64,000 bases of DNA. Source: Brevibacterium luteolum. Lineage in GTDB: Bacteria; Actinomycetota; Actinomycetes; Actinomycetales; Brevibacteriaceae. The notes under the pieces are model-generated. The model was not told the DNA's origin. It saw only the letters and a program-made list of their open reading frames with translations, and did not search any database. The translations under genes were made by a program, and so were the position numbers. Positions 1 to 64,000 of the stretch are shown piece by piece. The stretch spans positions 186,001-250,000 of the forward strand of contig NZ_JABEMC010000001.1 of the NCBI RefSeq assembly GCF_013004595.1. The letters run 5' to 3'. The number at the start of each line of letters is the position of its first letter. Position 1 is the first letter of the stretch.

Positions 1-197
1 ACAGAGTTCTCCACGAGCTGAAACGCACCGTTCCCGAGGCGGTTCCCACCTCCGCTCCGGAGGTGGTGGACACTCCGCTCCGCAGGTGGTGGATACCCCG
101 TGCCCGAGGCGGTTGGCACCCCGTGCCCGAGGCAGGGGTGACCTCCCAGCGGTGGGTGACCGGCGCCTCGGGCGCGGGGATCGATAAGGTGGGAGAC

Positions 198-971
198 ATG
201 CTGAGTGTCGCGGAGAAGAGTGCGCGCCGATTCGCCAAGGAGACGCCGCTGGGGCGGACGAGGCGGGCGCGGAAGATCCACCGGATTCTGGCCGAGGTGT
301 ACCCGAACGCCCGCTGCGAGCTGGACTTCGAGACCCCGTTCCAGCTGCTCGTCGCCACTGTGCTGTCGGCGCAGACGACCGATATCCGGGTGAATTCGGT
401 GACCCCGGGCCTGTTCGCGGCGTTCCCCGACGCTGAGGCGCTGGCGGCTGCCCGGATCGAGGATGTCGAGCAGCTCATCCGCTCGACCGGGTTCTACCGG
501 TCGAAGGCGAAGAACATCGTGCGGCTCGCAGGCGAGCTCGTCGACCGGTTCGGCGGCGAGGTCCCGGCGAACCAGAAGGACCTCGTGAGCCTGCCGGGCA
601 CAGGAGTGAAGACGGCCAATGTGGTGCTCGGCAACGCCTTCGACATTCCCGGGCTGACCGTCGATACGCACCTTGGGCGCCTCGCCCGCCGGATGGGGTT
701 CACCACGCAGGAGGACCCGGCGAAGGTCGAGGCCGATGTCGTCGCACTGTTTCCGAAGAAGGATCTGACACTGCTGTCGCACCGGATGATCTTCCACGGC
801 CGCCGGATCTGCCATTCACGCCGGCCGGCCTGCGGCGCATGCCCGATCGCCAAACTGTGCCCGAGCTTCGGGATCGGCGAGCTCGACCCGGCCAAGGCAG
901 AGAAGATGCTGCGCTACGAGATGGCCCCGAAAGCCGAGCCGGAGCAGCCGACCCCGGAGGCCCAGGCGTGA
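198..971 (+). CDS. nth: Endonuclease III (HhH-GPD DNA glycosylase/AP lyase, 4Fe-4S)
   Basis: LLVATVLSAQTTD, HhH LVSLPGTGVKTANVVL, VDTH, Fe-S motif CHSRRPACGACPIAKLC. Start placed at ATG 198, 7 nt after TAAGGT, rather than track start 63. Confidence 0.93.
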   Translation: MLSVAEKSARRFAKETPLGRTRRARKIHRILAEVYPNARCELDFETPFQLLVATVLSAQTTDIRVNSVTPGLFAAFPDAEALAAARIEDVEQLIRSTGFYRSKAKNIVRLAGELVDRFGGEVPANQKDLVSLPGTGVKTANVVLGNAFDIPGLTVDTHLGRLARRMGFTTQEDPAKVEADVVALFPKKDLTLLSHRMIFHGRRICHSRRPACGACPIAKLCPSFGIGELDPAKAEKMLRYEMAPKAEPEQPTPEAQA

Positions 972-1675
972 GTCTGTGGGTGCCGAGCCCCGGTGACCCG
1001 GTCAAGTCCGCGCTTGCGCGGCTGGCCGAATCCGGCGGCAATGAGGAGTGGATGCGCCGGGTCCACAAGAAGGACGATGCGCCGGTGCGCGATGCCTCTG
1101 TGCTCATGCTCTTCGGCCGCGGGCAGGCCCCGCGCACACTCGCCGGCCGCCGCGAGCAGGACCGGCTCGAACGCCTCGGGGTGGCCGATGTCGACGTGCT
1201 GCTGCTGCAGCGCTCGGCGAAGCTGCGCCACCACCCCAACCAGGTCGCCTTCCCCGGCGGCGGGCGCGATCCCGAGGACGCCGATGAGATCGCCGCAGCC
1301 CTGCGCGAGGCCGAAGAGGAGACCGGACTCGATCCCGACGGCGTCGAAGTCGTCGGCACCCTCGACCCGCTCTACATCCCGGTCAGCTCCTTCGAGGTGA
1401 CCCCGGTGCTCGCCTGGTGGCAGAACCCTTCGAACGTGTGGGTCGTCGACCACGGCGAGTCCTCGCGCGTCTACCGGGTGCCGGTCGCCGACCTCGTGGC
1501 TCCGGAGAACCGCGGCACCTTCACCGCCCCGGACCGCTCGTACCGCACCCCGGCCTTCGACGTCGGCGTGCTGCGCGTATGGGGCTTCACCGCAGCCCTT
1601 CTGGAGTTCGCGCTGGAGGAGATGGGCTGGGCCCGCGACTGGGATCGCGCAGCCCAGATCGACATCGAACTCTGA
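968..1675 (+). CDS. NUDIX hydrolase, CoA pyrophosphatase-like
   Basis: LRHHPNQVAFPGG plus Nudix box GGRDPEDADEIAAALREAEEETG and VWGFTA; GTGA overlap with the nth stop. Confidence 0.88.
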   Translation: MSLWVPSPGDPVKSALARLAESGGNEEWMRRVHKKDDAPVRDASVLMLFGRGQAPRTLAGRREQDRLERLGVADVDVLLLQRSAKLRHHPNQVAFPGGGRDPEDADEIAAALREAEEETGLDPDGVEVVGTLDPLYIPVSSFEVTPVLAWWQNPSNVWVVDHGESSRVYRVPVADLVAPENRGTFTAPDRSYRTPAFDVGVLRVWGFTAALLEFALEEMGWARDWDRAAQIDIEL

Positions 1676-1701
1676 GGCGCCCCGAGCCGCCCAGACACGA
1701 C

Positions 1702-1734
1702 TGAAGCCTGCATCCGCACAGGATGCAGGCTTCA
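1702..1734. terminator. Hairpin, likely bidirectional terminator
   Basis: Perfect 14-bp inverted repeat tgaagcctgcatcc-gcaca-ggatgcaggcttca between convergent genes. Confidence 0.75.
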
Positions 1735-1867
1735 ATCAGTGGCTCTCATGGGCTCCCAGCAGGTGAGCCGGACTCAGCACGGGAACGTGACCAAGTCCGG
1801 GAACCGGCGCCCACTGCGGCACCGAACCTCCGCCTCGGGAGCGGAACCGGCACCTCGGAACCGGAAC

Positions 1868-2275
1868 TCAGACGCGCGGGCCCGAGGGGTTGCTCAGGGC
1901 GCGCTTGAACGCGTTGAGTGCCGACTTGCCGGAGCTGATCGCCGACTGCGGGGTCGGGTTGCCCTTCTTGAGGAACGGCACCGCAATGCCGACGAGGATG
2001 AGCGCGAGCACGAGCAGGATGCCGAAGACGATGAGGGCGCTCAGCCACCACGACAGCCCGACGCCCTCGTGGAAGACGGCTACGAGCAGGAAGGTGACGA
2101 CAAGCGAGCCGAGGAACAGCAGGAATAGTCCGGCGACCGCCAGGCCGGCACCGATGCCGAGCTTCTTGACACCCTCGGTGACCTCGGCCTTCGCGAGGGC
2201 CGACTCCTCCTGGACGAGTGCTTGGCCATCAGCTTGGATGTCTTTGATGAGCTGGGAGATCGACCGCTCGGACAT
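1868..2275 (-). CDS. Holin-X-like (phage holin family) membrane protein
   Basis: N-terminal RSISQLIKDI..LVQEESALAKAEV, two TM segments, GAAGGAG RBS; usual neighbour of acs in actinobacteria. Confidence 0.75.
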   Translation of the reverse strand: MSERSISQLIKDIQADGQALVQEESALAKAEVTEGVKKLGIGAGLAVAGLFLLFLGSLVVTFLLVAVFHEGVGLSWWLSALIVFGILLVLALILVGIAVPFLKKGNPTPQSAISSGKSALNAFKRALSNPSGPRV

Positions 2276-2499
2276 GCTGGCTCCTTCATAGATGAGGAAT
2301 GGGTAACGCTGCTTGCTTCCTAGCCTAATGCGTTCTGCCCGCCTGACAAACGCCAGGGCGCGCGAAAATCTGCGAAACCACCGGTCAGCGGCCCGCGCCC
2401 AAGGGCTTCGGGGCCGGCGTGCCGCCAGTCGGGCGCGGGCCGGGACCCGCTGTCGCGGCCCCGTTTCCGTGCCCGAGGCGGCGGCTGGCCGGGCAGATC

Positions 2500-4440
<1,941 letters not shown>

Positions 4441-4721
4441 GTGTACCTCCGACAACATGGGGAGCTGGAACAAATGCCTCCGTGATGCACCTTACATCGA
4501 ATTCTCTCACCGGTTAAGACTGCTCATCTCATTCGGCCACAGTGTGGGAAACGTCAGCAGGCTGGCGCCGACAAGGGGTGATGTCGGTAAGCTAGCCCTC
4601 GACATGCTTACGTCCAGCGAAGGACCGCGGGGCGCCGGGGCCGGGCAGGCCGCCTGCGGGCCGCGGGACTGAGACTCGGCCACCGTGCCAGGTCACAACG
4701 ACTTGAGGAGAACTTCCGATC

Positions 4722-6995
4722 ATGAGCACCCCCTACCAGCCTGGCGGACAGCAGCAGGACCCGCATCAGTCGGCGTCTGCCTACGGCAGCCAGCCCGGCG
4801 CCGGATACGACGCCGGTTACGGCGGACAGGAGCCCGCAGCCTACGGCAGCCAGAATCCGGGCGCCTACGGCAGCCAGGGTCAGACCTACGGCCAGCCGCA
4901 GGGCCAGGCGCCGCAGTCCGCGCAGTGGGATCAGCAGCAGGCCGGCTACGGCAGCCAGATGCCGGCCGCCTACGGCAGCCAGCCCGGCGCCGGATACGGC
5001 CCTGGTGGCTACCCGCAGCAGAGCGCGGCCCCGCGTCGGCCCGGTGGCGGACTGCTCGGGCCGCTGACGCTGCGCGACATCCTGCTTCTCATCGGTGCGC
5101 TCTTCGGGCTCATCTCGCTCATCACTCCGTTCTGGCGCGACATGTACGGTTTCGGCTACGGGTTTGAGAACACCTTCCTCATGACGAGCAGGTACGGCTG
5201 GCAGATCGTTCTCATGTGGCCGCTGCTGCTCATCATCGCCGGGGTCATCACGCTGCTGAATAAGACGGTGCGCGGCTTCCCGCAGCGCATAGGCTCGCTC
5301 AGTCCCGATCAGCTCATCTCAGTGCTGACATCGGTGGCTTTCGCCACCTGCGCCCTCGAGATCGCGCTGACGGTGTTCTCGATGTCTGCCTGGCACGTCG
5401 GAGCCTACTTCGCCTTCGTCGGAGCGCTTGTGTCCTTCTTCGCCGGCGTCTTCACGATGCTGCCGTTCTTCGCCGCTGAGTTCACCCAGCGGCCGGACAG
5501 TCAGGCACATCCGAAGGCCCGCCCGGTCTCGCGTGATGCCGCCTCGACCGCCCCGGGACTCAGCCAGCAGGCCCAGCCGCACGTTCCGCACGGTCAGTAC
5601 GACCAGTACGGTGTCCAGTCCCAGATGGGCCAGTTCGGCCAGCAGGACCAGTCCGCCGCTCAGCCGGGCTACGCGGCTGCCGACCTGCAGGCCTACGGTT
5701 CGCAGCAGCAGGCGTACGGATCGCAGCCGACTGGCTACGCCGCACAGCAGCAGGCTTACGGTTCGCAGCCGACCGGTTATGACGCGCAGCAGCACGCCTA
5801 TGGCTCCCAGCCGGCAGCCGGTGAGACCCCGGCCGCTGATTCCGGCAGCCAGGGCGCAGGTTCAGTCGCCGGTGCCGTCGGTGCCGGTGCGGCCGGAGCC
5901 GCAGCCACCGGCATCGGCATGAACGCCGATGACAACGACGCGCAGGCCGGTGACTTTGCCGCCGGTGAGGAGCCCCGTCAGCAGCAGATCTCCGACGATG
6001 GCCAGGCGTACCTCGGCAGCCACACCGCTGACGCTCCCGAGCACGCGCAGAGTGAGCCGACCCAGGCGTTCATGGCCGGCGGCCGGACGCACAGCGCAGA
6101 CTTCAGCGATAATGCAGCTGCTGAACCGGCAGCCGAGCGCAGCAGCGACGACGCAGCTGCAGACGGCCTTGCAGGTGCCGACGTCCACGATGCTGATCGC
6201 ACCGTCGTCGCCGACACCGTCAGCGACGCCCCTGCTGAGGCGGTCAGCGAGGAACCGGCCGAGTCCGTAAGTGACGCACCTGCTGAGACCGCAGATCCGA
6301 CCGAGACCGAGCGCACTGCAGCAGACGATGCCGACAGCCAGTTGGCCGAGGCCAGCGGCTTCGGCGCCAAGGCTGCCGACACCTCGGGTGCGGACACGGT
6401 CGCCGAGACCTCGGCACCGGCGGCAAGCGAACCGGCAGCCGATCAGCCGGCCACCCGCCGGGAGGCGCGCGTGCGCGGTGAACAGCAGGCCAGCGATGAC
6501 CCGAACGAGCCGACCCAGTGGTTCCGGGCCTACGAGCGCGACAGCTCGGGCGCGGCAGCGCCGACCAGTTCCGGCAGCACGGCCGCCAGCGAGCTCGCCG
6601 ACAGCGACCAGACGGTGGCTGCAGGTGAGCCAGTCGCCAGCGATCCGTCGCTCGATCAGCCGACTCAGGCCTGGACCCCCGGCGCCGACGCGCAGGCACC
6701 CGGCGCCGATGCGACGCTCGACCAGCCGACCCAGGCGTGGAGCCCGGCGACAGAGTCGACGACCGACACCGGCGAATCGGCCGAAGCCGTGCCCTCGGGC
6801 CAGGCCCAGCCGTTCTGGTTCGCCGTCCCGGAGCCGCGCGAGGCGATCGACCCGAGCACCGGCCGGCCGCTGTTCACCGTCACCCCCGGTGAATGGTTCC
6901 TGGCGCTGTCGGACAACGGCACCACCTTCACCGTCCGGGACGCCACCGGGCAGGAGGGACTGCTGCGCAACCTGGAGGGCATCCAGCGCGGCTGA
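4722..6995 (+). CDS. Membrane protein with long Gln/Gly/Tyr-rich and acidic disordered regions and a small C-terminal domain
   Basis: Four hydrophobic segments at about aa 120-250, many AYGSQ repeats, C-terminal QPFWFAVP..GEWFLAL; GAGGAG RBS. Confidence 0.7.
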   Translation: MSTPYQPGGQQQDPHQSASAYGSQPGAGYDAGYGGQEPAAYGSQNPGAYGSQGQTYGQPQGQAPQSAQWDQQQAGYGSQMPAAYGSQPGAGYGPGGYPQQSAAPRRPGGGLLGPLTLRDILLLIGALFGLISLITPFWRDMYGFGYGFENTFLMTSRYGWQIVLMWPLLLIIAGVITLLNKTVRGFPQRIGSLSPDQLISVLTSVAFATCALEIALTVFSMSAWHVGAYFAFVGALVSFFAGVFTMLPFFAAEFTQRPDSQAHPKARPVSRDAASTAPGLSQQAQPHVPHGQYDQYGVQSQMGQFGQQDQSAAQPGYAAADLQAYGSQQQAYGSQPTGYAAQQQAYGSQPTGYDAQQHAYGSQPAAGETPAADSGSQGAGSVAGAVGAGAAGAAATGIGMNADDNDAQAGDFAAGEEPRQQQISDDGQAYLGSHTADAPEHAQSEPTQAFMAGGRTHSADFSDNAAAEPAAERSSDDAAADGLAGADVHDADRTVVADTVSDAPAEAVSEEPAESVSDAPAETADPTETERTAADDADSQLAEASGFGAKAADTSGADTVAETSAPAASEPAADQPATRREARVRGEQQASDDPNEPTQWFRAYERDSSGAAAPTSSGSTAASELADSDQTVAAGEPVASDPSLDQPTQAWTPGADAQAPGADATLDQPTQAWSPATESTTDTGESAEAVPSGQAQPFWFAVPEPREAIDPSTGRPLFTVTPGEWFLALSDNGTTFTVRDATGQEGLLRNLEGIQRG

Positions 6996-7320
6996 CCCGC
7001 CGGAACCCTGAAGAACACTGCGCGCCCTGATCCGCATCACCGATGTGGACCAGGGCGCGCAGTCGTGTGTGCAAGGCGGTGAGTGCACCGCGACGCGTGC
7101 GCAGAAGCTGTGGATGGGTGGGAAGTGAGCGGTGCAGAAGTGGGCGTCGCAGCAGGGATTCTCGCAGGCGAGGTCCGCGGACGGGCGCGCTGACCAGCAG
7201 CAACGCTGACAGGTGTGGACGCAGGTGACCTGCGGTCACAAGCGGCAGGCGCAGCCGCTGCTATCCACAGCCGAGGCGGCCCCCGCCTAGGGGAGAGTGG
7301 ATTCGGGTGAGCCTGAGGAC

Positions 7321-8364
7321 ATGTCCCGCATCGCGCTCGTCACCCAGCTGACCAGCCTCGCCGAACAGTGCGCCGCACTCGCCGACGGCATCGGCATCCG
7401 TCTCGACGTGCTGGCCCCGCACTCCGGCGGCTGGCAGGACGCCGTGCTCGTCCTCCTCGGCGAAGACGTCACCGACCCGCTGCCAGCACTGTCCGCCCCA
7501 ACGGTGCTCATCGCCGTCGACCACGCCGCCGAGGTGTGGCAGCAGGCCGCCCGGCTCGGCACCGACACCGTCGCCGTGCTGCCAGCAGCCGCCGAATGGC
7601 TCACCCAGCGGATGATCCACGCCGTCGAACCGCCCGGCAGCCCAGCCACCACGATCGGTGTCGTCGCAGGTTCCGGAGGAGCCGGCGCCTCGGTGCTGGC
7701 GTGTGCGCTCGCCCGCCATGCCGCGACCGAGGCGGTCGAGACGGTGCTGCTCGACGCCGACCCGCTCGGCGGGGGCGTCGACCTTGTGCTCGGCTACGAG
7801 AACATCGACGGGCTCAGGTGGCCTGCGCTGACGACCTCGCGCGGGCGGCTGAGGCCCTCGACTCTGCCGCAGGCGCTGCCCCGCAGTGAGGGACTCTCCG
7901 TGCTGTCCTGGGATCGCGAGACCCACGCCGATCTCTCCGGCGACGTCTTCGACGCCGTCATCACCGCAGCCCAGCAGGCATTCAACCTCGTCATCGTCGA
8001 CCTGCCCCGGCATGCCCCAGTCGAATGGGCCTCCAGCTGCCACCACCTCGTACTCGTCACTCCCGCCCGGGTGCGCGCAGTCATCGCCGCCTCGTGCGTG
8101 GCCAGCCGACTGCGCGCCGTCCACCCGGCCGTCGGCCTAGCAGTCCGCGCAGTCGATCGGCAGGGTCTCGACCCTGCCCTCGTAGCCGAGAGCATCGGAC
8201 TCGAACTGCTCGGCAGCTACCGCGACGACCCGCCCCTGGCCGCCCAAGTCGACCGCGGCGAGGGCATCCCGTACGCGCGCACGCGCCTCAAACGATTCGC
8301 CGCAGGCGTGCTCGACGGGATCCTGACAGACTCACCGCACTACGCCAGCGCAGGTGGCCGATGA
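7321..8364 (+). CDS. ssd: Septum site-determining protein Ssd / CpaE-like
   Basis: Deviant Walker A GSGGAGAS, LLDADPLGGGVD, GLRW; first gene of the tad cluster. Start could be GTG 7297. Confidence 0.85.
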   Translation: MSRIALVTQLTSLAEQCAALADGIGIRLDVLAPHSGGWQDAVLVLLGEDVTDPLPALSAPTVLIAVDHAAEVWQQAARLGTDTVAVLPAAAEWLTQRMIHAVEPPGSPATTIGVVAGSGGAGASVLACALARHAATEAVETVLLDADPLGGGVDLVLGYENIDGLRWPALTTSRGRLRPSTLPQALPRSEGLSVLSWDRETHADLSGDVFDAVITAAQQAFNLVIVDLPRHAPVEWASSCHHLVLVTPARVRAVIAASCVASRLRAVHPAVGLAVRAVDRQGLDPALVAESIGLELLGSYRDDPPLAAQVDRGEGIPYARTRLKRFAAGVLDGILTDSPHYASAGGR

Positions 8365-9569
8365 GCGAGTGGATCGAACCCGGGCTCATCAATGATGTGC
8401 GCACCCACCTGCTCGAACATCCCGGCCCGATCACCTCCTCGGCGGTGGCAACGGCAGTCCAGCGCACCGGCCGAGTGCTCGGCTCGGCGGCACTGCTGGA
8501 ACTCGTCGCCCGGATCTCCGCCCAGCTGGCGGGGGCCGGTCCGCTGCAGCCGCTGCTCGACGAACCCGGGGTCACCGACGTGTTCGTCAACGGCCCGCGC
8601 GACATCTGGGTCGACCGGGGCGCGGGTCTGACGCGGGTGCGTCTCTCACTTGGCGGGGAACCCGATGTGCGCACCCTGGCCGTGAGGCTGGCTGCTCTCG
8701 GCGGCAGGCGGTTGGACGACTCGACTCCGCTCGTCGATGTGCAGTTGCCTGACGGGGTGCGGCTCAACGCCGTCATCCCACCGTTGTCGGGGGATCACAC
8801 GATCATGTCGTTCCGCATCCCACGCCCGCGCGCATTCACCCTCGCCGAACTCATCGACACCGGCGCGGTGCCAGCCGCCATCGCCGAACTACTGCACCAG
8901 ATACTCACCCGCCGGGCCAACTTCCTCATCTCCGGCGGCACCGGATCGGGCAAGACCGCACTGCTTGGGGCGCTGCTGGCCGAATCGGCAGACGACCAGC
9001 GGCTCGTCATCGTCGAGGACTCCCGCGAGCTCAGCCTCGACCACCCGCACGTCGTGCAGCTCTCGGCCCGCCAGTCCAATGTCGAAGGGGCCGGGACCGT
9101 TTCGCTGACGGACCTGGTGCGCAACGCGCTGCGAATGCGCCCGGACCGCCTCGTGGTCGGAGAGTGCCGTGGGGCTGAAGTCCGTGACATGCTCACCGCG
9201 CTCAACACCGGACACGAAGGCGGGTGCGCGACGATCCACGCCAACACCGGCGATGCGGTCCCGGCCCGGCTGGAGGCGCTCGGTGCGCTGGCCGGCATGA
9301 CCCCGGCAGCCGTGCGCTCCCAGGTCGCCAGCGCCATCGACGTCATCATCCACATCCGCCGGCTGCGCCCCGGCGAAGCGGAGGAGCCAGGAACAGGTGC
9401 GGGGGCATCGCGGCAGGTGAGCGAGCTGAGCGTGCCGCGCGCCGAACCGGACGGGCGGATCGTCATGCACCCGGTCTGGCATGCCGGCACCGGTTTTGAC
9501 ACCACCGGCCTCGACATGCTCACCACCCTGCTCGCCGAACGCAGCGGCATCACCGGACCGCACCGATGA
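8361..9569 (+). CDS. tadA: TadA/CpaF pilus assembly ATPase
   Basis: SGGTGSGKT, VEDSREL, ALRMRPDRLVVGECRG, NTGHEG..TIHAN; ATGA overlap with ssd. Confidence 0.92.
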   Translation: MSEWIEPGLINDVRTHLLEHPGPITSSAVATAVQRTGRVLGSAALLELVARISAQLAGAGPLQPLLDEPGVTDVFVNGPRDIWVDRGAGLTRVRLSLGGEPDVRTLAVRLAALGGRRLDDSTPLVDVQLPDGVRLNAVIPPLSGDHTIMSFRIPRPRAFTLAELIDTGAVPAAIAELLHQILTRRANFLISGGTGSGKTALLGALLAESADDQRLVIVEDSRELSLDHPHVVQLSARQSNVEGAGTVSLTDLVRNALRMRPDRLVVGECRGAEVRDMLTALNTGHEGGCATIHANTGDAVPARLEALGALAGMTPAAVRSQVASAIDVIIHIRRLRPGEAEEPGTGAGASRQVSELSVPRAEPDGRIVMHPVWHAGTGFDTTGLDMLTTLLAERSGITGPHR

Positions 9570-10294
9570 CCGCCGTCGTCATCGCACTCATCGGAGCGTT
9601 GGCAGCCGCCGGCTGGTGGCTGCTGAGCGCTGACACGGCAGCCAGCCGGCTCACCCAGCTGCTGCCAACCCGGGTGGGAGCCGACCAGTCGCCAAGCCGA
9701 CCGCGGCTGTTCGCCCGCTGGCGCCGGCAGGCGGCCACCGCCTCGGGCCCGGACGATGAGTCCGCAGCGATCGCGATGATCGATCGGGCCGCTGAACTGC
9801 TGCGCGTGGGCATGCCGCCGGAGGCGATCATGAGCCAGCTCGGTGAGCTCAGCGACGACCCGCACAGCGCCGAGGTGCTCGGCCGCATGTCGCGTTCGCT
9901 GCGGCTGGGGGAGCGCCCGCACGAGGCGATCCGCCGGCATGCCGGACAGCTGCCGACTGCCCAGCACGACATCTTCGACGGGATGGCCGCCGTCTGGTTC
10001 GTCGCCGAGACCGCTGGTGCACCGGCTGCCGACATGCTCGCCCGCTACGCCACCTCCTGCCGTGAGAAGGCCGACGCCGCCCGCGAACGCGCCGTCGCGC
10101 TAGCTGGCCCGCAGTCGACGGTGCGCGTGCTCACCTGGCTGCCGGTGTTCTCCCTCGGCCTCGGCGCGTTCATCGGCGCCAACCCGCTGCGGCTGGCGCT
10201 CACCGTGCCTGGAGCGCTCAGCCTCGGCGGCGGCATCGCACTGCTGCTGGCCGGTCGCGCCTGGATGCGCGCGATGCTGAGGAGAGCGCAGTGA
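9566..10294 (+). CDS. TadB-like type II secretion F-family protein
   Basis: N-terminal TM, AETAGAPAA, LAGPQSTVRVLTWLP, C-terminal TMs; coupled to tadA. Confidence 0.8.
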   Translation: MTAVVIALIGALAAAGWWLLSADTAASRLTQLLPTRVGADQSPSRPRLFARWRRQAATASGPDDESAAIAMIDRAAELLRVGMPPEAIMSQLGELSDDPHSAEVLGRMSRSLRLGERPHEAIRRHAGQLPTAQHDIFDGMAAVWFVAETAGAPAADMLARYATSCREKADAARERAVALAGPQSTVRVLTWLPVFSLGLGAFIGANPLRLALTVPGALSLGGGIALLLAGRAWMRAMLRRAQ

Positions 10295-10986
10295 GCGGGC
10301 TCGTCATCGCCGTCATCGGTGTGCTCGTCGCGGCCGCCTTCGTGCTCTTCGACCCGGGAACAGCCGGCCGGCTCACCCGGCTGAGTGGCAGCCGTGCACA
10401 TCCCCGCGCCCGAGGCGGTGGTTCCGACGATCGGGAAGCGGCCTCGAGTGCCGGGCGGGGTGTGAGTGACTCGCCGGTTGACCGGCTGGCCTTCGACCTG
10501 GAGCTGGTGGCGATCTGCCTGCAGAGCGGCCTGACCCCGGAGCGGGCGCTCATCCTGGCCGCGCAAGCCGCCGGCGACCGCAGCGGGCTCGGCCGGCTCG
10601 GCCACGCGATCGCCCTCGGGCAGTCGACCGAAAGCAGACAGGCCGGACACGCGCATTCTGCAACGCACGGGGCGGACGGAGTGACGGGTGACGGTGCGCC
10701 CGGGCCGGTCGTCTCACAGCTGCCCGACATCGATGAGCGTCTGCGCCCGGTGGTCTCTCTCATCGACTTCAGCCGCCGCACCGGCGTTGCGCTCGCCCCG
10801 CTGCTGCGCGGGCTGTCGGCCGATCTGCGCCGCAGCGAGCAGCGCCGCCGCCAGCTGGCGGCTGCACGACTGGGCGTCACCCTCGTCATTCCGCTGGGTG
10901 TGTGCATCCTGCCGGCCTTCATCCTGCTCGGCATCGTCCCAGTCGTCATCACATTGGTCTCCGATATGGCTGGGGTGTTCCAGTGA
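10291..10986 (+). CDS. TadC-like type II secretion F-family protein
   Basis: AARLGVTLVIPLGVCILPAFILLGIVPVV C-terminus typical of actinobacterial TadC. Confidence 0.82.
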   Translation: MSGLVIAVIGVLVAAAFVLFDPGTAGRLTRLSGSRAHPRARGGGSDDREAASSAGRGVSDSPVDRLAFDLELVAICLQSGLTPERALILAAQAAGDRSGLGRLGHAIALGQSTESRQAGHAHSATHGADGVTGDGAPGPVVSQLPDIDERLRPVVSLIDFSRRTGVALAPLLRGLSADLRRSEQRRRQLAAARLGVTLVIPLGVCILPAFILLGIVPVVITLVSDMAGVFQ

Positions 10987-11176
10987 AAACGGCTGTGGAT
11001 CACGGTCTTGCGTGTGTGCACCCGGATGTGGACGCACCTCGGGCATCCACACCTGCGGTGCCGTGTCTGGAGGCAGCCGGCCGGTCACCGGAGGCTGGGA
11101 TCAGCTCGCCGCCCCAGGCATCCAGCCCGTGGGCAGTGCAGCTGGAGTCCGCAATGGCACACAGTGAGGAGACACC

Positions 11177-11422
11177 ATGGACACGACACAAGACCGCACA
11201 ACACCGGCACGCAGTCCGAACCAGCAGAAGGCAGGCGCTGCACAGACCCGCCTGCTGGCCCAGCACATCAGCTCCGATGAAGGCGCCACGACTGCCGAAT
11301 ACGCGATCACCACACTGGCAGCCTGCGGGCTGGCGGCACTGCTCGTGACACTGCTCAAGAGCGACACGCTGCTCGAGCTCGTCACAGGCGTCATCAGCTC
11401 GGCGTTCGGGCTCGGCGGCTGA
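11177..11422 (+). CDS. Flp pilin-like protein (DUF4244-type)
   Basis: Prepilin motif DEG/ATTAEYA then a hydrophobic helix; GAGGAG RBS. Confidence 0.85.
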   Translation: MDTTQDRTTPARSPNQQKAGAAQTRLLAQHISSDEGATTAEYAITTLAACGLAALLVTLLKSDTLLELVTGVISSAFGLGG

Positions 11423-11423
11423 C

Positions 11424-11798
11424 ATGACCAGGCCAGTCTGCGAAGAGCGCCGTCGGCGGATCACCTGTGACCGGGGAGCGGCAACCGCGGAGTTCGCCAT
11501 GGTGCTGCCGGCCCTGGTCCTGCTGCTGGCGCTCTTCGCAGGCGCGGCCACCGTCGGGATGACCCAGCTGCGCGCCTACGACGCCGCCCGGGCCGCCGCT
11601 CGCGAGGCAGCGCGTGGGGAACCGCAGCACACCGTCGTCGCCGAAGCCGAGAAACGCGCCGGTGCTGGATCGAAGGCAACGATCAGGACCGAGGGCGGAT
11701 ACACCGAGGTCGCCGTCGTCATCGGCCTGCCGCAACCGGTGAGCATGATCCTCAAACAGGTCGAGTCGTCAGCAACCGCCAGGACGGAAGGCAGCTGA
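11424..11798 (+). CDS. TadE-family minor pilin
   Basis: DRG/AATAEFAMVLP and DAARAAAREAARG. Confidence 0.85.
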   Translation: MTRPVCEERRRRITCDRGAATAEFAMVLPALVLLLALFAGAATVGMTQLRAYDAARAAAREAARGEPQHTVVAEAEKRAGAGSKATIRTEGGYTEVAVVIGLPQPVSMILKQVESSATARTEGS

Positions 11799-12172
11799 TG
11801 AGCCGGTCAGCCACAACCCTGCTCCGCTCTGATGCCGGGTCGACGAGTGTTGCGGCGATGATGATCACAGCGGCAGCCTTCGCACTCGTGGCAGGACTCG
11901 GGCTGGGCGGCAAAGCCTTCCTCATCCACGCCCAGACCGCTGGAACCGCTGACCTGGCAGCACTCGCCGCCGCTGATGCCGCCCGCGGCATCGCACCGGG
12001 TGATCCATGCGAGGTCGCTGCTGCCACAGCGGCGAAAGCCGACCTCAAGGTCACCGAGTGCATCGCCCGCTCCGATCTCGGTGCGGCGACCGTCACCGTG
12101 AGCGCACCCCTGCCGGCCCCGTTACCGGCCATCAAAGTCAAGGCCGTCGCCGGCAGCTCCGGAGGTCCGTGA
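11798..12172 (+). CDS. TadE-like pseudopilin (Rv3654c-like)
   Basis: DAGSTSV, ADLAALAAADA, Cys pair in PCEVA..VTEC; TGATG overlap. Confidence 0.8.
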   Translation: MSRSATTLLRSDAGSTSVAAMMITAAAFALVAGLGLGGKAFLIHAQTAGTADLAALAAADAARGIAPGDPCEVAAATAAKADLKVTECIARSDLGAATVTVSAPLPAPLPAIKVKAVAGSSGGP

Positions 12173-12190
12173 GAGCGCTCCGTGAGAACG

Positions 12191-14641
12191 CTAGATCCCG
12201 CGCAGCAGGGCAGTGAGGATCCGCGCGGCAGCGTCCTTGTCGAGCGGGTTGTTGCCGTTGCCGCACTTCGGCGACTGCACGCATGACGGGCAGCCGGTGA
12301 GGCACTCGCATGCTTCGATCGCCTCCAGTGTTGCGGTCTGCCATTCATCGAAGGCGCGGAAGCCGCGTTCGGCGAATCCGGCACCGCCGGGCTGTCCGTC
12401 GTAGACGAACACCGTCGTCTTCCCGGTATCAGCGTGGCGGTCGGTTGAGACACCGCCAATGTCCCACCGGTCGCAGCCGGCAAACAGCGGCAGCAGGCCG
12501 ATCGAGGCGTGTTCGGCGGCATGGACGGCACCGGGCAGATCCGGTGTCACGATCTCGGCATCCTCGACCAGCGACTCGGACACCGTCCACCACACAGCCG
12601 AGGTGCGCAGGGTCCGTTCGGGCAGGTCGAGGGCGTGCTCGGAAAGCACGACGCCGGTGCCGTTCTGCCGGATCTGATACCCGGTGACCTGGTCGAGGAC
12701 CTCGACCATGCCCAGGTGCACGTGCCCGCCTGAAGGCAGTGGGCGAGAGTCGGTGACCGATTCGATGCTGATCTCGGTGACGGACTTCGGCTGGGTCGTG
12801 TAGTCGACGGTGCGCGGTTCGACGAGAGCAACCCGCTCGTCAAGATCCAGGTCGGTGACGACGAACGTCTGACCCTGGTGGACATACACAGCCCCGGGGT
12901 GGGACTGGCGCAGCGCTCCGGCATCGTCGACGGTGCCGAGCACCGTGCCGGTGGCGGCGTCGACGAAGCGGACGATGCCGCCGCCTCCGCCGCGGATGTC
13001 GGTCAGCGCTGCCGCCGGTTCGCGCTTCGTCCAGTACCAGCCGGTCGGCCTGCGGCGCAGCAGGTTCGCCGCCGCCAGCTGCGCGACCGTCTTCTCCGCA
13101 GTCTCGCCGAAGAGTGCGAAGTCGTCCTCGGTCAGGGGTCGTTCGGCAGCAGCGGCACACAGGTGCCCGCCGAGCACGTACGGGTTCGACGGGTCGATGA
13201 CTCCGCCGTCGACCGGTGAGCCGAACACCGACTCCGGATGGTTGACGACATAGGTGTCGAGCGGGTCGTCGCGGGCGATGAGCACGGCCAGCCATTCCGA
13301 ACCGGCGCGCCCGGCGCGTCCGGCCTGCTGCCACAGCGAGGCCAGGGTGCCCGGCCAGCCGGCCATGACGACGAGATCGAGGCCGGCGATGTCGATGCCG
13401 AGCTCGAGGGCATTCGTCGAGGCCACCGCTCGCAGCCGGCCGTTGCGCAGCCCGGTCTCCAGTAGCCTGCGCTCCTCGGGAAGGTAGCCGCCGCGGTAGG
13501 CCGCGACTGCTCGGGTGAGCTCCGGGAACGACCGTGAGACCGCCGAGCGGGTCGCCTCGGCCAGGGCTTCGGTGCCGCGGCGGGAGGCGATGAAGGCGAT
13601 GGCGGAGAAGTCTGAGCACACCGCATCGGCGAGCAGATCAGCCGACTCGGCGATCGTCGACCGGCGCTGCGGACCATCGGTGAGCATCCCGAGCGGATCC
13701 CCGGCCTCAGCCCCGAGCCCGAGCGGATCATCCCCATCCGAGCCGACACCGATGCCGAGCGGATCATCGACGCCGAGGGCATCGAAGACATCGGCATCCG
13801 GATCCCCGGTGGCGTTCGGGATGAGCGGCGGCTCCCACAGCACGAAGTGACCGGCCGCCCGCGGCGACCCGTCCTCGGTGACGGCCGTGCATTCCCGGCC
13901 GGTGAGCCGGGTGAAGGCGGTGGCCGGGTCGGCCATCGTCGCTGACGCCCCGATCACCACAGGCGCCGCCCCATAGTGGGCGGCGACGCGCAGCAGCCGG
14001 CGCAGCACGAGCGCGACATGCGAGCCGAACACTCCGCGGTACCGGTGGGCCTCATCGACGATGATGAACCGCAGATTCCGCAGCCAGCGGGCGAACCGGG
14101 CATGCTGCGGCAGGACCGTGCGATGCAGCATGTCCGGATTCGTGTAGATGAGGTTGGCGTGGGCGCGGGCCCAGTCCTTCTGCGCCTGTGAGACATCCCC
14201 GTCATAGGCCGCCGGCCGCAGCCCGGCCAGCACAAGCTGGCTGACCTTCTCCATCTGATCGTGGGCCAGTGCCTTCGTCGGCGACAGATAGATTGCCGTC
14301 GCCTGCTGACGCGGCACCGCATCCTTCGTCGCAGCGAACGCCTCCAGCACCGGCAGCAGGAACCCGAGCGACTTGCCTGAAGCCGTCCCCGTCGAGATGA
14401 CCGTGTCCTCACCGGCATGGGCCGCCTCGGCAGCGGCCGCCTGATGCGTCCACGGACGCTCGACCCCGAGTGACTGCCAGGCCGCAACCACCTCGGCGGG
14501 CACCCAGTCCGGCCAATCGGCGAACTCCGCCTCCCGGGCTTGCAGGGTCTCGACATGGCGGATCCGGTCCTCACGCTGACCGAACCCGCTGACGAGATCG
14601 AGCAGCCGCCGACGAGGCGCCGCATCCTGCCGCTGAGCCAT
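12191..14641 (-). CDS. DEAH-box helicase with C-terminal DUF1998 Zn domain (SftH/MrfA/Rv3649-like)
   Basis: TGTASGKS, SPTKALAHDQ, DEAH, SAT, LELGIDI, QQAGRAGR, C-terminal CECLTGCPSC. Confidence 0.92.
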   Translation of the reverse strand: MAQRQDAAPRRRLLDLVSGFGQREDRIRHVETLQAREAEFADWPDWVPAEVVAAWQSLGVERPWTHQAAAAEAAHAGEDTVISTGTASGKSLGFLLPVLEAFAATKDAVPRQQATAIYLSPTKALAHDQMEKVSQLVLAGLRPAAYDGDVSQAQKDWARAHANLIYTNPDMLHRTVLPQHARFARWLRNLRFIIVDEAHRYRGVFGSHVALVLRRLLRVAAHYGAAPVVIGASATMADPATAFTRLTGRECTAVTEDGSPRAAGHFVLWEPPLIPNATGDPDADVFDALGVDDPLGIGVGSDGDDPLGLGAEAGDPLGMLTDGPQRRSTIAESADLLADAVCSDFSAIAFIASRRGTEALAEATRSAVSRSFPELTRAVAAYRGGYLPEERRLLETGLRNGRLRAVASTNALELGIDIAGLDLVVMAGWPGTLASLWQQAGRAGRAGSEWLAVLIARDDPLDTYVVNHPESVFGSPVDGGVIDPSNPYVLGGHLCAAAAERPLTEDDFALFGETAEKTVAQLAAANLLRRRPTGWYWTKREPAAALTDIRGGGGGIVRFVDAATGTVLGTVDDAGALRQSHPGAVYVHQGQTFVVTDLDLDERVALVEPRTVDYTTQPKSVTEISIESVTDSRPLPSGGHVHLGMVEVLDQVTGYQIRQNGTGVVLSEHALDLPERTLRTSAVWWTVSESLVEDAEIVTPDLPGAVHAAEHASIGLLPLFAGCDRWDIGGVSTDRHADTGKTTVFVYDGQPGGAGFAERGFRAFDEWQTATLEAIEACECLTGCPSCVQSPKCGNGNNPLDKDAAARILTALLRGI

Positions 14642-14706
14642 AGGCACCCATTGTCCCACCTGGCCAGGACACCACCGCACCCCACCGGTTTCGTACAGTG
14701 GGACAC

Positions 14707-16398
14707 GTGAACACCTCGCCCACCACCGCCTCGGTCCCGGTTCCGACCGCCGACGAGACCACCCTGCGCCCGCTCGCCGACCTGCTCAAGCGCTCCTTCC
14801 CGTTCAGCCCGGAAGCCGCGCCGCTGTGGGACACCCACGCGCAGGCGGCCATCGAGCGCTCGAACGCCGCGCCTGCGATTGTGCAGACCTGGGCCCGCGT
14901 GGCGGCCGGTGAGATCCCCGCGCCCGAGGCGGCGCTCGCTTTGCTCTTCGTCCTCGACCAGGCCGTGGACGCCGGTTCCGTCGCCGAGGCGTGCGGGCCT
15001 GAGCTGTTCGCCGCGCTGCGGGCAGACGGCTGGCTCATCGACGCCGGCGAGACAACCGGCAGCGACGGCGCAGGTGACGGAACCGAGGACCAGGTGCGTG
15101 CGGCGCTGACGATCGCAACCTTCGACGGGCTGCTCATCGCCGCCGACTGGGGCACCCTGACCCGCGACGAACCGCTGGCAGGCGACCACGTCCTCGGGCT
15201 CGGGGGAGCAGGCCGGACGCTGGCGGCGGTCACCCCGCGCATGCCCGTCGAGCTGGCCTGCGACATCGGCACCGGCTGCGGCATCCAGGCGCTGCTGCTC
15301 GCCGCCCACAGCGCCCGCGTCATCGCCACCGACATCTCCACCCGGGCGCTCGCCATCGCCGAGCTCAACGCCGGGCTCAACGGCATCGAGTCGATCGAAT
15401 TCCGGGCAGGCGACATGCTCACGCCGATCGACGAACCGGTCGACCTGCTCGTGGCCAACCCGCCGTTCGTCATCACCCCGCAGGGCGAGACCCAGACCTT
15501 CGAATACCGCGACGGCGGCCAGCCGGGTGATGCGATCATGGCCGGGCTCATCGCTGGGATCCCCGGACGGCTGCGCCCGGACGGCAATGCGGTGCTGCTG
15601 GGCAACTGGGAGTACCACGCCGCCGGCAAGCACAGCGCACCCGGCAAGCCGTCCGGCGGGCTCACCGCGCCCGAGGCGGTGGTGACCGAGGTGCCGGCAC
15701 CGATCCGCTGGTGCGAGGAGCTGAGCACGCCCGGCAGCCCGGCAGCAGAGACCTCGATGCTGCTCATCGAACGCGAGCACCTCGACCCGGTCGCCTACGC
15801 CGAAACGTGGATCCGTGACGGCGGGGTGGCCCGGATGAGCGGCCGGTGGCAGGCCGACACCACCGCCTGGCTCAACGACTTCGGCACCCGCGGGGTCGCA
15901 CGCATCGGATTCGGGTGGATCCGCATGCACCGGGCACCCACACCTTCGCAGCGGGCGCTGCACCATCTCCGGGAGACCGGGCCGCTCGCCGGTGACACCG
16001 CCACTCTGGCCGCTGTGCTCGACACCCGGCTGGCCGTCCTCGAATGGCTCGCCGGCACCGACGACGCGGGCCTGGAGCGCACTGCGTTCATCCGCGGCCA
16101 GGATCTCGTCGAGCACCGCCACCACACCCCCGGTGAGGACGAACCGCACACCATCACCTATGAGCAGGGCACCGGATTCGGGCGCACCATCACTGCCGAC
16201 ACCGCCCTGGCTGGGCTGCTGGGCGTCAGCGACGGCAGCCTGAGCCTCGGTGCGATCAGCGATGCGCTCGCCCAGCTGCTTGAGGCCGACCCGGCCGCCC
16301 TGCGCGCCCAGCTGACCGGGCAGGTCCGCCAGCTGCTGGCCGACGGATTCCTCTTCCCCGTCCTCGATTCCGGCGCTGGAGAGTTGAACACGCGCTGA
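14707..16398 (+). CDS. Class I SAM-dependent methyltransferase (HemK/MTS-like)
   Basis: CDIGTGCG SAM motif and ANPPF motif IV; GTG 14707 lies 7 nt after TACAGT. Confidence 0.85.
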   Translation: MNTSPTTASVPVPTADETTLRPLADLLKRSFPFSPEAAPLWDTHAQAAIERSNAAPAIVQTWARVAAGEIPAPEAALALLFVLDQAVDAGSVAEACGPELFAALRADGWLIDAGETTGSDGAGDGTEDQVRAALTIATFDGLLIAADWGTLTRDEPLAGDHVLGLGGAGRTLAAVTPRMPVELACDIGTGCGIQALLLAAHSARVIATDISTRALAIAELNAGLNGIESIEFRAGDMLTPIDEPVDLLVANPPFVITPQGETQTFEYRDGGQPGDAIMAGLIAGIPGRLRPDGNAVLLGNWEYHAAGKHSAPGKPSGGLTAPEAVVTEVPAPIRWCEELSTPGSPAAETSMLLIEREHLDPVAYAETWIRDGGVARMSGRWQADTTAWLNDFGTRGVARIGFGWIRMHRAPTPSQRALHHLRETGPLAGDTATLAAVLDTRLAVLEWLAGTDDAGLERTAFIRGQDLVEHRHHTPGEDEPHTITYEQGTGFGRTITADTALAGLLGVSDGSLSLGAISDALAQLLEADPAALRAQLTGQVRQLLADGFLFPVLDSGAGELNTR

Positions 16399-16522
16399 GG
16401 GTCGCCGTGAGCGGCGGATGCTAAGTTCTGTAAGGTGTAAGCCACCGTGCGGCCAGTCAGGATCGTCCGGCCGCTGCGGTGCCGCCCGTCGCTCCGCGCA
16501 CATTCCGTCGAAAGGGAACCTC

Positions 16523-19357
16523 GTGGCACAAACGGCTGCTCAGCCGCGCCGGCTCGTCATCGTCGAGTCTCCGACCAAAGCCCGCACCATCGTGGGCTAC
16601 CTCGGGGACGGCTACGACGTCGAAGCCTCGGTGGGCCATATCCGAGACCTGCCGCAGCCCTCGGAGCTGCCTGCGGATATGAAGAAGGGCCCCGTCGGCA
16701 AGTTCGCCGTCGATGTCGACTCCGACTTCGAGCCGTACTACCGGGTCGCCCCGGACAAGAAGAAGAAGGTCACCGAGCTCAAGCGCCTGCTCAAGGACGC
16801 CGACGAACTCTACCTGGCAACAGATGAGGACCGGGAGGGCGAGGCGATCGCCTGGCATCTCCTTGAAGTGCTCAAGCCCACGATCCCGGTCAAGCGGATG
16901 GTCTTCCACGAGATCACCCCCGAGGCGATCGCGCGTGCCCTGGAGAACACCCGCGAACTCGACTACTCACTGGTCGACGCGCAGGAGACCCGCCGGATCC
17001 TCGACCGCCTCTACGGCTACGAGGTCTCCCCGGTGCTGTGGCGCAAGGTCCGCGCTGGGCTCTCAGCCGGCCGTGTGCAGTCGGTGGCCACCCGCCTCGT
17101 CGTCGAACGCGAACGCGAGCGGATGGCCTTCGTGCCTGCCCACTACTGGGACCTCGACATCGACCTGGCTGTGCCCGGCTCGGGTGCCGAGTTCGCTGCC
17201 CGGCTGGCGACGTATCACGGCCAGCGGGTCGCCGGCGGCCGCGACTTCGACGACGCTGGACAGCTGAAGAGGAAAGCCGCCTCCGAGGTCGTCGTGCTGA
17301 CTGAGGACATGGCGACCGAACTCGCCGGCCAGCTCACCACCTCGGCGAAGGACAGCCTGAGCGTCACCGCGCTGGAGACCAAGCCGTACTCGCGCCGCCC
17401 GGCCGCGCCGTTCACCACTTCGACCCTGCAGCAGGAGGCTGGCCGCAAGCTGCGGATGACCGCCCGCCAGGCGATGCGCACCGCCCAGTCGCTGTACGAG
17501 AACGGCTACATCACGTACATGCGAACCGACTCCTCGGCGCTCTCAACCCAGGCGGTGACCGCGGCACGCAACCAGATCGCCGAACTCTACGGCCCCGAAT
17601 ACGTGCCCGAGTCGGCCCGGGTGTACGCGCAGAAGCAGAAGTCCGCGCAGGAGGCTCATGAGGCGATCCGGCCGGCCGGTGACTCCTTCCGCACCCCGGC
17701 CCAGGTCTCCGGGAAGCTGTCGGGTGATGAGTTCCGGCTCTACGACCTCATCTGGAAGCGCACCGTCGCCAGCCAGATGGCCGATGCCAAGGGCAAGACC
17801 GCGACCATGCGGATCACCGCTGACCTCGGTGAGGACAGGACGGCGGGCTTCACCGCCTCGGGCACGGTCATCACGTTCCGCGGCTTCCTCGCCGCCTACG
17901 AGGAGGGCCGTGACGCCGAACGCTACGCCGCCAAGGAGGGCGGCCGGCTGCCGGAGGTCACCGAAGGCCAGGCGATCTCCGTCGCCCGCGCCGAGGCCGA
18001 CGGCCACACGACCGCACCGCCGCCGCGCTACACCGAGGCCAGCCTCGTCAAGCAGCTTGAAGAGCTCGGCATCGGCCGGCCGTCGACGTACGCGGCGATC
18101 ATCTCAACGATCCAGGATCGCGGCTACGTCACCGAACGCGGCAGTGCGCTGGTGCCCAGCTGGCTGGCGTTCTCCGTCGTCCGGCTGCTCGAAGAGCACT
18201 TCGGAGGGCTTGTTGACTACCAGTTCACTGCAGCTCTCGAAGCCGACCTCGACGCGATCGCCGGAGGTGCGAAGGAGCGCAGCCAGTGGCTCAGCGAGTT
18301 CTACTTCGGCACCGGGGCTGACCACAACGGTCTCAAGCCGACAGTCGACGATTTAGGCGACATCGATGCGCGGGCGATCAACTCGATCGACATCGCCGAG
18401 GGCATCGTGCTCAGGGTCGGCCGGTACGGACCGTATCTGGAGGTCTCGCCGGAGGCGGCTGCAGGGGCTGGGGCGAAGGCTGCATCCGAGCAGGCCGGTG
18501 CGAAGGCTGCTGCCAAGGGTGAGGGGGAGTCTGGGGAGCCGGCGCCGATCCGCGTCTCCGTGCCCGATGACCTGGCCCCCGATGAGCTGACTGCTGAGAA
18601 GGCCCGTGAGCTCATCGCCGAACAGGGACAGGGCGACCGCGAGCTCGGCGTCGATCCGGAGACCGGCCACACGATCGTGGCGAAGTCCGGCCGGTTCGGC
18701 CCGTATGTCACCGAGATCCTGTCTGAACCGGAGGAGAAGCCAAAGCGCGGGGCCAAGAAGCCCAAACCGCGCACGGCCTCGCTGTTCAAGTCGATGGACC
18801 CGGCCACTGTTGACCTGGCAACGGCACTGAAGCTGCTGAGCCTGCCGCGCGAGGTGGGAGCCGACGCCGAGGGCGAGGTCATCACCGCGCAGAACGGCCG
18901 ATACGGTCCCTACCTGAAGAAGGGCAGCGATTCGCGTTCGCTGGAGACAGAGGAGCAGATCTTCTCCATCACCCTCGAGGAGGCGCTGGCGATCTACGCC
19001 CAGCCCAAGCAGCGCGGCCGTCGGGCTGCGGCCGCCCCGCTCAAGGAGTTCGGCGAGGACCCCGAGTCGAAGAAACCGGTCGTGCTCAAGGACGGCCGCT
19101 TCGGCCCCTACGTCACCGACGGGACGACGAATGCGACCCTGCGCAAGGACGATGCCGTCGACTCGATCACCGCCGAGCGGGCCTTCCAGCTGCTTGCGGA
19201 GAAGCGGGCGAAGGGACCGGCGAAGAAGCGCACGACCGCCAAGAAGACGCCGGCCAAGAAGACGACTGCGAAGAAGTCGACGACCGCGCGCACGACCGCT
19301 GCGAAGAAGACCACGGCTGCGAAGAAGACGTCTACTGCCACGCCGAAGACGCCGTGA
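16523..19357 (+). CDS. topA: DNA topoisomerase I
   Basis: TOPRIM IVESPTKA..ATDEDREGE, SAGRVQS, catalytic GYITYMRTDS, GRF/YGPY C-terminal repeats, Lys-rich tail. Confidence 0.97.
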   Translation: MAQTAAQPRRLVIVESPTKARTIVGYLGDGYDVEASVGHIRDLPQPSELPADMKKGPVGKFAVDVDSDFEPYYRVAPDKKKKVTELKRLLKDADELYLATDEDREGEAIAWHLLEVLKPTIPVKRMVFHEITPEAIARALENTRELDYSLVDAQETRRILDRLYGYEVSPVLWRKVRAGLSAGRVQSVATRLVVERERERMAFVPAHYWDLDIDLAVPGSGAEFAARLATYHGQRVAGGRDFDDAGQLKRKAASEVVVLTEDMATELAGQLTTSAKDSLSVTALETKPYSRRPAAPFTTSTLQQEAGRKLRMTARQAMRTAQSLYENGYITYMRTDSSALSTQAVTAARNQIAELYGPEYVPESARVYAQKQKSAQEAHEAIRPAGDSFRTPAQVSGKLSGDEFRLYDLIWKRTVASQMADAKGKTATMRITADLGEDRTAGFTASGTVITFRGFLAAYEEGRDAERYAAKEGGRLPEVTEGQAISVARAEADGHTTAPPPRYTEASLVKQLEELGIGRPSTYAAIISTIQDRGYVTERGSALVPSWLAFSVVRLLEEHFGGLVDYQFTAALEADLDAIAGGAKERSQWLSEFYFGTGADHNGLKPTVDDLGDIDARAINSIDIAEGIVLRVGRYGPYLEVSPEAAAGAGAKAASEQAGAKAAAKGEGESGEPAPIRVSVPDDLAPDELTAEKARELIAEQGQGDRELGVDPETGHTIVAKSGRFGPYVTEILSEPEEKPKRGAKKPKPRTASLFKSMDPATVDLATALKLLSLPREVGADAEGEVITAQNGRYGPYLKKGSDSRSLETEEQIFSITLEEALAIYAQPKQRGRRAAAAPLKEFGEDPESKKPVVLKDGRFGPYVTDGTTNATLRKDDAVDSITAERAFQLLAEKRAKGPAKKRTTAKKTPAKKTTAKKSTTARTTAAKKTTAAKKTSTATPKTP

Positions 19358-19371
19358 TCTGAGCGAGCGCA

Positions 19372-19404
19372 GAGCCCCGTCAGCCGCACCGGCTGGCGGG
19401 GCTC
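19372..19404. terminator. Hairpin between convergent topA and ligase genes
   Basis: gagccccgtcagcc-gcacc-ggctggcggggctc, 14-bp stem with one G-U pair. Confidence 0.7.
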
Positions 19405-19455
19405 AGCCGTTGCCGCGGCGCTTCAGCGGTGTCGCTGCTGCGGCGCTTCAGCTGC

Positions 19456-20328
19456 TTACAGCTCGTGTTTGCCCCGGTACTCAGCAGCTGCGGCCAGCGT
19501 CGTGACATCGATCTGTCCGGCCACTACCTCGTAGGCGGTGCCATAGGCGGCGTCGAAGGCTTCGGCGACCGCCTCGACCGTCACCTCGGGATGCACCTCG
19601 CTGATCGACCCGCCGGTCGCCGGATCCCACTCGATACCAAGGGCCGCCTCGACATCGGTGAGCACCGCTCGGATCGGATCCGGGTCGGTCACGACGATCG
19701 ATGACGAGAACAGCCAGCCGGCTGCCGTCACCCGCTGTGCCGTGCCGATCGCCTTGATCCTCCCTGCGACATTGACGCTGTGCTCACCAGGGCAGTACTC
19801 ACCCGGGACCTCGCCGAGGCGCGCGTCGATGCCGAGCGAGCGCAGCACCTGGGCGTACATCGCCCCGAAGTCCGTGAACCGGCCCTGCGTGCCTGACAGC
19901 AGCGTCGAGGCCGGTTCGATGTGATCGATGACGAGGCTGCCGCGGTGATACGGGGCCACGCGCCCGCCCAAGGAGCGCAGCACCGGCGTGAACCCGTGGG
20001 CGCGCGCGGCTTCGACCGCAGCGGGAAACCCGGGCAGGAACCGGTCGCGGGCACCGAAGGCAACGGTCGGCTCCGGTCGGTAGATCCGCAGCACACCCGG
20101 CCGCTGCCCGGCCCGCACCTCATCGAGCAGCACGCGGGCCAGGGAGAGCGCATCGACCGGGTCATCGGTCCCGCGCCCGAGGCGGTGCAGCCGGATGCGG
20201 GCAGGCGCAGGCTGGCCATCGGTCAGGGGAGAGGCTCCGGTTGACTCAGCAGCCGGGGCAGAGGCATCAGCCGGCTGGGCGGAATCAGCGGCCCGGGCGG
20301 CTGCGTCACGGGAGTCGGTGTCGGTCAC
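19456..20328 (-). CDS. Lipoate-protein ligase family protein (BPL/LplA/LipB fold)
   Basis: RSLGGRVAPYHRG, GEYCPGEHSVN, KAIGTAQR. Confidence 0.82.
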   Translation of the reverse strand: MTDTDSRDAAARAADSAQPADASAPAAESTGASPLTDGQPAPARIRLHRLGRGTDDPVDALSLARVLLDEVRAGQRPGVLRIYRPEPTVAFGARDRFLPGFPAAVEAARAHGFTPVLRSLGGRVAPYHRGSLVIDHIEPASTLLSGTQGRFTDFGAMYAQVLRSLGIDARLGEVPGEYCPGEHSVNVAGRIKAIGTAQRVTAAGWLFSSSIVVTDPDPIRAVLTDVEAALGIEWDPATGGSISEVHPEVTVEAVAEAFDAAYGTAYEVVAGQIDVTTLAAAAEYRGKHEL

Positions 20329-20482
20329 CTAGACAGGATAACCGCGGCCGCGCCCGCCCCGGCCCGCCGCTGCATCCGGCCCCGCCGCCTCGTCCGGCGC
20401 CTGCCGCCTCGTCCAGCAAGCGGACAGGTGGGCCTCGTAGGCTGACATCGTCGATGTCCGAGCCGATGAGTATCGTGGAGAT

Positions 20483-22912
20483 GTGATGACAACTCCGAAT
20501 CCCCCGAGCGGCGCGTCCGCAGCCGCATCAGCGGCGCCCAGGCGGCACCCGCTCGCCTCGCTCGTCCCGCTTGGACTCGAAGTCGGCGCCTGGCTGCTGC
20601 TGCTGACCACCGGTGCGATCGCCTTCGGTCTCGCCGGCATCATGGGGTTCTTCGACACCGGCCTGCCGGCCGACCTGCACAGCGTCCAGCCCGTCTGGGA
20701 GGTCGGCGAATTCAGTGTCCGCCATGGCGCGATCGCCCTCACCGTCCTCCTCGTCGTCGCCGCAGCCGGCCTGTTCCTGCCGACCTCGCTGCTCGGCTCA
20801 CGCCTGTCGACCACCGGCGGCCGGGTGCTGTCCTCCTCCGCCGCAGCTGCCGGAGTCTCGGGCCTGTTCCTCTTCTTCTTCCCCTCCGTCTGGCTCGCCT
20901 GGCTCACCGGCCTGCTGCTGGCGGTCATGGTCGCCCTGCTCGTCCGCCAGGCCCCAGGCGTGCACCGCAAACCGTGGCGCTCGGTCGGCGTCGCCGCGGG
21001 CCTCGGTCTGTTCGTCACCTACATCGCCCAGATCGCCTCGGGTGTCTCCGCCGGCGTGCCCGCCCAGCGCTGGCTGCTGCTGCTGGCCGCCCTCGTCATG
21101 CTCGCCGCGGCGATCGCCTCCTTCCTGCTGCCGGTCTCCGCCGACTCCGTCGACCAGACCACCGGTGCGTTCCCCGCTCAGCACCGCGGCCGCGGCGAGG
21201 CCGAGATCGCCCGCCCGTGGGCCTGCTACGTCCTCTTCGGGGCGCTTGGCGTCATCGTCGCGCTGCCCCAGATCGTCGTCGCCGACCTCAACTTCGGCCA
21301 AGCCGGCACCTACGCGATCCTGTGCGCCGCCCTCGTCGGCTGGGCCGCCGGCTTCGAAGCCGGCCCGACCTTCGCACCCGGCATGACCCGCCCGCGCCTG
21401 ACCTCCTTCGCCGTGCTCATCGCCGGTGTGCTCCTCGTCCTCATCGGCGCACTCAAGGAGCTCTCGGGCATGGCGATCCTCTCCGGTGCCGCGGCCTTCG
21501 TCGTCGGCATCGGCGTGCGCGCCCAGCCGTACGCGTTCTCCCGCCGCATCGGCTTCGGCATCGGCGCCTTCGTCGCCCTGCTGCTCACCTGGCTCGGCAC
21601 CGCGCTCAACGTGCCGGTCACCGACTTCATGGTCTGGGAGATCACCACCACCGAGGTCGCCTACATCATCCCCGGCCTGCTCACCATCGCCGCCGGCATC
21701 ATCGCGATCATGGCGTTCTCCCCGCTCGGCGTCCGCGGCCTCGGCGTCGACCTCGTCCACGCCTTCCGCGCACCCGTCACCCGCTCCGCTCCCGAGGAGC
21801 CGGTCGCCGGGCCCGAGGCGGTGGCCGGCTCCCAGCCGGGTGCCGTCGATGCCGCGCGCAGGCTGCCCGAGCGCGGCCTGTTCATCGCTTTCGAAGGCGG
21901 CGACGGGGTCGGTAAGACCACTCAGATCCGCAAGCTCGGCGAGCATCTGGCAGCCCGCGGCTTCGCCGACATCCACACCACCCGCGAACCCGGCGGCACC
22001 GAGGCCGGCCAGCGCATCCGCGAGGTGCTGCTGGGCGGCAGGGGAGTGGCCCAACGCGCCGAAGCACTGCTCTTCGCAGCCGATCGTGCCCACCACATCG
22101 CCGACCGCGTCGACCCGTGGCTCGCCGACGCCGGCGTCGTCATGACCGACCGCTACATCGACTCCTCACTGGCCTACCAGTCAGCTGGCCGGCAGCTCTC
22201 GGTCGCTGAGGTCGGGGCGATCTCACGCTGGGCGACGACCGGGCTCATCCCGCACCTGACGATCATCCTCGACATGGAACCGGCGACAGCGAATGCCCGC
22301 ACCGAATCCCGCGGCGGCGCCAACCATCTCGACCAGGCCGGTCTTGAGTTCCACTCGCGCGTCCGGCAGGCCTTCCTCGACATGGCCGCCCGCGAACCGC
22401 AGCGCTACGTCGTCATCGACGCCGACCGTGACCGCGACGCCGTCGCCGCCGACATCGCCGCAGCCGTCGACCGCACGCTGACAGCCCAGGGCATCCGCCC
22501 CCAGCCCCCGGCGGTCAGTCAGTCCCCAGCGGTCATTCAGCCCCCAGCGGTCAGTCAGCCCCCGGCTGGCGGCGAGCAGCAGGCAGCCAACCGGCCCGCA
22601 GCCGCAGCCGGGCCGGAAGCTGAGTCGCTAGCTGCCGACGAGGACGCCACCACGGTCCTGCCCTCAGCCAGCAGCGGAAACGGCAGCCACGCGGCCGGCG
22701 AAGACGACGATGACTCGGCCACGACCGTGCTGACACCCCAGGCGGGAGCCGAGCCGGATCCCGGTGACGCCGAGACGACCGTGATGCCGCGCCAACAGCT
22801 GCACAACTCCTCGCGGCAGAAGCTGCAGGCCCAAGCTGAGATCGAACGCCAGGCTCGTGAGCGCCTGCGCGAAGCCCGCATGCGCGGCATACGCCGAGGA
22901 GACCCGCAGTGA
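20483..22912 (+). CDS. tmk: Thymidylate kinase fused to an N-terminal multi-TM domain, with a disordered C-terminal tail
   Basis: FIAFEGGDGVGKTTQ, TREPGGT, EALLFAADRA, DRYIDSSLAYQ after about 430 mostly hydrophobic residues; topA-tmk-holB synteny. Confidence 0.9.
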   Translation: MMTTPNPPSGASAAASAAPRRHPLASLVPLGLEVGAWLLLLTTGAIAFGLAGIMGFFDTGLPADLHSVQPVWEVGEFSVRHGAIALTVLLVVAAAGLFLPTSLLGSRLSTTGGRVLSSSAAAAGVSGLFLFFFPSVWLAWLTGLLLAVMVALLVRQAPGVHRKPWRSVGVAAGLGLFVTYIAQIASGVSAGVPAQRWLLLLAALVMLAAAIASFLLPVSADSVDQTTGAFPAQHRGRGEAEIARPWACYVLFGALGVIVALPQIVVADLNFGQAGTYAILCAALVGWAAGFEAGPTFAPGMTRPRLTSFAVLIAGVLLVLIGALKELSGMAILSGAAAFVVGIGVRAQPYAFSRRIGFGIGAFVALLLTWLGTALNVPVTDFMVWEITTTEVAYIIPGLLTIAAGIIAIMAFSPLGVRGLGVDLVHAFRAPVTRSAPEEPVAGPEAVAGSQPGAVDAARRLPERGLFIAFEGGDGVGKTTQIRKLGEHLAARGFADIHTTREPGGTEAGQRIREVLLGGRGVAQRAEALLFAADRAHHIADRVDPWLADAGVVMTDRYIDSSLAYQSAGRQLSVAEVGAISRWATTGLIPHLTIILDMEPATANARTESRGGANHLDQAGLEFHSRVRQAFLDMAAREPQRYVVIDADRDRDAVAADIAAAVDRTLTAQGIRPQPPAVSQSPAVIQPPAVSQPPAGGEQQAANRPAAAAGPEAESLAADEDATTVLPSASSGNGSHAAGEDDDDSATTVLTPQAGAEPDPGDAETTVMPRQQLHNSSRQKLQAQAEIERQARERLREARMRGIRRGDPQ
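22502..22567 (+). repeat. In-frame 18-bp tandem repeat (about 3.7 copies, QPPAVS)
   Basis: cagcccccggcggtcagt / cagtccccagcggtcatt / cagcccccagcggtcagt / cagcccccggct. Confidence 0.85.
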
Positions 22913-24093
22913 CCGGCGTGTGGAGTGAGCTCGTCGGCCAGGACGCGGCGATCGAACAGCTGCGCCGCGCCGCCCATGCCGCTGGCCGCATCGCCGCCGG
23001 CGACACCTCGGGCGCCGCCTCGATGACCCATGCCTGGCTCATCACCGGCCCGCCGGGCTCGGGCCGGTCGAATGCCGCACGAGCCCTCGCCGCAGCGCTC
23101 TTCAGCCCGTCCCACGGTGATGAGCTCGACGCCGAATCGCACCGCGCGCTGGCCGGCACTCATGAGTCGATGACCGTCATGTCGACGCAGAAGTCGCTCA
23201 TCTCCATCGACGAGGTCCGCGACCTCGTCTCCCAGGCCCACTCCGCCCCGGTCAACGCCCCCTGGCGGGTGATGATTATCGAAGACGCCGACCGGATGGC
23301 CGAACGCACCTCCAACGTCCTGCTCAAGGCGATCGAGGAACCACCGCCTGCCACCGTGTGGATCCTCTGCGCGCCCAGCACCCAGGACGTGCTCACGACG
23401 ATCCGCTCACGCTGCCGCAACGTCAACCTGCGCATCCCGCCGACCGAAGCGATCGCCGAGCTGCTCATCACCCGCGACGGCGTCGACCCGGACAAGGCCG
23501 CCTGGGCCGCTGCAGCCGCACAGAACCACATCGGCCGGGCCAAGCGCTTCGCACTCAATGAGGCGGCCGCTGCCGAACGGCAGCGCACGCTGGACATCCC
23601 GTCCCGGCTCACCTCCCTGGGCACCACCGTGCGGCTGGCCGGCCGTGTCGTCGACAGCGCTGCCGAACGTGCCAAAGAGCGCACTGCTGAACGCAATGCC
23701 GCCGAACGCGAGGAGCTGCTCAGCACCCTCGGTGTCGAACCCGGCAAAGCCCCGCCGCCAGCCGTGCGCGCCCAGGTGCGCCGCCTCGAAGAGGAACAGA
23801 AGCGCAAGAACGTCCGCGCCCGCAACGACGAGATCGACTCGATGTTCTTAGAGCTACTCTCGCTGTACCGCGATGTGCTGCTGTGCCAGCTCGGGCTCTC
23901 CGACGGCTGGATCAACAAGGGCGAGGACGAGCGCATCCGCGCACTGGCTGAGGGCAGCACGGCCACGAGCACGCTGCGCCGCATCGACATCCTCACTCAG
24001 GCTCGCCAGCGACTGGCGACGAACATGGCTCCGCTGCTCATCGTCGAAGCTGCGTTCATCGGGCTCGTGAACCCCTGGCTGCTCGCCGAGTGA
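22909..24093 (+). CDS. holB: DNA polymerase III delta-prime subunit
   Basis: HAWLITGPPGSGRS, IIEDADRM, NVLLKAIEEPP, TIRSRC. Confidence 0.93.
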   Translation: MTGVWSELVGQDAAIEQLRRAAHAAGRIAAGDTSGAASMTHAWLITGPPGSGRSNAARALAAALFSPSHGDELDAESHRALAGTHESMTVMSTQKSLISIDEVRDLVSQAHSAPVNAPWRVMIIEDADRMAERTSNVLLKAIEEPPPATVWILCAPSTQDVLTTIRSRCRNVNLRIPPTEAIAELLITRDGVDPDKAAWAAAAAQNHIGRAKRFALNEAAAAERQRTLDIPSRLTSLGTTVRLAGRVVDSAAERAKERTAERNAAEREELLSTLGVEPGKAPPPAVRAQVRRLEEEQKRKNVRARNDEIDSMFLELLSLYRDVLLCQLGLSDGWINKGEDERIRALAEGSTATSTLRRIDILTQARQRLATNMAPLLIVEAAFIGLVNPWLLAE

Positions 24094-24116
24094 GCCTGCC
24101 GGCAGGCTGAGTGTGC

Positions 24117-25229
24117 TCAGTCGTCGAGCAGGCTGCCGACGAGGTCGCGGACGAGTTCGACCCGCCTGGGAATCCACGCCGCCACCGCGTGCTCGCTGTC
24201 GGCATGCGACCCGCCGCCGATCGTGCCGAGCCCATCGAGGGTCGGCACACCGATGCCGGCGGTGAAGTTCCCATCCGAACCGCCGCCCACAGCGATCGAC
24301 CGCAGCGGCGGGTGCCCGAGCCTGCCGGCGATCCGCTGGGCACGGGCGTAGAGGTTCATCGAGTGCTTCGTCTCGAACGGCGGCCGGTTGATGCCCCCGC
24401 GCAGCAGCAGCTTCGCACCCGGGTGCTTCGGTTTGAGCATGCGCAGCGCGGCGTCGACGCGACGCTGCTCCTCAATCTGCACCGCACGGGAGTCGATGCC
24501 GACCTTCGCGGCAGCCGGCACCGTGTTCGTCGTCGTACCCGAGGTCATGACGGTCGGCACCACCGAGGTGCCGGCTGAACGATCGCCGATCGTGAGGATA
24601 TCGAGCACCTGGGCTGAGACCTCGGCGGTGGCATTGATGCCCTTCTCCGGCTCGACACCGGCATGCGAGGCACGGCCGCGCACTTCGAGCTCATAGATCG
24701 CCACACCCTTGCGCGCGATCTTGACTGCCCCGTCGGTGCCGCCGGATTCGAAGACGAGCGCGGCCTTCGCCCCGCGCGCCTCCTCCTCGATGAGTGAGCG
24801 CGAGGTGATCGAACCGAGCTCCTCATCACCGGTGATAAGCACCGAGACACCGTCGAGGCTGCCGCGGCGGGCCAGCAGCTGGCCTAGGGCGTGGAAGATG
24901 ATGAGATCTCCGCCCTTCATGTCATCGGCACCCGGGCCGCGGATGATCCCGTCGATGAAGGAGAACGGCAACCGGCGGATCGTGCCCAGCGGCCACACCG
25001 TGTCGTGGTGGCCGATGAGCACCACCTCGCGCGGGCCCGAGCCGAAGCGCCAGAGTGCATGGGTGGCCTTGTCGATGCGGATGAGCCGGGCGGCGCTGCC
25101 GAGGTGGGAGGCGCCGATCTTCGAGACGAGACGGGCGCTGCGGGCCACCGCATCAGGATCCGCGGACGGGGATTCGCATTCGATGAGCTCCTCGAACTCG
25201 CGCAGGAAGCGATCCATATCCACGGCCAC
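24117..25229 (-). CDS. M20 metallopeptidase (carboxypeptidase G2-like)
   Basis: GHHDTVW, GADDMKGG, GDEELGS, HAGVEPEKG, GGGSDGN. Confidence 0.88.
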   Translation of the reverse strand: MAVDMDRFLREFEELIECESPSADPDAVARSARLVSKIGASHLGSAARLIRIDKATHALWRFGSGPREVVLIGHHDTVWPLGTIRRLPFSFIDGIIRGPGADDMKGGDLIIFHALGQLLARRGSLDGVSVLITGDEELGSITSRSLIEEEARGAKAALVFESGGTDGAVKIARKGVAIYELEVRGRASHAGVEPEKGINATAEVSAQVLDILTIGDRSAGTSVVPTVMTSGTTTNTVPAAAKVGIDSRAVQIEEQRRVDAALRMLKPKHPGAKLLLRGGINRPPFETKHSMNLYARAQRIAGRLGHPPLRSIAVGGGSDGNFTAGIGVPTLDGLGTIGGGSHADSEHAVAAWIPRRVELVRDLVGSLLDD

Positions 25230-25362
25230 GTTCTCTCCAGGTCCTTTCGTCTCTCGGTGGGGCGGTATGCGATGGCAGGCGGGGCTGCCGGGCAGCGGTG
25301 TGCGCTGCGCGCCGCCAGCTTCACTGTATCGCGCCGGCAGGTGCAGGCGCCGGATTGTCCTT

Positions 25363-25392
25363 TTGACGCTCGACTGAGTGAGCCGCTATCCT
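25363..25392 (+). promoter_or_regulatory. SigA-type promoter for the tRNA
   Basis: TTGACG-N18-TATCCT ending 10 nt before the tRNA. Confidence 0.55.
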
Positions 25393-25402
25393 TGTCCAGG
25401 TT

Positions 25403-25475
25403 GCCTCCTTAGCTCAGTCGGCAGAGCGTCTTACTCGTAATAAGAAGGTCGCCGGTTCGATTCCGGCAGGAGGCT
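25403..25475 (+). tRNA. tRNA-Thr (anticodon CGT), CCA not encoded
   Basis: Acceptor GCCTCCT/AGGAGGC, D arm GCTC/GAGC, anticodon arm TCTTA-ctCGTaa-TAAGA, T arm GCCGG-TTCGATT-CCGGC. Confidence 0.96.
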
Positions 25476-25562
25476 CTCTGATTGTCAGGAAACGCGCGGA
25501 TGTCACCAGAAGACATGGGCGCGTTTCTGCTTTCTCACGTTGGGCCCGCAACGTGCGGCTTG

Positions 25563-25913
25563 ATGCTCGAAAAGGCGGCGACGGCTGTAGAGACGGCTAC
25601 TGCTGATCCGGTCCGTTCACTGAAGGGCTTTGTCGCCGAGCATCCCGTGGACCGGGAGCGCGTCGACGTGCACAAGGAGCGGATGCTCGCCGAGGTGCGT
25701 GTGTACCGGCTCCGCGAGCTGCGCGAGCAAGCTGGCCTAACACAGGCTCAGCTCGCGGAGCGCATCGGCGTAGGGCAGCGCCAGGTCTCCAAGATCGAGC
25801 GTGGCGACCTTGATAACGCAAAGGTTGGAACGATCCGCAGCTACCTTGAAGCAATCGGCGGTGGCCTGGCTATCGAGTACGTGCTGGGAGACCAGCGTAT
25901 CCAAGTGGCCTGA
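25563..25913 (+). CDS. XRE-family HTH protein (HigA-like antitoxin), 5' end uncertain or truncated
   Basis: YRLRELREQAGLTQAQLAERIGVGQRQVSKIERGD..TIRSYLEAIGG; no good RBS or start near the conserved-looking N-terminus. Confidence 0.7.
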   Translation: MLEKAATAVETATADPVRSLKGFVAEHPVDRERVDVHKERMLAEVRVYRLRELREQAGLTQAQLAERIGVGQRQVSKIERGDLDNAKVGTIRSYLEAIGGGLAIEYVLGDQRIQVA

Positions 25914-26272
25914 TCGAAGCCGACGCCGAACGCGTCTGGATCGCGTGAGTCGGCCTCATGCTCGAGCCATGTCCAGGGCTTTCAGCGCGACTGCAGCAGT
26001 TGCCGATCGGTCCAACTGATGTGGATGCAAAAGCAGCCGACCCCGTTCGGCCATCACGCCCGCATCGCAGCCGGGGCTGCTCAACTGCGCGCCGGTGCGG
26101 TTGTCGGTGAGCCGATGTCATATGTGACACAGTCATGACACTTCGGCAATCGGTTCTGCTATGGTCGTCACCGTCCGCATCGAGCGGATCCTTGCAGACG
26201 GTGCGGATCACCTGCACCACAGCGTGCGGCGAACGTCCGCACTTTTTCTCGGATGAAGGGAGAGCCAGCGCG

Positions 26273-26347
26273 ATGTTCCGCCTGCACCTGTTCTCCCGCC
26301 GCGTCATCGATCTGATGTACGTGTGCACCTGCGGTTGTTGCTCCTGA
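26273..26347 (+). CDS. Cys-rich leader peptide (24 aa, MFRLHLFSRRVIDLMYVCTCGCCS)
   Basis: GAAGGGAG RBS, RRxIDL motif, 4 Cys in the last 7 codons, upstream of a sulfur transporter. Confidence 0.7.
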   Translation: MFRLHLFSRRVIDLMYVCTCGCCS

Positions 26348-26582
26348 TATCTCCACGCCGCCCCGGCATGACGAGCATTCCTATGCCCTGATCGGGCAGG
26401 AACCCCTGCCGCCTGTGCCGCCTGCGGCTGTCTGTCGCACGCCTGATGTGCGCTGTCTGCGGCGCCATCCAGTGCCTGCGACGCGAATCCTCTCTCACCA
26501 CTGCCGAACCGCCGCCCGGACACATCCGGCCAGCCTGTGATGCCAGGCCAGCCGGCGCCTCGGCTCTGCACAAAGGACTTCC

Positions 26583-27629
26583 ATGATCATCACTGGACTT
26601 CTCGTCGGCCTCGTTCTGGGCTTCGTCTTCCAGCGTGGCCGTTTCTGCGTCACCGGAGCCTTCCGCGACATCTTCATCGCCGGCAGCACCCGCTGGTTCT
26701 CCGCGTTCATCCTGCTCATCGCCGTCCACGCCGTCGGCCTCATGGCACTCAACACGCTGGGCCTCATCACCCTGGAGACCGACCCCTTCCCGTGGCTGGC
26801 CTCGATCGTCGGCGGCTTCATCTTCGGGTTCGCCATCATCCTCGCCGGCGGCTGCGCCACCGGCACCTACTACCGCTCCGGCGAAGGACTCATCGGAAGC
26901 TGGTTCGCCCTCATCTTCTACGCTCTCTTCTCCGCGTTCATGAAGGCAGGACCGGCCGCCGGGTTCACCGAATGGATCCGCGGCATCACCCTCGAGCAGG
27001 GGTCCCTGCCGGCTACCTTCGGCCTCTCCCCATGGGTGTTCGCCGTTGTGCTGGCAGCTATCGCCGCAGCACTCGTCGTCCACCACCAGCGGAAAGCGAA
27101 GACCCCGCTGGCTGCCCTGCCGCCGCGCAAGTCCGGACTGGCCCACCTGCTGACCGAGAAGCGCTGGAACCCGTTCGCCACTGCTGCGGTCATCGGCATC
27201 ATCGCCACGATCGCCTGGCCGCTCTCAGCCGCCACCGGCCGCAACGCAGGTCTGGGCATCACCACCCCGTCATCGAACCTCGCGCAGTACCTCACCACCG
27301 GTGACGTCGACCTCATCGACTGGGGTGTCATGCTCATCCTCGGCATCCTCACCGGCTCGTTCATCGCCGCCAAGGCCTCAGGCGAGTTCCGGCTGCGGGT
27401 GCCCGACGCACCCACCGTGGTCAAGTCGATCGGCGGCGGTGCGCTCATGGGCGTCGGTGCTGCGATCGCCGGAGGCTGCACTGTCGGCAACGCGATGGTC
27501 GAAACCGCCCAGTTCAGCTACCAGGGATGGGTCTCGCTCATCTTCATGATGCTCGGCACCGGGCTGGCAGCCAAGCTCACCATCAAACCCGCCACCGCCT
27601 CGGCGCCGGCCGCCCGCGTCAGCGCCTGA
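26583..27629 (+). CDS. yeeE: YeeE/YedE family thiosulfate transporter
   Basis: QRGRFC, LAGGCATG, IAGGCTVGN conserved Cys motifs; multiple TMs; AAAGGA RBS. Confidence 0.88.
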   Translation: MIITGLLVGLVLGFVFQRGRFCVTGAFRDIFIAGSTRWFSAFILLIAVHAVGLMALNTLGLITLETDPFPWLASIVGGFIFGFAIILAGGCATGTYYRSGEGLIGSWFALIFYALFSAFMKAGPAAGFTEWIRGITLEQGSLPATFGLSPWVFAVVLAAIAAALVVHHQRKAKTPLAALPPRKSGLAHLLTEKRWNPFATAAVIGIIATIAWPLSAATGRNAGLGITTPSSNLAQYLTTGDVDLIDWGVMLILGILTGSFIAAKASGEFRLRVPDAPTVVKSIGGGALMGVGAAIAGGCTVGNAMVETAQFSYQGWVSLIFMMLGTGLAAKLTIKPATASAPAARVSA

Positions 27630-27670
27630 CAGCCACCACATATCGAACCGGACAGCCACCACATATCGAA
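27628..27670 (+). repeat. Perfect 20-bp direct repeat, period 23
   Basis: gacagccaccacatatcgaa at 27628-27647 and 27651-27670. Confidence 0.9.
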
Positions 27671-27683
27671 AAAGGAGACCACC

Positions 27684-27908
27684 ATGCAGCATGTGCTTGA
27701 GACCAACGGACTCGTCTGCCCATTCCCGCTCGTCGAGGCCAAAGACGCGATGAACGGCCTGCCGGCCGGTGACGAACTCGTCATCAACTTCGACTGCACG
27801 CAGGCAACCGAGTCGATCCCACAGTGGGCAGCCGACAACGGCTACCCGGTGACCCACTTCGACCGAACCGGCGAGGCCTCCTGGACCATCACCGTGCAGA
27901 AGGCCTGA
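27684..27908 (+). CDS. TusA/YeeD family sulfurtransferase
   Basis: GLVCPFPLV motif, 74 aa; AAAGGAG RBS. Confidence 0.9.
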   Translation: MQHVLETNGLVCPFPLVEAKDAMNGLPAGDELVINFDCTQATESIPQWAADNGYPVTHFDRTGEASWTITVQKA

Positions 27909-27992
27909 GGGCCTCGGCGCCGGTTCCGTCTGTCGGACACGCAGCGAGACCCGGTAGGGTACGCAGTGAGGGTTTGAACCGAGGCAGGTGCG

Positions 27993-28880
27993 ATGCAGAT
28001 CAACGGCGACATCATTGTCGGAATCGACGGCTCCGAGGCGTCATGCGAAGCCGCAGCCTGGGCGCTGAAGGAATCCCGGCGCTCCGGCCAGCCGCTCAGG
28101 CTCGTCTCCGTCGCGGCCGCCGCCCACCCGAAGTTCGCTGACCTCACCGAAGCCCGGCAGGCCGCCGAGACCGCACTCGCCGAGGTGGGCCGCAGGCTCA
28201 CCGAGCTCATGGAAGGCCAGGAGACCCCGGCTGAGTTCACCACCGAAGTCCACGACGGCGACCCTGCTGAGGTGATGGCCGAGCTGAGCGAGGACGCCGG
28301 TCTGCTCGTCATCGGCCACCACGGCTCCGACCAGCCGCCGACCGGCCGGATCGGCACCGTCAGCTCCGGACTGCCCGGCCACGCGCTCAGCCCCGTGCTC
28401 ATCCACCGGGCCACCCGCGGCAGCGAATTCGACTCCATCGATGTGCACCCGCGCGGTGAGGCCGGCGTCGTCATCGGCCTCGACACCTCCGACTACTCCG
28501 GAGTCGCTGCCCTCAACGCCGCCGGTTACGCGGCTGCGACGAACGCGACCCTGCACATCGTCGTCGGCACCGCCCCGCTTGATGGCGACGAGAAGGCCCG
28601 CGCCCAGACCGAACTCGACATGACCTGGCTGCGCTCGCACTTCCCGGGCCTGCGTGTCGACGCCGCCTACCACGACGCCGACCCCGTCGACCTGCTCATC
28701 GAACAGTCGAAGGATGCTGACCTGCTCGTCATGGGCAAGCGCGGCATCGGCCGGTTCGCCAGCATGCTCGCCCAGCTCGGCCGTACCACCTCGCAGGTCA
28801 TGCCGCGTGCCGAATGCTCGCTGCTCGTCGTGCCCTTCCGCGACGATCCGAAGCTCGACGACCGCCGCCTGGCTGACTGA
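27993..28880 (+). CDS. Universal stress protein (two USP domains)
   Basis: IIVGIDGSEAS, LLVIGHHG, LLVMGKRG. Confidence 0.88.
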   Translation: MQINGDIIVGIDGSEASCEAAAWALKESRRSGQPLRLVSVAAAAHPKFADLTEARQAAETALAEVGRRLTELMEGQETPAEFTTEVHDGDPAEVMAELSEDAGLLVIGHHGSDQPPTGRIGTVSSGLPGHALSPVLIHRATRGSEFDSIDVHPRGEAGVVIGLDTSDYSGVAALNAAGYAAATNATLHIVVGTAPLDGDEKARAQTELDMTWLRSHFPGLRVDAAYHDADPVDLLIEQSKDADLLVMGKRGIGRFASMLAQLGRTTSQVMPRAECSLLVVPFRDDPKLDDRRLAD

Positions 28881-28944
28881 ACAGGCTGCAGTTGCCCAGC
28901 CGCAGGTCCGCAGACGGGTGGGCGGTTCCCGGTAACCTGAGTTC

Positions 28945-30465
28945 ATGCTCACCCGCCTGCGTCTGCCCAGCTCACTGACACCTCGGCGCCGGGAACCCGC
29001 CCCCGGCCCGCTCGCCGCGCGCCTGCACGAGGCCTACGCGAAACTCGCCGCCGACCTGCCCGACGAGTATCCGGCCGACGCTCTGGCCGACGCCGAGGCG
29101 GCTGTCGCCGAACTCGGCGGCGACCCCTTCGCGCTCGGCCGGGACGGTATCGAGACCGAGCGGGTCGACCTGCGCGAGATCCCGTTCGTCACCATCGACC
29201 CCGAGGGTGCGACGGACCTCGATCAGGCGATGCACCTCGAAACCCTCAACGCGGCTGAAGGCCAGGCCGCGTTCCGGGTCCGCTACGCGATCGCCGATGT
29301 CGGCCGGTTCATCACCCCTGATGGGCCGCTCGATGCCGAGACCCACGCCCGCGGGCAGACGATCTACCTGCCCGATCGGCGCATCCCGCTGCACCCGGAG
29401 GTCATCTCCGAAGGCGCGGCCTCCCTGCTGCCCGGCGAGGACCGGGCCGCCTACGTCTTCACCGCCGAGCTCGCAGCCGACGGCACGATCGTCAGCCAGG
29501 ACCTCGTGCGCGCGGTCGTGCGCTCGCGCGCCCAGCTCGACTACGACACCATCCAAGCCGGCTTCGACGCCGGCCGGCCGCTGCCCGAGGCGATCGCCGC
29601 GCTGCCGACGATCGGCGCGGCCCTGCAAGCCGATGAAATCGCCCGCGGCGGCATCGACTTAGCGATCCCGGACCAGGACGTCACCGAAACCAACGGCGAC
29701 TACACCCTGACCTACCGGCCCCGGCAGGGCATCGAAGACGCCAACGCCCAGATCAGCCTGCTCGCCGGCCGAGTCGCAGCCGACCTCATGCTGCGTGCCG
29801 GCCACGGAGTGCTGCGCACGATGCCGCGCCCGGATGAGGAGACGATTGCCGAATTCCTCGCCATCGTCGCAGGCCTCGGTTTTGACGCGGGTGCGCCGTA
29901 CCAGGATGTCATCCGCAGCATCGGCCACCAGGAGCGCAACCCGCGTGCGCTCGCAGTCCACTACGCCTCACCCTCGCTGTTCCGGGGTGCCGGCTACACC
30001 CTCATCGGCGAGAAGGAAAGTGATGATGAGCTGCTGCAGGCCGCGGTTGGCGCACCTTATGCGCACACGACTGCACCGCTGCGCCGGCTCGTCGACCGCT
30101 ATGTGCTGCCAATTGCTGAAGCCGCCTGCCGGGATGCCGACGCTCCGGCATGGGCGCTCGACGGGCTGGCCGAGCTGCCCGAGGCGATGAAGGAGACCGG
30201 CCGGCTGGCCAGCCAGATCGACAAACAGGTCATCGAATACACCGAGGCGATCCTGCTCGCCGAGCGGACCGGCGAGGTCTTCGACGGGGTGGTCGTCGGC
30301 TCGCGGACGACGAAGGACGGCACGGCGCTTGTCGAGGTGCATGTGCCGGAACCTGCCGTTGTCGTGTGGGCCGCTGGCGAGGCGCCGGTCGGTGAGCCGG
30401 TGCAGATCCGGCTGCGCTCAGCTGAACCAGAGACAGGCACGCTGCTCTTCGACGTCGTCGCCTGA
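28945..30465 (+). CDS. RNB-domain ribonuclease (RNase II/R family)
   Basis: VTIDPEGATDLDQA, IADV, RGQTIYLPD, YAHTTAPLRRLVDR. Confidence 0.88.
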   Translation: MLTRLRLPSSLTPRRREPAPGPLAARLHEAYAKLAADLPDEYPADALADAEAAVAELGGDPFALGRDGIETERVDLREIPFVTIDPEGATDLDQAMHLETLNAAEGQAAFRVRYAIADVGRFITPDGPLDAETHARGQTIYLPDRRIPLHPEVISEGAASLLPGEDRAAYVFTAELAADGTIVSQDLVRAVVRSRAQLDYDTIQAGFDAGRPLPEAIAALPTIGAALQADEIARGGIDLAIPDQDVTETNGDYTLTYRPRQGIEDANAQISLLAGRVAADLMLRAGHGVLRTMPRPDEETIAEFLAIVAGLGFDAGAPYQDVIRSIGHQERNPRALAVHYASPSLFRGAGYTLIGEKESDDELLQAAVGAPYAHTTAPLRRLVDRYVLPIAEAACRDADAPAWALDGLAELPEAMKETGRLASQIDKQVIEYTEAILLAERTGEVFDGVVVGSRTTKDGTALVEVHVPEPAVVVWAAGEAPVGEPVQIRLRSAEPETGTLLFDVVA

Positions 30466-30506
30466 GCCGCAGCTCCAGCCCGGGCTCAACAGGGTCAGTC
30501 GCCGCT

Positions 30507-31142
30507 TCAGCCTCGGGTCGGCAGGCCGAGTGAGGCGCGCGCCCCGGTGAGCAGCTGGACGCGCACGATGTCGCGGTCGATGCGCCGGGCGACATAGGGC
30601 GTCGAGTTGATCATGCCGAACACGGCATGAACCCGCACTGTCGCCTCATCGAGGCTGAGTGCCGGGTCGAGGTCGGTGAGCTGCTCGGCCCACAGTGTCA
30701 CGTACTGCCGCTGCAGCTGCCGCACCCGGCGGCGGGCCTCATCGGGCAGCGCGGTGAAGTCACGATCCTGAATCCGGATGAGCTGCGGCTCGCGCAGAGC
30801 GAAGTCGACATGGAAGTCGACGAGCCGGCCGATGAGCACGTCCGCGCCCGAGGCGCCGGTCGCCTCGGCCAGCAGCTCGCGTCCTCCGGTGTGCAGGTAC
30901 TCGGAGATCCCGACGAGCAGCTCGATGAGGATCGCTTCCTTCGACGCGAAGTGCCGGTAGACCGCAGGCCCGGAGATCCCGGCCCCGGTGCCGATGTCCT
31001 CGATGCCGACAGCGTGGAAGCCGCGCCGGGCGAACAGCCCTTTGGCCGCCTGCAGGATCGCCTCGCGGCGCTGAGCCTTCGCAGCAGCGCGCACACCACC
31101 GCTGGGGGAGTGGACGGCAGCCGGGAGGGCAGAGGCGTTCAT
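30507..31142 (-). CDS. TetR-family regulator (BkaR-like)
   Basis: RREAILQAAKGLFARRGF..GISGPAVYRHFASKE; divergent from the carboxylase operon. Confidence 0.88.
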   Translation of the reverse strand: MNASALPAAVHSPSGGVRAAAKAQRREAILQAAKGLFARRGFHAVGIEDIGTGAGISGPAVYRHFASKEAILIELLVGISEYLHTGGRELLAEATGASGADVLIGRLVDFHVDFALREPQLIRIQDRDFTALPDEARRRVRQLQRQYVTLWAEQLTDLDPALSLDEATVRVHAVFGMINSTPYVARRIDRDIVRVQLLTGARASLGLPTRG

Positions 31143-31160
31143 GGCTGACAGCCTAACTCA

Positions 31161-31176
31161 GTGAGTCACCGCTAAC
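31161..31176. promoter_or_regulatory. Putative TetR operator in the tetR promoter
   Basis: Reverse complement of 31158-31179 (TCGGTTAGCGGTGACTCACTGA) matches 33030-33051 at 17/22 positions. Confidence 0.55.
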
Positions 31177-31185
31177 CGAATCATC

Positions 31186-31986
31186 TCAGTGCCGATCACC
31201 GGGCTGCTTCCGCATCTCGGAGCTCGGATGCGACAGTGCGACGATGAGCTCGGAGACGCGCTCGAGTCGGCGCTCCATGCGCTTGAGGAGGCGCATGATG
31301 CCCACTCCGCAGGCGATGAGCGGAGCACCGGCGACAAGGATGCTGACGATGCCGGCGTAGACCGCCCCGGCGGTGAACGGCAGCATCGATACGAAGGCTC
31401 CGACGGCCATGCACAGAAGGCCGCCTCCGAAGTAGAGACGCCAATCGTTGGGACCCAATTCACCGGGGAAGCTCGGCAGGCCGTCGACACCTCGGCCCAG
31501 GCGGTCCGGCTGTCGGCTGGACCATTCGAGGACTGTCTCGATGACCTTGGTGCGGTAACGGTCAGCTGCCCGCACCACGATGCCGCGGATGATGATCGCC
31601 GGGATGAGTGTGCAGATACCGACGAACCCGGCCAGCCCAACAATGGTGGCACCGGCGCCTGGGAAGTGCTGATAGAGCCAGGCCGCGAGTGCGATCAGCA
31701 CCAAAGAGGCGCCCCACACCCAGAGCAGTCTCATCATCACGCGCTCGAGAACCTGGCAGCGCCGACTGTCCCTGCCGGTGATCGCGGCGAGCACAGCCTG
31801 CAGCTGGCGCGCCTCCTCCTCGCGCACGGCATCCGGACTGGGTGCGGCTGCCTCGGCGCGACGCGCTTGTGCCAGCTCGGCGGCAGCCCGGTCCCGGTTG
31901 GTGTGCCTGAACGCACGGGTGAGCTGGTCGTCGCTGAGCGCGCACACGAGGATCTCGGCGTCGTGCGCGGCGGAATCTGCGCGGAT
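31186..31986 (-). CDS. Hypothetical 4-TM membrane protein, paralog B (start codon uncertain)
   Basis: Close paralog of 31986..32858 (ALSD.QL.RA, AELAQARRAEAAAPSPD, VIETVLEW, RGVDGLP). AAAGGAG RBS points to ATC at 31986; first canonical start is GTG 31947. Confidence 0.6.
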   Translation of the reverse strand: MRADSAAHDAEILVCALSDDQLTRAFRHTNRDRAAAELAQARRAEAAAPSPDAVREEEARQLQAVLAAITGRDSRRCQVLERVMMRLLWVWGASLVLIALAAWLYQHFPGAGATIVGLAGFVGICTLIPAIIIRGIVVRAADRYRTKVIETVLEWSSRQPDRLGRGVDGLPSFPGELGPNDWRLYFGGGLLCMAVGAFVSMLPFTAGAVYAGIVSILVAGAPLIACGVGIMRLLKRMERRLERVSELIVALSHPSSEMRKQPGDRH

Positions 31987-32858
31987 CAGCGCGCTCCTTT
32001 CGATCTTGGCCGGGTGGCTCGTGAGGCGCCCCGGTAGGTGATGCCGGGTTCGGCGGAGGAGAAGAAGCGCAGATCTCCCAGCGGCCTACGCGCCCCGGGG
32101 CTCGGATGCGACAGCGCGGCGATCATCTCGCAGGCGCGGTCGAATCTGCGCGTCATGCGTGTGAAGCTCAGAATGACGCCCACTCCGCAGGCGATGAGCG
32201 GAATGGTGACGACGGCGATGCTGATGATGCCCGCGACGATCTGCCCGCCGCCGAAGAAGATCGGCGGCGCGGCGACAGCTGGGACGATGCACAGGGTACT
32301 GGTGGCGGCGCAGATCTTCCAGTCATCGGGTTGGTATCCGCCGTGGAGGTTCGGCAGGCCGTCAACGCCGCGGGCCAACCGTCCAGGCTGGCTGCTGGCC
32401 CATTCGAGCACTGTCTCGATGACCCTCGCCTGGTATCGGTCAACTGCCCGCATTTCGACGCTGCGACTGACGGCTGCCGCGATGAGGATGCAGAAGCCGG
32501 CGAGCACCGTCGCCCCGCCGATGGTGCTGCCGGAGCCGGGGGAGCGGTGATCGAGCCAGAACGCGAGTGCGATCACTGCCCAGGAGGCGACCCACAGCCA
32601 GATCAGCGTCATCGTCACGCGCCTGAGGAGTCGGCCCCGCCGCCAGGCGCGTCCGCAGGCGGCAGCGAGGACGGCCTGCAGCTGGCGGGCGTCCGCCTCG
32701 CGCACGGTATCCGGGCTGGGTGCGGCAGCTTCGGCGCGACGCGCCTGCGCCAGCTCGGCGACAGCCCGGCCTCGGTCGGTGATTCCCAGGGCGCGGGACA
32801 GCTGGGCGTCGCTGAGCGCGGCGACCATCAGCTGTGCATCGGCGTGGGAGGTGTCCAT
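31986..32858 (-). CDS. Hypothetical 4-TM membrane protein, paralog A
   Basis: Two pairs of TM helices; tandem duplicate; ATG lies 6 nt after TAGTGT. Confidence 0.7.
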   Translation of the reverse strand: MDTSHADAQLMVAALSDAQLSRALGITDRGRAVAELAQARRAEAAAPSPDTVREADARQLQAVLAAACGRAWRRGRLLRRVTMTLIWLWVASWAVIALAFWLDHRSPGSGSTIGGATVLAGFCILIAAAVSRSVEMRAVDRYQARVIETVLEWASSQPGRLARGVDGLPNLHGGYQPDDWKICAATSTLCIVPAVAAPPIFFGGGQIVAGIISIAVVTIPLIACGVGVILSFTRMTRRFDRACEMIAALSHPSPGARRPLGDLRFFSSAEPGITYRGASRATRPRSKGAR

Positions 32859-33032
32859 GACTCCACACTAATGCCCTGCTGCCGTGCCGACCGGTGCACG
32901 GATGTGGCAGGACTGCCACTGCCGGAGAGCCGGGCAGCCGCGGGTGTCAGCCGGCAGCAGCGCGCGCTGTCAGAAGTGCTGGCCGGCAGCTGTGTTGTCC
33001 CTCACGTGAATCGTTCGCTACCATAAGACTCG

Positions 33033-33048
33033 GTTAACGATCATTAAC
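33033..33048. promoter_or_regulatory. BkaR-type TetR operator GTTA-N8-TAAC
   Basis: GTTAACGATCATTAAC just downstream of a TAAGACT -10-like element and 21 nt before the carboxylase ATG. Confidence 0.7.
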
Positions 33049-33069
33049 TGAACTGTCGGGAGATCCCAT

Positions 33070-34683
33070 ATGCCAGTCATCGGCTCACCGGTCAATCCCG
33101 CCACTGCAGAGGCCAACGCATCCGCCCACGCCGAGCTCATCGCCGAGCTGCGCCAGCGGATCGAAGCCACTGCCCGCGGCGGCTCTGAGAAGTCACGCGA
33201 GAAGCACCTCGCGCGCGGCAAGCTGCTGCCGCGTGACCGCGTCGAGAACCTCCTTGACCCCGGCTCGCCGTTCCTGGAGCTCTCCCCACTGGCCGCCGGC
33301 GGCATGTACGACGACGCCAGCCTGGGGGCGGGCATCATCACCGGCATCGGCCGGGTCGCCGGACGCGAATGCGTCATCGTCGCTAACGACGCCACCGTCA
33401 AGGGCGGCACCTACTACCCGATGACGGTCAAGAAGCACCTGCGCGCCCAGGAAGTCGCCCGCGAGAACCGCCTGCCCTGCATCTACCTCGTCGACTCCGG
33501 CGGGGCGAACCTGCCCAACCAGGACGACGTGTTCCCCGACCGCGAGCACTTCGGCCGCATCTTCTACAACCAGGCGACCCTCTCAGCGGCCGGCATCCCG
33601 CAGCTGGCCGCCGTCATGGGCTCCTGCACTGCTGGTGGGGCCTACGTCCCGGCAATGGCCGATGAGTCGATCATCGTCCACGAACAGGGCACGATCTTCC
33701 TCGGCGGCCCGCCCCTGGTCAAAGCCGCCACCGGCGAGGTCGTCACCGCCGAAGAGCTCGGCGGCGGCGCCCTGCATTCCCGCACCTCCGGTGTCACCGA
33801 CCACCTGGCCGCCAATGACTCCCACGCCCTGGAGATCATGCGCGACATCGTCTCCACCCTTGGGCCCAAGGACGCCCCGGCCTGGCAGCGCACCGAACCC
33901 GAGGCGCCGGCCCACGACCCGGCCGAACTCACCTCCATCGTCCCGACCGACTCGAAGGTCCCCTACGACGTCCACGAGGTCATCGCCCGGATCGTCGACG
34001 GCTCGAAGTTCCACGAATTCAAAGCCGAATACGGCACCACGCTCATCACCGGCTTCGCCCGCATCGACGGCCACCCCGTGGGCATCATCGCCAACAACGG
34101 CGTGCTGTTCGGCGAATCGGCGATGAAGGGTGCCCACTTCATCGAACTGTGCGATCAGCGCGACACCCCGCTGCTGTTCCTGCAGAACATCTCCGGCTTC
34201 ATGGTCGGCCGCGACTACGAAGCCGCCGGCATCGCCAAGCACGGCGCCAAGATGGTCAACGCCGTGGCCACCGCCCGGGTGCCGAAGTTCACCGTCGTCA
34301 TCGGCGGCTCCTATGGTGCTGGCAACTATTCGATGTGCGGGCGCGCCTACAGCCCGCGCTTCCTGTGGATGTGGCCCAACGCCCGCATCTCCGTCATGGG
34401 CGGTGAGCAGGCCGCCAGCGTGCTGGCCACCGTGCGCCGCGATGCCATCGAGGCCCGCGGCGAGGACTGGCCGGCTGAGGCGGAAGCCGAATTCAAGGCC
34501 CCGATCCTTAACCAGTACGAAGCCCAGGGCAACCCGTACTACTCGACCGCCCGCCTGTGGGACGACGGCATCATCGAACCCGCCGACACCCGCCAGGTGC
34601 TCGCGCTCGCCCTCGAGGCCTGCCGGTACGCGCCCCTTGCCCGCCCGCTCGACGCGCCAGGCTATGGCGTCTTCAGGATGTGA
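33070..34683 (+). CDS. 3-methylcrotonyl-CoA carboxylase-like beta (carboxyltransferase) subunit, AccD1-like
   Basis: [58 protein letters not shown]. Confidence 0.92.
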
Positions 34684-36734
34684 TGACCGTGAAGCTCTTC
34701 GACACAATCCTCATCGCCAACCGAGGCGAGATCGCCCTGCGCGTCATCCGCACGTGCCGGCGCCTGGGCATCCGCACTGTCGCCGTGTACTCCGATGCCG
34801 ACGCCGAGGCCGCCCACACCCGGGCAGCCGATGTCGCCGTGCACCTCGGCCCGGCTGCCGCGTCCGAGTCCTACCTCGCCATCGACAAGGTCATCGCCGC
34901 AGCCCAGGCCACCGGCGCGCAGGCGATCCATCCCGGCTACGGCTTCCTGTCTGAGAATCCCACGTTCGCCCGCGCATGCGAAGAGGCCGGCATCGTGTTC
35001 CTCGGCCCGAGTGCAGCTGCGATCGAGACGATGGGGGATAAGATCACCGCCAAGCAGGCGGTCGCCAGCCACAACGTGCCGCTCGTGCCCGGCGTGTCCG
35101 AAGGCGGGCTGAGCAATGAGCAGCTCGCCGCCGAGGCGGTGAAGATCGGCTTCCCGGTCCTCATCAAGCCCTCGGCCGGAGGCGGCGGCAAGGGCATGCA
35201 CGCCGTGTTCGAGGAATCCGAGCTCGCAGACAGGCTCGCAGCAGCCCGCCGTGAGGCGGCCAGCTCGTTCGGCGATGACACCCTGTTCCTCGAGCGCCTC
35301 GTCGCCACCCCGCGCCACATCGAGGTGCAGGTGCTCGCCGATGAGCACGGCAACGTCATCCACTTAGGCGAACGCGAATGCTCTCTGCAGCGCCGGCACC
35401 AGAAGGTCATCGAAGAGGCCCCGTCGGCGCTGCTCGATGAGGAGACCCGCGCCCGCATCGGCGAGGCGGCCTGCAGCACCGCCCGTTCGGTCGGCTACCG
35501 CGGCGCCGGCACAGTCGAGTTCATCGTCGCCGCCGATCAGCCCGATGAGTTCTTCTTCATGGAGATGAACACCCGCCTGCAGGTCGAGCACCCGGTGACC
35601 GAAGAGGTCACTGGCATCGACCTCGTCGAATGGCAGATCCGGATCGGCGCCGGTGAGGAGCTGAGCCTCACCCAGGAGGACATCACGCTGACCGGTCATG
35701 CGATCGAGGCTCGCATCTACGCTGAGGATCCCTCCCGCGGGTTCCTGCCCACCGGCGGCCAGGCCATTGACGTCATCACCCCGGCAGGGGAGGGCATCCG
35801 CGTCGATGCCGGATTGGCCGCCGGGCAGTTCATCGCCTCGGACTACGACCCGATGATCGCCAAGCTCATCGTCCACGCCCCTAACCGGGCCAGTGCGGTG
35901 CAGAAGCTCTACGACGCGCTCGGCCGCACCGCAGTGCCCGGCATCGTGACGAACATCGACTTCCTGCGCACCCTTATGAGCCGCGAGGACGTCAAGGCTG
36001 GCGAGCTCGACACCGGGCTCATCGACCGGATGAGCGAGGACGAACTCGCCCACGCCCTCGCAGAGCTCGACCTGCTCTTCGCGGCTGTGGCGATCATCGA
36101 CCGGCAGCAGCGGGCGGCCACCGCCGCCGGTGCGGTGACCGTCGACGGCGCCGACCCAGCCGGCGCCTCGGCGTGGGACCGGCCCACCGGCTGGCGCACC
36201 TCGCGCCCGGTCGAGGTCACGGTGCCGCTCGTGCACGCCGGAACCGACTACGAGGCGATCTGGCGCGGCGAGCAGGTGCGCTGGTCTGCAGACGGCCAGT
36301 GCCGCCTTGTCAGCGGTGGGCAGACCCACCGCGCGCGGGTCGCCGTCAGTGGCGAGAGCGTCTGGGTGATGAGCGAACGCGGCATCTTCGCCTTCACCCG
36401 CCCGCAGGCCGACACCGCCCTTGACCCCGGTGCCGCCGGGGCCGACATCACCGCCCCGATGCCCGGTGCAGTCATCGACGTGCGCGCCGCAGACGGCGCC
36501 GAGGTGACCGCCGGCACGCCGGTCGTCGTCGTCGAGGCGATGAAGATGGAGCACGTGCTCACCGCCCCCGCCGACGGGATCGTGCACCTCAAGACCCAGA
36601 TCGGCACTCAGGTCGCACTCGACGAGGTGCTCGCCACCATCGTCGATACGGAGTCCGACGCTGAGGCCGATGTCGACGCCGACGAAACCACTGACAACGC
36701 TGAGAACCAGGCTGACAGTAAGGAAGAATCATGA
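34683..36734 (+). CDS. Biotin carboxylase/BCCP alpha subunit, AccA1-like
   Basis: [41 protein letters not shown], biotin site EAMKME. Confidence 0.93.
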
Positions 36735-37906
36735 CGCAGACATTCACCCCCGGCATGCTGCCCGAGGAGTACGAGGACCTGCGCCTGCAGGTCGCGAAGT
36801 TCACCGACACCGAGGTCGCGCCGGTCAGTGCCGAGCTCGATGCCAAGCGCGAGTTCCCCTATGCGCTGGTGAAGAAGATGGGCCAGATGGGCCTGTTCGG
36901 CCTGCCGTTCGACGAGGAGTACGGCGGCATGGGCGGGGACTACTTCGCCCTGTGCCTGGCGATCGAGGAGATCGCCCGGGAGAACCAGTCGCTGGCCATC
37001 ACCCTGGAAGCGGCCGTATCGCTCGGTGCGATGCCGATCTACCGCTTCGGCACCGAGGAGCAGAAGCGCGAATGGCTCCCGCAGCTCACCGACGGCTCCG
37101 GCCTGGCCGCCTTCGGCCTGACCGAGCCGGAGGCCGGATCCGATGCCGGCGGGACGAAGACGAAGGCGACGCTGGCTGACGGAGAGTGGACGATCAACGG
37201 CGGCAAGTGCTTCATCACCAACTCCGGCACAGACATCACCCGGCTGGTGACCGCCACCGCGGTCACCGGTACCCGCACCGGCCGCGACGGTGCGCAGAAG
37301 CCGGAGATCTCGACGATCATGATCCCGGCAGGCACCCCGGGCTTCACCGTCGAGCCGAAGTACGACAAGGTCGGCTGGAACTCCTCGGACACCCACCCGC
37401 TGACCTTCGAAGACGTCAAAGTCCCGGAGGAGAACCTGCTCGGCGAACGCGGCCGCGGCTACGCGAACTTCCTGCGCATCCTCGATGAGGGCCGCATCGC
37501 TGTCGCTGCGCTGTCGACCGGCGCCGCACAGGGCTGTGTCGATGAGTCAGTCAGGTACGCCAAGGAGCGCACGTCCTTCGGCAAGCCGATCTCGGAATAC
37601 CAGGGCATCTCGTTCAAGATCGCCCGCATGGAGGCCCGTGTTGTGGCCGCGCGTGCGGCCTACTACCTGGCCGCCTCGCGGATGATCGCAGGCCTGCCGT
37701 TCAAGAAGGAAGCAGCTGTGGCGAAGATGATCGCCGGTGAGGCCGCGATGGACAACGCTCGCGACGCCACGCAGATCCACGGCGGCTACGGCTTCATGAA
37801 CGAGTACCTCGTCGCCCGCCACTACCGCGACTCGAAGATCCTCGAAGTCGGCGAAGGCACCACCGAGGTCCAGCTCATGCTCATCGCCCGCGACCTGGGG
37901 CTGTGA
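36731..37906 (+). CDS. Acyl-CoA dehydrogenase (FadE19/isovaleryl-CoA DH-like)
   Basis: [38 protein letters not shown]. Confidence 0.92.
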
Positions 37907-37953
37907 TATGAGCGCCGCATTCACTCAGGTCAGTGGAACGGCCTGAACTAATG

Positions 37954-37990
37954 GAAACGGGGTCGCAACAAATTACCGCGGCCCCGTTTC
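37954..37990. terminator. Intrinsic terminator at the left edge of the island
   Basis: gaaacggggtcgc..gcggccccgtttc followed by ttt, between convergent genes. Confidence 0.75.
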
Positions 37991-38025
37991 TTTAGATCAA
38001 ATGTGAATCTAGCTGAACGCGGAAC

Positions 38026-38724
38026 TCACGAGAGTAGAAAAGGACTGAGTTCGTCAATCACGAAGTCGGTTAACTGCGCCAGCTTGTCCTCATTTAGGCT
38101 GCCGCGGACTCCAACTGTTAGAAGACCAGCGTCCCTTGCGGCTCTTATGCCAGTGCTTGAGTCTTCGAAAGCTAGCGCATCGGACGCGTCAACTCCAATT
38201 CTCTCTAGAGCGAGCAAGTAACATGCTGGATCGGGTTTGGAGTGGATCACATCCTCCAGCGCAACTATGTGGTCAATGAACGAGCCTAGTCCGGCTTTAT
38301 CAATCGTGGGTGCGACGATCTCACGGCTTGCGGCGGTAACTACTGCAACACGCTTGCCAAATCTATTGGCACGTTCAACGAAGGTGCGAGCATCTTCAGA
38401 AATTGTAGCGGCGTCGTGGTTTCGCTCCATGTAGGCTGAATTAAACTGGCGCAGAAGATAGTCTGTGTCGATTCCAGAGTTACCCGACTCTTTCGCAATC
38501 TCACCAAACATGCGTGCTTCCGTGAACCCTGCGAAGTCGCGGAAGTACCTATCTCTGCTGACCGCGACTCCGAGCTCATCCGCAGAAATATCACGAACAA
38601 CTGAAGCTAGAAGCTCTTCATCATCTGATAGAGTCCCATTGAAGTCAAGAAGTATCGCTTTAGTAGTCTCCAGTTGAGACTTGAGTTGGGCTGTCGCATC
38701 GAGCCAGGATCGATCCTCAGTCAT
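38026..38724 (-). CDS. HAD-family phosphatase
   Basis: Motif I LLDFNGTLSD (DxN variant), VVT, KPDP, AFEDS..G. Confidence 0.85.
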   Translation of the reverse strand: MTEDRSWLDATAQLKSQLETTKAILLDFNGTLSDDEELLASVVRDISADELGVAVSRDRYFRDFAGFTEARMFGEIAKESGNSGIDTDYLLRQFNSAYMERNHDAATISEDARTFVERANRFGKRVAVVTAASREIVAPTIDKAGLGSFIDHIVALEDVIHSKPDPACYLLALERIGVDASDALAFEDSSTGIRAARDAGLLTVGVRGSLNEDKLAQLTDFVIDELSPFLLS

Positions 38725-38757
38725 ATTTCAGTTCCCATCATGTAAGGTTGATTGCGT

Positions 38758-40122
38758 TTAGTCTTTGGTTATCGCGGTAGGGTATTTTAGATCGAGATTC
38801 AATAGCGCTTCAATGCTCTCCGCTAAGTCGAGAATCTGGAGATCAGAGAACCGCGGTCCGACAATTTGTATACCAATTGGCATGCCGATCTTGGACAGGC
38901 CTGCCGGAATCGCCACCGCAGGCTGTCCGGTCTGGTTGAACCAGGCTGTGAAGTTCGTGTGATACAACAGCGGTTGCGATTCGTCTGGACCAAACGACTC
39001 AGCAGGGAAAGCGTGGGCTCCAATCACAGGAGCTAACAGAAAGTCGTAGCACGAAAAGAGTGCATTCAACCTCGATGCGACACTCGAAAGATGCTCGAAA
39101 TCGGTGTAGTAGTCTGAGGCAGACAAAGCGTAACCATCTTGCGCCCAGTATTCGACTTGCGGCAAAAGTAGCTGAGATAGGTGAGGCGGAGATTGTTTCA
39201 GTTCGGAAATACAACGTGCTTTGAGGCATCGGTCAAGGGCAGAGAAATCGGCCTCAGTGAGGCCAGGTTCAACTAAGGAAAGTCTCGCGCCTTCTTGTTC
39301 TAAAATCCGCAATGTTGAGCTAAATACTCGAGAAGTGTCCTCGTCCATTTGGTCGCCGTAACCGGGCCACTCTAACACGCCGACGTTTGCCTGGCGTAGG
39401 GAAAAAAGCTCGGCTCCGGTACTGGTGTTGACCGACAGATGGTCGTATGGGTCGCTGTTGCAGATCACTTTGAAAAGATTGCGGAGCTCGCCGACGGTTT
39501 TCGCCATGGGCCCGGCAGATCGCCACGTGCTCGCTGGCGTATACGGCACTGTCCCCTGGGTCGGCTTCATTGCAGAAATGCCGCAATGTGCAGCGGGTAG
39601 CCGAACGCTGCCAGCTATGTCAGTGCCAAGAGCTAACGGCGTGACTCCCGTTGCTACAGCCACTCCAGCTCCTGAACTGGATCCACCGGGCGAGAACGCC
39701 GTGTTCCATGGGTTACGGATGATTCCATACTGTGAGCTGAGCCCCGAAGCGAGCAGCCCGAAATCAGGCATCGAAGTTTTCGCGATGATTGTCGCGCCTG
39801 CCGCCAGCAACCTCCGAACCGGTATTGAGTGATCGCCTGAAGCATCACCGGAATGCGTAGCACTGCCGTGCCACCTGCGCATGCCCGCGACATGAAAACT
39901 GTCTTTGACCGACACTAAAGCTCCCATTAAAGGACTATCTGGGCAGACCAGAAGTGAATCTCCAGATTCGTCTGGATCCGGGATGCCCTGCGTGATCTGC
40001 GAGAAGGCATTAGTGCGGGTGTTGACGAGCTGTGCAGAAGCTTGCGCATTCTCCACCAGTTCACTATTTACCGAGGTCAGCCAGCTATGGGCAGGGGGTT
40101 CGCTGCAGTTCACATCAACCAC
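38758..40122 (-). CDS. Amidase-signature family amidase
   Basis: VSVKD, RNPWN, PGGSSSG, LGTDIAGSVRLPA (Ser-cisSer-Lys triad), FNQTGQPA. Confidence 0.9.
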   Translation of the reverse strand: MVDVNCSEPPAHSWLTSVNSELVENAQASAQLVNTRTNAFSQITQGIPDPDESGDSLLVCPDSPLMGALVSVKDSFHVAGMRRWHGSATHSGDASGDHSIPVRRLLAAGATIIAKTSMPDFGLLASGLSSQYGIIRNPWNTAFSPGGSSSGAGVAVATGVTPLALGTDIAGSVRLPAAHCGISAMKPTQGTVPYTPASTWRSAGPMAKTVGELRNLFKVICNSDPYDHLSVNTSTGAELFSLRQANVGVLEWPGYGDQMDEDTSRVFSSTLRILEQEGARLSLVEPGLTEADFSALDRCLKARCISELKQSPPHLSQLLLPQVEYWAQDGYALSASDYYTDFEHLSSVASRLNALFSCYDFLLAPVIGAHAFPAESFGPDESQPLLYHTNFTAWFNQTGQPAVAIPAGLSKIGMPIGIQIVGPRFSDLQILDLAESIEALLNLDLKYPTAITKD

Positions 40123-40180
40123 TTTTGATCAGCTCCAGATCGGTCGGTAGGAAAATCGGTCGTAGATTACTCTAGACAAG

Positions 40181-40196
40181 TGTGGCAATCGTCACT
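40181..40196. promoter_or_regulatory. Possible CRP/GlxR-type site in the divergent amidase/gntR promoter
   Basis: TGTGG-caatcg-TCACT, 8/10 to TGTGA-N6-TCACA; CTAGAC half-sites nearby at about 40172 and 40256 may be GntR(HutC) operators. Confidence 0.35.
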
Positions 40197-40282
40197 ATAT
40201 ACTGAACGCCATGGTCATCGACAGAGGTGTCGGAGAACATATTAGGTATAGCTGACTAGACCAAATAAAGGGGGTTGGCGCT

Positions 40283-41074
40283 GTGCTGCGGGATGACTTG
40301 GTCTATCTAATTGAGCGCAACCGCGCAGAAGGCGTACTAAAACTACCGCCTGAACGGGAGCTTGCGCAGCAGCTAGGAGTAGCGCGCGAAACGCTGAGAA
40401 AACAGCTTGCGGAGCTGGTTCGATCCGGGCACCTCGTGAAACGGCTAGGGCGTGGTGGAGGCACCTTTATTCAAGACGAAGTTGACGGGCCCTACACACA
40501 GCCCGATTCCTCGGAAAAAAATCCGCCGTTGGTCATTCGTCGTTCCTTGAATTCCGTAGAAGGAGTTCCTACGTTCCTGACTGATCAGGGATTCAAGGCC
40601 ACAACCGCGATTCTCAAGACGGAGGAACGTTTTGCTTGGCCTCGCGAACGAGAGAGTCTAAAGCTGGACCGCGGCGACCGCGTGCTCACAATCAAAAGAT
40701 TGCGGTCTGCGAACGGTACGCCCCTTTCGCTCGAGCAAATGACGTTGCCTGCCGACATATTCCCAGATCTCCTTAAGCGCGACCTGAGGTCTATATATGC
40801 GTTAATGTACAGCGATTATGGTATGAAAGTTGACACTGCGAAAGAGACGATAACGGTCGCTCGGGCCTCATCCGCTGCAGCATATCAGCTAACGATTAGT
40901 TTAGGTGATCCCTTGTTCGACATTTCTCGAATAGCTTACGCCAAGGACGGGCGACCTATCGAACAGTCCCGAGACCTGTTCAGAGCCGATATTACTAAAC
41001 TTACCGTGACAAGTAACCATAAAACGGACCCGACGTGCAAGTGCCGCGTTACCGCAGATCGGACGATAAAATGA
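40283..41074 (+). CDS. GntR (HutC/UTRA subfamily) regulator
   Basis: KLPPERELAQQLGVARETLRKQL..GRGGGTF; UTRA features IKRLRSANGTP and DGRPIEQS. Confidence 0.88.
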   Translation: MLRDDLVYLIERNRAEGVLKLPPERELAQQLGVARETLRKQLAELVRSGHLVKRLGRGGGTFIQDEVDGPYTQPDSSEKNPPLVIRRSLNSVEGVPTFLTDQGFKATTAILKTEERFAWPRERESLKLDRGDRVLTIKRLRSANGTPLSLEQMTLPADIFPDLLKRDLRSIYALMYSDYGMKVDTAKETITVARASSAAAYQLTISLGDPLFDISRIAYAKDGRPIEQSRDLFRADITKLTVTSNHKTDPTCKCRVTADRTIK

Positions 41075-42174
41075 ATAGAGTGAAGCAAGACTGGCGGGAT
41101 ACGTATTCTGGCACGTTTGACCTGACTAGGAACGTGCAAGACAAGAGTAGCGTTCTGGGCGTGCTGGACAGCACGCTACGAGGAATTGGTCAGATTTTTT
41201 TGATCAACAACCCTATCACGGGCTTCTTATTAGTTATAGCTGTAGCTACCAATTCAATTTGGGCAGCGGTTCTGGTGCTGGCAGGGTCTGCGGTATCGGT
41301 TCTTACGGCAATGCTGCTTGGATATGACGAAAGTGTAGTACGGTTAGGCTTCTATTCTTTTAACGGAGCCTTATTTGGCGTACTTGGCGCCGTGTTTTTG
41401 ATTGGCCCCTGGGTCTTGACCTCAGCACTGCTCTCTCTTCTTGCGGCTTCGGTTTCGGTACCAATTATGAAGATAACAATCGAAGTGCTAGTCGTAAAGT
41501 TCGAAGTGCCTGCTCTTTCGCTAACATTTGGCGTACTCGGCGTACTCATGCTTCTACTTCTTCCAGCCACGATATATGGCGGTGCTAACGTCGCGTTGTT
41601 GCAGCCGGTAGAGCGTTACGCAAAAGCACCGGATCCACACCTTAGGGAAGCTGTAGCCGGGGGTGAGGTCGGGATACTAGAAGGCATGTTCAATGCGACT
41701 TTCCGTGGTATAGGTCAAGTAGTGTTGATGGACTCTGCCCTAGTTGGCATCCTTATCGTGGTTGCAATCGCCGCAGCTACTCGTATCGGGGCTGTGATGG
41801 TGATACTTGGTTCTTGCCTTGGGGCGATTTCTGGGTTGGCAATAGGTGCTGACGGGTATGAGATCTTTCATGGGCTATGGGGCTACAACGCTGCGGTCGT
41901 CGGTGTTGGTCTTTTTGGAATAGTGCTCGAAGTCGGATGGAAGTCATTTATTGCCACTGGAGTAGCTTGTTTATCCTCTGGTTTGCTTTACGGCGCTTTG
42001 AGTCAACTCCTGGCCCCTTGGGGCGTAATACCGCTGAGTTTGCCTTTGGTAATGATCATCATAGGAACGACATTTGCGCTCAAAGATAGCCGCGTTTCAG
42101 TGCTAAGCATACCGGATTATTCCAACGCTGAGAAACGAATACGAATCAGAAAATCTATGAAGGGATCAGTATGA
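41071..42174 (+). CDS. Urea transporter (UT) family channel
   Basis: Duplicated halves LRGIGQIFL..NPITG / FRGIGQVVL, GFYSFNGAL / GLWGYNAA; ATGA overlap with gntR. Confidence 0.85.
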   Translation: MNRVKQDWRDTYSGTFDLTRNVQDKSSVLGVLDSTLRGIGQIFLINNPITGFLLVIAVATNSIWAAVLVLAGSAVSVLTAMLLGYDESVVRLGFYSFNGALFGVLGAVFLIGPWVLTSALLSLLAASVSVPIMKITIEVLVVKFEVPALSLTFGVLGVLMLLLLPATIYGGANVALLQPVERYAKAPDPHLREAVAGGEVGILEGMFNATFRGIGQVVLMDSALVGILIVVAIAAATRIGAVMVILGSCLGAISGLAIGADGYEIFHGLWGYNAAVVGVGLFGIVLEVGWKSFIATGVACLSSGLLYGALSQLLAPWGVIPLSLPLVMIIIGTTFALKDSRVSVLSIPDYSNAEKRIRIRKSMKGSV

Positions 42175-43115
42175 GTACGTGGTACGAAGATATCGATGAA
42201 TGGGCATCGGGTTTCGGCCATTCCGAGATTGAGTGGAAGGCACAGGTGCCTCAGGTGCCATCCCCAAGCTGGTGGGCGTCGGACAGTCTGTTGTATAAGG
42301 GGCAGAGCGCGGATCATGGAACTGTACTCCTGAAGCGGCTGACACGGCATGCATGGTCCTGGCGGAATCGCGATAACTTGATGGCCGCAGCGACAAAAGC
42401 CGGTGAAATTGGGGTAGGGCCGCGCGTGCTCGCTGCGGACTCGGAACTAGGATTGTTGCTCATGGAGGATCTTGGGCCTCGTTGGAAGGTGGGACGCCTC
42501 GACGTGTTCCAAGATGAAACTATCCGTCAGAGTATACGAGCAGCGCGCGAAGCATTCGCGGATTCTGGTCAAGTTCTGTCCCAGCGGAGCCCCCTGATCG
42601 AGCTTAACCACCTCGTAGATGAATGCCGCGATTACGGCGTTAGCCTGGACAAACGAATTATCAATCTATTGGAACTTGTGAACGAGTTCAAGGCGCCTCT
42701 TCTCGAATACCGTTCTCAGCGTAGATTTTATCCGTCGCAAGGCGAGGGTACTGTTTCTAACTTTATGATCGGCCCCGGGGGTCAAGTAAAGCTAGTCGGG
42801 TGGAGCTCGGCTGCCATGCTATCAAAGGTTCACGACAGTGCCACGTTGGTTGCTGAGGCTTGCCCAGGGGCACTCGAACTCGATGATTATGTACGCGAGC
42901 TATTGCCCGATGCTGATGCGACAGATCGTGCTGTGCTTAAGCTTGTAGCTGGAATCGAGCATCTCCGCTGGGCGGTGTTGACTCATCTTAGAGCCGTGCT
43001 TGACCCAGATGTCAATCTAGACTCAATTAAGTACGGCCTTTGGCGTATGACTCTGGCCGAATTGCTCTTCAATGAGGATGCAACCAGAAGAGAACTGAAA
43101 GGTGAACTGCTGTGA
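42171..43115 (+). CDS. Choline/aminoglycoside kinase-fold protein with degenerate catalytic motifs (pseudokinase)
   Basis: GVGPRVL, PSQGEGTVSNF, VKLVGW, KYGLWR align with the downstream paralog but lack both catalytic Asp residues. Confidence 0.65.
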   Translation: MSTWYEDIDEWASGFGHSEIEWKAQVPQVPSPSWWASDSLLYKGQSADHGTVLLKRLTRHAWSWRNRDNLMAAATKAGEIGVGPRVLAADSELGLLLMEDLGPRWKVGRLDVFQDETIRQSIRAAREAFADSGQVLSQRSPLIELNHLVDECRDYGVSLDKRIINLLELVNEFKAPLLEYRSQRRFYPSQGEGTVSNFMIGPGGQVKLVGWSSAAMLSKVHDSATLVAEACPGALELDDYVRELLPDADATDRAVLKLVAGIEHLRWAVLTHLRAVLDPDVNLDSIKYGLWRMTLAELLFNEDATRRELKGELL

Positions 43116-44035
43116 CTTCTGCCAATCTGCCCGAAGCGCTTGTTAACGCTATCAGCACAAAGCCGGAGTGGACTGCAAAGCCTATAAAGGCTGAAATTGT
43201 ACACGGTGGGATTACTAACTCTAATTATAAGCTCTGGATCGGCGGCGAGGGGCCGATTTTTGCAAAAGTGCCAGGTCCGGGGACCGAGAAGTTTATAAAC
43301 AGGACTACGGCCAATCAAGCTGCCACTCAGGCGCATGCCGTTGGTATTAGCCCTGCTGTCTTACACTTCGACATCGAAACCGGGATTGAGTTTGCACAAT
43401 TTGTAGAGGATGGATATCGCGCAGCGACGACTTTAGACTTTCAAAACGAATCGTTTTGCCACTCAGTAATGGAAACCTATCGAGCTTGGCACACCACGGA
43501 TAGGCTTTCGGAGACCAAAACTATGGTCGATATGGTCGAAGAGCATCTGTCGCAGGTGCGTGACGAGAATATTGCGCTTCCTCATTGGTCTACGGACGTA
43601 TTGAATAACTACGAGCTGGCAGTGAACGCGTTCATGAAGGACGGCCTCGAACTGGTGCCTGCGCATAATGACCCGATGCCAGGGAACTTTTTGCTTGGCC
43701 CTGGAGGCGACGTTAAGCTTATTGATTTTGACTACGCCGCAAATAACGAAGCTAGCTATGAACTTGGACTGATCCTTGCCGAAATGTTTGTTGACGTTGA
43801 ACGGTCGCGTGATCTTGTTCAGGTCTATCGGGGTGAGCATGATGAGCGATTCTTTGCTAGGGCAATGCTCTCGCGAATGATTGCGGATACCAAATGGGGT
43901 CTTTGGGGATTGATCAATAACCATGCCCGTGATGTGGACTTCGATTATTACAAGTATGGCACCTGGAAGCTTTACCGTACCTTCTGGGTTTCCCGCCGCG
44001 ATGAATATTCGTTCTGGTTGGAGGCTGCCAAATGA
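43112..44035 (+). CDS. Choline/ethanolamine kinase-family phosphotransferase
   Basis: GGITNSNY, Brenner motif PAHNDPMPGNF, KLIDFDYA. Confidence 0.85.
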   Translation: MTSANLPEALVNAISTKPEWTAKPIKAEIVHGGITNSNYKLWIGGEGPIFAKVPGPGTEKFINRTTANQAATQAHAVGISPAVLHFDIETGIEFAQFVEDGYRAATTLDFQNESFCHSVMETYRAWHTTDRLSETKTMVDMVEEHLSQVRDENIALPHWSTDVLNNYELAVNAFMKDGLELVPAHNDPMPGNFLLGPGGDVKLIDFDYAANNEASYELGLILAEMFVDVERSRDLVQVYRGEHDERFFARAMLSRMIADTKWGLWGLINNHARDVDFDYYKYGTWKLYRTFWVSRRDEYSFWLEAAK

Positions 44036-45324
44036 CGCTACCTGATCTTCCTTCTTTGATGAGTACGTTCTCTTGCATTGGTGCAAAGAATAATACTGGC
44101 ATTGAGCGGCTCGCGCTCAGCGCTTCGGATATTGAGGCGCGCCTGTTGCTCATTAAGACAATGCTTAATGACGGTCTCCATGTTTATATTGATGAAATCG
44201 GCAACATATATGGCCTCGTTAAGGCGCTAACGGACTCGGATCGACTTGTGTTGACCGGCTCGCATCTTGATAGTCAGCCTGACGGTGGGCGGTTTGACGG
44301 ACAGGTTGGAGTGCTCGCATCGTTAAGAGTTGTGTCCGGTTGTAAAGAGCGTGTTTGGCAGCAATCCGGAATCAACCTCGGCGTTGTGAACTGGACTAAC
44401 GAGGAAGGGGCTCGATTCCAGCCTAGCCTGATGGGAAGCTCCGTGTTTACCGGAGTACTTTCGATAGAGGACGCTGTCAATTGCATCGACGCTCAAGGTG
44501 TATGCGTCTCGGAAGCTCTCGATAGCTTTCGGTCGTCATTGGCTTCAGGATGTGATGGTCTCACACAGCACGAAATGACTTCCCGTGTGAGCTTTGCATC
44601 GGCGTCGACCCTGCGCCGGGCCACTGTGGGATACGCTGAGCTTCATGTGGAACAGGGTGATCGTTTGGAGTCTGCCGGCATCGATGTTGGTGTAGTTGAC
44701 TCGATTTGGTCGGCTTATAAAACTGACATTACGGTTATTGGTGAGCAAACTCATACTGGCTCTACGCCGATGTGTAAGAGGCGAGACGCGCTGTACGCGG
44801 CAAGCCGAGCAGTTACTTCAATCTTTGAACTTGGTGCAGGTGATCCTGATGGCCTCCTGCATACCGCCGTAGCGTGGATGCAGATTGTTCCTAATTCTCC
44901 TAATGCGACGCCGTCTAAGGTCCGATTTAAAGTTGAGTTAAGGAGTGCATGCGAGGATCGGGTCAGGGCTGCCTTATCGTCGTTCACTGACCAGCTGGAA
45001 AGTCTTGGCGAAGCCTGCGGCGTGCAGTTTCAGGTTGAACCTTGGTCTGCGCGTCCCGCGAGCCAGTTGGCGGGATCGCTCTCCGAAGATGTGGCCTCGC
45101 TTCTTCGTGACAATGGTCTGAGTGTAATGAGACTTTCGACTATTGCAGGTCACGATGCTGTAGCTCTGAGTAACGCTGGCATACCTTCGATCTTGCTGTT
45201 TGTGACAAGCGTTGCAGGCATTACGCATAACCATCATGAGTTCACTTCGGATTCTGACTTAGTGAAGGGTGAAAGTGCCCTCGTGGTGGCCGTGAATCAG
45301 CTGATTTTTAACGGGCAGAATTGA
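44032..45324 (+). CDS. Zn-dependent M20 amidohydrolase (N-carbamoyl-amino-acid/allantoate amidohydrolase family)
   Basis: GSHLDSQPDGGRFDG, NEEGARF, ELHVEQG, HTGSTPM..RRDAL, AGHDA. Confidence 0.88.
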   Translation: MTLPDLPSLMSTFSCIGAKNNTGIERLALSASDIEARLLLIKTMLNDGLHVYIDEIGNIYGLVKALTDSDRLVLTGSHLDSQPDGGRFDGQVGVLASLRVVSGCKERVWQQSGINLGVVNWTNEEGARFQPSLMGSSVFTGVLSIEDAVNCIDAQGVCVSEALDSFRSSLASGCDGLTQHEMTSRVSFASASTLRRATVGYAELHVEQGDRLESAGIDVGVVDSIWSAYKTDITVIGEQTHTGSTPMCKRRDALYAASRAVTSIFELGAGDPDGLLHTAVAWMQIVPNSPNATPSKVRFKVELRSACEDRVRAALSSFTDQLESLGEACGVQFQVEPWSARPASQLAGSLSEDVASLLRDNGLSVMRLSTIAGHDAVALSNAGIPSILLFVTSVAGITHNHHEFTSDSDLVKGESALVVAVNQLIFNGQN

Positions 45325-45423
45325 CGTCTTTTTCTTTTGGCTCCTTCCTGGCTGCTCGGTTACTTTTAGAACGACGCCCCGTCGTTTGTACTGTTATATA
45401 TCTAATTAATTGAAAGGACTATC

Positions 45424-46833
45424 GTGGCAATCCCCATGAGTGTTTCGGATCGGCAACGAGTCACGACTGGCTCAAACCCAGCACCAGCCCTCACGCGCGA
45501 GGACCTCATCGGCCTCGTCGACGAAGGAACGATCGACACCGTCGTCGTCGCGTTCACCGACGTGCAAGGGCGGCTGCAGGGGAAGCGGCTCGGAGCGCGC
45601 TTCTTCGTCGACGACGCCATTGACCACGGTTCGGAAGGATGCAATTACCTCCTCGCCGTCGATGTCGACATGAACACCGTCGATGGTTACGAAATGTCGT
45701 CGTGGAGCACCGGTTACGGTGACCTCGTCATGAAACCGGATCTCTCGACACTGCGGCTCATCCCTTGGCAGCCGGGAACTGCGCTCGTCACCTGCGACAT
45801 CGAATGGACCAACGGTGAGCCCGTCGTCGCCAGCCCGCGGCAGATCCTCGCGGCCCAGGTGAAGCGACTCGAAGAGCGCGGTCTCAAGGCTTTTGCCGGC
45901 ACTGAGCTGGAGTTCGTCACCTTCGACACCAGCTATGAGGAGTCCTTCAACCGCGGCTATCGCGACCTCACTCCGTCGAACCAGTACAACGTCGACTACT
46001 CGCTGTTGGGTACCGCCCGCATCGAGCCGTTGCTGCGCGACATCCGCAACTCGATGGCCGGGGCAGGCATGTACGTCGAAAGCGCCAAGGGCGAATGCAA
46101 CCTCGGCCAGCACGAGATCACCTTTAAGTACGACGAGGCGATCCGCTCCTGCGACAACCATGCCGTGTACAAGAACGGGGCGAAGGAGATCGCCTCCCAG
46201 CACGGCAAGGCGATCACGTTCATGGCGAAGTTCAACGAACTCGAAGGCTCGTCCTGCCACGTGCACCTGTCCTTCCGCGGACTCGACGGCGAACTCGCCA
46301 TGGCCGGTGACGACGAGCACGGATTCTCCCCGCTCATGGGCCAGTTCATCGCCGGTCAGCTCGCCTGCATCGAAGACTTCACCTACTTCCACGCCCCGAA
46401 CATCAACTCCTACAAGCGCTTCGTCGAAGGCTCATTCGCCCCGACAGCCGTCGCGTGGGGCTTCGACAACCGCTCGTGCGCCTTCCGCGTCGTCGGCTCC
46501 GGCCCGTCGCTGCGCGTTGAGTGCCGCGTCGGCGGTGCCGACCTCAACCCGTACCTCGCCGTCGCCTCGCTCATCGCCGCCGGCATCCACGGCATCGACA
46601 ACGAGCTCGAACTCCCGCCGGTGACCGACGGCAACGCCTACGCCTCCGACGCCCGCCGCCTGCCGACGAATCTGCGCGACGCCCGCGACCGCCTGGCGAA
46701 TTCCGAGATCGCCCGCGAGGCATTCGGCGAGGACGTCATCAAGCACTATGTCAACGCCGCGAACGTCGAGATCTCGCAGTTCGAGGCCGCCGTGACCGAT
46801 TGGGAGCGCTTCCGTGGCTTCGAACGGCTCTGA
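45424..46833 (+). CDS. Glutamine synthetase-like gamma-glutamyl-amine ligase (GlnA4-like)
   Basis: DVQGRLQGKR, GTELEF, ECNLGQHEI, GSSCHVHLS, NSYKRF, VECRVGGADLNPY; GAAAGGA RBS. Confidence 0.88.
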   Translation: MAIPMSVSDRQRVTTGSNPAPALTREDLIGLVDEGTIDTVVVAFTDVQGRLQGKRLGARFFVDDAIDHGSEGCNYLLAVDVDMNTVDGYEMSSWSTGYGDLVMKPDLSTLRLIPWQPGTALVTCDIEWTNGEPVVASPRQILAAQVKRLEERGLKAFAGTELEFVTFDTSYEESFNRGYRDLTPSNQYNVDYSLLGTARIEPLLRDIRNSMAGAGMYVESAKGECNLGQHEITFKYDEAIRSCDNHAVYKNGAKEIASQHGKAITFMAKFNELEGSSCHVHLSFRGLDGELAMAGDDEHGFSPLMGQFIAGQLACIEDFTYFHAPNINSYKRFVEGSFAPTAVAWGFDNRSCAFRVVGSGPSLRVECRVGGADLNPYLAVASLIAAGIHGIDNELELPPVTDGNAYASDARRLPTNLRDARDRLANSEIAREAFGEDVIKHYVNAANVEISQFEAAVTDWERFRGFERL

Positions 46834-47617
46834 CGCGCCCGAGGCGGCGGTCCCGCCGCGGATCGGGATCACGACGTACATGCAGCCGGCTGACTGGAGT
46901 CACTGGCGCGGAGTCGAGGCGGCCCTCATCCCGGCCGAATACGTCCGCATGGTCACCGCGGCCGGCGGCGTGCCGATCCTGCTGCCGCCGCACGGCACCC
47001 ACCCGTCGATGCTCGACGCGGTCGACGGGCTGCTCATCTCCGGCGGAGCAGACGTCGGCCCGGACACCTACGGGGCTGACGCCCACCCGACGACCGCAGC
47101 CCAGCCGTGGCGGGACGAACACGAATTCGCTCTGCTGAAAGAGGCCCGCGAGCGGGGCATGCCGGTGCTCGGCATCTGCCGCGGAATGCAGGTCATCAAC
47201 GCGGCATTCGGCGGCACCCTGCACCAGCATCTGCCCGAGATCCTCGGCCATTCCGACTATCAGCCCGCCCCAGGCGTCTATGGCGAGGTGACCGTCCAGA
47301 TCGATCCGGACACCACCGCCGCCGCGCTGCTCGGAACCGAGACGACGGCTCCGTGCTTCCACCACCAGGCCGTCGACCGCCTCGCCCCGGGACTGCACGT
47401 CACCGGGCGGGCCGCCGATGGGACGATCGAGATCCTCGAGCCGGCCACCGCCTCGGGAACGGGGGAGCAGGCAGGGCAGGCCACGCTGCCCGGCAACGGC
47501 TGGCTGCTCGCCGTGCAGTGGCACCCCGAACACAACAGCGCCGACGCGCGCGTCGTCACAGGACTCGTCGCCGCCGCCCGCAGCTACCGCACCGACATGT
47601 CCGGAGGAGGACAATGA
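46814..47617 (+). CDS. Gamma-glutamyl-gamma-aminobutyrate hydrolase family (peptidase C26)
   Basis: GLLISGGAD, LGICRGMQ, HHQAV, VQWHPE. Confidence 0.9.
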   Translation: MASNGSDAPEAAVPPRIGITTYMQPADWSHWRGVEAALIPAEYVRMVTAAGGVPILLPPHGTHPSMLDAVDGLLISGGADVGPDTYGADAHPTTAAQPWRDEHEFALLKEARERGMPVLGICRGMQVINAAFGGTLHQHLPEILGHSDYQPAPGVYGEVTVQIDPDTTAAALLGTETTAPCFHHQAVDRLAPGLHVTGRAADGTIEILEPATASGTGEQAGQATLPGNGWLLAVQWHPEHNSADARVVTGLVAAARSYRTDMSGGGQ

Positions 47618-48984
47618 GCACCTACGAGGTCATCAACCCCGCCACAGCCGAACCGATCCGAACCGTCGAACTGGCCGATGTCGCCGCTGTCGACGCCGCG
47701 ATCGAACGGGCCCAGCGGGCATTCGAGCAGTGGCGGGCCGTCGCGCCGAGCGACCGCGCCCGCCTGCTGCGCCGCTTCGCCGCCGTCGTCGACGAGCACA
47801 TCGACGAACTCGCCGAACTCGAAGTCGCCAACTCCGGGCACACGATCTCCAACGCGACTTGGGAGGCCGGCAACGTCCGCGACGTGCTCGAATACTCCGC
47901 CGCCGCCCCCGAGCGTCTCTTCGGCCGGCAGATCCCGGTCGACGGCGGTATCAACATCACCTTCGCCGAGCCGCTCGGCGTCGTCGGCGTCATCGTGCCG
48001 TGGAACTTCCCGATGCCGATCGCTGCATGGGGCTTCGGCCCGGCGCTTGCCGCCGGCAACACCGTCGTGCTCAAGCCCGCCGAGGTCACGCCGCTGACGG
48101 CCATGCGGATCGGTGAGCTCGCGCTCGAAGCAGGGATCCCCGAGGGCGTGCTCACGATCCTGCCGGGCAAGGGCTCGGTCGTCGGCGAGCGGTTCGTCAC
48201 CCATCCTGGTGTGCGCAAGGTCGTCTTCACCGGCTCGACCGAAGTCGGCAAGCGGATCATGGCCGGCTGCGCCGACCAGGTGAAGAACCTGACCCTGGAG
48301 CTCGGCGGCAAGAACGCCAACATCGTCTTCCCCGACGCCGACCTCGCAGCCGCAGCAGCCGCAGCCCCCGGCGGCGTGTTCGACAACGCCGGCCAGGACT
48401 GCTGCTCACGCTCGAGGCTGCTCGTCCACGCCGATGTCTTCGACGACTTCCTCAGCGAACTCAAGGACGCTGTCAGCGGATTCCGCTGCACCGATCCGAC
48501 CGACCCCGAGGCGGACATGGGCCCGCTCGTGACCGCCGCCCACCGCGATTCGGTCGCCGCCTATGTCGACGACGCCGAGGTGGCGTTCCAGGGTCAGTGT
48601 CCGACCGGCCCGGGCTTCTGGTTCCCGCCGACGGTCATCACCCCTGATGACATCACCGCCCGCGACTTCAACGAGGAGATCTTCGGTCCCGTGCTCTCCG
48701 TCGTGCCGTTCCGGTCGGAGTCCGAGGCGGTGTCGATTGCCAACAACACCGAATACGGGCTCTCCGGCTCGATCTGGACCCGCGACCTCGACCGGGCGAT
48801 CCGCGTCTCGCGCGGCGTCGAGGCCGGGAACCTGTCGGTCAACTCCCACTCCTCGGTGCGGTACTGGACGCCGTTCGGCGGCTACAAGCAGTCCGGCCTC
48901 GGCCGCGAGCTCGGCCCCGATGCGGTCGCCGCCTTCACCGAGACGAAGAACGTCTTCATCGCCGTCGGCCCCGCCGCGGACTGA
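47614..48984 (+). CDS. Aldehyde dehydrogenase
   Basis: PWNFP, FTGSTEVG, LELGGK, NAGQDCC, EEIFGPV; GGAGGA RBS. Confidence 0.93.
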   Translation: MSTYEVINPATAEPIRTVELADVAAVDAAIERAQRAFEQWRAVAPSDRARLLRRFAAVVDEHIDELAELEVANSGHTISNATWEAGNVRDVLEYSAAAPERLFGRQIPVDGGINITFAEPLGVVGVIVPWNFPMPIAAWGFGPALAAGNTVVLKPAEVTPLTAMRIGELALEAGIPEGVLTILPGKGSVVGERFVTHPGVRKVVFTGSTEVGKRIMAGCADQVKNLTLELGGKNANIVFPDADLAAAAAAAPGGVFDNAGQDCCSRSRLLVHADVFDDFLSELKDAVSGFRCTDPTDPEADMGPLVTAAHRDSVAAYVDDAEVAFQGQCPTGPGFWFPPTVITPDDITARDFNEEIFGPVLSVVPFRSESEAVSIANNTEYGLSGSIWTRDLDRAIRVSRGVEAGNLSVNSHSSVRYWTPFGGYKQSGLGRELGPDAVAAFTETKNVFIAVGPAAD

Positions 48985-49050
48985 CGGCACAGACGCAGCA
49001 GACTCAACCGAATGAACCCCACTAGCACTTCCTGACAGAAGGAGAATCAC

Positions 49051-49830
49051 ATGCACACACCAGTCGCCGGCCGGATGGACGGCAAGGTCTGCGTCATCAC
49101 CGGCGGAGCCTCGGGCATCGGCCTGGCCAGCGCTCGCCGACTGACCTCCGAGGGTGCGATCGTCGTCATCGCCGACCTTGATGAGACCCGCGGCCCGGAG
49201 GTCGCCGAGGAGCTCGGCGGCCTGTTCGTCCGCACGAATGTCGCCGACGAGGACAGCGTCAAGGCACTGTTCGAGCAGACGGTCGCCGAGTACGGCCGCG
49301 TCGACGTGGCCTTCAACAACGCCGGCATCAACCCGACTGAGGACAACTCGATCCTCACCACCGGCATCGATGCGTGGGCGAAGGTGCAGACCGTCAACCT
49401 CACCTCGGTCTACCTGTGCTGCAAGTACGCCCTTGAGCACATGGTCAAGCAGAAGTCCGGCTCGATCATCAACACCGCTTCCTTCGTCGCCCTGCTCGGC
49501 GCGGCGACCTCGCAGATCTCGTACTCCGCCTCGAAGGGCGGCGTGCTGTCGATGAGCCGCGAACTCGGCGTGCAGTTCGCCAAGGAGGGCATCCGCGTCA
49601 ACGCGCTGTGCCCCGGACCGGTCAATACCCCGCTGCTCGAGGAGCTTTTCGCCAAGGACCCCGAGCAGGCGCAGCGCCGGCTCGTCCACGTCCCGCGCGG
49701 ACGCTTCGGCGAGCCCGAGGAGATCGCCGCGGCAGTCGCGTTCCTCGCCAGCGACGACGCCTCTTTCGTCAACGCCGCGACGTTCACCGTCGACGGCGGA
49801 ATCTCCGCAGCATACGTCACGGCTGAGTGA
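49051..49830 (+). CDS. Short-chain dehydrogenase/reductase
   Basis: TGGASGIG, NNAGI, YSASK, NALCPG. Confidence 0.92.
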   Translation: MHTPVAGRMDGKVCVITGGASGIGLASARRLTSEGAIVVIADLDETRGPEVAEELGGLFVRTNVADEDSVKALFEQTVAEYGRVDVAFNNAGINPTEDNSILTTGIDAWAKVQTVNLTSVYLCCKYALEHMVKQKSGSIINTASFVALLGAATSQISYSASKGGVLSMSRELGVQFAKEGIRVNALCPGPVNTPLLEELFAKDPEQAQRRLVHVPRGRFGEPEEIAAAVAFLASDDASFVNAATFTVDGGISAAYVTAE

Positions 49831-49951
49831 CGCACCGGCACACGCCCGCCGCCTGGGAGCACACACTTCCCGAAGCGGCGGGCGTGTCTGCTTCTCGGGC
49901 TGCGGCGAGCTACGAGACAAGCCGTGGGTTCGGGGGTCCGGTCGTGCTTGA

Positions 49952-50632
49952 ATGGTGACGATGACTGCCACGCTGCTCCTCCTCGCCGGGCTTGCGCTGC
50001 TCGATGCCACGAGTATCGGCACACTCGGCATTCCGCTGTGGATGCTGCTGGCCCAGCGGGTGCGCATCAGCCTCGTGTTCGTCTACCTGGCAGTTCTTGC
50101 TGCGTTCTATTGGCTGGTCGGCATCGCGCTGTACTACGGCGGGCTGGCGGCCTTCGGCTGGCTCGGCGAATGGTCAGCCATTCCGTGGATCGAGCTCATC
50201 CTCGGTGTCATCTGCCTCGCCTCGGCATTCCTGCCCCGCAGACTGTGGGAGGGCCAGATGGGCTTCGCCAACCGATTCCAGGACAAGGTGGCCGTCACCG
50301 GCACCTTCGCCACCGCCTCGGGCCTGGCGCTCATCGCCGGTCTCATCGAGATCACCGGCATGTACCCGTATCTGGCCAGCATCGGCATCATCATCAACAA
50401 GAGCCTGCCCGGGGTCCTGACGCTGGCAGCCTACGCGGTGGTCATGGTGCTGCCGGCCCTCATCCTCACGATCATCCGGCTGCTCGTCCACGAGCGGATC
50501 GAGCCTGCGCTCGCCGGTTTCCGCGCCTGGGTTGAGCGCAACACCGGGACTGTCACCGCGGTGACCTTCTTCGTCATCGGTGCGCTGCTGATCTTCGACG
50601 CGGTGGTCAATCGGTTCGGGTGGATCGGGTAG
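49952..50632 (+). CDS. GAP (Sap-like) family membrane protein
   Basis: GLALLDATSIGTLGIP and EITGMYPYLA, multiple TMs; start may be 49961. Confidence 0.7.
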   Translation: MVTMTATLLLLAGLALLDATSIGTLGIPLWMLLAQRVRISLVFVYLAVLAAFYWLVGIALYYGGLAAFGWLGEWSAIPWIELILGVICLASAFLPRRLWEGQMGFANRFQDKVAVTGTFATASGLALIAGLIEITGMYPYLASIGIIINKSLPGVLTLAAYAVVMVLPALILTIIRLLVHERIEPALAGFRAWVERNTGTVTAVTFFVIGALLIFDAVVNRFGWIG

Positions 50633-50659
50633 CGCGGCAGATAGGCTGAAAGGACGCGC

Positions 50660-51955
50660 ATGACCAGCGCTGACCAGACGAGCGCTGACTACGGAAACGG
50701 AGGACCTATGCCCATCGACGCGCCGCTCACCTCAGCCGAGATCGACCGTCAGCTCAGCGCCTTGCTGCCGCAGCTCGAAGAAGAGTACCGGGAGTTCCAC
50801 GCGCATCCGGAACTGTCGATGCAGGAGGAGTGGACCGCCGCTCGCATCGAGGAGCACCTGCGCGCTCTCGACCTGACACCCCAGCGCTTCGGCGGCACCG
50901 GCGTCGTCGCCGTCATCGACAACGGCACCGGACCGGTGGTCGCCTACCGGGCGGACACCGACGGCCTGCCGATCGCCGAGGATACCGGCCTCGACTACGC
51001 CTCGACCGCCCGGGGCACCCTGCCCGACGGCACCGAAACACCGGTCATGCACGGCTGCGGGCACGACACCCACATCACAGTGGCACTCGGCATCGCCCGG
51101 CTTTTGACCGCAAACCGCGGGGCCTGGTCCGGCACCGTCGTGATGATCTTCCAGCCCGGAGAGGAGACCGCCCAGGGCGCACTCGCGATGCTCAACGACG
51201 GGCTGTGGGATCAGGTTCCCAAGCCGCAGGCCGTCTACGGCCAGCATGTGTGGCCCGGCCGGGCCGGCCACGTCAGCCTGTCGGTAGGCACTGCGATGGC
51301 GATGTCGGACTGTCTGCGCGTGACAGTGCACGGCAAGCAGGCGCACGGCTCCCAGCCCGAGGCGGCGATCGACCCGATCGTGTTGGCGGCGTTCATGATC
51401 ACGCGCCTGCAGACGGTCGTGTCCCGCGAGATCTCCGCACGCGAAGCGGTGGTGGTGACGATCGCGACGGTCAAGGGAGGGCTGAAGGAGAACATCATCC
51501 CGGACTCGGCAGAGTTCACGATGAACATCCGCACCTTCAGCGAAGAGATCCGGGAAGAGGTCCTCGCCGCGATCGAACGGATCATCAAGGCCGAAGCCCA
51601 GGCCTCGGGGGCGCCGGAGCCGACGATCGAAGAGATGTACCGGTTCCCGCGCTGCTACAACAGCCCCAGCCATGCCGAGGAGCTGTTGGAGGTGTTCGCT
51701 GAGACGCTCGGCGAGGACAAGGTCAAGCAGACCGAGCCGGTGACCGGGTCCGAGGACGTTGGCTGGTTCGGCGACACCATCGACGTGCCCTACGTCTACT
51801 GGTTCTTCGGCGCCTACTCAGAGGAGAAGATGGCCACCGAAGGCGGCCCGGCCGGCAATCACTCGCCGTTCTTCGCCCCGGACGAGGTCGGCACGACGCT
51901 GGGCACCGGTGTGCGGACCGGGATCGCTGCGATCCTGCACGAACTGCGCCGCTAG
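50660..51955 (+). CDS. M20D amidohydrolase (hippuricase/aminoacylase-like)
   Basis: HAHPELS, RADTDGLP, MHGCGHD, FQPGEE, GSED, NHSPFF; start may be 50708. Confidence 0.88.
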   Translation: MTSADQTSADYGNGGPMPIDAPLTSAEIDRQLSALLPQLEEEYREFHAHPELSMQEEWTAARIEEHLRALDLTPQRFGGTGVVAVIDNGTGPVVAYRADTDGLPIAEDTGLDYASTARGTLPDGTETPVMHGCGHDTHITVALGIARLLTANRGAWSGTVVMIFQPGEETAQGALAMLNDGLWDQVPKPQAVYGQHVWPGRAGHVSLSVGTAMAMSDCLRVTVHGKQAHGSQPEAAIDPIVLAAFMITRLQTVVSREISAREAVVVTIATVKGGLKENIIPDSAEFTMNIRTFSEEIREEVLAAIERIIKAEAQASGAPEPTIEEMYRFPRCYNSPSHAEELLEVFAETLGEDKVKQTEPVTGSEDVGWFGDTIDVPYVYWFFGAYSEEKMATEGGPAGNHSPFFAPDEVGTTLGTGVRTGIAAILHELRR

Positions 51956-52313
51956 AACGAAAGGCCCAAGCGTCGGGGCACAACTACGAGCGCAGCTCGG
52001 CTGCCAGGTACCCCATGTCAGCGTCCGAACTCGTCGACCGGGCCGTCTTCAGCCCGTGGAGCCATCCGGCAGGTGCTGGTGCACGGTGGCGATGGTCATC
52101 GGTACGGGCACTCATGGTGGTCAATGTGACATAGCTGCCTTGAGGCATCGAGTGTGCCATCGCATCTGATGATACCCGGCTGGTGACAGAGACGACTGTG
52201 GTCGGCTGCTGACAGAGACGACAGCGGTGTGGAATCGTGGTGGTTGCAGACATCTGCCGCAACTACCGCGTCTGTGCGGTGTTGCGTGTGATCACTGAGC
52301 CTAGGAGGGCACC

Positions 52314-52631
52314 ATGTACTTCATCGTCGTCAAGTTCCCCGTCAAGGATGAGAGCGTCGAACAGTGGCCGGAGATCGTCCGAGAATTCACCGAGGCGACG
52401 CGCGCAGAACCGGGCAACCTGTGGTTCGAATGGTCACGCAGCCTCGAGAACCCGAACGAGTTCGTCCTCTGCGAGGCATTCACAGACGACGGCGCCGAAC
52501 CGCACGTCACGAGCGACCACTTCGCCAAGGGCCTCGAAGCGATGAAGCCGCACCTCACCGCGACGCCGAAGATCCTGTCGCGTCAGTTCGACGGCGACGG
52601 CTGGGACGAGATGGGCGAGCTGCAGGTGTGA
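52314..52631 (+). CDS. Antibiotic biosynthesis monooxygenase (ABM) family protein
   Basis: TRAEPGNLWFEWSRS..HVTSDHF; AGGAGG RBS. Confidence 0.85.
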   Translation: MYFIVVKFPVKDESVEQWPEIVREFTEATRAEPGNLWFEWSRSLENPNEFVLCEAFTDDGAEPHVTSDHFAKGLEAMKPHLTATPKILSRQFDGDGWDEMGELQV

Positions 52632-52689
52632 GCGTGCACTATCCAACTCCGGGCCTAGTCATGTGCCTGTTTCTCAAGGAGAGAAATAA

Positions 52690-54102
52690 ATGCCGTCGAT
52701 GATAATCGGCGCGGTGGCCGCATTCCTGTTAAAAGCCGTTTTTCAACTAGTCAAAATCCGTTGGCCCGAGAACTATTTTGATAGCTCAACTAGGTCAACT
52801 GCATGGTTTACCGATTCTCCCATTAAAGTGTTGCTGTGGAGGGCCGTCCCGTTCTCCTTGGGTGGCATGGTTCTGGTGAGCGTTGGCATCGATGTGAACC
52901 TTAATAATAATATATTGATACTTTCCTACTTGTTCTTCCATCTCCTGACTACGAATGGAGTCACGCTTTTCAGGGCGGTAGCAGTCGGCGTAGGCGTGGG
53001 GGGACAAGTATTGTACTTCGCGGTGACATTAATTTGCCTTGGGTTTATTTCCGTCTTAATGATTGTTGGAGATGACTACGCCCGACAGTTTTTCCCTAGC
53101 TGGGAAAACCTGATGTCCGGCGTTTGGACGGCAATATTAGTTGGAGTAGGTCTCGCTGCTTACAATGTCGCGACTAGATCCTCGCCTGAAGTGCCGGCTC
53201 CGGTCTTGGAGCCAAGCAACCTAAAAACGCCGATTTACTATATTGCGACGATTTGTCGGTTCGCCTATCAGAATAGAGTCGACCCATTATTATTGCTCGC
53301 AATAATTGAAGTCGAGGTTCAAAACAGGCCTAGTTTTGCCCGTCACGCAGAACTATTTCTTTGCCGAATTGCGCCGAAGTGCCTTCGTCCGTTAAGCCTC
53401 GGGGTCGCGCAGCAGCCATTTCCGGATCTTAAGAATCGTAGGGACTTCTGGTCGATTAAGCTTCGTGAACTTGATTTTCGATCGATCGAGATATTGTCTA
53501 GCCGGTTAAGTGGTATAAATCCGGGTGATTCCCGGCTTGTCCTCGGCTCTTTCGAGGTAAAAGCCGCTGCTAATAGAATCAATGGTTCTTCTGAAGTTAT
53601 AAATTCGGTTGCGGAGACATACCGTCGTCTAGTCGATGCGGAAGGAGCTCTCTCAGAATATGTTGATCTAAATCCACCGGACGGAGATCTTGATGTGAAT
53701 TCGCGGAATCTTTATCAAGGATTTTCGATGTCGGATGCTCTGACAATCACATCGCCGTGGGCGATTCGCTTTGAAGACTCAGTCTACGTTTATTTTCGGG
53801 TGGTGGGAGATCAGATTGAGGGAGTCCGTCTCCTTGCCGAGGATGTAGTCTCCGGTTCGATCGTGAGGCGATGGGAGTTTGATAGCTCGCATTGTGATTA
53901 CATTTTTGGCCTGTACCGAATATCTGCTGTGGGGAGTGGGGTTGTGCTGATGATTGATACAGCCGATGGATCGTCATTGGAATTCGATACTTCCCCCGTG
54001 CATTACGAGCCGCCGTTGCGACTGGTTTACTCCGCGTCGTCTGATCTTGTGAGTTTAGGCTATAGCCTAAACGCGGAAGGTGTATCAATGCGTAGAGGGT
54101 GA
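52690..54102 (+). CDS. Low-GC hypothetical membrane protein with possible lysozyme-like domain
   Basis: 470-aa ORF in AT-richer DNA, AAGGAG RBS, about 5 N-terminal TMs, then VDPLLLLAIIEVE..SLGVAQ. Confidence 0.65.
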   Translation: MPSMIIGAVAAFLLKAVFQLVKIRWPENYFDSSTRSTAWFTDSPIKVLLWRAVPFSLGGMVLVSVGIDVNLNNNILILSYLFFHLLTTNGVTLFRAVAVGVGVGGQVLYFAVTLICLGFISVLMIVGDDYARQFFPSWENLMSGVWTAILVGVGLAAYNVATRSSPEVPAPVLEPSNLKTPIYYIATICRFAYQNRVDPLLLLAIIEVEVQNRPSFARHAELFLCRIAPKCLRPLSLGVAQQPFPDLKNRRDFWSIKLRELDFRSIEILSSRLSGINPGDSRLVLGSFEVKAAANRINGSSEVINSVAETYRRLVDAEGALSEYVDLNPPDGDLDVNSRNLYQGFSMSDALTITSPWAIRFEDSVYVYFRVVGDQIEGVRLLAEDVVSGSIVRRWEFDSSHCDYIFGLYRISAVGSGVVLMIDTADGSSLEFDTSPVHYEPPLRLVYSASSDLVSLGYSLNAEGVSMRRG

Positions 54103-54339
54103 GGAAATTGGCCTCATATGTCCAGGGCGTGGAAACTGTGCCGCCTAAGATACCTATTCCCTGCGCTTGTGAAAGTGAGGCGGTACGTTGGTAGGGCCCT
54201 GTCTGCATCGCACCGCTGAAATCGAGCCTTTGGGGCCGAGCGGTGTCGAAGCCACTCTCAGCATGCTTTGGACTGAGATTTTGAATGATTCCTGAGTAGT
54301 GAGAAGGCTCGAGTCCATTGTCAGGTTCGCGCCTTCTGC

Positions 54340-54606
54340 TCATCCTCGTTTCTGTCTGGCGCAGGCCCGAATCGCCTCCGAGACCGAGGTCCCAGGGTGC
54401 TCGGAGCGGTAGTTCTTGATGTCCTCCGGAGTGACGCCCTCAGGGAGCTTCGAGACGCCGGCAGGGTTGCCCAGGATCGGCCTGCTGAAGAAAAAGGCCG
54501 CCGCCAGCGCCGCGAGCGCTGCGAGCATGGCGGCCGTTGCGTTCCCGGCGAAGTGGAAACCGAGAGCGCCCAGCGATAAGAGGGTGACTGAGATCGCTCT
54601 GATCAT
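54340..54606 (-). CDS. Small membrane protein with C-terminal short helical domain
   Basis: AAGGAG RBS before ATG 54606, two TMs, IKNYRSEHPGTSVSEAI. Confidence 0.6.
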   Translation of the reverse strand: MIRAISVTLLSLGALGFHFAGNATAAMLAALAALAAAFFFSRPILGNPAGVSKLPEGVTPEDIKNYRSEHPGTSVSEAIRACARQKRG

Positions 54607-54710
54607 GCTTCTCCTTCGCTGACGCACGGGTTCGTGATCGGGATAAAGCCGGGGAGCCAGCCCATCTGCGCCGCGCTCCGCTCTCGGTCGCTCGGCGCAC
54701 GCCCACCCTA

Positions 54711-56401
54711 CTACTTCACCAGCTCCTCAGCCTTCGCCCGCAGCTCGACCTTGCGGATCTTTCCCGAGACCGTCATGGGGAACTCGTCGGTGATCTGCAG
54801 GTAGCGGGGGATCTTGTAATGCGCCAGCTGGCCGGAGCAGAACTCGCGCAGCCGGTCGATCGTCAGCTCCTCAGCGCCCTCGCGCAGGATCACCCAGGCC
54901 ATGAGCTCCTCGCCGTACTTCTCATCGGAGACCCCGACCACCTGCACGTCTCGGATCGCCGGATGCTGGTAGAGGAACTCCTCGATCTCACGCGGGTAGA
55001 TGTTCTCCCCACCGCGGATCACCATGTCCTTGATCCGGCCGGTGATGTTGAGATACCCGTCGTCGTCCATGATCGCCAGATCCCCGGTGTGCATCCAGCG
55101 GGCGGCATCGATCGCCTCGGCGGTCTTGTCCGGCTCCTCCCAGTATCCGAGCATCACGCAGTAGCCGCGCGTGCACAGCTCGCCCTTCTCACCGCGCGGC
55201 ACCGTCAGCCCGGTGATCGGGTCGACGACCTTGACCTCAGTGTGCGGCATCACCCGGCCGACGGTCTCGGTGCGGCGCTCCAGGCTGTCATCGGTGCGGG
55301 TCATCGTCGAGACCGGCGCGGTCTCGGTCATGCCGTAGCAGATCGCCACCTCGGCCATGTTCATATCGCTGATGACCCGCTTCATCACCTCGACCGGGCA
55401 GGTGGAGCCGGCCATGACGCCGGTGCGCAGCGTTGAGAGGTCGAAGTCGGAGAAGTTTGCCAGCTCCAGCTCGGCGATGAACATCGTCGGCACGCCGTAC
55501 AGCGACGTGGCCTTCTCATCGGTCACCGCCTGCAGGGTCGCCTGCGGGTCGAAGCCAGGGGAGGGGATGACCGCGCACGCCCCGTGGGAGTAGATGTCGA
55601 GGTTGCCGATGACCATCCAAAACAGTGAAAGAACGGCACCGGCAGGCACACGATGTCCTCTTCGGTGTAGCCGAGCAGCTCGCCGATGAAGTAGCCGTTG
55701 TTCAGGATGTTGTGGTGGCTTAAGGTCACGCCCTTGGGGAAGCCGGTGGTTCCCGAGGTGTACTGGATGTTGATCGGCTCGTCGGCTCCCAGCTCGGCGC
55801 CAAGCGTTGCCAGCCGCACATCGGCTTTGACCGCTGGGCGGTCCATGAGCTCTCGACCGCGTTCGAGCAGGTGGGCGAACGATTCCGACTCGTCGAGGCC
55901 GCCGGCAGGGGAGGCGAGGACCTCCTCGGCGGCGGTGTCGATGAAGACCAGCCGCAGGTTCGCCACCGCACCGGCCACCTCGCGAGCGAGTGCCACGAAG
56001 TCCGAGTGCGGGGCGGCCATCTGTGAGATGAGCAGCGTCGTGCCGGACTGCTTGATGACGTATTCGAGCTCATGTGCCCGGTATGCGGGATTGATGTTGA
56101 CGAGGATCGCGCCGATTTTCGCCGCCGCGTACTGCACGATCGTCCACTCCGGCAGGTTCTGCGCCCAGATGCCGACCCGGTCGCCCTTGGCGATCCCGCG
56201 GTCGATGAGGCTCATCGCCACCGCATCGGAGTCGCGATCGAGTTCGGCGTAGGTCCAGCGGCGGCCGGTCGGGGCGTCGACGAGGGCTTCGCGGTCGGCG
56301 AACCGGGCGACGTTCTTCTTGAAGTTCGCACCGATCGTGTCGCCGAGCAGCGGCTGGGACGACGTGCCCGAGGTGTAGGACAGTTCTCGTTGCGCACTCA
56401 C
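54711..56401 (-). pseudogene. AMP-dependent acyl-CoA synthetase (FadD35-like), split by a 1-nt frameshift near 55617
   Basis: 5' part has [11 protein letters not shown] and PFFHCFG; the continuation [27 protein letters not shown] is in another frame; junction reads ttt gg atg gtc. Confidence 0.85.
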
Positions 56402-56426
56402 GTGGGGCTCCTCTGAAGGATCGGGG

Positions 56427-56442
56427 TGTGACTGCCGTCACC
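56427..56442. promoter_or_regulatory. CRP/GlxR-type site upstream of the acyl-CoA synthetase
   Basis: TGTGA-ctgccg-TCACC, 9/10 to consensus. Confidence 0.5.
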
Positions 56443-56619
56443 GGGTTGTGGTGCTCATCATAAACACCCGAGACGCGACTGACGAGGGCGGGGAGGGTGG
56501 GGTGCCGGAGGGGGCTTCGGCGAGCGCTGCGTGCCGGAGTGAGTGTGATGTCCGCCGCGCCGCATACACTCACGTCTAAGTCGGCTGATATAGGTCGCCG
56601 GTTACGAAATGAGGTTGCG

Positions 56620-59217
56620 ATGACCATCATGGATCCCACGCCGATCAGGCGGCAGCCCTCGGGGCGCCTTGACGAAATCGAGGCTGTGTTGCCGAGATTG
56701 CGAACAGAACCGGCTGAGCCTCACGACCCGTTCCTTGCTCTCGTGCGCGGACGGCCAGCGCGAGAGGTGAACCCCGGCCTGTGGGATTGGCAGGCAGAGG
56801 CGTTGGACCGCTGGCACGCATCAGATTGTCGAGGTGTCATCGAGGCAGTGACCGGTGCCGGCAAGACGATGGTCGGCATCACCGCTGCATACGAGGCGTG
56901 CCGAATGGGAGTCAAGGTCCTGGTGCTCGTGCCGACTATCGAGCTGCAGGAGCAGTGGTTTTCGCGACTGAACACGACCCTGCCCGATGCTCTCGTCGGC
57001 ATGTTCGGCAACGGGCGCCGCGATTCGCTTCGGGACTGCGACATCGTCATTGCAGTCGTCCACTCTGCTGCCCGCAGCGAGCAGCTGGCAGATCACCACA
57101 GTGGTCTTCTCATCGCTGACGAGACTCATCGCTACGCGGCCCCGTCCTTCGTGCGTGCGCTCAGCGAGCGCTTCTCCTACCGACTCGGTCTGACTGCCAC
57201 CTATGAGCGGCCGGATGAAGCACACAAGCACCAATTGGATCCCTACTTCGGCGGAGTCATCTTTCGCCTGTGGTACGACCGAGCCCTCGCTGATGGTGTG
57301 ATCGCTCCGTTCGACCTCGCGTTCGTGCGCATCGATCTGAACGCCGAGGAGCGGTCAAACTATGAACGCTTCAGCAGCCGGATGAGCAAACTCGAAAGGC
57401 CACTGCGGCACAAGCTCGGACTAGTCGGCGCGCCGGTGGGGAAGTTCTTCACGGCAGTCTCTCGACTCGCCGGCCGGAAGGACGATCCCAGCCCGGCTGC
57501 GATGATGGCACGTCGCTATCTCGACGCGATGAACCGCAGGCAGTCTGTGCTGTCGAATGCCCGATCCAAGCTTCGGCTTTTGGAGGAGCTTGCTCCGGTT
57601 GTCGCGAAATCGGATGGAACCCTCGTTTTTGCCGACACGATCGACAGCTCAACTCAAGCCGGCGCTGTCCTCAGTTCGGCAGGGGTCAAGTGTGAGTCGA
57701 TCAGCAGCGACTCTCCGCCGGAGACCAGGCGCGGGGCTCTCAGCCGCTTCGGCCATGGTCATGCGCAGGCGCTGTGCGCGCCCCGGATCCTCGACGAGGG
57801 AATCGATGTGCCCCGAGCCGACCTCGCGATCGTGGTTTCCGGGTCGAGACAGGCCCGTCAGACCATTCAGAGGCTCGGCCGAGTCATCCGGCGCAAGCCG
57901 AATGGCGGCAGAGGGCGCTTCGTTCACGTCTTCGCCGCACGGACTGCTGAGGATCCATTCGAGCGCAAGAGCCGCCAGTACGCTGACATCGAACAGTTCG
58001 CAGATCGTGTCGGGCACTTCACCGGTGACGAGGTGCGAAGCCTCAGACGCTTCCTCCTCGAAGACCGGCGACAGATGCGGCCACCTCTCGCTGAACCGCA
58101 CTCCGAAGCGGAGGTGCCGCCGACAGTTGAAACGGTCCTTGTGCCTGAGCCCGTCGAGGCCCCGCACGCTGCGACACCTGAACCTCAGGCGCCCTCGCCA
58201 TCACCGACAGAACCGGGGCCCGCTGAAGACGGGGCGTTTGAGATCGTCCTTCGGATACCGGATGAACGGAAAGTCGCCGCAGACGAGTTGAGGCCGCAGC
58301 TCGGCGGCAAAAGCTTGCACGACAGCACCAAGCTTTATCTGATCGGCATCGGCAAGGCGCCGTTGCTCACCGCTGAAGATGAGGTCGCGCTGGCGAAGAC
58401 CATCGAAGCGGGACTCTACGCGGAACACCTCTGGCAGAATGAGCGCTACTCCACGCGACGCGGACGCCATGAGCTCGAAGCAGTTGTGCGCGAGGGCCGG
58501 GAGGCGAAAGAGAAGTTCGTCAGAAGCAACCTGCGCCTAGTTGCCAGCATTGCAAAGTCCTATGCACGACATTGTCATCACCTGGAATTTCTCGATCTCA
58601 TCTCGCATGGCCACATCGGGCTTACGCGTGCGGTCGACGGTTTCGACTTCAAGCGAGGACAGAAGTTCTCAACGTATGCAACGTGGTGGATCCGCCAGTC
58701 GATCAACCGGGGCATTCAGGACGAGGAACGAACTATCAGGGTGCCCGTGCATGTGCTCGATCGAGTCAGTGAGCATCGCCGGTGCGAAGATGCCCGACTG
58801 TGCGACCATGACATCGACCTGATCGAGCGGGTCGACTATATGCAGCCTCGTTCGCTGGATCGGATCCTGGACGATGAGAAGCTCGTGGGCCTTTTCGCTG
58901 AACGGTTCAGCCCGGTCGACCTCAATACGGGGGAGAGCCAACACACTCTTCCGCACCCGGAGGACGAGATGCTGCTGTGCGAGCGCAACGCAGCGGTCAA
59001 TGCAGTCATCGACCAGTTGCTTGGACCCCGCGAGGCTGACATCATCCGACGCCGATTCGGATGGAGTGGCGAGCCGCAGACCCTCGAGGTTATCGGCCAG
59101 GCGTACGACGTGACACGGGAGCGGATACGGCAGCTGGAGCGGGACTCGCTGAAAACACTCAGGGAGTTCATGACGCGGGTCCCCGCTGGCGATGAAGAAG
59201 ACGTTCCGGCCGGCTGA
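56620..59217 (+). CDS. SF2 DExH helicase (XPB/Rad25/ResIII-like) fused to a C-terminal RpoD-type sigma70 domain
   Basis: WQAEAL, TGAGKT, VPTIELQEQW, DETH, LTAT, LVFAD, LDEGIDVP, QRLGRVIR; then DSTKLYL..LLTAEDEVALA, NLRLVASIAK, KFSTYATWWIRQ, RTIRVPVH, RRRFG..TLEVIG..VTRERIRQLE; GAGG RBS before ATG 56620. Confidence 0.9.
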   Translation: MTIMDPTPIRRQPSGRLDEIEAVLPRLRTEPAEPHDPFLALVRGRPAREVNPGLWDWQAEALDRWHASDCRGVIEAVTGAGKTMVGITAAYEACRMGVKVLVLVPTIELQEQWFSRLNTTLPDALVGMFGNGRRDSLRDCDIVIAVVHSAARSEQLADHHSGLLIADETHRYAAPSFVRALSERFSYRLGLTATYERPDEAHKHQLDPYFGGVIFRLWYDRALADGVIAPFDLAFVRIDLNAEERSNYERFSSRMSKLERPLRHKLGLVGAPVGKFFTAVSRLAGRKDDPSPAAMMARRYLDAMNRRQSVLSNARSKLRLLEELAPVVAKSDGTLVFADTIDSSTQAGAVLSSAGVKCESISSDSPPETRRGALSRFGHGHAQALCAPRILDEGIDVPRADLAIVVSGSRQARQTIQRLGRVIRRKPNGGRGRFVHVFAARTAEDPFERKSRQYADIEQFADRVGHFTGDEVRSLRRFLLEDRRQMRPPLAEPHSEAEVPPTVETVLVPEPVEAPHAATPEPQAPSPSPTEPGPAEDGAFEIVLRIPDERKVAADELRPQLGGKSLHDSTKLYLIGIGKAPLLTAEDEVALAKTIEAGLYAEHLWQNERYSTRRGRHELEAVVREGREAKEKFVRSNLRLVASIAKSYARHCHHLEFLDLISHGHIGLTRAVDGFDFKRGQKFSTYATWWIRQSINRGIQDEERTIRVPVHVLDRVSEHRRCEDARLCDHDIDLIERVDYMQPRSLDRILDDEKLVGLFAERFSPVDLNTGESQHTLPHPEDEMLLCERNAAVNAVIDQLLGPREADIIRRRFGWSGEPQTLEVIGQAYDVTRERIRQLERDSLKTLREFMTRVPAGDEEDVPAG

Positions 59218-59292
59218 TGCTCGGTCGGAGCCGGCCTCAGCATGAGAGCTGCCCGAGTGCCCCGCGTCACCTCCGGCTTGTACGCTTGAGCC

Positions 59293-59847
59293 ATGACTGA
59301 GAACACGCCATCGACTGAGCAGAACGGCGCCGCTGATGCCGCCCAGCCGGACGCTGCCGAGCCCACCCACGTCATCCAGCAGCGCGGCCTGTGGTTCGAG
59401 GAGTTCGAGATCGGTGCGGTGTACAAGCACGCCCCCGGCCGAACGATCACCGAGGCTGACAACACCTGGTTCACCGCCGTGACGATGAACACCCAGGCAC
59501 TCCACCTCGACGCCGCTTTCGCTGAGACCGAGCCGTTCGGCCAGCGCCTGGTGAACTCGATGTTCACGCTGGCCACCCTCGTCGGACTCTCGGTCTCGCA
59601 GCTGACCCAGGGCACGATCGTCGGCAACCTCGGCTTCTCCGAGGTCGCCTTCCCCAAGCCGCTGTTCCACGGCGATACCCTGTATGCGGAGACGAAGATC
59701 GTCGACAAGCGCCTGTCGAACTCCCGCCCCGGCCAGGGCATCGTGAGCCTGGAGCACATCGGCCGCAACCAGCACGGCGACATCGTCGCCAAGGCAGTGC
59801 GCAAGACGATGGTCTTCACCGCCGACCACGCTGAGAAGGAGGCATGA
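59293..59847 (+). CDS. MaoC-family dehydratase (Rv2499c-like)
   Basis: GLWFEEF, PGRTITEADN, NTQALHLD, NLGFSEV..PLFHGDTL. Confidence 0.9.
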   Translation: MTENTPSTEQNGAADAAQPDAAEPTHVIQQRGLWFEEFEIGAVYKHAPGRTITEADNTWFTAVTMNTQALHLDAAFAETEPFGQRLVNSMFTLATLVGLSVSQLTQGTIVGNLGFSEVAFPKPLFHGDTLYAETKIVDKRLSNSRPGQGIVSLEHIGRNQHGDIVAKAVRKTMVFTADHAEKEA

Positions 59848-60665
59848 TGACCTTCGCCTTCGCTCCCGCCTGGCTGTTCGTCCCGGCAGATCGCCCCGAC
59901 CGCTACCGCAAGGCCGCCGACCGTTCCGATATCGTCATCGTCGACCTCGAAGATGCCGTCGCCGAGGCGGACAAGGCTGCCGCCCGGAAGGCCCTGGCTG
60001 AGCACTCCGCTGGCGATGATGCCCTCGATCCTGCCCGCACCGTCATCCGCGTCAACGCCCCGGACACCGAGCACTTCGCCGCTGATCTTGAGCTGCTCGG
60101 TCGGCTCCCGTTCACCCACGTCATGCTGCCCAAGGCAGAGGACGCGACCGGGCCCGAGGCGCTGGCCGGCTACCAGGTCATTGCGCTCATCGAGACGGCC
60201 GCCGGCGGCATCAACGCCGCCGAGGTCGCCGCTGCTGAGAACGTCGCCGCCCTCATGTGGGGTGCCGAGGACCTGACCGCCGACCTGGGCGGCGGATCCT
60301 CCCGCAAAGCCGATGGCACCTACCGGGACGTCTGCCGCACGGTGCGCTCACTCACCTTGCTCGCCGCCAAGGCCCACGGCAAGCGCGCCCTCGATTCGAT
60401 CTGGGCAGCCATCGACGATCTCGACGGCCTCGCTGTCGAGACCGAGGATGCCGTCGAATCCGGCTTCGACGGGAAGGTCTCGATCCATCCCAAGCACATC
60501 GCCGTCGTGCGTGAGGCGTTCGCCCCGACGGAGGAGCAGCTGACCTGGGCGCGTGAGGTGCTCGCACTCGCCGAGACCTCCTCAGGTGCTTTCAGCTATG
60601 AGGGCAAGATGATCGACGCCCCGCTGCTCAAACACGCCCAGACGATCGTGGACCGCGCCCGATGA
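59844..60665 (+). CDS. citE: Citrate lyase beta-like CoA ester lyase
   Basis: LFVPADRPDRY, DLEDAV, MLPK, LIETA, WGAEDL, IHP. Confidence 0.88.
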   Translation: MMTFAFAPAWLFVPADRPDRYRKAADRSDIVIVDLEDAVAEADKAAARKALAEHSAGDDALDPARTVIRVNAPDTEHFAADLELLGRLPFTHVMLPKAEDATGPEALAGYQVIALIETAAGGINAAEVAAAENVAALMWGAEDLTADLGGGSSRKADGTYRDVCRTVRSLTLLAAKAHGKRALDSIWAAIDDLDGLAVETEDAVESGFDGKVSIHPKHIAVVREAFAPTEEQLTWAREVLALAETSSGAFSYEGKMIDAPLLKHAQTIVDRAR

Positions 60666-61378
60666 CCGCACGGACAACCAGCGCCGCACCGATCACGGAC
60701 TTCGAACCGACCAGCCGCGTCGAGCCGACCACCGTCGCCGAACAGGTCGAGGCCGCACTGGCCGCCGCAGCCGACAACGACGGGATCATCCCGATCGTCG
60801 AAGCGGGGCACCCGGTGCTGCGCCAGCCGACCGAGGAGGTCGACGGGCAGATCGACGACGCGACCCTGACCCAGCTGGCCGAGGCGATGCGGACGACGAT
60901 GAACGCAGCCCCCGGCGTCGGGCTCGCCGCCCCGCAGGTCGGCATCAGCCTGCGGATGTTCGTCATCGAAGATCCGGCGCCGGTGCTCGGTGAGGTCGCC
61001 CGCATCCGCGAGCGCACACCCACCCCGTTCGCCGCGATCATCAACTCCCACTACGCACCCGTCGGCGATGAGCAGGTCGCCTTCTACGAAGGGTGCCTGT
61101 CGATTCCCGGTTATCAGGCCGTCGTCGCCCGTCCGCGGACGATCACGCTCACCGGCCACCACCTCGGCGGCGGCAGTATCGAACGGGAGGTCACCGGCTG
61201 GGAAGCGCGCATCGTCGCCCATGAGACCGACCACCTCGACGGGGTGCTCTACACCGATTTGGCCGAGATGCGCTCGCTGGCGACTTCGGCTCAGGTGGCG
61301 CGCTGGTGGAGCCAGCCGACCGCCGCCGAGGCCGCCCGCGCGCTCGGCTTCGAACTGCCCGACTCTCCGATCCTCTGA
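60662..61378 (+). CDS. def: Peptide deformylase
   Basis: GVGLAAPQ, EGCLS, HETDHLDG. Confidence 0.92.
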   Translation: MTARTTSAAPITDFEPTSRVEPTTVAEQVEAALAAAADNDGIIPIVEAGHPVLRQPTEEVDGQIDDATLTQLAEAMRTTMNAAPGVGLAAPQVGISLRMFVIEDPAPVLGEVARIRERTPTPFAAIINSHYAPVGDEQVAFYEGCLSIPGYQAVVARPRTITLTGHHLGGGSIEREVTGWEARIVAHETDHLDGVLYTDLAEMRSLATSAQVARWWSQPTAAEAARALGFELPDSPIL

Positions 61379-61435
61379 CCTGCCCGAATCCCTGACTCAA
61401 CCGATTCAGTCCGCCTACGGCCCAAGGAGCCCCAC

Positions 61436-62416
61436 ATGCGACTCAACCCGTTCGTAGCCGCGTCCGTCGACCTCGGCCTTGCCGGTCTTGCCGCGTTCCG
61501 CCCCTGGTGGGTGCCCGCAAAGCACCAGCAGACCGCCCGCCTCGTCTACGCCGGCGCCACCGGTGTGTTCTCCGCCGCCTCGGGCACGGACTCCTACACC
61601 GGTGTCATGCTGACAGATGATGAGAAGACCGAGAACGCCATCAACGCCGGTGTCGGCGTCGGCAGCGCTGTGCTCGCCTATGCCGCATGGCCGCTCATCA
61701 CCCGGTTCAACCGGTGGACCGATGACAAGCTCAGCAGCTGGGGCGTGAAGAACCCGCCGCTCGTCAGCGCCGCTGTCTCCATTGGAGCGACGACGTTGGC
61801 TCACGTGGCGCTCCTCGCGCTTGACAACAAGTTCGAGTGGGCAGCCGATGGGAGCTGGGACGACCTGTCCGAGCAGAAGATCGTGCTGCCGGCCCATGTG
61901 CGCGAGGCCGTCCTCGCACTGCTCGATGACAACCACGCCCTCGATGCGCAGACCGCGCAGGTGCTGCGCGACCAGTTCGCCGCAGCTGAGTTCTGGGCTA
62001 TGCGCGATGACGAGGCCGGCAGTGAAGAGCCCAGCGAATGGCACGTCAGCACCATCACCGTGCAGGTGCCCGACGATGCCGAACGCGTCGTCCCCTCCCG
62101 CCAGGCCTACCCGGTGCGCGGGCACATCATCGCCCCGGACGGCACCGACCTGTACCTCAGCATCGAGACCGCCGACGGCCGGATCGCGAGCATCGACCTG
62201 ACCGAGGACTACGACGTCTACCCGGACCTCGCCGCCGAGACAGAGGGCGAGGCCTTCGGCATGATCGGCAGCGCCGAGAATGCCGAGGACTGGGACGACG
62301 ATGCCGCTGAAGCTGACTGGGAGGCCCGCGAAGCACTGTTCGTGCTGCGCAACTGGCCGCGCGCCGGCGAGTTCGAGATCGTCTCCGACGCCGATCGGAT
62401 GCCGAACCTGAGCTGA
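61436..62416 (+). CDS. Hypothetical protein (N-terminal membrane part, acidic C-terminal domain)
   Basis: AAGGAG RBS, host-like codon usage, no recognised family. Confidence 0.65.
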   Translation: MRLNPFVAASVDLGLAGLAAFRPWWVPAKHQQTARLVYAGATGVFSAASGTDSYTGVMLTDDEKTENAINAGVGVGSAVLAYAAWPLITRFNRWTDDKLSSWGVKNPPLVSAAVSIGATTLAHVALLALDNKFEWAADGSWDDLSEQKIVLPAHVREAVLALLDDNHALDAQTAQVLRDQFAAAEFWAMRDDEAGSEEPSEWHVSTITVQVPDDAERVVPSRQAYPVRGHIIAPDGTDLYLSIETADGRIASIDLTEDYDVYPDLAAETEGEAFGMIGSAENAEDWDDDAAEADWEAREALFVLRNWPRAGEFEIVSDADRMPNLS

Positions 62417-62456
62417 GCGCAGTCTGCTGCGCCCAAGATCCGCATGGTAACTGTCG

Positions 62457-62489
62457 TTGACAACTTGAGTTCCGGTAACTAGAATTACC
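62457..62489 (+). promoter_or_regulatory. Near-consensus SigA promoter with an operator palindrome over the -10
   Basis: TTGACA(62457-62)-N17-TAGAAT(62480-85); GGTAA-N6-TTACC at 62474-62489. Confidence 0.75.
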
Positions 62490-62505
62490 AAAAAGCAGAG
62501 TGTAG

Positions 62506-62718
62506 ATGGAAGTCAAGGACAGTGCTCTCAAGCACGGGGTTCGGCCCGAGGACATTCGTCATGCTCTTGTCAATGTGATAATCGTGCATTTCTTTGATGA
62601 CTACAGGATGGTGGTCGGGCCCGCTCGGGACGGTTCGCTTCTAGAGGTCGCGGTGAACCGGTCAAGTGAGGTCATCCATGCGATGCCGGTTCGGCCCAAG
62701 TTCCTGCGGCGAAAGTGA
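62506..62718 (+). CDS. Small putative toxin (BrnT/RelE-like)
   Basis: SALKHGV..DIRHA..VGPARDGSLLEV..VIHAMP.R, 70 aa. Confidence 0.6.
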   Translation: MEVKDSALKHGVRPEDIRHALVNVIIVHFFDDYRMVVGPARDGSLLEVAVNRSSEVIHAMPVRPKFLRRK

Positions 62719-62728
62719 GGGATCAGCG

Positions 62729-62968
62729 ATGCGCAGCGATGAAGACCGGCTCGCAGAAATCGAATCTGGAGATGGCCCGGATCCGATTGCCTCAGTGTCG
62801 GGAGAACTGGCGCGTGTTGCGGTGGCTGCGATGGACGTGGAGGGTGCGGAGGCGTCGCTTAGAGATGCTGTTGCTTCTGCCCGACGGGCAGGACACACGT
62901 GGCAGTCGATCGGCGATGTGCTCGGCATGACTCGGCAAGGTGCGCTTAAACGATTTCGGGTGGCCTGA
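62729..62968 (+). CDS. Small putative antitoxin with C-terminal HTH
   Basis: Acidic N-terminus and AVASARRAGHTWQSIGDVLGMTRQGALKRF; GAGGG RBS. Confidence 0.65.
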   Translation: MRSDEDRLAEIESGDGPDPIASVSGELARVAVAAMDVEGAEASLRDAVASARRAGHTWQSIGDVLGMTRQGALKRFRVA

Positions 62969-63179
62969 CTGTTGCGCCATGCATCACTGGTTCTCATCGG
63001 TTGCACGGTGCTGATGTTCGACTCTTGACAGTTGCCGCTTTGAGCCGAAACCCTTACTCGTCCTGCCGTGGTCGCGGCAACTTAGGTTGCATCATTGGTG
63101 TTGCGCTTCCGCGTTCAGATGACAAGCACACTCGTCCTGGTCTGCAACTTTCGAGGCGTGCGTCGACTGCAGCACCCCT

Positions 63180-63205
63180 GGAATAACTCGCCGGCCGGGG
63201 TGGTT
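63180..63205 (+). promoter_or_regulatory. SigH/SigR-type promoter
   Basis: GGAAT-N18-GTT ending 9 nt before the msrA ATG. Confidence 0.7.
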
Positions 63206-63214
63206 CCGACGAAT

Positions 63215-63736
63215 ATGCAGACTTTGACCCTGGCCGCAGGGTGCTTCTGGTGTTTGGAGGCCATCTACCGGCAGACCCGCGGCGTCGACTCCGTCATCAG
63301 CGGCTATACCGGTGGTCACACCTCTGACCCGGACTACTACTCCGTGTGCTCGGGCACCACCGGCCATGCCGAGGCCCTGCAGGTGACCTTCGATGAGGAC
63401 GTCATCACCGACGACGTGATCCTCTCGATGTTCTTCACCTCGCATGACCCCACCAGCCTCAACCGGCAGGGCAACGACGTCGGCACCCAGTACCGTTCGG
63501 CGATGTTCTACCGCGACGAGGACGAACGGCAGCGCTTTGCCGCCGCCATCGAAGACGCCCAGGAGCTCTACGCGGAACCGATCGTCACCACTCTCGAACC
63601 GCTGGGCGACTTCCACGTCGCTGAGGACATCCACCAGGACTTCTACCAGCGCAACCGGTTCAACGGATACTGCATGTTCATCGTCGACCCCAAGCTCGCC
63701 GCCGCCCGGCGCGCCTACGCAGAATGGATGCAGTGA
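63215..63736 (+). CDS. msrA: Peptide-methionine (S)-sulfoxide reductase
   Basis: AGCFWCLE, SGYTGG, TTGHAE, NRQGNDVGTQYRS, AEDIHQDF, GYC. Confidence 0.95.
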   Translation: MQTLTLAAGCFWCLEAIYRQTRGVDSVISGYTGGHTSDPDYYSVCSGTTGHAEALQVTFDEDVITDDVILSMFFTSHDPTSLNRQGNDVGTQYRSAMFYRDEDERQRFAAAIEDAQELYAEPIVTTLEPLGDFHVAEDIHQDFYQRNRFNGYCMFIVDPKLAAARRAYAEWMQ

Positions 63737-64000
63737 TGAGCCACCCACAGCCTGCCGCCACCCGCTTCGACGACCCGGTGCTGGCCGCGATGGCCGCCCG
63801 CCGCTCGATCTCGAAGGTCGGCTCGCAGACCCCGAACGACGACGAGCTCCTCGCCCTCCTCGACGCCGTCACCCCGGTCGCCGATCACAAGGCGCTCAAA
63901 CCGTGGCGACTGCTGACGATCCGCGGCGACGACCGTCTCCGGCTCGGTGCGGCCCTCGACGCAGCCGCCGGACGCGAACCCGGTGACAAGCCGAACCCCA
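63736..64000 (+). CDS. Nitroreductase family protein (partial, runs off the window)
   Basis: Manual translation MSHPQ..ARRSISKV..PVADHKALKPWRLL; TGATG overlap with msrA. Confidence 0.75.
   Translation, partial: MSHPQPAATRFDDPVLAAMAARRSISKVGSQTPNDDELLALLDAVTPVADHKALKPWRLLTIRGDDRLRLGAALDAAAGREPGDKPNP

Follow-up and report, generated by a model that had tools for sequence, protein, structure and literature searches.

A recurrent actinobacterial gene joining an XPB-family helicase to a SigA-like sigma module

A single gene of Brevibacterium luteolum, at positions 56620-59217 on the plus strand of the 64,000-nucleotide stretch analysed here (the window), encodes in 865 codons and a stop an XPB-family helicase fused to a sigma factor module. 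The helicase-sigma fusion is an uncharacterised, mobile accessory gene that recurs in many actinobacteria. Textbooks present sigma70-type initiation as the model of promoter melting without ATP, and XPB as the model of an ATP-driven opener at eukaryotic promoters. Other ATPases of bacterial transcription, working on RNA polymerase or in promoter opening (RapA/HepA, HelD, Mfd and the sigma54 AAA+ activators), are separate polypeptides of other ATPase families, and to our knowledge none of them is a sigma70-family protein with its own motor. A conserved, natural motor-sigma fusion makes the use of a motor by a sigma70 holoenzyme testable in bacteria. It also raises the questions of what a promoter-bound motor does (open, clear or block) and whether defence islands target transcription complexes.

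The gene and its product

The open frame spans 56497-59217, and the ATG at 56620 gives a product of 865 amino acids. An RBS-like GAGG at 56611-56614 lies 5 nt before this ATG, and both are kept in the nearest relative, strain L021, which supports the start. Translation and Pfam matches agree with the single uninterrupted 865-codon frame described in the original prediction. In the upstream region an imperfect inverted repeat was read by eye (Table 1) and was absent from the report of an automated repeat search; L021 keeps its arms with a different spacer, and it is possibly an operator or a 5′-UTR hairpin. GC3 of the gene is 0.71, against 0.84-0.91 in the adjoining genes, as expected from the lower bias noted earlier. 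Upstream lies fadD on the minus strand, which, in correction of the earlier account, carries a frameshift in the B. luteolum assembly; maoC, a citE-like gene and def follow downstream on the plus strand. The gene had been described as standing alone between fadD and maoC, and this holds in the species group of B. luteolum only and not elsewhere. MaoC orthologues are present in 29 of 30 other Brevibacterium genomes, and when a simple insertion between the two genes was looked for, none of 11 loci had the fadD N-terminus within 1.5 kb of maoC. The B. luteolum locus has metabolic flanks, with neither defence genes nor an adjoining Bax1-type nuclease; a separate, more distant XPB-like gene lies on a different contig of the same genome.

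Table 1. Features of the fusion gene and its upstream region (window coordinates)
Feature	Position	Strand	Residues	Basis
Imperfect inverted repeat, upstream region	56537..56573	+		by-eye reading
XPB-family SF2 helicase core, two RecA-like lobes and helical insert	56755..58074	+	46-485	Pfam, profile, Foldseek
Motif I / Walker A, AVTGAGKT	56845..56868	+	76-83	G79, G81, K82 and T83 invariant in 52 fused proteins
Motif II, DETH	57118..57129	+	167-170	D167, E168 and H170 invariant in 52 fused proteins
RED-like motif right after motif III	57208..57216	+		RPD in B. luteolum, RxD in family
Motif VI, QRLGRVIR	57868..57891	+	417-424	Q417, R418, L419, G420, R421 and R424 invariant
Disordered Pro/Glu/Ala-rich linker	58075..58320	+	486-567	pLDDT; gappy alignment
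Mosaic tract relative to L021	58075..58974	+		NG86 synonymous divergence
Sigma region 1.2	58321..58422	+	568-601	PF00140, 6e-11; D568 and L582 invariant
Sigma region 2 (core binding, -10 recognition and melting)	58516..58731	+	633-704	PF04542
Region 2.2 motif, DLISHGHIGL in B. luteolum	58594..58623	+		alignment of 52 proteins
Degenerate region 3	58732..58974	+	705-785	translation, alignment
Sigma region 4 with -35-reading helix	58975..59178	+	786-853	PF04545

In the helicase half, Pfam matches ResIII at residues 55-197 (3e-23), Helicase_C at 317-425 (1e-13) and ERCC3_RAD25_C at 298-448 (5e-8). XPB chains were the top matches of the core in a profile search against PDB (5e-49 and 4e-48), with archaeal XPB the best over the whole core. 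Using Foldseek, we found archaeal XPB at ranks 1-8 and 10 (6p4w_A at 2.7e-18; 6p4f_C, the best fold match, at TMt 0.69 and rmsd 4.3 over 419 columns), so that both profile and fold bear out the XPB-type helicase that had been predicted. The pLDDT of the core is mostly 85-96. All of the SF2 motifs named earlier are in the translation, among them TGAGKT at residues 78-83 and the motif III TAT at 192-194. An alignment of 52 fused proteins with 36-92% identity was used to assess conservation; the ATPase motifs are invariant across it, as are the -10-melting and -35-reading residues of the sigma half. Motif II reads DECH in most relatives and DETH in B. luteolum. XPB bears a RED motif at the position just after motif III, where R197 and D199 are invariant in the 52 proteins and the middle residue is variable. 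Judged by its motifs and fold, the core is an ATPase-competent XPB-family double-strand-DNA translocase.

The whole two-lobe core aligns with archaeal and bacterial XPB (A. fulgidus 2fwr/6p66; S. tokodaii XPBII 5tnu/6p4f; E 5e-49 for query positions 21-415), with motifs I-VI in common and an RxD at the RED position. Unlike XPB, the fusion does not keep the middle residue of RED, lacks the N-terminal damage-recognition domain and has no adjacent Bax1-type nuclease. Only ~45 residues precede its core (pLDDT < 50 for residues 1-32); the first ~36 are disordered, and the match begins at chain residue ~65-90. Its score with the NCBIfam XPB orthologue model NF045503 is 103.6 bits, below the cut-off of 610 bits.

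The linker varies in length and sequence among relatives. Residues 488-537 are rich in Pro, Glu and Ala, and pLDDT is below 50 at residues 491-539 and 549-567; composition and low pLDDT thus support the Pro/Glu-rich linker noted originally between the helicase and sigma parts. As modelled, such a tether can keep the motor close but can pass torque only if the motor has its own docking on the polymerase. With ~80 disordered residues, coupling of force or torque would need this docking, and none was seen.

The sigma module is SigA-like and consists of regions 1.2, 2, a degenerate 3, and 4. Pfam matches Sigma70_r1_2 at residues 568-601 (6e-11), Sigma70_r2 at 633-704 (2e-14) and Sigma70_r4 at 801-849 (7e-13). 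The STYATWWIRQ and TRERIRQLE motifs lie at 684-693 and 832-840. NLRLV (637-641), S684, T685, Y686, A687, W690, Q693 and R697 of region 2, and R833, E834, R835, R837 and Q838 of region 4, are invariant in the 52 fused proteins. These matches and residues confirm regions 1.2, 2 and 4 with the melting residues and the region 4 helix-turn-helix (HTH), as originally read. The assignment to group 1 did not hold. No Pfam Sigma70_r1_1 match was found for region 1.1, and the helicase and linker precede region 1.2. Region 3 (pLDDT 54-64) still has RTIRVPVH at the start of region 3.0 and the region 3.2 SLD; in place of the region 3.1 HTH it has a stretch with His and Cys residues (H719, C722, C728, H730). 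The Pfam region 3 model (PF04539) has no above-threshold match in the B. luteolum protein and matches some Micrococcaceae relatives. Since region 1.1 is absent and region 3 degenerate, the architecture is group-2-like and not that of group 1.

Against HrdB, SigA and SigB the sigma part gave E-values of 1e-54 to 1e-50, and Foldseek returned SigA chains within RNA polymerase initiation complexes. Regions 1.2, 2, 3.0 and 4 align with these factors at 37-40% identity, with identical melting and -35-reading residues. Unlike them, the fusion has a helicase at its N-terminus in place of region 1.1 and the N-terminal acidic/basic extension, has a degenerate region 3.1 in the Brevibacterium clade, and is accessory rather than universal. 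It reaches at most 220 bits with the NCBIfam sigma models, compared with cut-offs of 464 (SigB) and 555-582 (RpoD).

Recurrence and selection

The domain architecture recurs in many actinobacteria, and the reservation that the fusion might be unique to one assembly falls. Among the matches listed, 120 of 120 protein clusters carry ResIII/Helicase_C together with Sigma70_r2. The sigma part is present in 33 of the best 150 representatives (50% identity), and both halves lie in one frame at 24 of 79 genome loci, with two further loci broken. The fusion was also found on two megaplasmids and in two independent metagenome contigs. Recurrence in clusters, genome loci, megaplasmids and metagenome contigs rules out a misassembly or lost stop. 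At 51 helicase-only loci, tblastn (E <= 1e-6) gave no sigma-like match. A split form, with a helicase gene beside a separate sigma gene, was not found at these loci. Within the order, 8 of 401 sampled genomes carry the fusion; within the genus the figure is 4 of 27. Among phage records none covers >= 80% of the fusion protein, and there were 58 sigma-only matches. In the main texts of the open-access literature searched we found no description of the fusion, nor in the consulted parts of PMC8467076, PMC8195603 and PMC12839542; the statement that no characterised example is known still stands.

Searching the genus with the sigma part yielded no more than one further match in any genome, indicating that Brevibacterium generally has only its primary sigma visible; a role as stand-in for a missing SigB was rejected on this ground. 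A conserved neighbour, h3, has a weak region-4-like stretch (20.5 bits; hhalign probability 39%) and was not counted as a sigma factor because the match is below the cut-off.

We consider it very unlikely that the B. luteolum copy is a degenerating relic of a horizontally acquired element without current function. Decay would fit a gene that is solitary, without the partner genes found elsewhere, has low GC3 and a diverged region 2.2, and adjoins a frameshifted gene. However, the frame is intact and free of indels in B. luteolum, L021 and the two independent metagenome contigs, and all ATPase motifs are preserved. Between B. luteolum and L021, NG86 dN/dS comes to 0.12 in the helicase and to 0.24-0.33 in the sigma regions; on these sequence comparisons, purifying selection acts on both halves. 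In addition, contigs from two RNA libraries (oligo-dT metatranscriptomes, in which DNA carry-over is possible) cover parts of the gene including the linker, which also argues against a remnant.

Predicted docking and proposed action of the motor

Complex prediction for the sigma part with beta′ gave a score of 0.79, compared with 0.00 for the best of three controls. Among solved complexes 116 of 157 came up to this mark, and among mismatched pairs 2 of 215; the counts are approximate because our own alignment was used. The runs agreed in 72% or more of their contacts, and partner pLDDT was never below 73. The predicted interface, sigma residues 658-670 with beta′ residues 326-376, would place the sigma part on the beta′ clamp helices as in solved sigma factors. 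This canonical interface agrees with the coupling to RNA polymerase suggested in the original prediction; it resembles solved sigma/beta′ structures and may be recall of known holoenzymes.

We give about an even chance to the reading that, in a conflict-related role, the sigma module anchors the motor on RNA polymerase and at SigA-type promoters. On core polymerase, region 2.2 would contact the beta′ clamp helices and region 4 the flap; the module would read ordinary SigA-type -10 and -35 elements, and docking would bring the motor to promoter DNA. With the complex anchored, ATP hydrolysis would then shift the flanking duplex DNA against it, by analogy with XPB in TFIIH and with restriction-enzyme motors that start from recognition sites. 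In this way the protein may act on, or protect, transcription complexes on invading phage or plasmid DNA. The disordered tether and the possible recall in the complex prediction speak against this reading. So does region 2.2: IQEGN-type residues occupy this site in 50 of the 52 aligned proteins, and B. luteolum and its nearest relative depart from them (Q662S, E663H, N665H) at predicted beta′ contacts.

Alternatively, though we think it unlikely, the protein could be a true alternative sigma factor with ATP-driven, TFIIH-like promoter opening. A holoenzyme would form normally, and the XPB motor, placed where region 1.1 normally guards the downstream channel, would grip the downstream duplex and reel DNA into the cleft. 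This would permit initiation on relaxed, linear or damaged templates, for instance after double-strand breaks. The helicase family itself favours this explanation, and the motor replaces region 1.1 exactly, N-terminal of region 1.2, with the full set of melting residues retained. The next-best folds are TFIIH XPB/Ssl2 inside pre-initiation complexes (7o4k_7, 9pd3_A, 8byq_0; E ~1e-14, TMt ~0.5), where the Pol II system physically links a helicase of the same family to its machinery for promoter recognition and initiation. Unlike the rigid multi-subunit scaffold of TFIIH, however, the fusion is a covalent bacterial sigma on a flexible linker, and it lacks the eukaryotic N-terminal and other TFIIH-binding domains. 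A disordered tether of this length cannot carry torque, and the promoter-reading residues are those of SigA, so that no separate regulon is evident. A NERD-UvrD helicase at 14 of 29 loci and an AddAB/AdnAB-like helicase-nuclease pair, a break-processing pair, beside the fusion at 13 count in favour of ATP-driven opening, but the AdnB-like neighbour has no match in the B. luteolum genome at E <= 1e-10 (one long query, which may miss weak matches). The same result weakens a housekeeping linkage to AdnAB. The patchiness among sampled genomes suits an accessory gene better than a stress regulator. We likewise doubt the wider proposal of a one-polypeptide bacterial analogue of TFIIH, in which a sigma70 holoenzyme with an XPB motor would open promoters in an ATP-dependent, supercoiling-independent manner for mobile elements or defence islands. 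These would use it to transcribe, or to take over transcription, when host DNA topology or the host sigma is attacked.

Neighbourhoods and sister proteins

At many loci outside Micrococcaceae, defence genes adjoin the fusion; this association is descriptive. BREX type-2 genes (BrxHI, BrxD, PglZ and BrxC/PglY) adjoin it at L015, L022 and L036; GmrSD occurs at L010 and L023, AbiH with HNH at L011, and a zeta/ParD pair and an MNT protein at L009. A PDC-S37-like giant protein is found at L022 and L024, a ThsA-like SIR2 protein at L024 (another member of its cluster, c30, is at L025), and an SNF2 helicase with an Eco57I/MmeI-type methylase at L045. The NERD-UvrD helicase of 14 of the 29 loci belongs to this context as well. 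An unannotated five-gene operon with BrxD-like ATPases also came to light.

Patchy spread, foreign composition, megaplasmids and defence neighbours, and the swaps for RAMA or type IV modules described below point to conflict with phages or plasmids as the likeliest role, ahead of control over a housekeeping regulon. Of the functional options listed originally, the anti-phage one is therefore favoured, and a housekeeping or damage regulon is less so. Several observations weigh against a docked motor in conflict. Nuclease and other effector domains are missing from the protein, PADLOC has no model for it, and no phage record carries it. The flanks in B. luteolum are metabolic, the Micrococcaceae loci are syntenic chromosomal sites, and the two plasmid-borne copies have dnaE, a PHP-domain gene and hypothetical genes as neighbours and no defence genes.

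The sigma module might instead form no productive holoenzyme and serve as a DNA-targeting domain or decoy that triggers or localises the motor against an invader, an explanation we regard as improbable. In the targeting version it would seek promoter-like (AT-rich, foreign) sequences, and in the decoy version it would sense phage proteins that attack the host sigma; the motor would then block transcription or replication of the invader. Region 1.1, which keeps free sigma70 off DNA, is missing, and core-binding residues are altered in the B. luteolum lineage. Furthermore, sigma regions 1.2-3 are mosaic and diverge fast between near-identical strains, as expected of a conflict surface: synonymous divergence from L021 is 0.37-0.93 in the mosaic tract and 0.08-0.21 in the other parts of the gene and in the flanks. 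On the other hand, the NLRLV and IQEGN core-binding residues (regions 2.1-2.2) are kept in 50 of 52 proteins, for which mere DNA binding or a decoy function gives no obvious need, although a decoy would likewise have to resemble sigma. In addition, the beta′ interface predicted for the module is canonical, and a step that discriminates self from non-self is not visible.

Sigma-family proteins in defence systems lend the targeting or decoy explanation further support, and MzaA of the MZA anti-phage system (NF041931, PDLC02203) is a precedent for a sigma-family module within a defence protein. Its sigma-like C-terminal half matches residues 612-850 of the fusion with 215 bits (NCBIfam, far under the 800-bit cut-off) and 134 bits (PADLOC). 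Unlike the fusion, MzaA has ~450 N-terminal residues in its model that do not match the helicase, and none of the Mza partner genes was seen around the fusion loci. The helicase core is matched by PbeA (205 bits) and dnd_restrict_1 (143 bits, cut-off 600); the PbeA match is limited to residues 54-258 and 368-428, and the ~250 N-terminal residues of PbeA are absent from the fusion. The design of a motor with a DNA-recognition module is shared with ResIII restriction motors; the fusion differs in having no nuclease domain and in a recognition module that is a sigma, expected to bind RNA polymerase as well.

Other DNA-recognition modules in the sigma slot of the same helicase clade also favour targeting. 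A tree of 147 helicase cores places every one of its 31 sigma-fused rows in a single clade with 44 members (SH-like support 96), which also includes P0127, fused to RAMA, and P0162, fused to a type IV restriction module. The modules found in the sigma slot are RAMA (P0127), DUF3427/type IV restriction (P0162, L071), region 4 alone (P0271) and HTH_17 (P0239). This defines a larger helicase clade, in which the C-terminal slot holds a sigma, RAMA or type IV restriction module.

Reading frame, domain layout and recurrence

The gene joining a helicase to a sigma factor reads, as the original prediction had it, as one uninterrupted frame. A GAGG lies 5 nt upstream of the ATG, and both are kept at the locus of the closest relative, Brevibacterium sp. 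p3-SID960 (L021). All helicase and sigma motifs named in that prediction were found in the translation. Six Pfam domains were matched with E-values of 5e-8 to 3e-23, while no Pfam model of region 3 or region 1.1 matched the protein. The proposed Pro/Glu-rich linker is a real Pro/Glu/Ala-rich stretch. An AlphaFold2 model, made from an alignment of 52 sequences, has a mean pLDDT of 79.2 and a pTM of 0.57; it is confident for the helicase, sigma regions 1.2–2.4 and region 4, with pLDDT of 54–64 in sigma region 3. The architecture is helicase, linker and sigma module, the two halves being joined by a flexible tether. Codon usage is indeed less GC3-biased, with a GC3 of 0.71 versus 0.84–0.91 in the neighbours.

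Features of the fusion gene and its surroundings
Feature	Window position	Residues	Remark
Low-GC segment	52600–54200		GC 0.47–0.50 versus ~0.67 background
Low-GC ORF	52690–54102 (+)	470 aa	2.5 kb upstream of fusion
fadD-type AMP-binding gene	54711–56401 (−)		two overlapping ORFs, break near 55618
Imperfect inverted repeat	56537–56573		upstream of fusion start codon, read by eye
Open frame	56497–59217
Fusion gene	56620–59217 (+)	865 aa	from ATG, without stop
Helicase, confident in model		40–485	AlphaFold2
ResIII		55–197	Pfam
ERCC3_RAD25_C		298–448	Pfam, weaker match
Helicase_C		317–425	Pfam
Linker		491–567	pLDDT <50
Sigma regions 1.2–2.4, confident in model		568–703	AlphaFold2
Sigma70_r1_2		568–601	Pfam
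Sigma70_r2		633–704	Pfam
His/Cys stretch	58774–58809	719–730	H719, C722, C728, H730
Region 4, confident in model		780–853	AlphaFold2
Sigma70_r4		801–849	Pfam
Linker plus sigma regions 1.2–3	58075–58974		raised dS
Clustered differences	58436–58467		9, in a compost-metagenome contig
Metagenome contig 1	56496–59315		5 differences
Metagenome contig 2	56444–59500		21 differences
RNA-library contigs	57444–58593, 57298–58394		bridge linker

The His/Cys stretch replaces the HTH of sigma region 3.1, and the pattern is found in most Brevibacterium-clade proteins displayed in the alignment, one of them (P0010) having no Cys there. It may form a small metal-binding knuckle, at a site of low model confidence. 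The arms of the inverted repeat are identical in L021 and its spacer has diverged; an automated repeat search did not report it. An operator or a 5′-UTR hairpin is possible.

The fusion is recurrent. When 5.8 billion clustered proteins were searched, both helicase and sigma Pfam domains were present in all 120 matches listed (the best 120 of 8000 candidates scored), for which the only source name was ‘sigma-70 family RNA polymerase sigma factor’. Among these, Brevibacterium matches are 49–92% identical to the window protein, and those from Arthrobacter, Pseudarthrobacter, Paenarthrobacter, Sediminivirga and Specibacter 40–44%. Two fused proteins bear the source labels Bacillus subtilis (P0021) and Burkholderia sp. 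(P0108); they are 49% and 42–43% identical to the window protein, like Brevibacterium- or Arthrobacter-type proteins, and their source assemblies are likely mislabelled or contaminated.

Recurrence in independent genomes was borne out when species-representative genomes were scanned with a helicase-only profile (A1). Helicase and sigma share one frame at 24 of the 79 resulting loci (Brevibacterium, Arthrobacter/Pseudarthrobacter, Pseudoclavibacter, a Geodermatophilaceae isolate, and Intrasporangiaceae and Propionibacterium MAGs). The sigma part lies just downstream in a different frame at two (L030, L037), a contig end cuts two, and at the remaining 51 the whole locus is devoid of sigma-like sequence. 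A sigma part was also found in 33 of the best 150 matches among 1.84 billion representatives at 50% identity, ∼26 of the 33 being full length. Contigs from two independent metagenome assemblies span the whole gene, linker included, with no indel. The linker is also bridged by contigs from two RNA libraries, in which DNA carry-over is possible. The listed matches, the genome loci and the metagenome contigs rule out an assembly artefact.

Kinship, conserved residues and predicted polymerase docking

The helicase has XPB kinship and the sigma half SigA kinship. A profile of the helicase part, searched against structures, matched S. tokodaii XPBII first (4.6e-49) and A. fulgidus XPB at 3.6e-48, with the whole core covered; TFIIH XPB/Ssl2 came next at ∼1e-19. 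Using the AlphaFold2 model, Foldseek placed archaeal XPB chains at ranks 1–8 and 10 (best superposition 6p4f_C, TMt 0.69, rmsd 4.3 over 419 columns), ahead of TFIIH XPB/Ssl2 in pre-initiation complexes. Since both searches rank archaeal XPB first, the helicase half is an XPB-family core. It is not an XPB orthologue: the N-terminal damage-recognition domain of XPB is absent, and the NCBIfam XPB orthologue model gives 104 bits against a cut-off of 610. The nearest PADLOC model is PbeA (205 bits, core only). A separate, more distant XPB-like gene (31–32% identity) is also present in the B. luteolum genome. The sigma half is closest to actinobacterial HrdB, SigA and SigB (1e-54 to 1e-50), with an alignment that spans regions 1.2 to 4.2, and is 40% identical to the primary sigma of the same genome, which has five sigma70-family genes in all.

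Both halves are constrained. Across 52 fused proteins, 36–92% identical to the window protein, the invariant helicase residues include G79, G81, K82 and T83 of motif I, D167, E168 and H170 of motif II, and A193 and T194 of motif III. Also invariant are R197 and D199, which we take to occupy the position of XPB's RED motif, and the motif V/VI residues, including Q417, R418, L419, G420, R421 and R424. Invariance in the sigma module extends to NLRLV 637–641, the −10 recognition and melting residues (S684, T685, Y686, A687, W690, Q693, R697), R707, P709 and H711 of region 3.0, and R833, E834, R835, R837 and Q838 of the −35-reading helix. Since its promoter-reading residues are the same as in primary sigma factors, the module is expected to recognise ordinary SigA-type promoters and not a private motif. 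Region 2.2 has IQEGN-type residues in 50 of the 52 proteins; ISHGH stands there in the window protein and in the relative 92% identical to it (Q662S, E663H, N665H).

A complex of the sigma part with residues 1–470 of the β′ subunit from the same genome was predicted with a score of 0.79, versus 0.00 for the best of three controls. Of the solved complexes, 116 of 157 reach this mark, as do 2 of 215 mismatched pairs; with our own alignment in use, these counts are rough. Runs agreed in at least 72% of contacts, the partner pLDDT was at least 73, and sigma 658–670 was placed against the β′ clamp helices 326–376. Because many sigma/β′ complexes have already been solved, the prediction indicates likeness to them, not binding.

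We propose that the sigma module would hold the motor at RNA polymerase and at SigA-type promoters, where ATP hydrolysis would move the promoter-flanking duplex DNA. The protein could instead be a true alternative sigma factor with TFIIH-like, ATP-driven promoter opening. The XPB kinship of the helicase and its position in place of region 1.1 agree with this reading, which would require a motor rigidly docked on the polymerase; we consider it unlikely. Only a demonstration of ATP-coupled initiation would make the fusion new in kind. Full-text searches of the main text of openly accessible articles gave no description of a helicase–sigma70 fusion. Related passages in two papers mention ECF-like or sigma-HTH-like domains only, in conflict systems (PMC8195603, PMC12839542).

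Distribution and divergence

The fusion gene is accessory and mobile. In an evenly sampled survey of 401 genomes of the order, with two candidates scored per genome, it was found full length in eight: 4 of 27 in Brevibacterium (the B. luteolum genome among them), 3 of 26 in family f10 and 1 of 25 in family f23. The remaining sampled genomes had only a primary sigma or a helicase-only relative. Copies lie on the megaplasmids pACHL01 of P. chlorophenolicus A6 and pYJN5-1 of Paenarthrobacter sp. YJN-5, adjoining plasmid dnaE and hypothetical genes; none of the phage records searched had the fusion.

Divergence between the window and L021
Segment	dN	dS
Helicase	0.017	0.14
Linker	0.182	0.37
Sigma regions 1.2–2	0.17	0.71
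Sigma region 3	0.26	0.93
Sigma region 4	0.027	0.08
Flank maoC	0.026	0.19
Flank fadD	0.024	0.21

From the linker through sigma region 3, dS is 0.37–0.93, versus 0.08–0.21 in the rest of the gene and its flanks. By this pattern, the middle of the sigma module is a recombinant mosaic tract, the mosaic being confined to the sigma core. The tract is still under purifying selection (dN/dS 0.24–0.28). Intact frames and the dN/dS values speak against decay of the gene, which we consider very improbable.

Module exchange and genomic context

A FastTree of 147 helicase cores, with 4 of 150 rows dropped for a helicase match of <330 residues, grouped all 31 sigma-fused rows into a single 44-member clade (SH-like support 96). 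A group of four joins it to make a clade of 48; the remaining 99 helicases fall outside the 44. Of the sigma-less proteins within the clade, P0127 has a C-terminal RAMA domain and P0162 a second helicase plus DUF3427; the Blastococcus counterpart of P0162, L071, matches a type IV methyl-directed restriction enzyme (mREase_IV, PADLOC 725 bits), the added part of its 1330 aa being a second ResIII helicase and DUF3427. Several short sigma-less proteins in the clade are probably fragments. At least 10 changes of sigma label are needed on the tree, 8 of them forced by well-supported branches, and none of 500 label shuffles needed as few. This tree, unrooted and built by a quick method, fits one fusion origin followed by losses or replacements. 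P0271 and P0239 lie outside the clade; the partner module is region 4 alone (26.3 bits) in the first and HTH_17 in the second. XPB-like helicases of 1300–1347 aa with extra C-terminal sequence were seen at L069, L071 and L079 (Blastococcus and an Actinomycetota MAG), and a gene of the HNH cluster (h8) adjoins those at L071 and L079.

The sigma module could also have a polymerase-independent DNA-targeting or decoy role. The exchange of modules, the mosaic nature of the sigma tract and the changed region 2.2 in the window copy agree with this reading; we think it rather improbable.

Among longer helicase-only loci, 17 of 43 share a five-gene operon, mostly in Acidimicrobiia MAGs: a 520–710-aa protein with a sigma-region-4-like HTH stretch (below threshold only), a ∼260-aa protein without matches, two BrxD-like ATPases and, last, the XPB-like helicase. 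It looks like an undescribed BREX-related candidate system. Loci with this operon include L044, L048–L053 (in L053 at 2260–8346), L062, L065, L070, L074, L075, L077, L094 and others.

No neighbour is conserved across genera among the clustered loci of the fusion. In Micrococcaceae, a NERD plus UvrD-like helicase is present in 14 of 29 clustered loci, mostly immediately upstream; an AddB-like PD-(D/E)XK protein and an AddA-like UvrD-nuclease follow downstream, and farther out on the upstream side are NUDIX-NrtR, ARPP-1, ADP-ribosylglycohydrolase and TY-Chap3 genes. The Arthrobacter/Pseudarthrobacter loci L012–L014, L025–L029 and L031–L038 hold the fusion in a syntenic block, with the NERD-UvrD helicase adjoining, an AddAB/AdnAB-like pair downstream, and NUDIX-NrtR, ARPP-1 and ADP-ribosylglycohydrolase-DSPc genes upstream. 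The block is a possible NAD/ADP-ribose conflict module. Outside Micrococcaceae, recognisable defence genes are neighbours of the fusion. This adjacency is a descriptive association.

Neighbours of the fusion at individual loci
Locus	Neighbours
L015, L022, L036	BrxHI (907 bits), BrxC/PglY (1150), PglZ (824), BrxD
L010, L023	GmrSD
L011/L042	AbiH, HNH nuclease, NUDIX
L009	MNT-HTH protein, zeta/ParD pair
L022, L024	PDC-S37/Hhe-like giant protein
L024	ThsA-like SIR2 protein (cluster c30, further member in L025)
L045	SNF2 helicase, Eco57I/MmeI-type methylase

Because of the genomic context and the module swapping, we find a conflict-related role the likeliest for the fusion protein, with doubt and confidence about evenly balanced.

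In the window itself, the fusion is flanked by the fadD-type gene and, on the plus strand, by maoC, a citE-like gene and def. The only oddity near these metabolic flanks is the low-GC ORF, which had no match in Pfam, PADLOC or NCBIfam; the low-GC segment is probably foreign DNA. Relative to the intact 563-aa gene at the 95%-identical L021 locus, the split fadD-type gene is one G short in a GGG run; either it is a frameshifted pseudogene or the sequence has an error here.
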